Shown here one piece after another: positions 1 through 39,319 of a stretch of DNA of 39,319 bases. The notes beneath the pieces were generated by a model, which did not search any database, was not told the origin of the DNA, and worked only from the letters and a program-made list of their open reading frames with translations. Positions within the stretch are counted from its first letter, which is position 1; every line of letters begins with the position of its first letter. Made by a program: the position numbers and the translations under genes. This DNA is from Treponema sp. (GTDB lineage: Bacteria > Spirochaetota > Spirochaetia > Treponematales > Breznakiellaceae), in NCBI GenBank assembly GCA_031283575.1, contig JAITBL010000201.1:1-39319 (forward strand), in the 5' to 3' direction.

Positions 1-79
1 TGTAAGCCTGTATAAGACTCAGCTTATGTGTCGCTTTATGCGCCAATTGCACGTTTACGCCTCGCGCGCGGCAGTCACC

Positions 80-106
80 GTAAATCCTTATAATATAAGG
101 ATTTAC
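80..106. repeat. 27-bp perfect AT-rich palindrome GTAAATCCTTATA-A-TATAAGGATTTAC; candidate operator or alternative hairpin
   Basis: Read directly: 13-bp arms around one central A. A third copy of the 8-mer AAATCCTT at 117-124 could pair with the right arm instead. Contains TATAAT at 89-94. The half-site resembles the palindrome at 35631-35663. Confidence 0.85.
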
Positions 107-127
107 GCAAGTAAAAAAATCCTTCGG

Positions 128-201
128 TCGGGCAACCCGGATTCGAACCGGGGACCCCAAGTCCCCCAGACTTGTACGCTAACCAACTGCGCTATTGCCC
201 G
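128..201 (-). tRNA. tRNA-Pro (anticodon GGG)
   Basis: The reverse complement folds as a cloverleaf: acceptor CGGGCAA/TTGCCCG, D-arm GCGC-AGTTGGTTA-GCGT, anticodon stem CAAGT/ACTTG with loop CTGGGGG, T-arm CCCGG-TTCGAAT-CCGGG, discriminator A. 74 nt; CCA is not encoded. Confidence 0.9.
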
Positions 202-227
202 GCAGAAGGATCCTGTTCTGATATTTT

Positions 228-256
228 AATCTAACCGTTTTGGTTTCAATTGTCAA
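228..256 (-). promoter_or_regulatory. sigma-70-type promoter candidate for tRNA-Pro (TTGACA-17-TAGATT)
   Basis: Minus strand: TTGACA at 256-251 (inside the last codons of the MATE gene), 17-nt spacer, TAGATT at 233-228, about 25 nt upstream of the mature tRNA 5' end. Confidence 0.45.
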
Positions 257-1637
257 GGTGGACAGCCGTTTCGTTCCGCGGCAGGACGGAATGGTTTTTC
301 ATCGATCGCAGCCGCCGCAGCTCAGCGGCCATAAAGACGGCGGTCAGCGCGGTGGAAAAAAGATCCGCCACGGGCATGGCAAAGAAAACGCCGTTAAGGC
401 CAAAGAAGCGCGGCAGCAGTAAAAGCAGGGGCAGGTACAACAGTATCTGCCGCGACAGGCTCAAGACCGTACTTTCAAGCGGCTTTCCCACGGCCTGAAA
501 ATACGACGCGGAAAACACTTGAAAGCCTATGACGGGCAGCATAATACAGCTTACGCGCAGGCAGAGTATGCCCATGTCCATAAGCGCTCCCTTTTCGTTG
601 CGGAACACGGCGATAAAAAAACCGGGGGAAAGCTGCGCCAAAAGAAAACCCGCGGCCGCAAAAATGGATCCGGCAATTACCGAAAGTTTATATGTCGAAA
701 GCACGCGCTCATATTTTTTTGCGCCGTAATTGTATCCGATGATGGGCTGGGCGCCCTGGTTAAGTCCCATGAGCGGCATATAGATAATCACCAAGATGCT
801 GTAGACTATTCCCATGGAGGCAACCGCGATGTCCCCGCCGTACGCATGCAAAATACGGTTCTGCATTACGCCGACAAGACTCATGGCAAGCTGCATCGCG
901 AACGGGGCAAAACCTATCGCAAGTATCTGGGCGGTAAGTGTTGGCTCAAGACGCATCAGCGCCGGACGAAAACGGAGCATGGTGCGCTTTGAGTTAAAGT
1001 AGTACATAACCCAGACAAACGAAATGAACTGCGATATGATCGTCGCCCAGGCCGCGCCGGCAATGCCCCATCCAAAACCGAAAATAAAAATCGGGTCCAG
1101 GATGATGTTGATCACGGCGCCTATGATCTGGGTAAACATCGATGTTTTGGGATGTCCGTCGGATCGTATAAAATGATTGATCCCCGGTCCCATGGCGCTG
1201 AACACGCCGCCGTAGAGTATAATCCGCAGGTATGTTTTCGCAAAAGGAAAAACCGCTTCGCTTGCGCCAAGAATAGGTATAATATCATCCAGAAAAAGAA
1301 AGCTCGCGGCAATGACGATGCCGGGAACAAAAAACAGCAGAAGAAAAGCGTGGCTCATGATTTTTTCCACCATATCGCGGCGGCCCTCGCCCATGCGTAT
1401 GGAGAACAGTGAGTTGGCCCCAATACCGATGAGCATTGATGAAGCCTGTAACGCCATCATGAGCGGCATAACGACAGTGATGCCCGCAATTCCCAGCGGG
1501 TCCACTCCCTGACCCACATAGATACGGTCTACAATATTGTAAACAGCGTTAACGAGCATTCCGATAATGGCGGGAAGCGAAAACTCGACAAGAAGCTTTC
1601 CCGTGCCTGTTGTCCCTATTCTGTCTGTCTGATTCAA
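246..1637 (-). CDS. MATE family multidrug/efflux transporter
   Basis: 463-aa polytopic membrane ORF. The N-terminus GKLLVEFSLPAIIGMLVNAVYNIVDRIYVG is typical of MATE/NorM-like proteins. TTG start, 15 nt after the upstream stop. Confidence 0.85.
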   Translation of the reverse strand: MNQTDRIGTTGTGKLLVEFSLPAIIGMLVNAVYNIVDRIYVGQGVDPLGIAGITVVMPLMMALQASSMLIGIGANSLFSIRMGEGRRDMVEKIMSHAFLLLFFVPGIVIAASFLFLDDIIPILGASEAVFPFAKTYLRIILYGGVFSAMGPGINHFIRSDGHPKTSMFTQIIGAVINIILDPIFIFGFGWGIAGAAWATIISQFISFVWVMYYFNSKRTMLRFRPALMRLEPTLTAQILAIGFAPFAMQLAMSLVGVMQNRILHAYGGDIAVASMGIVYSILVIIYMPLMGLNQGAQPIIGYNYGAKKYERVLSTYKLSVIAGSIFAAAGFLLAQLSPGFFIAVFRNEKGALMDMGILCLRVSCIMLPVIGFQVFSASYFQAVGKPLESTVLSLSRQILLYLPLLLLLPRFFGLNGVFFAMPVADLFSTALTAVFMAAELRRLRSMKNHSVLPRNETAVHLDN

Positions 1638-1652
1638 AATTTGGCCTGTCGG

Positions 1653-2990
1653 TTAATGATGATGCCGCGCTGTCAGCGGCGTGTAATCCCTGCGCTTTTG
1701 CACACATTTGTAAGCGGGGCGTATGATGCGGCCGCCGGCGACGATCTCTTCGAGCCGGTGGGCACACCAGCCCGCGACGCGGCTTACGGCAAAAAGCGGC
1801 GTGTACAGTTCCGGCGGAAGTCCCAGCATTTTGTACACAAAGCCCGAATAGAAATCCACATTGGCGCAGATCTCCTTGTCGGAGCCTTTAACTTTTTTAA
1901 AAATTTCGGGCGTCAGGCGGTCGATAAGGCAGTAAAGATCAAATTCGGCGGCGAGTTTTTTTTCCTGCGCCTGTACGGCGGCTTTTTCTTTAAGGAGTAC
2001 GGCGCGGGGGTCGCTTTTCGTGTAAACGGCGTGGCCCTGTCCGTAGATAAGGCCGGAACCGTCGTGGGCCTCGCCGCGCAGAATGCGGGCAAGGTAGTCG
2101 GCCACTTCGCCTTCGCTGTCCCAGCGTTTTACCGCGCCTTTAATTTCGTCCATCATCCGCATTACCTTGATATTGGCGCCGCCGTGCTTGTATCCCTTAA
2201 GGGATACAAGACCCGCGCTGACGGCGGAGAAGGTATCCGTATCGGCCGATGAAACAAGGTGAACGGCAAACGTCGAATTGTTGCCGCCGCCGTGTTCGGC
2301 GTGAAGGATCAGGGACAGGTCGAGCAGTTCCGCCTCAAGGCGGGTAAAGCGCTGGTCGGGCCGTATCAGGGAAAGCACGGTTTCCGCGCTGCCGCAGGTC
2401 GAATCGGGCATGTGGATAATAAGGCTTTCATGATCGTAGTAATGTTTTTTTGCCATGTAGGAATACGCCACAATCGTGGGAAAGCGGGCAATCAGTTCCA
2501 GGCACTGGCGCAGAATATTTTCGGGCGACCGGTTTTCCGGATCCTCGTCGTAGGAATAGAGGGTAAGCACCGAGCGGGCAAGCTTGTTCATAATGTCCCG
2601 CGAGGGCGCCTTCATGATTGAGTCTTCGGCAAAATTGTGGGGCAGGGCGCGGCAGTTTCCCATAAGGGTCGTAAAATCTTCGAGTTCCCGCCGCGTGGGA
2701 AGTTCGCCAAAAAGAAGCAGGTACGAGGCCTCCTCAAAACCATAACGGCCTTCGGCGGAAGCGCTGCGCACCAGATCTTCAACGTCAATGCCCCGATAGT
2801 AGAGTTTGCCCTCCTGGGGTATTTTTTCACCTTCATCAATAATATAACCGTGAACATCGCCGATACGGGTAAGCCCCACCAGAACTCCGGTGCCGTCGCT
2901 GTTTCGCAGGCCGCGCTTGACATTGTAGCGGTCGTAGAGTTCCGTATTGATAAAGCTGTTTTCGTCAAGGCGTTTAATATAGCGGTTAAT
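1653..2990 (-). CDS. citrate synthase family protein; start uncertain, probably a non-canonical ATT at 2990
   Basis: Conserved block LYDRYNVKRGLRNSDGTGVLVGLTRIGDVHGY, HAEHGGGNNSTF and a C-terminal citrate synthase-like region. The track's 524-aa ORF begins with about 79 residues overlapping the upstream gene. AGGAGA lies 6 nt before ATT at 2990. Confidence 0.8.
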   Translation of the reverse strand: MNRYIKRLDENSFINTELYDRYNVKRGLRNSDGTGVLVGLTRIGDVHGYIIDEGEKIPQEGKLYYRGIDVEDLVRSASAEGRYGFEEASYLLLFGELPTRRELEDFTTLMGNCRALPHNFAEDSIMKAPSRDIMNKLARSVLTLYSYDEDPENRSPENILRQCLELIARFPTIVAYSYMAKKHYYDHESLIIHMPDSTCGSAETVLSLIRPDQRFTRLEAELLDLSLILHAEHGGGNNSTFAVHLVSSADTDTFSAVSAGLVSLKGYKHGGANIKVMRMMDEIKGAVKRWDSEGEVADYLARILRGEAHDGSGLIYGQGHAVYTKSDPRAVLLKEKAAVQAQEKKLAAEFDLYCLIDRLTPEIFKKVKGSDKEICANVDFYSGFVYKMLGLPPELYTPLFAVSRVAGWCAHRLEEIVAGGRIIRPAYKCVQKRRDYTPLTARHHH

Positions 2991-4680
2991 GGGGTTTCTC
3001 CTGTTCGCGGATCTCCACCCGCCGGATTTTGCCGCTGATCGTTTTGGGCAGCTCGCTGACAAATTCGACAATGCGGGGATACTTGTACGGGGCGGTGTTT
3101 TTTTTGACGTGGTTCTGCAGTTCCTTTTTAAGTTCTTCCGAGGCGGTCCAGTCTTTTGCCAGAACCACGGTCGCCTTGACCACGGCGCCGCGGTCCGGAT
3201 CGGGAACGCCGGTGATCGCACATTCAAGTACGGCGGGGTGTTCTACCAGAGCGCTTTCCACTTCGAAGGGGCCGATGCGGTAGCCGGAACTTTTAATCAC
3301 ATCGTCGGAACGGCCCACAAACCAGAGGTAGCCGTCTTCGTCGCGCCAGGCCATGTCGCCGGTGTAATAAATTCCCCCATGCCACACGGAAGAGGTCAGT
3401 TCCTGGTCGCGGTAGTATCCGTCAAATATTCCCAGCGGCCTGCGCCTGCCGGTGCGCACCACAAGCTGGCCTTCTTCGCCCATATCACAGGAACTGCCGT
3501 CATCGCGGATAAGGTCGATGTCGTACCCGGGCGAGGGCTTTCCCATGGAGCCGGGCTTGGGTTCCAGCCAGGGGTAGGTGCAGACGGTAACGGTAAGTTC
3601 GGTTTGTCCGTAACATTCCCTCAGCTTGATGCCGGTTCCTTCCCTAAAGCGTTCGTAGATTTCGGGTTCCAGCGGTTCACCGGCCACGGTACAGTGTTTA
3701 AGGGCGGAGAAATCGTACTTCCCAAGATCTTCTTTGATGAAGAAACGGTACACCGTGGGGGGCGCGCAGAAAGTGCTTACCCTGTGCCTGGTAATAACGC
3801 CGAGAATTTCCTGGGGCACAAAGCGGTCGTAATCGTAAACAAAGAGGGCGGCGCCGCAGAGCCACTGACCGTAGATCTTGCCCCAGGCGGCCTTGGCCCA
3901 GCCCGTGTCGGCAACGGTGATGTGCAGGCCGCCGGGAATGACCTGATGCCAGAAGCGGGCGGTAGAAATATGTCCCAGCGGATAGGCGAAATTGTGCTGA
4001 ACCATTTTTGGCATTCCCGTGGTGCCCGAAGTAAAATAGAGGAGCATGATATCGGCATTGGTATTTACCGCGGGCGGCCGCGCGAATTCGGCGTCCGCTT
4101 TTTCCATGCGCGATTTAAAGTCGGTCCAGTCCGCGCCGGCAGGCTGCGCGCCGTCGTGGACGCCGCGCATGAACGCTTTATAGCGGAGGGTGGACGCCCC
4201 TTCGGCGCGGAGTTTTGTTTCCGCTTCGTCAACGGCGCCCATGATCTTTGCGTCGTCCACGCAGACAATGCCGGCAATATCCGCGGCCTTGCAGCGGTAG
4301 ACAATGTCCTTGCTCGTCAAAAGATGCGTTGCCGGTATGGCAATCGCGCCGAGTTTGTGGAGCGCGAGAAGGGCGGGCCAGTATTCCCAGCGGCGTTTCA
4401 AGATCAACATGATGGGATCGCCCTTTCCGATGCCGGCGGCCTTAAAGGTATTGGCCGCCTGGTTGGAAAGCGCTTTAATGCCGGTATAGGTAAAAGAAGC
4501 TTCCGCGCCTTTTTCGTCACACCAGAGCATGGCCCGCTCGCTTCCTTTTGAAGCCGCAAGCTCGTCCATCACATCCCAGGCAAAATTAAAATTTTCCGGA
4601 ACGTTCACGGTAAAATTGTCGTAAAAATCCTCGTACGAGGTAAAGTCTTTTCGGGGCAAATATTTGTCAAGCAGATCCAC
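2986..4680 (-). CDS. AMP-forming acyl-CoA synthetase (medium-chain/acetyl-CoA synthetase-like)
   Basis: AMP-binding motifs YFTSGTTGMPKMV, YGQTE, TGDMAWRDEDGYLWFVGRSDDVIKSSGYRIGPFEVE and PKTISGKIRR. GTG start preceded by AAGGAG at 5 nt. Confidence 0.9.
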   Translation of the reverse strand: MDLLDKYLPRKDFTSYEDFYDNFTVNVPENFNFAWDVMDELAASKGSERAMLWCDEKGAEASFTYTGIKALSNQAANTFKAAGIGKGDPIMLILKRRWEYWPALLALHKLGAIAIPATHLLTSKDIVYRCKAADIAGIVCVDDAKIMGAVDEAETKLRAEGASTLRYKAFMRGVHDGAQPAGADWTDFKSRMEKADAEFARPPAVNTNADIMLLYFTSGTTGMPKMVQHNFAYPLGHISTARFWHQVIPGGLHITVADTGWAKAAWGKIYGQWLCGAALFVYDYDRFVPQEILGVITRHRVSTFCAPPTVYRFFIKEDLGKYDFSALKHCTVAGEPLEPEIYERFREGTGIKLRECYGQTELTVTVCTYPWLEPKPGSMGKPSPGYDIDLIRDDGSSCDMGEEGQLVVRTGRRRPLGIFDGYYRDQELTSSVWHGGIYYTGDMAWRDEDGYLWFVGRSDDVIKSSGYRIGPFEVESALVEHPAVLECAITGVPDPDRGAVVKATVVLAKDWTASEELKKELQNHVKKNTAPYKYPRIVEFVSELPKTISGKIRRVEIREQEKPH

Positions 4681-4712
4681 ACATACTCCTTATTATACGA
4701 TGAAAATCGGAA

Positions 4713-4729
4713 GTTACGCGAAGCGTAAC
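4713..4729 (-). terminator. weak intrinsic-terminator-like hairpin between the XRE-cupin gene and the acyl-CoA synthetase
   Basis: Minus-sense RNA GUUACGC-UUC-GCGUAAC (7-bp stem) followed by UUCCGAUUUUC. A second 7-bp hairpin lies at 4747-4763. Confidence 0.3.
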
Positions 4730-4777
4730 GTATACTCCTTAATGTACGCGGCAATTTGCCGCGATGAAAAAATCGGG

Positions 4778-5332
4778 TTATAACACCATGGCGAGAAAGC
4801 GGGCGCCCTTTCCTCCCAGCGCTTTCATGCCGTGGAGTTCATTGGAATCGTAATAGATCGCGTCTCCGGGACCCAGTTCTTCTTCATGGCCTCCCACGGA
4901 AATAAGGAGTCTTCCTTCGAGTACGTAATCAAACTCCTGCCCCGGGTGAGTGTTGAGACTTAACGGCCTGTCTTCCGTTTCCGGCTCCGCTTCCACCAAA
5001 AAAGGTTCGCCCCTTTTGTTGTGGAACTTGTAGGCGAGGTTCCAGTAACGGTACATGGGCCGCCTGCTTACTTCGGGCGCTTTATCGCCGCGCGTGACAC
5101 AGTAGGTCGTGAGGCGCGAAGGCTTTCCGCTGATAAGCTCGGTCAGGTCAACCTTGAAGCGGGCGGCGATTTCCACCAGGGAACCCACGGGAAAATCGGC
5201 CTCGCCCGATTCCCAGCTGCGGTATTCGCCGGGGTGAAACCCCAATTCCCTGCTGAACTCCTCCAGCGGAATCTCGGCGATTTCGCGGAGCACCTTAACC
5301 CGCGCGGCAATTTCTTTTGATTCTTCGTTCAT
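4778..5332 (-). CDS. XRE-family HTH transcriptional regulator with C-terminal cupin domain
   Basis: N-terminal HTH-like segment (IAARVKVLREIAEIPLEEFSRELGFHPGEYRSWESGE) and a C-terminal cupin-like beta-barrel (HPGQEFDYVLEGRL...GDAIYYDSNELHGM). AGGAGAAG SD. Confidence 0.85.
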   Translation of the reverse strand: MNEESKEIAARVKVLREIAEIPLEEFSRELGFHPGEYRSWESGEADFPVGSLVEIAARFKVDLTELISGKPSRLTTYCVTRGDKAPEVSRRPMYRYWNLAYKFHNKRGEPFLVEAEPETEDRPLSLNTHPGQEFDYVLEGRLLISVGGHEEELGPGDAIYYDSNELHGMKALGGKGARFLAMVL

Positions 5333-5440
5333 GCGCTTCTCCTGTTTTTCGCAGTGGGGTCTAATACCCCGCCCAGGGGCGGGGAGTTTCGTTCGCGGCG
5401 GGCCTGATACTCCGCCGCGATCCGGCGTGTTTGATCCGCG

Positions 5441-6958
5441 CTATTGTCCCGCGCACAGCTTGAGCCGGGGAATAAGCTGCTCCGGAAAATCACGGCCAAA
5501 AAAATACTGGTACTGATACTTTGCCTGACGGACAAGCATATCAAATCCGTTAAGAATTTTACAGCCCGCCGTCAGGGCGCGTCTTAAAAACGCCGTGCGG
5601 TGGGGATTATAGATAAGGTCCATTACCGTTTCGCTTCCCTTGAAAGGATAGAGGGCAAAGGGATCGTCTTCCGTATGGGGAAAGGTTCCCACCGGCGTTG
5701 TTTGTATAATAACGTCGGAATACCTGTCCATAAGATCGAGGCTTTGGCTTTCAAGGCCGCCCCACTTGTAGTTATAGTGATGGGCCAGATCGCGGGCCCG
5801 GCCGGAATTGCGGTTAAGGACAAGGCATTTTCCCTTAAGGCGAAAAATTTCACGCACCGCCGCTTTGGCGGCGCCTCCCGCGCCAATCACGGTAAACCTG
5901 AGGCCCCGAAAATTTTTTCGCTCCATAAACGTTAAAAGCGATTCGGAAAAACCAACGACGTCGGTGTTGATGCCGCTCCGGTTTTCACCGTCAAAGCGGA
6001 GCGTGTTGCAGGCGCCCACCTCGTCTACGGTATCGGAAGCTGATCCAAGAAAGGGAATGATCGCTTCCTTGTAGGGAACGGTAACCGAAGCGCCGGCAAG
6101 ATTGATCTCCCGGGCAAGGTCAAGAAAGTTTTCAAGATCATCCGTGGGAAAGGGAAGATATATGGCGTCGATCTTTTCGTGGTTAAATACCGTGTTAAAG
6201 ATCAGGGGGCTCAACGTTGTCTTGAGCGGGTATCCCACGACGCCGAACAGTTTTGTCTTTGCGCTTAACGAACGAAAACGGTAAACCTCCGACAGGTTGC
6301 GGGGATCGAGCTGGCCCGGCGAGGCCGCGGGAAAGTCTTTTTCTCCGGCCGCGGCGGTGTAGGAAAGGTGGGAACCCAGCAGCTCGGCGAGGATGCGCGT
6401 ATTCTCGCCCAGATCCCCCATGCACACAAGAATTTTTTCCAGGTCCGAAGTTTCCTTCGCGGCGCGGTACACCGTGATTACATCGCCAAGGTTTTGGGGC
6501 ATGACCGCCGCCTTGACAATTTCGTTGCCGACGCGGCGCATATTGCGCAGACGGGGAACAATGTCGCCCACGCCGCTAAAATTGTGGAATGACCGGATGA
6601 TTCTTGTACCGAAGGTACGCGCGGCGTCTTCCAGGCCGGGGACTTCCAAATCCTCTTCAAAGTCCACGTAGGCAAAGTTTCGCCTGCGATCCGCTTCGGC
6701 AAAGGCCAGCCCCTTGGAGAGCAGCGACACGCGGGAGCCTTCGCCGTTGTCAAAGAGGCCGCCGTCGATACGCCGCCTTACCGTCAGGATGACGGGAAGC
6801 CCCGCCAGTTCGGGAAAAGTTCTGATCGAAAAACGTTCGTCGGGATCGAGGTAGTCTACCCGCAATTCAGCCATGTCGATGTAAGGGCGGTATTTGTCGA
6901 GTACTTCCAGGTCCCTGGCTATAGTTTTCCCTGTCAGGCATAAACAGATTTTTGCCAT
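5441..6958 (-). CDS. aroDE: bifunctional type I 3-dehydroquinate dehydratase / shikimate 5-dehydrogenase
   Basis: The N-terminal half resembles type I DHQase (ICLCLTG...AELRVDYL). The C-terminal half resembles AroE (LFGVVGYPLKTTLSPLIFN, VIGAGGAAKA). AGGAG SD 5 nt upstream. Confidence 0.85.
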   Translation of the reverse strand: MAKICLCLTGKTIARDLEVLDKYRPYIDMAELRVDYLDPDERFSIRTFPELAGLPVILTVRRRIDGGLFDNGEGSRVSLLSKGLAFAEADRRRNFAYVDFEEDLEVPGLEDAARTFGTRIIRSFHNFSGVGDIVPRLRNMRRVGNEIVKAAVMPQNLGDVITVYRAAKETSDLEKILVCMGDLGENTRILAELLGSHLSYTAAAGEKDFPAASPGQLDPRNLSEVYRFRSLSAKTKLFGVVGYPLKTTLSPLIFNTVFNHEKIDAIYLPFPTDDLENFLDLAREINLAGASVTVPYKEAIIPFLGSASDTVDEVGACNTLRFDGENRSGINTDVVGFSESLLTFMERKNFRGLRFTVIGAGGAAKAAVREIFRLKGKCLVLNRNSGRARDLAHHYNYKWGGLESQSLDLMDRYSDVIIQTTPVGTFPHTEDDPFALYPFKGSETVMDLIYNPHRTAFLRRALTAGCKILNGFDMLVRQAKYQYQYFFGRDFPEQLIPRLKLCAGQ

Positions 6959-6966
6959 TTACGCTC

Positions 6967-7425
6967 CTAAAAATCGGACCGGAAAATATAAATGCCCTCG
7001 CTGCGGTTCGACGAGGTCCAGTTAATGCGGACCATGATGGGCCACACCCTGCTGGGCCGCTGGTAGAGACTGTAACCTTCAAAGTCCCTGCCTTCGCCCA
7101 GAACGCGGTTGACCGCGGCGCGGGGGTCGCCTTCCTTGACGCCGTAAGCCGTCTTGACCCGAATCTGCCACACCCTGTCGAGGTAGACGTAGTATTCCCC
7201 CGACTCATAGATGAAGACAACGTCGTCCTGCCACTCGGCGATGCCCCGCACCGCCTTGACCTGTTTGGGCACGCCGAAACGGGCGACAAGATCGCTGAGG
7301 GTCGCGCCGACCAGCATGGCCGGATCCTGGGCGATGTCCTGGACGCCGGGCGCCGCGGAAGTTCCCTGGGTAAAAAGGGGAAGGGCAAGGCAAAAAAACA
7401 TGCAGACGGCAATAATTCTTTTCAT
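6967..7425 (-). CDS. small secreted protein or lipoprotein, unknown function
   Basis: 152 aa with a signal-peptide-like N-terminus MKRIIAVCMFFCLALPLFTQG. No recognisable catalytic motif. Confidence 0.6.
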   Translation of the reverse strand: MKRIIAVCMFFCLALPLFTQGTSAAPGVQDIAQDPAMLVGATLSDLVARFGVPKQVKAVRGIAEWQDDVVFIYESGEYYVYLDRVWQIRVKTAYGVKEGDPRAAVNRVLGEGRDFEGYSLYQRPSRVWPIMVRINWTSSNRSEGIYIFRSDF

Positions 7426-7439
7426 TTTTACGCCGCCCG

Positions 7440-8504
7440 CTATTGGGAATTTGAGAGCGGGGCTATTTGATCCAGCGCGAGGCCCTCGACCGGCTGGTTG
7501 ATCACCTGCCGGTTGATTTCACGGTCAAGCATGGAAAGAATAATCGTGGAACCGTAAGGCAGCCGGTACGGCACGGAAATTTCCCCGCCTGAATGATTGA
7601 CGGCGACAAGGCGCTGTCTGCCGCCGTTGGACAGTTCCGCCTCGACCGTTACCGGAAGGGGATAGGGATTCTGGGGCAGCCGGTAACTGTATATGCCCAC
7701 CACTTCGCCCGCGCCGGGAACGGGGGCGATCAGGGTTACCGAAAGCTGATCGCCGGGCCTTATTTCCTGTCCGGCCCCGGGGTTTTGGGCTATTACCGTG
7801 TCGGGCCGCTCGTTCCCCGACGCGGGGCGTATCGTAAAACTAAAATTCACCTGGGCCTGGCTGATCCGCTCCAGCGCCTGATTCATCGTCAGACCCCGCA
7901 CATCGGGAACGGCGATTCTCGTGTTTTCCGGCCCGCGGCTTACAACCAGTTCGAGCGTGGTGGAACCGGTAATATCCGTATCCGGCCCTGGATTTTGCTG
8001 CAGCACCGTTCCGACCGGTTCGGAAGAATACTGGTACATAAAGGGCTCCCGCAGCGTCAGCGAGAGCAGGGGATTCTGCGCCCGCAATGAGGCCAGCGCC
8101 GAACGCGCGTCGCCGATGTTCTTTCCAATATAATTGCCGATTTTGTCGAGCGCCATACCCTGGCTCATCACGAGGTTGATCCGCCGTTCGGCCTTGACAA
8201 TGGTGCCCGCCTCGGGCTCCTGTTCGAGGATCAGGCCGCGGTCGCTGTCGTTTTCGGTGGATCGCAGCTGCAACAGGGGAAAGAGATCTTTTTCCTGTAG
8301 TTCAAGAAGCGCCTGGGTAAGATCGCGGCCCACGACATCGGGGACCATAACCTGCTCCTTGCCCTGCACGGCGATAAGGAACACCGAAAGGGCAATCAAT
8401 CCTACAAAAACAAGCAAACCTATGGTAAGGGAAATAAAGAGTTTAAGATGGTTTCCCATGTAGTCTTCGATACTTTCGAGATCGAAACTGAAATTAAACG
8501 CCAT
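7440..8504 (-). CDS. membrane-anchored PASTA-domain protein with no kinase or PBP domain
   Basis: One N-terminal TM helix (LFISLTIGLLVFVGLIALSVFLI) followed by about three PASTA-like repeats (VPDVVGRDLTQALLEL..., IGNYIGKNIGDARSAL..., VPDVRGLTMNQALERI...). Confidence 0.75.
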   Translation of the reverse strand: MAFNFSFDLESIEDYMGNHLKLFISLTIGLLVFVGLIALSVFLIAVQGKEQVMVPDVVGRDLTQALLELQEKDLFPLLQLRSTENDSDRGLILEQEPEAGTIVKAERRINLVMSQGMALDKIGNYIGKNIGDARSALASLRAQNPLLSLTLREPFMYQYSSEPVGTVLQQNPGPDTDITGSTTLELVVSRGPENTRIAVPDVRGLTMNQALERISQAQVNFSFTIRPASGNERPDTVIAQNPGAGQEIRPGDQLSVTLIAPVPGAGEVVGIYSYRLPQNPYPLPVTVEAELSNGGRQRLVAVNHSGGEISVPYRLPYGSTIILSMLDREINRQVINQPVEGLALDQIAPLSNSQ

Positions 8505-8507
8505 AAA

Positions 8508-9476
8508 TCAAGTACCCCCTGAAAGACAGGAACCAATCAAATCCCCTGCGCCGTTTAAGAAGGCCCGCCAGGGAAGAGCTTTTTTGGTCTGATACTGAAG
8601 GTATGAAACCGCAAGCACCCCGTCTCCTGTTTGTATCAGTATACCGAATTCCCTGTCCTTGCCCAAGACCTGGCCGGGGACAGGTCCGTTACCGGCCGCC
8701 TTACCGGCGTCAGCAAAAACTCCATTAATGCTTGCCTCCAGAATAATGATGGTCTTGCCCTTGTGGGCTGTCCGCGCCAGCGGCCAGGGGAAGCAGGCCC
8801 TGATCTGGGCGTCTATTTCCGCCGCGCTTTTGTTCCAGTCGATGATACCCCGCGCCCTATCCAGCAGGGTACAGTAACTGGCCTCGCCCTGCTGCGGCCG
8901 CCCCTCCAGGGCCGCCGCTCCTTCGCGGTCCAGCCGCGCGAGCAGTCCGGCCAACAGTCCCGCCCCCGCGGCGGCGGCCTTTTCGCTCAAAACGGCGGTG
9001 GTTTCCCTGCCGTTAAGGGGAATTTCCTGCCGGCAGAGCAGGTCCCCCTCGTCCATGCCGGGGGCCAGACGCTGGATCGTAACGCCGCTCAGCGTGTCGC
9101 GGCGGAAAATCGCCTCCTGCAAGGGGGAAGGGCCGCGGTATTTGGGAAGCAGTGACGGATGGATGTTGATTCCCCCCAAAGGAAAGAGGGCGAGAAATCG
9201 GGGGCCAAAGATGCGGCCGTAGGCAAAGGAAACGAGCAGATCCGGCCGCAGGGCGGCGACGGCCTCGCGGGCCTCCGCGCGCAGGGCGTCGAATTTCAGG
9301 ACGGGAATTCCCAGGCCGGCGGCCGCTTTGGCAACATCGCCGGGTTCCTCCCGCCCGCCGCGGCCCCGCGCGCTGTCGGGATTGGTCAGCGCCGCCGCCA
9401 AAACACAGGCGCTTTCGGAAGCGGCCTCAAGGGAGGGTACGGCAATGGCGGGGTTTCCGGCAAAGACAAGGCGCAT
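8508..9476 (-). CDS. fmt: methionyl-tRNA formyltransferase
   Basis: MRLVFAGNP N-terminus and the HPSLLPKYRG motif. The ATG at 9476 overlaps the def stop (TGATG). The track start at 9479 is a TTG one codon upstream. Confidence 0.9.
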   Translation of the reverse strand: MRLVFAGNPAIAVPSLEAASESACVLAAALTNPDSARGRGGREEPGDVAKAAAGLGIPVLKFDALRAEAREAVAALRPDLLVSFAYGRIFGPRFLALFPLGGINIHPSLLPKYRGPSPLQEAIFRRDTLSGVTIQRLAPGMDEGDLLCRQEIPLNGRETTAVLSEKAAAAGAGLLAGLLARLDREGAAALEGRPQQGEASYCTLLDRARGIIDWNKSAAEIDAQIRACFPWPLARTAHKGKTIIILEASINGVFADAGKAAGNGPVPGQVLGKDREFGILIQTGDGVLAVSYLQYQTKKALPWRAFLNGAGDLIGSCLSGGT

Positions 9477-10009
9477 CAAGCGCCCCTTGCCGTGGTTTTG
9501 TTTACTTTTTTGGCGGCCTGCCCCAGTTTGGCAAGGAGTTTGTTCCGCTTTACTTCGTTCACGCGGTCGATAAAGAGCACGCCCTCAAGATGATCGTATT
9601 CATGCTGAATAACGCGGGCAAGGATGCCCGAAACTTCGAGCGTAAAGGCGCGGCCCTTTTCGTTCCACGCCTGTATCCTGATTGACTGGGGCCGGATCAC
9701 CTCGGCCCAGAGGCCGGGCAGCGAAAGGCAGCCTTCTTCGTACTTTGCCTGCTCCTGGCTGGTCCAGATAATGGCCGGGTTGATAAAGACACGGAACTGG
9801 TCCCCTTCGGCATGGGTTACAAAAATACGCTGCAAAAGCCCCACCTGGGGCGCCGCCAGGCCCACCCCCTTGTCTTTTTCCATGAGGCGCCGCATTTCCG
9901 TCACGGTTTCGCGGATTTTGTCGTTAATGTCCCTGACGGGCCCGGCCTTTTGCCGTAACGTTTTGTCGCCCGGGGCATCGTCACAATGCGCGAAATGAAT
10001 CACTTCCAT
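9476..10009 (-). CDS. def: peptide deformylase
   Basis: Motifs GVGLAAPQVG, EGCLSLPG and QHEYDHLEG. The real start is the internal ATG (MEVIHF...) at 10009. The longer 383-aa track ORF runs antisense into ppx. Confidence 0.9.
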   Translation of the reverse strand: MEVIHFAHCDDAPGDKTLRQKAGPVRDINDKIRETVTEMRRLMEKDKGVGLAAPQVGLLQRIFVTHAEGDQFRVFINPAIIWTSQEQAKYEEGCLSLPGLWAEVIRPQSIRIQAWNEKGRAFTLEVSGILARVIQHEYDHLEGVLFIDRVNEVKRNKLLAKLGQAAKKVNKTTARGA

Positions 10010-10094
10010 GTCCAGATAATAGCGGAAAAACACGGACAGGACAAGAAATCGCGGAAATACGCGCAGGCGGAAAAACCCAAACCGGCCGGTCGCT

Positions 10095-10122
10095 TTTACA
10101 AGTCCCCGTTCCCCGCTATACT
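10095..10122 (+). promoter_or_regulatory. sigma-70-type promoter TTTACA-16-TATACT, 7 nt before the ppx ATG (leaderless geometry)
   Basis: TTTACA at 10095-10100, TATACT at 10117-10122, ATG at 10130, with no SD between them. Confidence 0.5.
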
Positions 10123-10129
10123 TTAGCTG

Positions 10130-11662
10130 ATGAAACCCGCAGCGAATCCTTCCGCGGTAATTGAAATCGGCTCCACCGGCATCAGACTTCTCGTTGCCGA
10201 ATACAGCGAGGGGGAACTGCGCGTTCTCGATCAGGCGGGAAAGGCGGCGGCCCTGGGACGGGACGTGTTTACTTCCGGCGCGGTAAGCCGCGAGAGTTTT
10301 TTGGAATGTCTGTCCGTGCTGCAGGGCTTTCGCGAGCAGATGGGCGCCTGGGGAATCGGCAACGATTCCATTCACGTGATCGCCACCAGCGCCGTCCGGG
10401 CCGCGCGGAACCGCGACATTTTTACCGACCGCCTCCGCCGCGAAACGGGGCTTCCCGTTACGGTTATCGAGGGAATCGAGGAAAACCGGCTTATGTACCT
10501 TGCGGTACGTTTTGCCCTCAAGCACGAAATTCCCCGCTTTTGGCGGGCCGCGGCGATGATACTCGATGTCGGCGGCGGTTCCACCGAAATCATGTTTCTG
10601 CGCCGGGGAAAAATGGCGGCGGCCCATTCAATACGCCTGGGCACCATTCTGGTAGACGAAAAAAGCCGGCGCGGCGCTTCGGCCCTTTCGATGGATCGCT
10701 ACCTTAACGAAAATGTCCGCAATACCCTGGACTTTCTTAATGACGAGATGGAACTTTCCCATATCAGCATATTGGCCGCTACCGGCTCCGACGCGCGGCA
10801 CGCGGCGCGGCAGATTGGGCGGAAACTGAACGAACACTGCAGCATTATCGACCGCGAAGATTTTCTTTCTTTTGTCAAAAAAATTAAAAACGATACCGTC
10901 GAAGACAGCGTACGCAAATTTCACATCCCCTATGCCGACGCCGAAGGCTTTGTGCCCGGCATGCTTTTGTACCGGACTTTTCTTGAGCGCATCGCGGCCG
11001 GGGAAGTCGTGGTGCCGGACATCTCGGTACGCGAAGGTTACCTGATCGATCTCGCGCTGGGCGTTGACCGCGGACTACAGCGTGACTTTGCCGCCCAGAT
11101 CATCGCGTCGGCGGTGAATCTGGGGCGGCGCTTCCGCTTTGACGAGGAGCACAGCCGCCATGTCGCGGACCTTTCGCTTACCCTGTTTGACGCGCTTCTT
11201 CGTGAACACGGCATGGAAGGCCGCGAACGCATCCTGCTGGAAACGGCCGCCCTGCTCCACGACATAGGCATGTTTATACGGGGTTCCGGCCACCAGAGAC
11301 ACGGCCAGTACATCGTAAGCCATTCGGAAATCTTCGGCCTGCGCCAGGAGGATCTTGATATTATCGGCAACGTGATCCGTTATCACCGCGCCGAGCCGCC
11401 GAACCCCGCCGATATCGAGTACCTTGCCCTTCAGCGTGAAGAGCAGATCATGGTGCTTAAACTGGCGGGCATACTCCGTGTGGCCGACGCCCTCGATCGG
11501 GGCCATTCACACCGGATCAGCGCGATCAGCGTCGAGAAAAAAAGCGAAGCCCTGATCCTGCGGACCGGCGAGTCCTTCGATTTGTCCCTTGAACAAATCG
11601 GACTTGGCGAAAAGGCGGGGCTTTTTGAGGATGTTTTCGGATACAGGGTGCTCCTTCAATGA
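10130..11662 (+). CDS. ppx: Ppx/GppA-family exopolyphosphatase with C-terminal HD domain
   Basis: ASKHA-fold N-terminus (VIEIGSTGIRLLV, LDVGGGSTE) and an HD region (LLHDIGMFI...HQRHG). Adjacent to ppk. Confidence 0.85.
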   Translation: MKPAANPSAVIEIGSTGIRLLVAEYSEGELRVLDQAGKAAALGRDVFTSGAVSRESFLECLSVLQGFREQMGAWGIGNDSIHVIATSAVRAARNRDIFTDRLRRETGLPVTVIEGIEENRLMYLAVRFALKHEIPRFWRAAAMILDVGGGSTEIMFLRRGKMAAAHSIRLGTILVDEKSRRGASALSMDRYLNENVRNTLDFLNDEMELSHISILAATGSDARHAARQIGRKLNEHCSIIDREDFLSFVKKIKNDTVEDSVRKFHIPYADAEGFVPGMLLYRTFLERIAAGEVVVPDISVREGYLIDLALGVDRGLQRDFAAQIIASAVNLGRRFRFDEEHSRHVADLSLTLFDALLREHGMEGRERILLETAALLHDIGMFIRGSGHQRHGQYIVSHSEIFGLRQEDLDIIGNVIRYHRAEPPNPADIEYLALQREEQIMVLKLAGILRVADALDRGHSHRISAISVEKKSEALILRTGESFDLSLEQIGLGEKAGLFEDVFGYRVLLQ

Positions 11663-11705
11663 ACCGCGGGGCAGGGCATTAAACCAGACTTTCGAACAGG
11701 AATTG

Positions 11706-11714
11706 TGTTATACT
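11706..11714 (+). promoter_or_regulatory. extended -10 (TGtTATACT) just upstream of ppk
   Basis: TGT-TATACT at 11706-11714. ATG codons at 11719 and 11722; the second lies exactly 7 nt after the -10. No SD. Confidence 0.45.
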
Positions 11715-11718
11715 CGCC

Positions 11719-13857
11719 ATGATGGATACAGCGTTGGTAAATAGGGCAAGTCCGTTGTTTTTTAACCGTGAACTCTCGTGGATCGATTTTAACGCCCGTG
11801 TTCTCGAAGAAGCGCTGCGAAGCGATCTGCCGCCGCTGGAACGGCTTCGCTTTGTCGCCATTGCTTCTTCCAATCTGGATGAATTTTTTATGGTGCGCAT
11901 GGCCGCCCTAAAGCGGGCCGCGAGGCACAGCCCGGGCGAAAAGGATGAGGCGGAAACTGCCGCCGCGGCCCGGGACCTGGGCCCGCGGGAAACGCTGGGG
12001 GCGGCGGCGGTAAAAATCCGCTCCCTGCTCGCGCGGCTCTATGCCTGCCTTAACGGCGAAATACTTCCCGCCCTTGAAAAGGGCGGCATGCTTTTTCTCC
12101 GGCCGCCCTTTCAGGAGGCGGAAGAGGAATATTTACATTCATTTTTTTTGCGGGAAGCCGCGCCGGTGCTGACGCCGTTGCGCCTTGAGGAAGAAGCGCC
12201 GCAAATCGCCAACGGCAGGGTTTACGGCGCTTTTTTGCTGCGTCCGACCCACGCCGCGGATGTTCCGGTTTCCGCCGCGCCTGTCGCCGTGGTGGAAATT
12301 CCGCCGGTACTGGATCGCGTTGTCCGCCTGGAATCTTCCGGCACGGTTCTGCGCTGGGCCCTGCTCGACGATTTGCTGTTATGCTGGGGCGGCGCGTTCT
12401 TTCCCGGTTATCACGTCGTGGAAAGCATGATCTTCCGTGTTCACCGCGACGCCGATTTTTCGGTGGACGAAAGACGGGACGAAGACTTTATCGAAGCCAT
12501 GGAAGAAGTGCTCGCCGGCCGCGAAAAATCCCGCGCCGTGCGTATGGCCTATTCCGCCGAAGGCGTTCTTAAGGAACGCCTTGCCGCCTCGCTCAAGCTT
12601 GAGGCGGAGGACCTCTACTTTGTTGACGGACCGCTCAGTCTGGCGAGTTTTTGGAGCCTGCTGAAGGTTGAGGGATTTGACAAACTGAAGGCGCGGCCCT
12701 TACGCCATTATCCCCATCCCGCCTTTTCCGCGGACGAATCGATCTTTGACACGCTGCGCAAGGGCGACGTACTGCTTACCCTTCCCTACCATTCGTTTGA
12801 TCCGGTGGTGCGTTTTTTTGAGGAAGCCGCTTCGGATCCCCGGGTGGTGTCGATCAAAACGGCGCTCTACCGCACCAGCGGAGATTCGCCGGTGATCCGC
12901 GCCCTGGAACAGGCGGCCCTTAACGGAAAGCATGTTACCGCCGTCGTGGAACTCAAGGCGCGCTTTGACGAGGAACGCAACATCATTTGGGCAAACCGTC
13001 TGGAAAGGGCCGGCGTCATTGTCGTGTACGGTCTGGCCAGGCTCAAGGTACACGCCAAGACAAGCCAGATAATCCGGCGCGAACAGGGGGGACTGCGCCG
13101 TTATATTCACCTCTCCACGGGAAACTACAACGACAAAACAGCCCGCCTCTACAGCGACCTTTCCCTTTTTACCGTTCAGGACGAAATCGGCGCCGACGTT
13201 ACGCAAATCTTCAATCTGCTCACCGCGTATTCAAACCTCGCGTCAATGAAAAAACTTGTTCTCGCTCCCACGGCCCTTAAAACAAAACTGCTTGATCTGA
13301 TCAACCGTGAAGCGAAACGGGCCAGGGAAGGGGCGCCGGGAAAGATCATGGCGAAGATGAACGCCCTCGTTGACCGCGATATGATAGAAGCCCTCTATCG
13401 CGCCTCGCGGGAGGGAGTAAAAATTCTGCTCAATGTGCGGGGAATCTGTACCGCCGTCCCCGGCGTCCCCGGCCTTTCCGAAAACATCCGCGTCGTGAGC
13501 ATTGTGGGCCATTATCTGGAACATTCCCGCATCATCTACTGTAACAACGGCGGCGCCGAAGAAGTATTTATTTCCAGCTCCGACTGGATGCCCCGCAATC
13601 TGGAACGGAGGGTGGAGCTGCTCATTCCCCTTCTTGATGAAAAAATCAAAAGCGAAGTAAAGGAAATTCTTGAATCCTATTTTAAGGATAACGTCCAGTC
13701 GTGGATGCTCGAAAGTTCCGGCGTCTGGAAACGTCTTGGCGCGGAAGGCGGCGAACTCTTCGAGGTACAGAAGTACCTGTCAAAACGGGCGGCCCGCGAG
13801 GAACCCCGCCCGCAAAATGAATTTGTCGTGCGCCGCAGACAGCCGCCGGAACGCTGA
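11719..13857 (+). CDS. ppk1: polyphosphate kinase 1
   Basis: FFNRELSWIDFNARVLEEA N-terminus, the histidine region LKVHAKTSQI, and two PLD-like C-terminal domains. The start could be the second ATG at 11722. Confidence 0.92.
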   Translation: MMDTALVNRASPLFFNRELSWIDFNARVLEEALRSDLPPLERLRFVAIASSNLDEFFMVRMAALKRAARHSPGEKDEAETAAAARDLGPRETLGAAAVKIRSLLARLYACLNGEILPALEKGGMLFLRPPFQEAEEEYLHSFFLREAAPVLTPLRLEEEAPQIANGRVYGAFLLRPTHAADVPVSAAPVAVVEIPPVLDRVVRLESSGTVLRWALLDDLLLCWGGAFFPGYHVVESMIFRVHRDADFSVDERRDEDFIEAMEEVLAGREKSRAVRMAYSAEGVLKERLAASLKLEAEDLYFVDGPLSLASFWSLLKVEGFDKLKARPLRHYPHPAFSADESIFDTLRKGDVLLTLPYHSFDPVVRFFEEAASDPRVVSIKTALYRTSGDSPVIRALEQAALNGKHVTAVVELKARFDEERNIIWANRLERAGVIVVYGLARLKVHAKTSQIIRREQGGLRRYIHLSTGNYNDKTARLYSDLSLFTVQDEIGADVTQIFNLLTAYSNLASMKKLVLAPTALKTKLLDLINREAKRAREGAPGKIMAKMNALVDRDMIEALYRASREGVKILLNVRGICTAVPGVPGLSENIRVVSIVGHYLEHSRIIYCNNGGAEEVFISSSDWMPRNLERRVELLIPLLDEKIKSEVKEILESYFKDNVQSWMLESSGVWKRLGAEGGELFEVQKYLSKRAAREEPRPQNEFVVRRRQPPER

Positions 13858-13859
13858 CG

Positions 13860-15203
13860 GTGAAACGAATCATACTCAAGCGGGGTGAAGAAGACCGTAT
13901 TCTCGCCGGTCATCCCTGGGTTTACGACAACGAAATCGATCGGGTGCTTGACGGAACAGGCGCGGCAAAGGCGGCGCGGCTTGAAGCGGGGGAATGCGCC
14001 GATGTCGAAGCCGTCGAGCGCGGCAGGCCCCGCTATCTGGGGCGGGCTATCGTCAACCCCGCCTCGAAAATTACCGCCCGTATTTACAGCCGTTCAAAAG
14101 AAGGCCTTGACAAGGGTTTTTTCAAGCGCCGCCTCCGCGAGGCAATAGCGCGGCGCGAGGCCGCGGGTTACAACCTGCGCCGCGATTCCGCGCGGCTGGT
14201 TTTTGCCGAAGCGGATTTTTTGCCGGGGCTTGTCATTGATCGCTATGTGGGAGTAAGCGCGCCGCATTCCGGCGAAACGCAATCATGGCTTGTCATACAA
14301 TTTCTCGCCTGGGGCATGGACGCGCGGCGGGATATGATACTTGCGGCGCTCGCTGAAGTATGCGCCGCGTATCCGCCCGCTCCCCCGTTCATTGTCGAAA
14401 AGGACGCGCCGGTAAGGGAACTGGAAGGGCTTCCGCCGGCCGTTACGCCGGAGCGTATTCCCGAAATCATCATACGCGAAAACGGCCTTGATTTTTTTGC
14501 CGATCTTTCGGGCGGCCAAAAAACGGGATACTTCCTTGATCAGCGCGGCAACCGCCGGCTGGCCGCCCGCTATGCCGCCGCCCTTTCGGGCGGCCGCTTT
14601 CTCCGCGGGGAAAGCGGCGCTGCGTCCGGCGGCCATGAAGCGCCCCTGCGCATTCTCGACTGCTTTTCGTATACGGGCGGCTTTGCGCTGGCGGCGGCAA
14701 AATCCGCGCTCGCCGCGGCCGAATTTTCCGGCGCGGGGCCGGAGGCGAAAATAGAAGTTACCGCCGTCGACTCGTCGCCGCCGGCCCTGACCCTGGCGCG
14801 GAGAAACGCCGCCCTTAACGGCATCGAACTGCGTACGGCGGAAGCCGATGTGTTCGAATTTCTCAGGGGCGAAGGGCGGCGCAAAGCCAAATACGATCTG
14901 ATCATCCTTGACCCGCCGGCCTTTGCCAAAACCAGACAGGCCCTGGAAGCCGCGCTGCGCGGCTACAGGGAGATCAATCTGCGGGCGATGAATTTGCTGT
15001 CAAAGGGCGGCGTACTGATTTCATCTTCCTGTAGTCAGGCGGTCGATGAAGGCGCCTTCAAACGAATGATAAACGAAGCCGCGGCGGACGCCGGACGCAC
15101 GCTCATACAGGGAGATTTTCGCTGTCAGGCCGCCGATCATCCGATTCTCGTAGGGTACGGCGAATCCTGCTATCTCAAGTGCGGCTTTTACCGGGTTCTT
15201 TAG
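13860..15203 (+). CDS. rlmI: PUA-domain class I SAM-dependent rRNA methyltransferase (RlmI-like)
   Basis: N-terminus ILKRGEEDRILAGHPWVYDNEI (PUA-like) and the C-terminal MTase motif [14 protein letters not shown] start 2 nt after the ppk stop. Confidence 0.75.
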   Translation: MKRIILKRGEEDRILAGHPWVYDNEIDRVLDGTGAAKAARLEAGECADVEAVERGRPRYLGRAIVNPASKITARIYSRSKEGLDKGFFKRRLREAIARREAAGYNLRRDSARLVFAEADFLPGLVIDRYVGVSAPHSGETQSWLVIQFLAWGMDARRDMILAALAEVCAAYPPAPPFIVEKDAPVRELEGLPPAVTPERIPEIIIRENGLDFFADLSGGQKTGYFLDQRGNRRLAARYAAALSGGRFLRGESGAASGGHEAPLRILDCFSYTGGFALAAAKSALAAAEFSGAGPEAKIEVTAVDSSPPALTLARRNAALNGIELRTAEADVFEFLRGEGRRKAKYDLIILDPPAFAKTRQALEAALRGYREINLRAMNLLSKGGVLISSSCSQAVDEGAFKRMINEAAADAGRTLIQGDFRCQAADHPILVGYGESCYLKCGFYRVL

Positions 15204-15204
15204 G

Positions 15205-15252
15205 TTGTCAATCTGTCAAGAGCGGCATTTGTCAATAGAGACATCTGTCAAT
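15205..15252 (+). promoter_or_regulatory. four direct copies of TGTCAA(T/G) in the 64-bp gap upstream of the antiporter gene
   Basis: TTGTCAAT 15205-15212, CTGTCAAG 15213-15220, TTGTCAAT 15229-15236, CTGTCAAT 15245-15252. The last copy forms TGtCAATAT (extended -10-like) ahead of the GAGGAG SD. Confidence 0.6.
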
Positions 15253-15267
15253 ATCGAGGAGAATACG

Positions 15268-17367
15268 ATGAATGTAAGCGAAGCAATGGCGGGCCTCGCC
15301 CTGCAGATTGGAGTGATTTTATTTGCGGTGCGGCTGGGCGGAAGGCTGGTAAAAAAAGCCGGCGTCCCCGGCGTGTTGGGCGAACTGCTCGCCGGCGCCG
15401 TCATCGGGCCCTACGCGCTGGGCGGCATTCCCTTCCCCGGCTTTTCCGCAGGGCTTTTTCCCCTTGGCAAGGCGCTGGAAACAAGCGGAGGCGCTTTGGC
15501 GGTAAGCCCCGAACTCTACGCCTTCGCGTCGGTCGCGTCGGTCATTCTGCTTTTTTCATCGGGACTCGAAACGGACCTGGGGCTTTTTCTCCGTTATTCC
15601 GTGGCGGGCGGCATTATCGGCATAGGCGGCGTGGCCGTTTCCTTCGCGCTGGGCGCCGTCAGCGGAATAACGCTGCTGGGACTGCCGTTTATGGATCCCC
15701 GCTGCCTCTTTTTGGGAATTCTTTCCACGGCAACCTCCGTGGGAATAACCGCCCGCATTTTGCGGGATCAGAAAAAAATGGATTCGCCGGAAGGAGTTAC
15801 GATACTGGCGGCGGCGGTGTTCGACGACGTACTGGGAATCATCGCGCTGGCCGTGGTGCTGGGCGTTGTCGCGGTACTCTCCGGCGCGGGTTCCGGCGGC
15901 CTTTCCGCTTCGGGCATTCTTGCCATCGCGGGCAAGGCGTTCGGTATCTGGCTTGGCTTTACCGCGCTGGGCCTTGCCTTTTCAAAACAGCTCGGTGAAT
16001 TTTTAAAATTGTTCAAAACAAGTTTTGATTTTTCCATTCTCGCCCTGGGCATCGCCCTGCTTCTTGCCGGCCTTTTTGAAAAGCAGGGCCTGGCGATGAT
16101 CATCGGCGCCTATGTGTCGGGAATGTCCCTTTCCAAAACCGACATCGCGGCAGTGATACAGGAACGGCTTCGATCGCTCTACGAATTTTTTGTCCCGATT
16201 TTTTTTGCCGTCATGGGAATGATGGTGAATGTGAAAGAAATTTTTTCGCCGCCCGTATTAATTTTCGGCGCCGTCTATACGCTCCTCGCCATAGCGGCGA
16301 AGCTGGCCGGCTGCGGATTTCCCGCGCTCGCGCTGGGCTTTAACGGCAGGGGCGCCCTCCGTATCGGTGCGGGCATGGTTCCCCGCGGCGAAGTCGCCCT
16401 GATCATCGCCGGCATAGGTTTGGCGGCGGGTATTTTGGACAACCGTATCTTTGCCGGCATCATCCTGATGACCCTGGTTACCACGCTGGCCGCGCCGCCG
16501 CTGCTTTCGGCTTTTTTACGCCTGCCAGGATCGGGGACCCGCAGGCCGGTCAGGGACGAAGACAGTTCCCAGAGCGTATGGGACTTTGGCTCGGACGAAA
16601 TCGCCGACCTTGTTACCGACAGCCTCCTTAAGGATCTCCGTTCCGAGGGCTTTTATGTACAGATAATGAACATGGACGAGGGCCTTTCCCAGGCGCGAAA
16701 AAACGACATCGTCCTTGCCATCGCGCGAAAAGACAATGCCCTTGCCATAGAAACCCTCAGCGCCGACATGCCCCTGGTAAAAACGGCCGTCTACGAAGTG
16801 ATCCTGCGCCTTAATGACACGATACAAAAACTCAAGGACTCCTCGAATCCGCATGAATTAAAAAAAGAAATCGCCGGCCTTGAGGGCCGTACCGAAGAGG
16901 GCGTCCTCTCGCTCATTACCCCGTCGCTGATAAACCTCGACCTGAAGGGTGAAAGCAAAAACGAAATTATCACCGAACTGGTTGATCTGCTCTCCTCGCA
17001 CGGAAAACTCCTTGACCGCGATGAGGTACTGAAAGCCGTCCTGCAGCGTGAAGCTTCGATGAGTACCGGCATGGAACACGGCATTGCCCTGCCCCACGCC
17101 AAAACCGGCGGCGTGGACGATATCTGCGTTGCCGTGGGCGTCAAGAAAGCGGGCGTTGATTTTGGCTCCATTGACGGGGAAAAATCCCGCCTCTTTATCA
17201 TGGTGATTTCGCCGAAAAAAGTTTCGGGGCCCCACATTCAGTTTTTGGCGGCCATCGGCGCCGTCCTGCGCGACGACATACTCCGCGAGGGGGTTATCGC
17301 GTCGGATTCGCGGGACGAAGCGGCCATGTTGCTGCGCAGCGTGAAGATTCCGCTTAAAGCGCCATGA
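15268..17367 (+). CDS. CPA2-type cation/proton antiporter fused to a C-terminal PTS EIIA (PtsN/fructose-type) domain
   Basis: About 12 TM helices with a Na+/H+-exchanger-like N-terminus (LGELLAGAVIGPYALGG). The C-terminal roughly 150 aa carry the EIIA motif GIALPHAKTGGV. ATG at 15268 is preceded by GAGGAG. The TTG at 15205 in the track is unlikely. Confidence 0.8.
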   Translation: MNVSEAMAGLALQIGVILFAVRLGGRLVKKAGVPGVLGELLAGAVIGPYALGGIPFPGFSAGLFPLGKALETSGGALAVSPELYAFASVASVILLFSSGLETDLGLFLRYSVAGGIIGIGGVAVSFALGAVSGITLLGLPFMDPRCLFLGILSTATSVGITARILRDQKKMDSPEGVTILAAAVFDDVLGIIALAVVLGVVAVLSGAGSGGLSASGILAIAGKAFGIWLGFTALGLAFSKQLGEFLKLFKTSFDFSILALGIALLLAGLFEKQGLAMIIGAYVSGMSLSKTDIAAVIQERLRSLYEFFVPIFFAVMGMMVNVKEIFSPPVLIFGAVYTLLAIAAKLAGCGFPALALGFNGRGALRIGAGMVPRGEVALIIAGIGLAAGILDNRIFAGIILMTLVTTLAAPPLLSAFLRLPGSGTRRPVRDEDSSQSVWDFGSDEIADLVTDSLLKDLRSEGFYVQIMNMDEGLSQARKNDIVLAIARKDNALAIETLSADMPLVKTAVYEVILRLNDTIQKLKDSSNPHELKKEIAGLEGRTEEGVLSLITPSLINLDLKGESKNEIITELVDLLSSHGKLLDRDEVLKAVLQREASMSTGMEHGIALPHAKTGGVDDICVAVGVKKAGVDFGSIDGEKSRLFIMVISPKKVSGPHIQFLAAIGAVLRDDILREGVIASDSRDEAAMLLRSVKIPLKAP

Positions 17368-17380
17368 GCGGACGCTTGCC

Positions 17381-18511
17381 ATGAGCGGTCCCCGGGAACA
17401 GGCGGAAATGCTGGTTAACCGTCTGGTTAAACGCTGCCGTCATCTGCGCAAGTGGGCCCGCCGGATCAACTGCGGCGCGTTCAGGCTTTACGACCGGGAC
17501 ATCCCCGAAATCCCCCTGGCGCTCGACGCGTATTCCCGCGATCCCCAAAGCGGACGCGTCGACGCCGTATCGGGCGCGCTCTACCGGCGGCCCTACGAAA
17601 AGGATCAGGATGAAGAAGCCGCGTGGCTTTCACTTATGAAGACCGCCTGCGCCCGGGCCCTGGTTCTGAGCGAAGACCGTATTTTTTTGAAAGAACGCCG
17701 GCCCCAGCGGGAAGGTTTTCAGTACGGCAATCAAGGACATTCCGCGAATGTCCTTGATTCCGCCTGCAATTGTTTGCCGGGCGGGGAATCCGCAAAAACA
17801 GAATACGGCGGTGACGCGCTCGTCGTGCCCGAGGGGGATCTGCGTTTTCTCGTCAGGCTCGGCGGCTGTCTGGATACCGGCCTCTTTGGCGACCGCCGCC
17901 GCCTTCGCGCCCTGGTGCGCGACCGCGCGGCGGGCAGGCGCTTCCTCAATCTTTTCTGCTATACCGGATCTTTTTCCGTTGCCGCCGCAGCGGGCGGCGC
18001 CGTCTCGGTGGATTCGGTGGATATGTCGAACGGCTACCTGGAATGGGCGGCGTTTAACGGCGGGCTCAACGGCCTGCGCGCCGAAACGGCCGCGCCGGCC
18101 GCGTTTTACCACCGCGCCGCGGACGGCGCCAAAACGCCGCCGGCCGCCGGACAGCCGTGCCGCTCTACCCTTGTGCGCGCGGACGTCCTGCGCTTTTTGG
18201 CCGAAGCCGCGGCGGCGGGGCTTTCCTGGGACGCGATCATCCTTGACCCGCCGGCGTTTTCACATTCAAAAAAAATGGCCGGAACCCTCGACCTCAAGCG
18301 GGATCATCCCGCGCTGATCACTTCCTGCCTCGCCCTGCTCAAGCGCGGCGGCGTCCTCTATTTTAGCGCCCCTGTCAAAGGCTTCAAACTCGACACGGAC
18401 GCCGTTTTAGGGGCCTTCCCCGGCGCGGAGATATCCGACATAAGCGGTAAAATGATCGACGAGGATTATAGGGGCAGGCGTATTCCCGCCTGCTTTACCT
18501 TTAACCTTTGA
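17381..18511 (+). CDS. class I SAM-dependent methyltransferase (RlmK/RlmL C-terminal-domain-like)
   Basis: N-terminus [18 protein letters not shown]...[10 protein letters not shown] and the MTase motif [13 protein letters not shown]. Confidence 0.7.
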
Positions 18512-18704
18512 TGTTGTATTTCTTGCGGAAGCGCTCGATACGGCCGGCGGTATCCACAAGCTTCTGTTTGCCCGTAAAAAAGGGATGACAGGCGGAACAG
18601 ATTTCTACCTTGAGATCCTTGACGGTGGATCGGGTTTCGATCACGTTGCCGCAGGCGCAGCTTATCGTGGCCGCTTCATATTTCGGGTGTATCTTCTCTC
18701 TCAT
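18501..18704 (-). CDS. rpmE: 50S ribosomal protein L31 (zinc-binding type)
   Basis: MREKIHPKY..., with CxC...CxxC (SCACGNV...[13 protein letters not shown]). ATG at 18704 lies 6 nt after GGAGAGG. The 3' end overlaps the convergent methyltransferase by 11 bp. Confidence 0.92.
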
Positions 18705-18746
18705 TCTCAACCTCTCCTGCAGTATACCGGAAAAAGACGCTTTGGT

Positions 18747-20297
18747 CTACTCTACGGCGGCCGCCCCCGTGTTCATGGAACGGAGGAACGCCTCATTATT
18801 CTTGCTTTTCTTCATCCTGTCAACCAGAAGTTCAATAATCTCAATGTCGTCCATGGGGTTGATCACCTTGCGGAGTATCCATATCTTCTGGAGTTCATCT
18901 TCCTTAAGAAGAAGTTCTTCTTTGCGGGTGCCCGACTTTTTGATGTTGATTGCCGGAAAGAGCCGCCGGTCGCTGATTCGGCGATCCAGGTCGATTTCCA
19001 GGTTGCCCGTGCCCTTGAATTCCTCAAAAATCACCTCGTCCATACGGCTGCCGGTCTCGATAAGGGCCGTCGAGATGATCGTAAGGCTTCCCCCGCCTTC
19101 GATATTGCGGGCGGCGCCGAAAAAGCGTTTGGGTTTGTGGAGGGCGTTGGAATCAACACCGCCCGACAGGATCTTGCCCGAAGCGGGAACCGTCTGGTTG
19201 TAGGCGCGGGCAAGGCGGGTAATGGAATCGAGCAGGATCACCACGTCTTTTTTGTGTTCCACAAGGCGCTTTGCCTTTTCCAGGGCCATTTCCGTTACCT
19301 GCACGTGGCGGCTTGCCTGTTCGTCAAAGGTCGATGAAATTACCTCGGCGCGAACGGTACGCTCCATATCGGTTACTTCTTCGGGACGCTCGTCGATCAG
19401 AAGCACGATCAGGTACACCTCGGGATGATTCGTCGTAATGGCGTTGGCGATCTTCTGCATCATGATCGTCTTGCCCGTGCGGGGAGGGGCCACAATGAGG
19501 GCCCGCTGACCCTTGCCTATGGGGCAGAAAAGATTGATGATCCGCTCGCTTATCCCCTCGGTGGCGGTTTCAAGATTGAGCTTGGTGTTGGGATAGAGGG
19601 GCGTGAGGTTGTCGAAGGGAATGCGGTTCTGGGCCACGGTGGGGTCGTCATAGTTGACCGTTTCCACGCGGAGCATGGCGAAAAAGCGTTCCTGCTCCTT
19701 GGGGCTGCGGATCTGGCCGTAGACGGTATCCCCGGTTTTAAGGGCAAAGAGCCGTATCTGGCTGGGAGAAATATATATGTCGTCGGGGCCGGGCAGATAC
19801 GAATTCTGGGGACTCCGCAAAAAGCCGTAACCATCGGGCAAAATTTCCAGCGAACCGTACGCGTAGATAATGCCGCCCCGCTCGGTGTGGGCCTTTAAAA
19901 TCGAAAAAATAATTTCCTGTTTTTTCAGGGCCATCATGTCTTCGTGGGTAATATTGTAGGACGCCGCCAGTTCCCGCAGGTCTACCATATTAAGCCTGAT
20001 AAGCTCGTTGATCGAAAGCCGCGGCTTGCCGTTTTCTTCCCCTGTCCGGGGCTCGGGCTTCCCGTAAATATCGGGCATTGAGGGAAGCCTCGGCATAAAG
20101 CCGTTTACCTGAACCGGCGCCTCCGCGGCCGGCGCTTCGTCCTGCTCCTGAATACCGGCGCTTTCCACCGCTTCGCCTGTCCGGCGCGCCCGCACCACGA
20201 CCCTGTTTCCGTCTTCACCGCCCGCTCCCCGGGCGCCTTCATCAAACGAAGGCTGTTCCGCGGATTTTACCACACGGGGTTTCCTTACATAGGCCAT
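18747..20297 (-). CDS. rho: transcription termination factor Rho with an extended N-terminal insertion
   Basis: Walker A PPRTGKT, the RNA-binding cold-shock-like region (GYGFLR) and a C-terminal RecA-like domain. The first roughly 100 aa are low-complexity. Confidence 0.95.
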
Positions 20298-20761
20298 TAC
20301 CTATACTCCTGTTCCAATTTGGCAAGTATTTGTTCCAGCGCCGCCCGGGCCGCTTTGAGCCGCAGCTCGTTCCGGGGGCTGTTAAAGTGATATTTTACGG
20401 CTTCCGCCGTTTTTCCCCTGAGCGCGACGGCGATCCACACCGTTCCCACCGGAACCTCCGAACCGTCGCCGTCGGGGCCGGCAAGGCCGGTTATCGAGAA
20501 CGCGGCGTCAACACCGCTTTTGTCAAGCGCGCCCCGGACCATGGCCAGGGCGCATTCACCGCTCACCAGTCCGTATTTTGCGAGGGTTTCGGAACCCACT
20601 CCCAGCATACTCTTTTTCGCGTCCGCCGTATAGCACACAAACGAGCCCCAAAAGACGGCGGAGGCGCCGGACGTCCGCGCCAGTAAATCGGCGGCAAGTC
20701 CCGCCGTACAGGATTCCGCCGCGGCGATACGCATTGAGCGCCGCAGTAAAAAACTGATCAA
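20297..20761 (-). CDS. cinA: CinA C-terminal-domain / nicotinamide-nucleotide amidohydrolase (PncC-like)
   Basis: The [14 protein letters not shown] motif typical of the CinA/PncC domain. TTG start (uncertain). The stop overlaps the rho ATG (TAATG). Confidence 0.8.
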
Positions 20762-20778
20762 GACGCGGGCCGTTTCTT

Positions 20779-20822
20779 CCGCTTTTATTTCCGTTGTTTC
20801 CGTTTCCGTTATTTCCGTTTTT
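20779..20822 (-). repeat. short tandem ACGGAAA repeats (five GGA motifs) in the bactofilin-cinA intercistronic RNA
   Basis: Minus sense: AAAACGGAAATAACGGAAACGGAAACAACGGAAATAAAAGCGGAAG. Confidence 0.8.
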
Positions 20823-20827
20823 ACTGT

Positions 20828-21250
20828 TTACAGACGGTTTCTCTGTAATTCCGTCCTGATTTCTTCGGTAGGGCGCGAAAAAATTTCCACTTCGCGCTCG
20901 GTACCGGTCATGCTGCATTGTCCCTCGAAGAGGACCCCGTCGGCAATACGGAGCCGCGAAGCCGCGACATCGCCCCTGACGGAAGCCCCGCTGAGCAGGT
21001 CGATTTTATCCACCGCCCGAACCTGTCCGCTCACCGAGCCGTGGACGGTAAGGTTGGTTACCGAAATATGGTCCGCCTCGACGACGGCGCCCTTATCGAC
21101 AATAAGCGCCCCCGTGGCCTCTATCGTACCCCGAAACCTGCCCTGTATGCAAAGGGTATCTTTAAAACGAAGAAAACCGTCAAAACTCGTCGTGCTCCCC
21201 AGAACGATCAGCTTCGACTTGTTTTTACGCTGTCTTCTTCCCCGATTCAT
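20828..21250 (-). CDS. bactofilin-family polymer-forming cytoskeletal protein
   Basis: Beta-helical repeat pattern (FDGFLRFKDTLCIQGRFRGTIEATGALIVDKGAVVEADHISVTNLTVHGSVSGQV...) typical of DUF583/bactofilin. ATGA overlap with the upstream response regulator. Confidence 0.8.
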   Translation of the reverse strand: MNRGRRQRKNKSKLIVLGSTTSFDGFLRFKDTLCIQGRFRGTIEATGALIVDKGAVVEADHISVTNLTVHGSVSGQVRAVDKIDLLSGASVRGDVAASRLRIADGVLFEGQCSMTGTEREVEIFSRPTEEIRTELQRNRL

Positions 21251-21999
21251 CCTTCTTCCTGTTCTCCGGCCGCATCCGAAGAATGAAGGTTCCCCTCCGG
21301 ATGCGTTAAACGGTGTATTTGTTTTTCCAGTATACTAAGCCCTATTTCGTTTTTCTTCAAGTTCTCCCATTCGGTCATGGTCCGCTCGATACGGGCGTCA
21401 AGTCCGGCGATATTTTTACGCACTATCTGGGTTTTCTTTTGAAGGCTCTCGAGGAGGCCCGAGAGATACCCGATTTCCCTGCTGCTTCCGGTAATTTGGG
21501 CGATGGTTTCGTCCAGTTCATCCATTGAGTGAACAAAATCCGCCACATCCTGCCTCATGTCGGCGCTCAGCTCTTCCGCCAGGGAGAGCCGCGATTCGCG
21601 GGCGACAATCTGGGCGTAGAGTTCGCGGTTTCGCAGCACCGCGCGAAGACGGGCCAACACCTCGGAAAAGTTAAAAGGCTTGGTGATATAATCGTCGATG
21701 CCCAGCTCAAAGCCTTCCACCTTGTCCTTGACATCGTCCAGAGCCGAAAGCATGACGATGGGAATTTCCTGGTATTTGGGATCGGCCTTGAGTATCCGCG
21801 TAAGCTCCCAGCCCGACATCCTGGGCATAATGTTATCCAGCAGGATCAGATCGGGAAGGAATTTTTTTACTTTTTCCAGGCCCTCTTCACCGTTATCGGC
21901 CTTTTCAACCGCAAAGCCGAGTTTTGAGAGCATAACGTCGAAAAACTCAAGATTTATGGATTCATCATCAATAACGAGTATTTTCTTTCGGGTATTCAT
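21247..21999 (-). CDS. response regulator: REC domain plus C-terminal coiled-coil, with no DNA-binding output domain
   Basis: KILVIDDE...LILLDNIMPRMSGWE...DDYITKPF receiver motifs, followed by roughly 120 aa of helical/coiled-coil sequence. Confidence 0.85.
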   Translation of the reverse strand: MNTRKKILVIDDESINLEFFDVMLSKLGFAVEKADNGEEGLEKVKKFLPDLILLDNIMPRMSGWELTRILKADPKYQEIPIVMLSALDDVKDKVEGFELGIDDYITKPFNFSEVLARLRAVLRNRELYAQIVARESRLSLAEELSADMRQDVADFVHSMDELDETIAQITGSSREIGYLSGLLESLQKKTQIVRKNIAGLDARIERTMTEWENLKKNEIGLSILEKQIHRLTHPEGNLHSSDAAGEQEEG

Positions 22000-22004
22000 G
22001 CTAT

Positions 22005-23795
22005 TTAAGTATACCCTTTCTTTTGAAAAGAAGCAAGCCGCGTTTGAACCTGTGTCCGGCGAAGAATCAGAACTGCGCAGGCGGCAGTGATTCCGGCCAG
22101 AGCCGCCAGCGCAAAGAAACGCCCCAGAAAATCTCCCCAGCGGGTATAGGGCGTCAGGGTATCGGGCAGGGGGACTTCGACGGCAAGAAAGCTTTGGGTA
22201 AAGGGCTCGGCCATGGCGATAACGCGGCCCGAAGGGGCTATGGCGCAGGTCTGGCCGGTGCTGGTAGAACGCACCATGGCGCGCCGGTTTTCCACCGAGC
22301 GGAAAACCGCCATGGAAAGATGCTGAATTTGGCAGGACAGCCTGCCGGACCAGGCGTCGTTGGAAATATTGACGATAAGTTCCGCGCCGGCGCGGGTAAA
22401 ATCCCGCGAAAGATAACCGAAGGTATCCTCAAAGCAGATCGGCGTGGAAAATTTGACGGGCCTGCCCCCCGGGCGGGCTGTTTCAAAAACGACCGCTTCG
22501 CTTCCCGGTTTCCAAAAGTGGGTGTCTTCTTCCAGGGCGCGGCGGATCAGGGTAAGTACGCCGCCTTCGTAGGGAAAATATTCGGCAAAAGGCACCAGAT
22601 GCATTTTGCGGTACACGGCGCTTATCTCCCCCTTTTCAAAAACCAGGGCGGCGTTATAGTCTACGCGCTCCCAAAGGCCCTGGGCGTTCACCTCTTTGCG
22701 GCCGTCATCGTTTCCAATCACAAAAGGCGCACTCTCGCCGGCCAGATAGTCGGCCAGTTCCTTTACCAGGGGATAGTTGCCGCCCTCGCGGTAGTTAAGG
22801 TACCAGTAAATACCGGGCACAAAGGCCGTTTCGGGCCAGACGACAAGGTCCGTTTCGGCCCCGGCGGCCAGGGCCTCGCCGGAAAGCCGGATAAGAGAGC
22901 GCAGGTTTTCGCGGTATTCGGCCGTTCCTCCTTTCCAGGGGTCGTTATTCGGCTGTATCAACGCCACCCTTGCCGTGGGAAAAGCGCCAAAATCATCCTG
23001 CGAGAGGAAACCGTAGCCCAGAACGGCCGCCAGCGCGGCAAGCCAGATCAGCGCGGGCGGCCCGTAACGGAAAAACGAAGGTTTAAATGCGCCGTGTTCC
23101 GGCACGCCAGTGCCGGGACACGGAGTGTTTGAACCTTCGCCACACAAAGAAGAAGCGGAGGCCGTGGAGCGGCCGACGCGTTTAATCGAAGGGGAACGGG
23201 CGCTTTTGTTTTTCACCCTGTCCCCAAAAAACTGTCCCAGTAAAGCCGAAGGAAACGTCACCAGAGCCGATACGCCCCAGACCCCGCAGAGGGAGGCGAT
23301 TTGGATCAGCGGAAGCTGCCGCCACTGGCTATACCCCAGAATTCCGTAGGAATAGCCCAGAAAGCCCAGGGAACGGAGGTACTCATAACCCAGCCAGAGG
23401 AGCCACATCAGGATAAAACCCCGCCGGGGAAAAGCGAGTTGGACCAGTTTGAGCAGGGGAAAGAGAGCGGCCAAATAAACAAAAAAGATAAAACCGGCAA
23501 TAAATCCGGCCGCCGGATGAAACGAGATCAGCCAGTAGTTAAAAAGGGCGTACGAAACATAGCCGTAGAGGCCTCCCCAGGCCGCGGAAGCGGGAAGGCT
23601 GGTCCGCCGGATCACAAAAAAAACAGGGGCCAGGGCAATCCAGCCGAAAAGGGCAAAACCGTCGCGAAAGAGCGGATTGGGAAAGGCCCCCGCAAAGAGC
23701 AGGGCCGCCCCGAGGATTGCCGCCAGATTAACAACGACTCCCCCCGCCCTCGAGGGCGGGAATTCGGCCCGGCCGCGAATAAACCGTTTGCTCAC
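22005..23795 (-). CDS. lnt: apolipoprotein N-acyltransferase
   Basis: N-terminal multi-TM domain plus a C-terminal CN-hydrolase domain (VVWPETA, ICFEDTF). GTG start overlapping the HU stop (GTGA). Confidence 0.85.
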   Translation of the reverse strand: MSKRFIRGRAEFPPSRAGGVVVNLAAILGAALLFAGAFPNPLFRDGFALFGWIALAPVFFVIRRTSLPASAAWGGLYGYVSYALFNYWLISFHPAAGFIAGFIFFVYLAALFPLLKLVQLAFPRRGFILMWLLWLGYEYLRSLGFLGYSYGILGYSQWRQLPLIQIASLCGVWGVSALVTFPSALLGQFFGDRVKNKSARSPSIKRVGRSTASASSLCGEGSNTPCPGTGVPEHGAFKPSFFRYGPPALIWLAALAAVLGYGFLSQDDFGAFPTARVALIQPNNDPWKGGTAEYRENLRSLIRLSGEALAAGAETDLVVWPETAFVPGIYWYLNYREGGNYPLVKELADYLAGESAPFVIGNDDGRKEVNAQGLWERVDYNAALVFEKGEISAVYRKMHLVPFAEYFPYEGGVLTLIRRALEEDTHFWKPGSEAVVFETARPGGRPVKFSTPICFEDTFGYLSRDFTRAGAELIVNISNDAWSGRLSCQIQHLSMAVFRSVENRRAMVRSTSTGQTCAIAPSGRVIAMAEPFTQSFLAVEVPLPDTLTPYTRWGDFLGRFFALAALAGITAACAVLILRRTQVQTRLASFQKKGYT

Positions 23796-24103
23796 TTTAA
23801 CAGGGAAGGAAGGTTCCAGACGGTCTGTTTCAGTTCGCGGCCCGGCCTGAACGCGGCGATACCGTGTGAGGGAGTCGAAGTTACTTCCCCGGTACGGGGA
23901 TTCCGGGCCTTGGTGCGTCCCTTGCGGATCCGCGTTTCAAAGGTGCCAAAACCGCGCAGTTCGACCACCGCCTCTTTTACCAGCGCGTCTTTGATCCCGT
24001 CGATAAGAAGGTCCATAACCGTACGGATATCCTTGCGGTTTATGCCGGTACGACCGTAAATATCATCGATGAATTCCGCTTTGGTATACTTTTTTCCGGC
24101 CAC
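23792..24103 (-). CDS. HU/IHF-family DNA-binding protein
   Basis: GFGTFETRIRKGRTKARNPRTGEV arm motif. GTG start preceded by GAGG. Confidence 0.9.
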   Translation of the reverse strand: MAGKKYTKAEFIDDIYGRTGINRKDIRTVMDLLIDGIKDALVKEAVVELRGFGTFETRIRKGRTKARNPRTGEVTSTPSHGIAAFRPGRELKQTVWNLPSLLK

Positions 24104-24209
24104 AGTGACCTCATAAATTTTAGATACAAAAAAGAAAAAATCGTGAAGACGGATAAAGCGCGAAAGAAAGGACCTGTACCTTTTTCACTTTTATGCGCCT
24201 TGCCGCTTG

Positions 24210-24488
24210 TCAGGCGCTTCCGCTGAAAGTGGAACTGAAGAGCCGCTGCATTCTCGATTTCTTGCGGGCCGCGGCGTTTTTCTTGATAATTCCCTTGCGG
24301 GCCGCGGAATCCAGCTTGCTGATCATCTCTCTAAGGGCGGTTTCTGCTTCCGCCGCATCCTTTTTTTGGGCCAGCGTAACAAATTTTCTGATACTGGTCC
24401 TTACCGAACTTTTTACCGATTTATTCCGCAGTCTGCGCTCTTCGCTCTGGCGGTGCCGCTTTTCCGCGGACGTGATTTTGCCTGCCAA
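24210..24488 (-). CDS. rpsT: 30S ribosomal protein S20
   Basis: SAEKRHRQSEERRLRNKSVKS... is typical of S20. TTG start preceded by GGAGGAA. Confidence 0.92.
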   Translation of the reverse strand: MAGKITSAEKRHRQSEERRLRNKSVKSSVRTSIRKFVTLAQKKDAAEAETALREMISKLDSAARKGIIKKNAAARKKSRMQRLFSSTFSGSA

Positions 24489-24500
24489 AAAATTCCTCCG

Positions 24501-24671
24501 CTATTTAAAATCCGAAGGCCGCCGTTCGACCCGCTTGCATTTTTCGCATTCCGCGTGGTTTTTCACCTTGCCGTTTTCGAAAACAGTTTTCATTCTAACC
24601 TCGCCCCCGCAGGAACAGAAAAATTTCTGGGTGGCGCTGGTAGTCCGTGAGTTCTTGCTGGCCTGAGCCAT
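24501..24671 (-). CDS. unlisted 56-aa four-Cys zinc-ribbon protein (MAQASKNSRTTSATQKFFCSCGGEVRMKTVFENGKVKNHAECEKCKRVERRPSDFK)
   Basis: Hand translation of the minus strand. The ATG at 24671 lies 6 nt after GAGGAG. The TAG at 24503-24501 lies 12 nt before the rpsT TTG. CxC-x20-CxxC. It falls below the 60-aa cutoff of the ORF track. Confidence 0.65.
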   Translation of the reverse strand: MAQASKNSRTTSATQKFFCSCGGEVRMKTVFENGKVKNHAECEKCKRVERRPSDFK

Positions 24672-24715
24672 AGTCTTCTCCTCTTGGTAAACGTCGGATC
24701 TTCATCCGTTCTGTC

Positions 24716-24745
24716 AAGATACCCCTAAAAAGCCCTTTGTGTCAA
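24716..24745 (-). promoter_or_regulatory. sigma-70-type promoter candidate for the zinc-ribbon/rpsT operon (TTGACA-18-TATCTT)
   Basis: Minus strand: TTGACA at 24745-24740 abuts the first unit of the 23-bp repeat array. TATCTT at 24721-24716. Confidence 0.4.
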
Positions 24746-24812
24746 CTACAGTGAGACCACAGGTCTAACTACAGTAAGACCTGTGGTCTAACTACAGTAA
24801 GACAGGTAAGGC
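24744..24812. repeat. 3 x 23-bp tandem array AACTACAGT(G/A)AGAC-N9, containing two 21-bp near-palindromes (candidate operators)
   Basis: Units at 24744-24766, 24767-24789 and 24790-24812. AGTgAGACCacaGGTCTaACT at 24750-24770 and AGTaAGACCtgtGGTCTaACT at 24773-24793. The core of unit 2 is the reverse complement of the core of unit 1. Confidence 0.9.
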
Positions 24813-24874
24813 CGCGGGGCCAGGCGGAAGTGTATAAATATGAGTAAAATAATCTAGTATTTTTTCAGACAACG

Positions 24875-24883
24875 TGGTATACT
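24875..24883 (+). promoter_or_regulatory. extended -10 (TGgTATACT) for the Rrf2 operon
   Basis: TG at 24875-24876 and TATACT at 24878-24883. An ATG lies 6 nt downstream at 24890. Confidence 0.5.
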
Positions 24884-24903
24884 AGAGCTATGAGAGATAG
24901 ACA

Positions 24904-25320
24904 TTGAGGATTACTACCCGGGGCCGTTATGCACTGCGCGCGTCTCTTGCGCTGGCAAGCCTTCAAAACGAGGCGCCGGTATCGATAAATCAGCTTTCCA
25001 GGGAAGAAAACATATCTTCGGTCTTTTTGGAACAAATTTTCTTCAGGCTCCGCAGGGCCGGCATTGTCAGTTCCGTCAGGGGGCCCGGCGGCGGGTTCCA
25101 GTTTACCAGGGACCTGTCCAGTATTACCGTCAAGGATGTGCTCCAGGCCGCCGGAGAGGAGCTCAATGTCACCGACTGCGATAAAAACGCCAAAGCGTGC
25201 GCAAGCGTTCCGCGGCGCTGCGCCAGCCACAATGTTTGGGCGGATATTACCGTGCTTTTGGACAAGTATCTGGGCAGCGTCACCCTTGCCTCCGTACTGG
25301 AGCGTTTTCAAAAATCGTGA
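24904..25320 (+). CDS. Rrf2-family transcriptional regulator with an IscR/NsrR-like three-Cys (+His) cluster-binding motif
   Basis: MRITTRGRYALRA... wHTH. C-terminal CDKNAKACASVPRRCASH (C-x6-C-x6-C-x2-H). TTG start. Confidence 0.88.
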   Translation: MRITTRGRYALRASLALASLQNEAPVSINQLSREENISSVFLEQIFFRLRRAGIVSSVRGPGGGFQFTRDLSSITVKDVLQAAGEELNVTDCDKNAKACASVPRRCASHNVWADITVLLDKYLGSVTLASVLERFQKS

Positions 25321-25328
25321 AACTCGAA

Positions 25329-26723
25329 ATGCTTTCCGACGAGACGGCTTACCGGCAGCTGGTAAAGACCCTCAAGGCCGCCGGAAAGCCGGTGACTGCC
25401 GCCGACGTTACCGCGCGATCCGCGCTGCCGCTGGAACAGGTCAAGGCCCTGCTTCCCCGCGCGGCGGATGAGTTTTCGGCCGCCCTTGAGGTCACCGAAT
25501 CCGGCGAGATATGCTATTCCTTTCCGCGCGGTTTTTCCAGCCGCTATACCGGCGCCGCCGCCCGCTGGAAGCGCTTTTGCCATGCCGCCGGAACGGGTCT
25601 CAAGGCGGCCCTTTCCCTGTTCTTCAAAATCTGGATCATGGCGATGCTTGTCGGGTATTTCGCGCTTTTTGTGCTCATCGCCCTGGCGGCTCTTTTTTTC
25701 CTTGTGGCGGCTTCCTCTTCCGGCAAGAACAGGCGGAACAATCGCGACGACGACGGCGGCGGAATCAACTTTTCCGGCCTCCTCAACGGCCTCTTTCGTT
25801 TCTGGTTTTATTCCAATGTCTTTGGAGGCCAAAGTTACCGGAGGAGCGGCCGCGCCGCCGAACCGGGCGTTCCGCTCTACAAACAGGTTTTTTCCTTTGT
25901 TTTTGGCGACGGCGATCCCAATGCCGGCTGGGATCAAAAGCTGGGGCGGGTTTTAATCGCCTATATCCGTTCCCACCGGGGGGTGATTTCCCTTCCCGAG
26001 TTTATCGCCCTTTCGGGGCTCGGTCCCGCGGAGGCGGACAAGGCCCTCCTTTCCGCCTGTGTCAAATACGGCGGCAGCCCCGAGGCAAGCGACGAGGGAA
26101 CGGTCGTCTACCGTTTTGACGAGATACTTTTGGGCGAGGCCGAAGCGGGGGGGAGGCTTCCGGGGCCGGAGAAGGCGCGCTGGAAATTTTCATCGAACAA
26201 GTCATCGTCCAACGCCGCCTTTGCCCTGATCAACGCGGTCAATCTGGGCTTTGGGGCCTATTTCCTCTACTTCGCCCTTAATTCCCAGGCCGCCGCCGGA
26301 AGCGATATCGCGTATCTCTTTTTATTCGTTTATTCCGTATTGTACAACGCCGGCGTCACTTCGTTCGTTCCCATCGGGGCCGGCCTGGGCATCGTGCCGC
26401 TGCTCTTTTCGTTTCTTTTCTGGCTGATCCCCGCCCTGCGGAACGCCGGCCTCGAAAGCAAAAACCGCCGCATCGAAAAAGAAAACCGCCGCAAAAAGAC
26501 GGCCGCCGCCATCTGGAAAAACCCCCTGGAGGCGCGCGCCGCTTTGGGCGAGGATCTTATTGTCGAACTGGGGACCTATTCCCAGCCCGAAGTCACCGTG
26601 GATGAACAGGGCGCCGCGTATTCCTTCCGGGAGCTTCTGCGCGAAAAAACCGCCCTGGAAAATTACCGCGCGCAGGTTAAAGTGCGGGAACTGGGGAATA
26701 CGGTTTTCAGCTCGGAAGACTGA
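25329..26723 (+). CDS. multi-pass membrane protein of unknown function with a threefold soluble module
   Basis: ATG at 25329 (or GTG at 25317, overlapping the Rrf2 stop). TM pairs alternate with three soluble segments, each ending in an acidic-G-x3-Y-x-F motif (ESGEICYSF, DEGTVVYRF, DEQGAAYSF). Confidence 0.65.
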   Translation: MLSDETAYRQLVKTLKAAGKPVTAADVTARSALPLEQVKALLPRAADEFSAALEVTESGEICYSFPRGFSSRYTGAAARWKRFCHAAGTGLKAALSLFFKIWIMAMLVGYFALFVLIALAALFFLVAASSSGKNRRNNRDDDGGGINFSGLLNGLFRFWFYSNVFGGQSYRRSGRAAEPGVPLYKQVFSFVFGDGDPNAGWDQKLGRVLIAYIRSHRGVISLPEFIALSGLGPAEADKALLSACVKYGGSPEASDEGTVVYRFDEILLGEAEAGGRLPGPEKARWKFSSNKSSSNAAFALINAVNLGFGAYFLYFALNSQAAAGSDIAYLFLFVYSVLYNAGVTSFVPIGAGLGIVPLLFSFLFWLIPALRNAGLESKNRRIEKENRRKKTAAAIWKNPLEARAALGEDLIVELGTYSQPEVTVDEQGAAYSFRELLREKTALENYRAQVKVRELGNTVFSSED

Positions 26724-26809
26724 ATACGGACGATACGCCGGTTTTCGACGCTTAAAGCAGTTATCCGCGAAAACACGGACTTCCGCGCGGAGAGCCCGTT
26801 TCCGGCCGT

Positions 26810-28936
26810 TCAGCTAAAAAGAAAGCGTTCCACATCCCGTACCATGCCGGCGGACTCGCCGAACGAAGTTTTGGTTTCGGGCAGGGCCCGGAGAAAGGCC
26901 TGTCCGTACCACATGGAAAGGATACGCCTGTCCAGTACCACTACCACGCCGTAATCGTCCGCCCTGCGCATCAGCCGGCCAAAACCCTGCTTGAACTTCA
27001 TGACCGCGTCGGGCAGGGAATATTCGGTAAAAGAATTGATTCCCTGGGCTTCAAGTTTTTCGCGGCGGGCCTCGTAGAGGGGATCTTTGGGCGTTCTAAA
27101 GGGAAGCCGGCAGAGGATCACCATGCGCAGGGTTTCTCCCGGGGCGTCCACGCCTTCCCAAAAACTGTCGGTGGCAAAAAGGACGCTTTCTTTTTCTTCG
27201 AGAAAACGGGCAAGGAGCCGTGAACGGTCCGCCGCGCCCTGGCGCAGACAGAGTATGCCCGCGTCTTCCAGCGCGGGCGCGGCCGCCTCGTAGGCCGCGC
27301 TCAGGGACTGGTACGAGGTGAACAGCACCAGCGCCGAACCTCCCGCGATACTCACCAAATCCCTGACGGCGCCGTTCACAAAATCCTGATACGACGCCTC
27401 TCCGGGCAGCGGCGCGTCGGCGGGAACGGCGAGGAGGGTGCGGCTCCGGTAGGGAAACGGCGAAGGGAAAAAACCCGTGACCAGTTCCTTGTCGGCAAGC
27501 AGTGCCCCGGTCCGGCGGCTCCAGTATTCGAAGGGGGTCAGTGTAGCCGAAAGGGCGGCCACCGTCGCATTGGCCTCAAAAAGTGAACGCCGCAAGAGCG
27601 GCGCCAAATCGAGGGGCGAGGCCTTCCACCGGATTTGAGCGCCCGATTTTTCGATCCAGAAAACACGGTTTTGATCCTCGCGGTAATTGATAAAAGCAAG
27701 GCAAAGCTCGGCGATTTCGGCCAAACGGCCGCGTACGGCCCGCAGTTCCCATACAACGGGATCCTGCAGCTCCCGTTCCTCCGCTTCGTCCAGCAAAGTT
27801 TCAATAAAAACGCAGATCTTTTGCAGGCCGCGCCGCAGCGCTTCCAGCGGCGGAAAGAGGGCGGCGGTATCGCCGCGCGCGGGGCAAAGACGGCCGCTTC
27901 CCTCCCTGCCGCAAAAAGCAAGGGCCGCTTCGCCGGCCTTGTCCGCCCACTCACGCGCCTGATCCAGAGCGGCGTGGATCTTTTTTGGCAGAACGCCGCG
28001 GGATACGGAAGCCGCGCGGCTTTTACTTTTTTTTGCAAAGGACGGCAGCAGCGAGGCGGCCTTAATCAAAAGCCCCGATTCACGGGTCCGCTTTTTCCGG
28101 TAGAGCCGGCCCAGGCTGCGTTGAAGGCCGTAACGGCTCCATTCATCCGAAAAAAACGCGGTGGCGGCCCCTTCGATGGTATGGGCCTCGTCAAGAATGA
28201 TCCGCGACGCCGAAGGCAGCACCACCTGCGCCTCGTAGCCCGCCCCCTGCATACGGGCCGCAAGGTCGGCAAAGAGGAGGTGATGGTTTACGACGAGAAT
28301 ACGCGCTTCTTCCGCCCGCCTGCGCAGACGGAAGAAGAAACAGTCCGTTTTATGGGGGCAGTGAAAGCTCATGCAGGAATCCGCTTCGGAACAGACGCGG
28401 GACCAGACCTCGTCGGAAGGCGGGTTTTCCAGCTCCGAAAAACTGCCCTCGCCGCTGTTTGCGGACCAGCGGGCAATATCCGCAAGGACGCCGTTTTCTT
28501 CCGCGTCGAGGCCCGCCTCGGAGACGGCGTCTTCAAGCCGCCTGAGGCACAGATAGTTTCCGCGGCCCTTGACGAGAACCGCGTTAAGCTCCCGCTCCAG
28601 CGCCTCCTCGATAAGCGGAATATCCTTGTTGTAGAGCTGGGTTTGCAGGGTGATGGTCGCGGTAGAAATAATCACCCGCTCGCCGGTCTTTTCGCTGAAT
28701 TCGGCGGCGGGAAGGAGGTAGGCAAAGGATTTGCCTACTCCCGTACCCGCTTCGGCGGCGGCAACAAGATCGTGGTTAAAAGCGCCGGCAATAAAGCGGA
28801 CCAAATCGAGCTGGGCATCCCGCCTTTCGTAAGAACCCAGACGGCGGGCCACGGCTTCTTCCAGTACGGCGCACAGCGCCTCGCTGTCGAGAATGGGAGC
28901 GCCGGATTTTTTCCTGCCCGGCGTTGCCGTATCCAT
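26810..28936 (-). CDS. dinG: DinG/XPD-family ATP-dependent DNA helicase with a probable Fe-S cluster domain
   Basis: Walker A AEAGTGVGKS, DEAH box (ILDEAHTIEG), a Cys cluster (YLCLRRL...VCSEADSCMSFHCPHKTDCFF) and a helicase C-terminal domain. Confidence 0.88.
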   Translation of the reverse strand: MDTATPGRKKSGAPILDSEALCAVLEEAVARRLGSYERRDAQLDLVRFIAGAFNHDLVAAAEAGTGVGKSFAYLLPAAEFSEKTGERVIISTATITLQTQLYNKDIPLIEEALERELNAVLVKGRGNYLCLRRLEDAVSEAGLDAEENGVLADIARWSANSGEGSFSELENPPSDEVWSRVCSEADSCMSFHCPHKTDCFFFRLRRRAEEARILVVNHHLLFADLAARMQGAGYEAQVVLPSASRIILDEAHTIEGAATAFFSDEWSRYGLQRSLGRLYRKKRTRESGLLIKAASLLPSFAKKSKSRAASVSRGVLPKKIHAALDQAREWADKAGEAALAFCGREGSGRLCPARGDTAALFPPLEALRRGLQKICVFIETLLDEAEERELQDPVVWELRAVRGRLAEIAELCLAFINYREDQNRVFWIEKSGAQIRWKASPLDLAPLLRRSLFEANATVAALSATLTPFEYWSRRTGALLADKELVTGFFPSPFPYRSRTLLAVPADAPLPGEASYQDFVNGAVRDLVSIAGGSALVLFTSYQSLSAAYEAAAPALEDAGILCLRQGAADRSRLLARFLEEKESVLFATDSFWEGVDAPGETLRMVILCRLPFRTPKDPLYEARREKLEAQGINSFTEYSLPDAVMKFKQGFGRLMRRADDYGVVVVLDRRILSMWYGQAFLRALPETKTSFGESAGMVRDVERFLFS

Positions 28937-28964
28937 GGCCTCTTGGCAAAAGCCCCGGGCGCTT

Positions 28965-29924
28965 TTAGCGCCGGGGGCTGTTCACGACGCCCGACTCTTC
29001 CTTGGGCGACGCGAGGTACACGATCGAGCGTACGGTGGTACCCTCGCCGCGCTTTGAATTGATCGTAAACTCGTCGCTTACCCGTTTGGTGTTGGGCAGC
29101 CCCATGCCGGCGCCGAAGCCCAGTGAGCGTATCCATTCATTGGCGGTGGACCAGCCTTCCTGTAACGCCAGCGTTACGTCCTCGATTCCCGGGCCGGTGT
29201 CGGCGGCGACGATCACGACGCGGTCGGGCTGAATGGAACAGGTAATGGTACCGCCGTTTGAATGTACGACCTGGTTGATTTCAAGTTCGTAACTGGCAAT
29301 GGCAATGCGCCTGATGATCTGCGGATCGATGTTGTGCTGTTTGAGGGCTTTTTTTATTTCGGTCGAAGCCTTGCCGGCCAGTTCAAAGTCATGCTTTGCC
29401 GTGCCGAATTCCATTTCCGTATGACCGGTAACGGAATGATCGGCGGCGGGATGGGCTTTTTCCAGACGCAGCACTTCGCGGTTCATTTCCACCAGGAGCG
29501 TACTGATCACGTCTTTTGCGGTAAGAATTCCCACCAGTTCCTGTTTTTTATTAACCACCGGATAACGGCCGTAACTGTACTTGTTGATATAGGAAATGGC
29601 AAACGAAAGGGGCATGTCGTGCTCAAGCACAATAAGATTACGGGTCATTTTTTCTTCCGCCGTCGCGTCGATGTAGCCTTTGTCGAGGGCGGTAACTATG
29701 TCGTCGATCGAAACAAGGCCAAGGAGTTTGTTCCCTTCGGTAACAGGAAGGCCCGTCAAATAATTTTCGCGCATGATCGCCTGGATGTGGCGCAGAGTGT
29801 CGGTTTTTCTGGCGGTGATCACCGCCGTCGTCATGACGTCCTTTATCTTGAGCTGGTAGATCAGCTCGAGCACCACCGAAGGCGAATCGACGGTGCTGAT
29901 GGGAATCGCTTCGGTTTCAGCCAT
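28965..29924 (-). CDS. CBS-pair domain fused to a GHKL (SpoIIAB/RsbW-like) ATPase/kinase domain
   Basis: Two CBS repeats (IKDVMTTAVITA..., LVGILTAKDVIS...). The C-terminus has an N-box-like INQVVHSNGG and G-boxes DTGPGIED and GFGAGMGLPNTKR. Confidence 0.75.
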   Translation of the reverse strand: MAETEAIPISTVDSPSVVLELIYQLKIKDVMTTAVITARKTDTLRHIQAIMRENYLTGLPVTEGNKLLGLVSIDDIVTALDKGYIDATAEEKMTRNLIVLEHDMPLSFAISYINKYSYGRYPVVNKKQELVGILTAKDVISTLLVEMNREVLRLEKAHPAADHSVTGHTEMEFGTAKHDFELAGKASTEIKKALKQHNIDPQIIRRIAIASYELEINQVVHSNGGTITCSIQPDRVVIVAADTGPGIEDVTLALQEGWSTANEWIRSLGFGAGMGLPNTKRVSDEFTINSKRGEGTTVRSIVYLASPKEESGVVNSPRR

Positions 29925-30837
29925 CGGCGCGCGCTCCCTGATCGCGGGAGTCTTTTCCCGCGATTATCTTTTCCTCGATCACCTTTCCTTCAATCACCTT
30001 GCCCTCGATCATCTTGCCCTCAATCACCTTGCCCTCAATGACATAACGCTCGATGATCTCGGCCACTCCGTCTTCGTCGTTGGTTTTGTCCGTTACCAGG
30101 GCGGCGATCTCTTTGATGCGATCGTCGCCGTTCACCATCGCGACGGGAAAGCCCGCCCAGCGGAGCATGGCCTCGTCGTTCATCGAATCGCCTATGGCAA
30201 GCGCCGCTTCTGGCGGTATGGAAAGTTTTTCCGCCACCGCCGCCAGCGCGCTGCCCTTGTTCACCTCCGGCGGGAGCACTTCGAGCAGATAGGGCCTGGT
30301 GGAAAAGATTCGCGCCCCTTCGGCGTAGCTTTCGAGCAGCCTTGCCAGGGGGGCAAGGGTCATGGGGTCTCCGGGTATCAGCATTTTCCGGCAGCCCGCG
30401 GCAACCATGGAACGGAAATTTTCTACCACTACCTGGCGTATTCCCGTGATCTTTTGATCGTATTCGGCAAACTCGTTGGAACGGGAAATATACATAATGT
30501 CGTCGTAGATCTGGACGGCGAAGCCTTCGGCGTCGGCCATGTCAAAAATAATGAGGGCCGCGGCGGCCGGTATTTTGACATCGCGGATAATGGCGCCGGT
30601 ATCGCTTTCCTGAACAAGGCCGCCGTTATCGGCAATCAGATAGCCGCGTTTTTTGTTAAAACCCAGAATGCGCGAAAAGTGGTCCATCGCCTGCGGGGTG
30701 CGGCTCGAAACAAGGGCGACGGTGACGCCCTTCGCCATGGCTTTGCGCAGGGCGTTCCGCGTACGAAACGAAACCGTCAAATCGGAGCGGAGGAGGGTGT
30801 CGTCCATATCCAGGGCAATCAGCCGTAGATTCGTCAT
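29917..30837 (-). CDS. Cof-type HAD-IIB hydrolase with a C-terminal (V/M)IEGK pentapeptide-repeat tail
   Basis: LIALDMDDTLL (motif I) and GDSMNDEAML (motif IV). The tail reads VIEGKVIEGKMIEGKVIEGKVIEEKIIAGK. 8-nt overlap with the downstream CBS gene. Confidence 0.85.
   Translation of the reverse strand: MTNLRLIALDMDDTLLRSDLTVSFRTRNALRKAMAKGVTVALVSSRTPQAMDHFSRILGFNKKRGYLIADNGGLVQESDTGAIIRDVKIPAAAALIIFDMADAEGFAVQIYDDIMYISRSNEFAEYDQKITGIRQVVVENFRSMVAAGCRKMLIPGDPMTLAPLARLLESYAEGARIFSTRPYLLEVLPPEVNKGSALAAVAEKLSIPPEAALAIGDSMNDEAMLRWAGFPVAMVNGDDRIKEIAALVTDKTNDEDGVAEIIERYVIEGKVIEGKMIEGKVIEGKVIEEKIIAGKDSRDQGARADG
29962..30036 (-). repeat. five tandem 15-bp units inside the HAD gene 3' end
   Basis: Plus strand: gattatcttttcctc / gatcacctttccttc / aatcaccttgccctc / gatcatcttgccctc / aatcaccttgccctc. 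Confidence 0.9.
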
Positions 30838-30843
30838 AATCCC

Positions 30844-30872
30844 AGAATAAACCCAAAAAGGCCATAGTTCAA
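30844..30872 (-). promoter_or_regulatory. sigma-70-type promoter TTGAAC-17-TATTCT, 6 nt before the HAD ATG (leaderless geometry)
   Basis: Minus strand: TTGAAC at 30872-30867, TATTCT at 30849-30844, ATG at 30837. No SD. Confidence 0.5.
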
Positions 30873-30892
30873 TAGCAATTATCGGCGCTCTA

Positions 30893-30901
30893 TGGTATAG
30901 T
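30893..30901 (+). promoter_or_regulatory. extended -10 (TGgTATAGT), 6 nt before the parA ATG (leaderless geometry)
   Basis: TG at 30893-30894, TATAGT at 30896-30901, then TTTTTT, then ATG at 30908. No SD. Confidence 0.5.
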
Positions 30902-30907
30902 TTTTTT

Positions 30908-31666
30908 ATGGGAAAAAGCTTTGTATTTGTGAATCAGAAGGGCGGGGTAGGCAAGACCACCTCGGCGGTGAACCTGGGGGCATATCTGGCCGAAGCGGGC
31001 AAGAAAGTGCTTCTTGTTGACTTTGATTCCCAGGCCAATTTGACCAGCGGCGTGGGCCTTGACAAAACCACCAAGCCCGGGGTTTACGAGCTGATTACCG
31101 GCCAGGCTTCCCCCGAACAGGTGATCCGCGAAACTTCGGTGCCGAACCTGTGGACCATTCCTTCGAGCATAGACCTTTCCGGCGCCGCCGTGGAACTGGT
31201 TGAACAGGAGAAGCGGGACCTCTTTCTTAAAACGGCCCTCGAAAGTTCCTGCGACGCTTACGACTATATCATGATCGACTGTCCGCCCTCTTTGGGGGTG
31301 CTGACCCTCAACGGGCTCGCCGCGGCCGATTCGGTGCTCATTCCCATGCAGTGCGAATATTTCGCCATGGAGGGTCTCTCCCTGCTCCTGCAGACGATAC
31401 GGCGCATTCAGAAGGGCCTTAACACCCGGCTGCGGATCGGGGGGATCTTTTTTACGATGTACGATCAAAGGACCCGCCTTGCCCAGGATGTGGTCAGGGA
31501 AGTAAGCGCCTACTTTCGCGAAAAAGTATTCGCGACTATCATTCCCCGGAATGTGCGGATTTCCGAAGCGCCTTCCTACGGCCAGCCGATTTCCCAGTAC
31601 GATCCTGTCAGCGCCGGCGGCAAGGCATACCAGAGCCTGGCAAGGGAATTGACCGAACGTGGTTAA
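30908..31666 (+). CDS. parA: ParA/Soj chromosome-partitioning ATPase
   Basis: Deviant Walker A NQKGGVGKTT and a typical Soj-like sequence throughout. Confidence 0.93.
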   Translation: MGKSFVFVNQKGGVGKTTSAVNLGAYLAEAGKKVLLVDFDSQANLTSGVGLDKTTKPGVYELITGQASPEQVIRETSVPNLWTIPSSIDLSGAAVELVEQEKRDLFLKTALESSCDAYDYIMIDCPPSLGVLTLNGLAAADSVLIPMQCEYFAMEGLSLLLQTIRRIQKGLNTRLRIGGIFFTMYDQRTRLAQDVVREVSAYFREKVFATIIPRNVRISEAPSYGQPISQYDPVSAGGKAYQSLARELTERG

Positions 31667-32537
31667 GCAGAGCCGCCTTGGCAGGGGACTCTCGGCCCTG
31701 CTTCCCGACGAAGAGGCCGTAAAATCCAAAGTTTCCGACAAAGGCAGGCGCGGCGCCGCCGAACTGCTGATCCCCCTGGACCGCCTTCGCGCCAATCCGG
31801 GGCAGCCCCGCAAACACTTTGACGACGCCGAACTGGCCGAACTGGCCGCGTCGATCAGGGAACACGGCGTGATTCAGCCGGTTATTGTCGATGAGGAAGA
31901 AGACGGCTATATCATCATTGCCGGCGAACGGCGGACGCGGGCGGCGCGTCTCGCGGGCCTGGGCGAAATACCCGTCGTTGTGCGGCGTTATTCGGACCGG
32001 CAGCGCCTCGAAGTCGCCCTGGTCGAAAATATCCACCGCGCGGACCTTAACCCCATCGAGGAGGCCGCCGCCTACCGCGAGCTTATGGAGAGGTCCGGCC
32101 TTTCCCAGGACGAAGCCGCCGCGCGGGTAGGCAAAAACCGTTCCACCGTCGCCAATGCCCTGCGCCTCCTCAGGCTTCCCGATAACATGCGGAAGGCCCT
32201 TGAAGAAGGCGCGCTCAGCGCGGGACACGCGCGGGCCATACTCTCCGTTACCGGTTCCGCCGCCCAGGAGAAACTTTTTGCGGAAATTTCCGCAAAAAAT
32301 CTTTCGGTGCGTCAGGCCGAAGACCGGGCGGCGGAATTTTCCGGCAGGGGAAAAAAAACGGAAAAAACACCGGCAGGCAAACGTGATCCGGAACTTAAGG
32401 CCATGGAGGATCGCTTTATACAAAAGCTTGGCACGAGGGTCGTCATTAACGGAACATTAAGGAAAGGCCGCGTGGAAATCGATTATTATTCTATGGATGA
32501 TTTGGACAGACTCTACCATCTTTTGGGAGACTCATAA
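31659..32537 (+). CDS. parB: ParB/Spo0J partition protein
   Basis: LGRGLSALL, QPRKHFD and the GERRTRAA box. GTG start overlapping parA by 8 nt. Confidence 0.92.
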   Translation: MVKQSRLGRGLSALLPDEEAVKSKVSDKGRRGAAELLIPLDRLRANPGQPRKHFDDAELAELAASIREHGVIQPVIVDEEEDGYIIIAGERRTRAARLAGLGEIPVVVRRYSDRQRLEVALVENIHRADLNPIEEAAAYRELMERSGLSQDEAAARVGKNRSTVANALRLLRLPDNMRKALEEGALSAGHARAILSVTGSAAQEKLFAEISAKNLSVRQAEDRAAEFSGRGKKTEKTPAGKRDPELKAMEDRFIQKLGTRVVINGTLRKGRVEIDYYSMDDLDRLYHLLGDS

Positions 32538-33586
32538 TGGCTCTATCGAGGGTTGAAAAAGCGCGCCGGCCGCGTAAACCCCGCAAAAAACTTGCTTTCG
32601 AAGACGCCGTCAGGGCGGCCCTGGTTGCGGCGGCGGTAATCTGCGCGGCGGTGCTTGGCGCGGGCGGCTTTTTCGCGGTCCGTTCCGTTCTGGCATCCCC
32701 TTCTCTCCCGCCGCCCGCGCTCGACGCCGGGGACGGCGAAACGGACGGCGCCGCGCCGGCCGTACCGCCCGAGGCCTACCCTGGGGACGCGGGCGGAAAC
32801 ACGGACGGCGGGACCGGTATACTCCCCGAACTGGAAGAGGCGATACGCCAACTGGATTCCGGAACAACGCCGCCGGTCCCGCCGCCCGCGGCCCCGCCTG
32901 TCATGCCGGCCGAGCGAAAGGGCGTTCTGGTATTTGTGATCGACGACGCCGGCAACAATCTGCGGGAACTGGAGCCCTTTCTCGCCTTTCCCGGCCCCCT
33001 CACCATCGCGGTACTGCCCGCGCTCCCCAATTCGGCGGAAGCGGCAAGGCGTATTCGCGCCGCCGGCAAGGAAGCTTTTCTTCATCAGCCCATGGAACCC
33101 CTCGGCGCCCAGGACCCGGGTCCGGGCGCGATCAAAACCGGCATGACTCCAGCCGAAGTCAAAGCGGTACTTGACAAAAACCTCGACGAAATCGGGCCCG
33201 TAACGGGGGTCAACAACCATGAGGGTTCGCGGGCGACCATGGACAGGGAAATCATGAAAGCCCTGCTTGAGGGGATTCATGCCCGGCGCCTGGTTTTTCT
33301 TGACTCGCGGACCATAGCCGACACCGCGGGACCCGCCGCCGCCAAAGAACTGGGACTCGACATAGCCCAGCGCGACATCTTTCTTGATAACGAACAGGAT
33401 AGGGATTCGATCATCAAAATGATTAACGAAGGGATGAAGAAGGCCCAAAGCTCGGGCGTGGCGATTATGATCGGCCACACCTGGTCGCCGCATCTTGCCG
33501 AAATCCTTACGCGGCTTTATCCCTCTTTTGTCAAAGAGGGATACTATCTGGCCACGGTGGGCGCTATTCTTGACGCGGGAAAATGA
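32537..33586 (+). CDS. divergent polysaccharide deacetylase family protein (YibQ-like) with an N-terminal TM anchor
   Basis: VLVFVIDDAGNN...LPALPNS...HQPMEP...NNHEGSRATMD pattern. The ATG overlaps the parB stop (TAATG). Confidence 0.75.
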   Translation: MALSRVEKARRPRKPRKKLAFEDAVRAALVAAAVICAAVLGAGGFFAVRSVLASPSLPPPALDAGDGETDGAAPAVPPEAYPGDAGGNTDGGTGILPELEEAIRQLDSGTTPPVPPPAAPPVMPAERKGVLVFVIDDAGNNLRELEPFLAFPGPLTIAVLPALPNSAEAARRIRAAGKEAFLHQPMEPLGAQDPGPGAIKTGMTPAEVKAVLDKNLDEIGPVTGVNNHEGSRATMDREIMKALLEGIHARRLVFLDSRTIADTAGPAAAKELGLDIAQRDIFLDNEQDRDSIIKMINEGMKKAQSSGVAIMIGHTWSPHLAEILTRLYPSFVKEGYYLATVGAILDAGK

Positions 33587-33643
33587 TCCGCCCGTGAATA
33601 TCGCGCAAGCGGCGCCAAAATAACCGTATACTATGGATGTGTT

Positions 33644-34759
33644 TTGAAAGTTCTGGGTATTGAAACTTCCTGCGATGAATGCGCGGCGGCCGTCGTGGAA
33701 AACGGCCGCGTACTCTCCAATGTGGTGGCGACGCAGATACCGGTACACGCTCCCTATCAGGGAGTGGTGCCGGAACTGGCAAGCCGTACGCACACGGTCT
33801 GGATATACGGCGTCGTCAAGGAAGCGCTTGACCGCGCCGGCATGACCAGCGCCGATGTCGAAGGCGTCGCCGCGACCGCCTTTCCGGGCCTTCTGGGATC
33901 GCTGCTGGTCGGGCTGCATTTTGCCAAGGCCTTTGCCTGGGCGCGGCAACTTCCCTTTATTGCCGTCGATCATCTGCTGGCCCATCTTTACGCGCCGCGT
34001 CTTGCCGGCGCAAACGCGGAAACAGCCGCCTATCCCTTTTTGGGCCTGCTCGTTTCGGGGGGGCACAGCGTTATCTGCCGCGTGGAGAATTTCGACAAGG
34101 TGAGCGTTCTGGGAAGCACCATCGACGATGCCGCGGGCGAAGCCTTCGACAAAATCGCCAAGCACTACGGCATGGGTTATCCTGGCGGGCCGGCCATCGA
34201 CGCCCTCGCCCGCGGGGGAAACGCCGATACCTTTCAGTTCCCCCTTCCCAATCTTTACAAAACGGGAAAAAACGGCCGAAACCACCGTTATGACGTTTCC
34301 TATTCGGGACTCAAAACGGCGGTGGTGAACCAGCGCGAACAATTCCGCGTCAAACCGCGCCGCGCGGACAGGGTAACGGAAACATACGGCGCGGATACGG
34401 CGTCAAAGCCTTACACGGATTCGAAGGCGGAAATTTCCGAAAGCGAAAAGGCCGATATAGCCGCTTCGTTTCAGAAAACGGCGATCGACATTTTGTTCCG
34501 CGCGGTGGTCCGCGCCGCGGAGGACACGGGCCTCTCCACCATTGTGGCGGGGGGCGGCGTGGCGGCAAACAGCTGTCTTCGCGCCCGCGCCGCCGGATAT
34601 CCGCAGCTGCGTTTTATTTTTCCGCCTTTGGAATACTGCGGCGACAACGGCGCCATGGTGGCCGGCATTGGGGAACAGTATCTGCTAAGTGGGGAAACTT
34701 CGCCTTTCGAGTTAAGCGCGTCGCCGAGGATCAAATCGCTCAAGCGCGTCTATCCCTAG
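33644..34759 (+). CDS. tsaD: tRNA N6-adenosine threonylcarbamoyltransferase
   Basis: MKVLGIETSCDE N-terminus, the HLLAHLY His pair and GGGVAAN. TTG start. Contains an insertion of about 40 aa (RVKPRRADRVTETYGADTASKPYTDSKAEISE). Confidence 0.9.
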   Translation: MKVLGIETSCDECAAAVVENGRVLSNVVATQIPVHAPYQGVVPELASRTHTVWIYGVVKEALDRAGMTSADVEGVAATAFPGLLGSLLVGLHFAKAFAWARQLPFIAVDHLLAHLYAPRLAGANAETAAYPFLGLLVSGGHSVICRVENFDKVSVLGSTIDDAAGEAFDKIAKHYGMGYPGGPAIDALARGGNADTFQFPLPNLYKTGKNGRNHRYDVSYSGLKTAVVNQREQFRVKPRRADRVTETYGADTASKPYTDSKAEISESEKADIAASFQKTAIDILFRAVVRAAEDTGLSTIVAGGGVAANSCLRARAAGYPQLRFIFPPLEYCGDNGAMVAGIGEQYLLSGETSPFELSASPRIKSLKRVYP

Positions 34760-35580
34760 GCCAGATACGCCTTAAGATCGGCGCTCGACTCGCGCATTTG
34801 GCGGAGGGCGCGCAATTCGATCTGGCGGACCGTTTCGGGCGATATGCCCATTTTCGCGCCTATTCTTTTCAGGGTATAACGCTCGCCGCCCTGCAGCTGG
34901 TAGCGGTAAATCAGAATGTTTTTTTCGCGTTCTTTTAATTTGCCAAGGATTCGCATGGCGGCTTCGCGGGAATTTTTTTTGAGAAACACCCGCTCGGGGC
35001 TGTACGTGTAATCTTCCTGATAGGTCACCAGGGACGACGTTTCGTCTTCATTTCCGGTATCCAGAGACACGATGCCGTTGGCAATATTGAGCACCAAATC
35101 GATCATCCGCTCGCTTACGCCGATTTCCCCGGAAATTTCCTGATTGCTGGGCTCGCGGCAAAGACGCTGGCTCAGGCTGTGAAAGGCCTGCTGTATGCGG
35201 CGGAGCAGCGCCTCTTTACGGTGGGGGAGCCGTATTATACGCTGGCGGTTGGACAGATAACGCAGAATACCCTGCTTGATCCACCACGCCGCGTATGTCG
35301 AAAAATGAACCTTTCTGTCGGGATCAAAACGGCCGGCGGCGGTCATAAGGCCCACGTTGCCTTCCTGGATCAGATCCAGCAGTGAGACGCCGGGACTGAG
35401 GTAGGCGCGGGCAATCTTGACAACCAGGCGCAGATTTGCCTCGACAAGACGGCGCTTGGCGTCCTTGTCCCCGCTTCGGATGCGTTTTGCCAGTTCCTGC
35501 TCTTCCTCCGGGCTGACCAGGGGAAAAGCCTTGATCTGGTTAAAATAAGTCTGTAAGGCGCTCATTCTTTTTTCCACCAT
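34756..35580 (-). CDS. sigma-70-family RNA polymerase sigma factor, RpoS-like (group 2-like)
   Basis: Region 2 (NLRLVVKIARAY, DLIQEGNVGLMTAAGRFD, FSTYAAWWIKQ), a region 3 linker (IRLPHRK) and a region 4 HTH (TLKRIGAKMGISPETVRQIELRALRQM). An alternative start at M6 (35565) has GGTGGA upstream. Confidence 0.88.
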   Translation of the reverse strand: MVEKRMSALQTYFNQIKAFPLVSPEEEQELAKRIRSGDKDAKRRLVEANLRLVVKIARAYLSPGVSLLDLIQEGNVGLMTAAGRFDPDRKVHFSTYAAWWIKQGILRYLSNRQRIIRLPHRKEALLRRIQQAFHSLSQRLCREPSNQEISGEIGVSERMIDLVLNIANGIVSLDTGNEDETSSLVTYQEDYTYSPERVFLKKNSREAAMRILGKLKEREKNILIYRYQLQGGERYTLKRIGAKMGISPETVRQIELRALRQMRESSADLKAYLA

Positions 35581-35590
35581 ACCATCTTAA

Positions 35591-35606
35591 TGCAATTTTC
35601 GTGCCA
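35591..35606 (-). promoter_or_regulatory. sigma-54 (RpoN) -24/-12 promoter TGGCACG-AAAA-TTGCA
   Basis: Minus strand reads CTTGGCACGAAAATTGCATTAAGATGGTATG. GG at 35605-35604 and GC at 35593-35592. The predicted +1 is about 35580, the A of the sigma-factor ATG. Confidence 0.7.
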
Positions 35607-35630
35607 AGTTTTCCGGTTTTTGGGTAAAAA

Positions 35631-35663
35631 TTCATAATTCTTTATAGTATAAAGAATTATGAA
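35631..35663. repeat. 33-bp perfect AT-rich palindrome TTCATAATTCTTTATA-G-TATAAAGAATTATGAA
   Basis: 16-bp arms with one central nucleotide. Centred about 67 bp upstream of the predicted sigma-54 start. The centre reads TATAGT on the plus strand and TATACT on the minus strand. Confidence 0.9.
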
Positions 35664-35824
35664 CGCGCCGCTTTGCCCTTTGGCAAAATGCCGGAGCGAT
35701 CTATGTAAAAATAGATACAGATAGGCCCGCGGGGTGTATAGAAAAAGTTACTGTTTCTCCAAATCTGTTTACTTCGCGAACGGAAGCCTTTAATCGCTTT
35801 GTACTGCCGTCGGGCCGGAACTTA

Positions 35825-35833
35825 TGATATACT
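35825..35833 (+). promoter_or_regulatory. extended -10 (TGaTATACT), 7 nt before the ATG at 35841 (leaderless geometry)
   Basis: TG at 35825-35826, TATACT at 35828-35833, then ttcggat, then ATG. No SD. Confidence 0.5.
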
Positions 35834-35840
35834 TTCGGAT

Positions 35841-36296
35841 ATGATCAAGTTGGATGAATTTGGAATCAAGCTTAAGGAAAAGGGAAAGGACGCTCATTAC
35901 ACGATCAAGTGGTCACCCCTTTCCAAAGCCGACCGATGGACGATCAACGCCAAGGTGCCGTCGGTGGCGGGTATCTACGAGGTCTACTGGATGGACGACC
36001 ACGAACACCTCCGCATGCTGTCGGTGGGCCAGACCCATTACGGCGGGCTCCGCTCGGAGCTGCGGCGCCTTACCGATCCCGAGCTTAACGGCGACGCCGT
36101 GGCCCGAAAAACCCTTGAGGACGAAGAAATCTGGTTTCGTTACGCCCCCTGCAATTCCGCCAAAATGATGGCCGATGTGATCTGGTTTTTCCAGGCGACC
36201 TATTTTCCCGAAAAGAACGATGCGGAACATTCCGGCCGCTTCGAAAAAATTTACATGAACGAATCGGCGCCGGATAAATTGATTTGGGTTCCCTAG
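35841..36296 (+). CDS. hypothetical 151-aa protein with a GIY-YIG-like motif
   Basis: AGIYEVYWMDDHEHLRMLSVGQTHYGGLRSELRRL resembles GIY-x(n)-YIG-x-T...L..R. The start is taken at the ATG after the -10 box rather than the upstream TTG at 35799. Confidence 0.55.
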   Translation: MIKLDEFGIKLKEKGKDAHYTIKWSPLSKADRWTINAKVPSVAGIYEVYWMDDHEHLRMLSVGQTHYGGLRSELRRLTDPELNGDAVARKTLEDEEIWFRYAPCNSAKMMADVIWFFQATYFPEKNDAEHSGRFEKIYMNESAPDKLIWVP

Positions 36297-36309
36297 ATTC
36301 GGTGATTAT

Positions 36310-36957
36310 ATGATCGAGTACATTGTCAGCGAAAACATTGATGACCGCGTTCTTTCCAGAACGGCAGCCCTGTTTGAGGAAGGCGCCCTCGCGGCGTTTC
36401 CTTCGGACACAAGCTGGCTTATCGGCTGTTCGTTCAGGTCCAGGGGAGGCCTAAAAAAACTGCGGGCGCTCGCCTCAAAGGGCGCGGAAACGGCCGGACA
36501 GCGCGAGGAAAGAAACTTTACCCTTCTCTGTTCGGATATCGCCCAGTTTGGGGAATTCTGCAGTATCGACAATACCCGCTTCCGTTTGATCAAGCGGCTT
36601 ACTCCCGGCCCGTATGTGTTTATATTGAAAACCCTTTTGGGTACTGAAAAAGCGCTTAACCTGAAACGCGGCGAAATCGGCGTCCGTATCCCGAACCATC
36701 CGGTTCCCCTGGCGTTAATCAACACGCTCGGTTTTCCGCTCTATTCCGTAACCGCCAAGAAGACCATGCTGGAATTGGATGCGGAGTATGATGAGGGAGA
36801 GGAACTTTTCGACGGCGGCTGGGAACTTGATGAAATTGAAGGGCTGGATATAATTCTCGACACCGGAGATGAACGGCCCCATATTCACACCACCGTCCTT
36901 GATCTTCGGGACGAAACAGAACTGATACGCGCTGGGGCGGGTCTCTGGCCTGTTTAG
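36310..36957 (+). CDS. Sua5/YciO/YrdC-family (L-threonylcarbamoyladenylate synthase-like) protein
   Basis: AFPSDTSWLIGC, LTPGPYVFIL and the IGVRIPNHPVPLALI pattern of the YrdC-like fold. GGTGA SD. Confidence 0.75.
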   Translation: MIEYIVSENIDDRVLSRTAALFEEGALAAFPSDTSWLIGCSFRSRGGLKKLRALASKGAETAGQREERNFTLLCSDIAQFGEFCSIDNTRFRLIKRLTPGPYVFILKTLLGTEKALNLKRGEIGVRIPNHPVPLALINTLGFPLYSVTAKKTMLELDAEYDEGEELFDGGWELDEIEGLDIILDTGDERPHIHTTVLDLRDETELIRAGAGLWPV

Positions 36958-36974
36958 GTTTTGGGCCGAGCCTG

Positions 36975-36998
36975 TTGCTTATCTGTCGAGATGAGCAA
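36975..36998. other. 10-bp-stem hairpin between convergent genes, with a third copy of the arm downstream
   Basis: TTGCTTATCT-gtcg-AGATGAGCAA, and TTGCTCATCT again at 37013-37022. No U-tract on either strand. Confidence 0.35.
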
Positions 36999-37016
36999 GC
37001 GGGACGAAGCCGTTGC

Positions 37017-37319
37017 TCATCTATCCCGTTCCCAGTGCGGGCGATTTTCGTCGTCGCTTTCAGGCTCGCTTTCCTGTTCCACGGCGGCCTGCGCGGCTGC
37101 TTCCGCGGCCTCGCGGGCTTTTTTTTCATCACCGGCGAGTTTGCGGTTATACATAAAAATGGCCAGCGCGCCAAACACAATAACGTCCATAAAATAACGT
37201 TCCATTTTTTCAGGCAGTTTAAGGTGGAGGAATTCCGCCACCAGCGCGTAGAGTATAAGGATAATCCCCAGCGCGACCGCAATTCCAAGGAGCAATTTTC
37301 TGGTTGGTTTAAACTTCAT
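37017..37319 (-). CDS. small two-TM membrane protein with an acidic C-terminal tail
   Basis: 100 aa. TM helices LLLGIAVALGIILILYALVAEFL and VIVFGALAIFMY. Tail EQESEPESDDE. AAAGGAAA SD. Confidence 0.6.
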   Translation of the reverse strand: MKFKPTRKLLLGIAVALGIILILYALVAEFLHLKLPEKMERYFMDVIVFGALAIFMYNRKLAGDEKKAREAAEAAAQAAVEQESEPESDDENRPHWERDR

Positions 37320-37355
37320 GCTGATTTCCTTTTTGTTCGCGTCCTGTTTGAGCCG

Positions 37356-39319
37356 CTAATCTTTCTGCCCCAGTTCCAGGATCAGATCAACTTCGCCCCG
37401 CGAAAGTTTGAGCACATTGGCAATGCGGTCCCGCTCCCAGCCCTGACGGGCAAGCTTAATCACATTTTCGCGGGCGGCTATGGTTGGAGCGCCGCGGCCG
37501 GTTTTCGATGTTTTTCCCTCGTCCTTGAGAATGGCTTCCATGAGCTTAAGCTGCTCCCGTGTCTGGCGGTTGATATCGGCAAAACGGGTTTCGGTCTGGG
37601 CCAGCCACTCGCGGGCAATCTGCATTTTTTCGATACGCCCTTCGATGCCGGCAAGTTCCGTGTCGAGAAGCGCGAGGCGTTCGCCCGCTTCTTTGGCTTT
37701 TTCACTGGCGGCGGCAAGGGCTTCGATATCCGGTTTAAGGGCGTCCAGTTCGTCGGTGGAGCGCGCAATGTCTTCGCCGCATTTACGCAGGGCAGCCTCG
37801 GTTTCTTCCAGTACCGAAAAATTCCGTTCGATGGAAACATGGGTTTCGTCGAGGATTTGATTTTTCTTTTCCAGCCGCAGAAACTTTTCGTCGGCGGCGG
37901 CAATGGAATCGCCCAGACGGCGTATCGCCACCTGAATCCCCTGGAGGGTATCGTCGGAATTGGTGACTTCGCGCAGGCGCTCTTCCACGCTTTGCGAAGT
38001 TTCGATGAGCCGCGCGAAATCTTTTTCCATGATTTCAAGGTGGTGCTTTTCGGTAAGAAAGCGGGTCATCTTGGAATTCACTTCGTCTTCAAGGCGGCGT
38101 ATCTTGACAAACTCGGCCTCAAGCCGGGCGGCCTCGGCGCGGCGCTGATCGATGCCGGCAATTTCCGCCTTGAGGTCTTCCATGTTTCGTTCAAGATTGG
38201 TTTTGAGTTCTTCGGCTTTTTCAAAGATCCGCGTCTGGGAAGTAAAGTCCTTGACCCCCTGGCGCAGTTCCTCGATTTGGCCCTTAAGGCCTGCGATGCG
38301 GTTGTCCGTATCGCCGGCAAGCTCCCTGTTTTTGCGGCGGGTTTCTTCAAGCCCTTCTTCGGCCTCGCGGATCTGGCCCTGATAGCGGGTCTTCCAGTCT
38401 TCCAGAGCGTCTTCGGTGTCGCGAAGCTGGACGGCGTAACGGGCCTGCCAGTCTTCCTGTTCCGTCCGTATCGTCTGCTGGACATCGCGGAAACGGTTTC
38501 CCCATTCGTCGATTTGGGCGCTCAGCTCGCCGAGGCGCGTTTCGGTTTCCCGCTGGTTTTGTTTTATCGTTTCGGTAAGGGCCAAATGGTAACGGCCCGC
38601 TTCGGCCTTAAAGTCGTTTTCCGCCAGCGTGCGGGCGTCTTCGAGGCCCGCCTCAAGACCCGCCCGCCATTCGGCGAGGCGGGTTTCAATATCTTCGCGG
38701 CGGTGAGCAATGTCGGCAAAAAATTCATCCTCAAAGACCCGCAGTTTTTCCGAAACATTTTCGTACGCGCGGTTTTTAAGGGCGTTGAGTTCCTGTTCGA
38801 CGCCGGCAATATCGCCTTTAAGATTCTCTATGGAAGAGAGAAATTCCGCGGCGGCCCGCTCCCGTTCCTGTTTCTGCTCTTCCTCAAATACGACAAAATC
38901 GCCGCGGACCCGATCTTCCGCGTTCTCCATCAAAACACGAAGCTGCGCTTCGAGTTTTGCCGCGTCATCGGCGGCCGTGTAAATCCGCTCCCACTGGCGT
39001 TCCTGCACCTCGGCGTATTCGGCAAGCTTGTCTTCGGTTGCCTTGAGAATTTTGCTCTCCGCTTCCGCCGCGCGATCGGACAACACATTCCCCAGACGGG
39101 CAATGCGCTCTTCGGTTTCCGCGGCGGCGGCTTCCCACTGTTTGCGCTGTGAAAGGGCCAGAGCGTCCATGGCGTCAAGGTCGCGCTGCCAGGCGCCGCG
39201 GTATTCAAGCTGCTTTTCCTCGAGGTCCTGATGTTCCCGCTTCCAGTCTTCGCGGTAAGCTTTGACCAGCGTCCGTATTTCTTCCACCCGTATTTTGGCG
39301 TTTTCGTGATACTCGTTGA
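37356..39319 (-). CDS. very large coiled-coil protein with a C-terminal HTH-like module; 5' end lies outside the window
   Basis: The reading frame stays open to the window edge. The sequence is E/R/K/A/L-rich with a heptad character and a recurring acidic-Trp motif. The C-terminus is PTIAARENVIKLARQGWERDRIANVLKLSRGEVDLILEL. Confidence 0.7.
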   Translation of the reverse strand, partial: NEYHENAKIRVEEIRTLVKAYREDWKREHQDLEEKQLEYRGAWQRDLDAMDALALSQRKQWEAAAAETEERIARLGNVLSDRAAEAESKILKATEDKLAEYAEVQERQWERIYTAADDAAKLEAQLRVLMENAEDRVRGDFVVFEEEQKQERERAAAEFLSSIENLKGDIAGVEQELNALKNRAYENVSEKLRVFEDEFFADIAHRREDIETRLAEWRAGLEAGLEDARTLAENDFKAEAGRYHLALTETIKQNQRETETRLGELSAQIDEWGNRFRDVQQTIRTEQEDWQARYAVQLRDTEDALEDWKTRYQGQIREAEEGLEETRRKNRELAGDTDNRIAGLKGQIEELRQGVKDFTSQTRIFEKAEELKTNLERNMEDLKAEIAGIDQRRAEAARLEAEFVKIRRLEDEVNSKMTRFLTEKHHLEIMEKDFARLIETSQSVEERLREVTNSDDTLQGIQVAIRRLGDSIAAADEKFLRLEKKNQILDETHVSIERNFSVLEETEAALRKCGEDIARSTDELDALKPDIEALAAASEKAKEAGERLALLDTELAGIEGRIEKMQIAREWLAQTETRFADINRQTREQLKLMEAILKDEGKTSKTGRGAPTIAARENVIKLARQGWERDRIANVLKLSRGEVDLILELGQKD

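Follow-up and report, generated by a model that had tools for sequence, protein, structure and literature searches.

Sigma-factor gene and its neighbourhood

The window considered here is the whole stretch of DNA that was analysed, 39,319 nucleotides long and with a GC content of 57%, and it carries on its minus strand the gene of an alternative sigma-70-family factor (Table 1). This gene is followed by tsaD, which is transcribed towards it, and the stop codons of the two overlap, so that the sigma gene is taken to be monocistronic; the other neighbours are a divergent gene for a conserved protein, a gene for a Sua5/YciO/YrdC protein, and the parA/parB pair. The gene tsaD (gcp) presumably adjoins rpoS in Borrelia as well. 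Since the functions of BB_0769 and BB_0770 are absent from the Borrelia papers, which give both genes without any, no argument from tsaD-rpoS synteny is made here. The divergently encoded protein has 662 homologues with 70–86% identity, and its position next to the sigma gene is kept in eight orthologous loci (L162–L165 and L168–L171). It is without a sequence match in Pfam, NCBIfam or the PDB, and its AlphaFold2 model (pLDDT 79.6) gave no Foldseek match at E < 0.001. Elsewhere in the window, a 643-aa protein belongs to the SpiroCoCo family, and an Rfam scan of the window returned tRNA only.

The sigma factor consists, according to Pfam, of Sigma70_r1_2 (residues 8–39), r2 (45–114), r3 (125–196) and r4 (212–264), and of nothing else: with neither region 1.1 nor the non-conserved insert, it has the architecture of a group-2-like factor (RpoS-like, group 2/3). 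Its homologues are found in Treponema sp. metagenome-assembled genomes (MAGs), in termite-gut assemblies named 'Spirochaetia bacterium', and in Breznakiella homolactica; together with the SpiroCoCo protein, they mark the window as DNA of a Treponema-like spirochaete. An earlier note, made on this DNA from the letters only, had described the protein as one that looks like a group-2/RpoS-type sigma factor, with full regions 2–4, and the presence of regions 1.2, 2, 3 and 4 agrees with that description, as does the resemblance to proteobacterial RpoS and other group-2 factors in lacking region 1.1 and in falling into a similar length class. The family assignment, in contrast, does not follow. The best NCBIfam family is indeed proteobacterial RpoS (TIGR02394), but at 236.2 bits the match lies far under the cut-off of 378.7; NF004207 is matched at 219.3 bits (cut-off 394), the RpoD/SigA models score slightly under the RpoS model and their cut-offs are missed too, and in the PDB the factor is equally close to Firmicute SigA (182 bits) and to RpoS (180 bits). 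By these profile comparisons the resemblance of the protein to RpoS is a loose one that does not make it an RpoS equivalog, and 'RpoS' is used below as a functional analogy only. Its region 4.2 reads S-P-E-T-V-R-Q-I-E, where sigma-70 has T-R-E-R-I-R-Q-I-E, and given these residue differences its recognition of the -35 element is probably different from that of sigma-70.

Table 1. Features of the sigma-factor locus, in coordinates of the window
Feature	Position	Strand	Basis or remark
Alternative sigma-70-family factor gene, 274 aa	34756..35580	minus	Pfam, NCBIfam and PDB matches; homologues
Alternative in-frame ATG (M6)	35563..35565	minus	Rival to the leaderless reading
Predicted +1 at A35580 (+/- 2 nt), first base of the ATG	35578..35582	minus	Inferred from geometry
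Sigma-54 (-24/-12) promoter, predicted, CTTGGCACGAAAATTGCA	35591..35608	minus	Unique perfect match; conservation in 15/15 loci
A/T-tract-rich spacer AATTTTTACCCAAAAACCGGAAAA, between palindrome and -24 element	35609..35632	minus	A-/T-runs in most orthologous loci
Perfect palindrome CATAATTCTTTATA-c-TATAAAGAATTATG	35633..35661		Centred on 35647 (about -67), some 42 bp from the GG on its upstream side
Conserved spirochaete protein, 151 aa, divergent	35841..36296	plus	Shares the 39%-GC intergenic region with the sigma gene

A predicted sigma-54 promoter element in front of the sigma gene

Just ahead of the sigma gene, the minus strand reads TGGCACGAAAATTGCA from 35606 to 35591, or TTGGCACGAAAATTGCA when taken from 35608, and continues with ttaagatggt into the ATG at 35580..35578 (cTTGGCACGAAAATTGCAttaagatggtATG from 35608 to 35578, promoter through ATG). 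All 16 positions agree with the sigma-54 consensus TGGCACG-N4-TTGCW: the GG lies at 35605/35604 (-25/-24) and the GC at 35593/35592 (-13/-12), 10 nt apart. Both strands of the 39,319 bases were scanned for TGGCACGNNNNTTGCW, and this site is the single perfect match, while dinucleotide-preserving shuffles of the window gave none (0/100) and base composition predicts, analytically, 0.011 matches per window. Relaxing the pattern to TGGYAYNNNNNYTGCW (TGGYAY-N5-YTGCW) does not change the outcome, the promoter remaining the sole match in the window. The perfect match to the RpoN -24/-12 consensus claimed in the earlier note is thus borne out, and so is its count of the start site, as 12 nt from C35592 on the minus strand lead to A35580, with which the ATG opens.

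Could such a match have arisen by chance, or be the site of a different DNA-binding protein? A single site in one window cannot by itself exclude chance, even at an expectation as low as the one just given, and the comparison with orthologous loci is what bears on the matter. Fourteen distinct orthologous loci were assembled, with a sigma-factor identity to the window protein of 51–89%, four of them from scans of genome or metagenome contigs, in which generic RpoD and RpoS genes prevailed, and ten from look-ups of individual homologues; together with the window they make 15 loci. Among the 14 are Treponema sp. TIM-1, B. homolactica, termite-gut MAGs, and one MAG each of Alkalispirochaeta and Spirochaetaceae. 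Each of the 14 other loci (14/14) has exactly one match to the relaxed pattern, on the coding strand and directly 5' of the sigma gene, whereas 156 non-orthologous sigma-70 loci (813 kb) hold five matches anywhere. When the 15 loci are aligned on the element, TTGGCA.G (-27..-20) and TTGC (-15..-12) are invariant, and the 3–4 nt spacer and both flanks are variable, with a mean information content of 1.48 bits over -26..-10 against 0.4–0.6 bits in the flanks.

In this alignment, the -24/-12 element stands out as the phylogenetic footprint of a predicted sigma-54 promoter, and its conservation in 15/15 orthologous loci from several spirochaete lineages rules chance out. Position, strand and the GG/GC pair are the same in the other 14 loci, even where the proteins share only 51% of their residues, and amid diverged flanks; the element lacks palindromic symmetry, and it departs from the sigma-54 consensus at none of the conserved positions. 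On these comparisons, a chance origin is effectively refuted by conservation, and chance and a foreign binding site, taken together, are extremely improbable.

A different objection accepts the element, and holds that the main transcription of the sigma gene comes from an unrecognised promoter of the sigma-70 type further upstream, with the -24/-12 site being conditional or idle. The AT-rich intergenic region (39% GC) does contain TATA-like hexamers within the palindrome described below, spirochaete promoters may escape a simple scan of the E. coli type, and the sigma-54 promoter and an upstream promoter of Borrelia rpoS are both used, the latter giving a long rpoS transcript. Against this, the 218-bp intergenic region (35581-35798) holds no sigma-70-type promoter at a match of at least 9/12, and a read-through transcript from further upstream would still provide no Shine-Dalgarno sequence for the first ATG. 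Such a promoter would also leave unexplained why the GG and GC are strictly conserved in 15/15 loci amid variable surroundings, and it is in any case not mutually exclusive with a sigma-54 promoter. As the main promoter of the gene, we consider it improbable. A terminator scan of the same region found none. The element is best described as what is very probably a genuine and conserved RpoN-dependent promoter, which would control an RpoS-like alternative factor of the sigma-70 family.

Start codon and leader

The distance from the promoter to the start codon differs among the loci. From the C at -12 to the ATG the window has 12 nt and its two closest relatives (L161, with 89% sigma-factor identity, and L162, with 69%) have 13 nt, while the distance is about 23–44 nt in nine loci and 83–183 nt in three. 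All 12 loci with a leader (12/12) have a Shine-Dalgarno sequence of the GGAG type 5–10 nt before the start codon, weaker in L171, and no Shine-Dalgarno sequence precedes the ATG in the three short-spacing loci (3/3: the window, L161 and L162), the gap of 11–12 nt between promoter and ATG leaving no room for one. The reading frame is closed by a TAA 9 nt before ATG35580, so that it has no start further upstream.

Is this ATG, then, the real start of translation? The earlier note had left two options: a leaderless sigma-54 transcript, or translation from the sixth codon (M6, ATG 35565), 15 nt downstream and preceded by GGTGGA. In the second case the sigma-54 promoter would be real, and the transcript would be a conventional mRNA with a leader of 15–17 nt. 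M6 is present in both the window and L161, and in the window GGTGGA stands 7 nt upstream of it; a leader of this length would match those of L002, L003 and L171 (11–14 nt), and a protein starting at M6 would still be intact, as Pfam region 1.2 starts at residue 8. This option is weakened by the comparison with L161, which at 89% identity has GACAGA in place of GGTGGA, so that the Shine-Dalgarno candidate of M6 is not conserved, and the relatives with a leader all have a GGAG-type sequence, which M6 is without. L162 has the same 13-nt geometry without M6, and there (MADKQTSNLQSYF) no further in-frame ATG, GTG or TTG occurs ahead of the conserved region 1.2, which leaves the ATG at the predicted +1 as the sole plausible start in that locus. 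The N-terminus points in the same direction: the first five residues in the window, MVEKR, keep the M-x-E/D-K-K/R/Q pattern of those relatives whose starts have a strong GGAG-type Shine-Dalgarno sequence, and in the N-terminal alignment M1 is the homologous start.

Translation from M6, in the window and in L161, is thus the main rival, possible but the less likely of the two. Of the two options in the earlier note, the geometry with the ATG at +1 has found company in L161 and L162, and the GGTGGA has not. A leaderless or nearly leaderless sigma-54 transcript in the sub-clade of the window is the favoured reading, and one that the geometry makes moderately probable, bearing in mind that sigma-54 start sites can shift by 1–2 nt.

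Palindrome and A/T-rich spacer upstream of the promoter

The intergenic region also contains a perfect palindrome, whose family consensus is TTCCTTA-N5-TAAGGAA. With up to two mismatches, it occurs in 11/15 orthologous loci, there always upstream of the sigma gene, and in unrelated loci a single match was found in the 813 kb searched. When degenerate copies are counted, the distance from its centre to the GG of the promoter is 39.5–41.5 bp in 12 loci, and 118 bp in L168. Its arms show symmetric double substitutions among loci, and its 5-nt centre appears as an exact reverse-complement flip between L169 and L170, which suggests hairpin-mediated homogenisation of a DNA palindrome.

With its 7-5-7 layout and a centre that varies, the palindrome fits a dimeric DNA-binding protein, and the most economical guess, at low confidence, is that the palindrome is a candidate site of the cognate enhancer-binding protein or of a co-activator. 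A second copy lies in the window at 81..105, beside tRNA-Pro and with no sigma-54 site near it, so that a protein binding the palindrome may have other targets too. An RNA hairpin or terminator was also considered for the palindrome and rejected, as it lies at no gene 3' end and its longest versions have T-runs before and A-runs after them on both strands. The stretch between palindrome and promoter is rich in A/T tracts (Table 1), and may be intrinsically bent.

RpoN and the missing neighbour

A sigma-54 promoter depends on RpoN and on an enhancer-binding protein, and neither is encoded in the window. Among the 37 candidate open reading frames of the window (30 of which matched some Pfam family), no Sigma54 or Sigma54_activat domain was found, in line with the earlier note, which had seen no enhancer-binding protein in this window (0/37 with Sigma54_activat), and the flanks that were retrieved showed no Sigma54_activat domain either. 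By comparison with the rpoN locus of L172, a location of rpoN just past the end of the window was considered, and rejected: the 643-aa SpiroCoCo protein of the window shares no homology with the 689-aa protein encoded beside that rpoN.

The gene itself is encoded in three relatives with the same promoter arrangement, and in two of the three it lies on the contig of the sigma gene. L165/L172 has an rpoN-hpf-EIIA(Ntr-type) cluster at a distance of 2.2 kb from its sigma gene, and the 58-kb contig Ga0466708_420759 (L168/L173) carries rpoN and the sigma gene of L168 about 16 kb apart; the third case is the complete chromosome of B. homolactica, which has both rpoN and the sigma locus (L163). RpoN proteins from Treponema sp., T. 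primitia, Gracilinema and related MAGs number more than 100 among the matches listed.

A predicted two-tier sigma cascade

Taken together, these features can be arranged into the following scheme. RpoN holoenzyme would form a closed complex on the GG (-24) and GC (-12) at 35605-35592, a step for which the site itself is given by sequence and conservation. The complex would then be opened with ATP, as is expected from established sigma-54 biology, by an AAA+ enhancer-binding protein whose gene lies elsewhere, a response regulator of the NtrC/Rrp2 type being the most plausible candidate. This enhancer-binding protein, or a co-activator, may bind TTCCTTA-N5-TAAGGAA at about -67 with the help of the A-tract spacer, although confidence in this step is low. 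From the geometry conserved in three loci, transcription is predicted to start within about 2 nt of A35580, and to give an mRNA essentially without a leader, which would be translated from its 5'-terminal AUG. The 274-aa factor would then redirect core RNA polymerase to a regulon of its own. The whole would amount to a sigma cascade in two tiers, of the kind known as RpoN-to-RpoS from Borrelia, and would belong to a Treponema-like spirochaete of the Breznakiellaceae (termite-gut clade).

Comparison with known systems

The closest known counterpart is the Rrp2-RpoN-RpoS pathway of B. burgdorferi, in which a sigma-54 promoter lies directly 5' of rpoS (PMC3037356, PMC6719511; Smith et al. 2007, cited in PMC3037356). 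As in that pathway, a canonical -24/-12 promoter stands here, in a spirochaete, directly before a short gene of the alternative sigma-70 family, and an activator-dependent sigma factor would control a second sigma factor from what is apparently the sole site of its kind in tens of kilobases. The differences are several. The organism of the window is Treponema-like, with a GC content of 57%, and probably lives in the termite gut; the predicted leader of 0–2 nt is unlike that of Borrelia rpoS; and in Borrelia a direct repeat of the BosR type, TAAATTAAAT, abuts the TGGC, whereas this sequence is absent from the window, with nothing within two mismatches of it in the intergenic region, and an inverted repeat is conserved instead. 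The Rrp2 of Borrelia reportedly does without an enhancer, which sets it apart from a locus whose inverted repeat at about -67 is conserved. Of the top 150 representatives in a profile search of 1.84 billion, ten AT-rich ones were looked up as candidates for Borrelia RpoS, and those with a name came from Treponema.

Within the literature that could be searched, Borrelia is the one genus with a described RpoN-RpoS cascade, and an earlier mention may exist in closed-access papers; Leptospira is said to be without RpoS. Against this background, the locus adds a predicted sigma cascade of the Borrelia type in a different spirochaete lineage, and on the evidence of the orthologous loci the RpoN-to-RpoS-type cascade looks widespread in spirochaetes.

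Compared with classical sigma-54 promoters such as glnAp2 and nifH, the element has all conserved positions, an identical GG-N10-GC spacing, and a dyad-symmetric element upstream that could be an enhancer. For a clostridial comparison, the SigL promoters of C. difficile are given as TTGGCACGGCAATTGCTTA (PMC7438776). Enhancers usually lie 100–150 bp from the promoter (PMC3037356), and at about 42 bp from the GG the candidate enhancer of the window would be unusually close. Two further differences are that no adjacent gene for an enhancer-binding protein was found at this promoter, and that its target is a sigma factor, where the classical targets are metabolic or flagellar operons.

As for the leader, five leaderless genes have been mapped in Chlamydia pneumoniae (PMC3333780). 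Like leaderless mRNAs in general, the transcript predicted here would have AUG as its 5' end, with neither a Shine-Dalgarno sequence nor room for one; the difference is that it would come from a promoter of the sigma-54 class, a combination for which no precedent was found in the literature searched.

A joint reading of these comparisons may be put forward tentatively, as a scenario that we hold to be possible and rather less than probable. The cascade would be no speciality of Borrelia but an ancestral trait of the class Spirochaetia, with a cis-architecture of its own; the dyad site, about four helical turns upstream of -24, would be an ancestral Rrp2-type or BosR-like site that was lost in Borrelia; and the leader would have been deleted in one termite-gut sub-clade of Treponema.

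Implications for spirochaete biology

The distance of 12–13 nt between promoter and ATG in the sub-clade of the window offers a natural case for a general question: can sigma-54 holoenzyme yield translatable leaderless mRNAs? For the sigma-54 systems of treponemes, such as Hpk2/Rrp2 of T. denticola, whose response regulator was still called unstudied in 2025 (PMC12070737), the locus is a concrete target, and its conserved palindrome is a candidate enhancer for homologues of Rrp2. The Borrelia of Lyme disease have the RpoN-RpoS pathway as their central switch of virulence. The present result, drawn from sequence alone, would generalise a pathway that has been regarded as a hallmark of Borrelia, and if the wiring is conserved in Treponema-like spirochaetes, Breznakiella, Alkalispirochaeta and other Spirochaetaceae, then the cascade would predate the parasitism of Borrelia.

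The sigma gene and its neighbours

The sigma gene is flanked by tsaD and by a gene of the Sua5/YciO/YrdC family, which counts the t6A enzyme TsaC among its members, a layout found again in orthologous loci; in the window, the stop codons of tsaD and the sigma gene overlap (34756-34759). The divergently transcribed gene for a 151-aa protein is syntenic with the sigma gene in most loci. This protein shows stronger conservation than the sigma factor, with 662 homologues at 70-86% identity, all from Treponema-like spirochaetes. It has no match in Pfam, NCBIfam or the PDB, and its AlphaFold2 model (alpha/beta, pLDDT 79.6, pTM 0.76) gave no significant match in Foldseek.

In the relative's locus L170, the in-frame ATG downstream of the promoter would add a 25-codon N-terminal extension, and the sigma protein is annotated by JGI as 304 aa. 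The homologous start (MTRKK), with a GGGAG Shine-Dalgarno sequence, lies 75 nt further downstream. The upstream ATG could be either a coincidence or another possible leaderless start.

Among the unrelated sigma-70 loci used for comparison (813 kb), just five matches to the relaxed -24/-12 motif were found, one of them, in L031, 136 nt upstream of an RpoD-like gene; this match is probably due to chance.

Features in the window and in other loci
Feature	Sequence	Position	Strand	Remark
Palindrome, second perfect copy, family of the sigma-gene upstream copy	window	81..105	+	GTAAATCCTTATA-a-TATAAGGATTTAC
tRNA-Pro(ggg)	window	126..201	-	
720-aa fusion	window	15205..17367	+	Na+/H+ exchanger and PTS EIIA_2 domains
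250-aa response regulator	window	21247..21999	-	adjoins bactofilin gene
599-aa ORF	window	32543..34342	-	antisense to polysaccharide deacetylase and tsaD genes
tsaD	window	33644..34759	+	
151-aa protein	window	35841..36296	+	divergently transcribed
Sua5/YciO/YrdC-family gene	window	36310..36957	+	
725-aa ORF	window	36975..39152	+	antisense to SpiroCoCo protein gene
643-aa coiled-coil protein	window	37356..39287	-	NCBIfam SpiroCoCo_C domain, 295 bits
Palindrome	L169	2404..2436		centre ctgta
Palindrome	L170	2424..2456		centre tacag
Alternative N-terminal stretch	L170	2490..2576		in-frame ATG 11 nt after -12 C
Relaxed -24/-12 match	L031	2865	+	Candidatus Falkowbacteria MAG

Other genes of the window

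In L172, the rpoN-bearing stretch of a relative, EIIA_2 is encoded by a gene of its own rather than in a fusion; it belongs to an rpoN-hpf cluster situated 2.2 kb away from the sigma gene. The response regulator is not a sigma-54 activator; Pfam detects its receiver domain only and leaves the C-terminal half unassigned. SpiroCoCo_C is a spirochaete-specific family, and the ORF carrying it may extend past the window end. The 599-aa and 725-aa ORFs, which lie antisense to real genes, are not genes themselves but shadow ORFs of the kind that GC-rich DNA typically shows.

Palindrome copies and their possible mutational origin

The second perfect palindrome of the window lies immediately 3' of the tRNA-Pro(ggg) gene. 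No sigma-54 site occurs near it. This copy may point to a regulator that acts at several places in the genome, or else to a palindromic element that is repeated. The palindromes of the relatives' loci L169 and L170 have identical 14-nt arms (TTTTTATTTCCTTA), and their 5-nt centres are exact reverse complements, as if the centre had been flipped by way of a hairpin or cruciform. In other loci, symmetric double substitutions within the palindrome arms may have arisen by the same kind of mutation.
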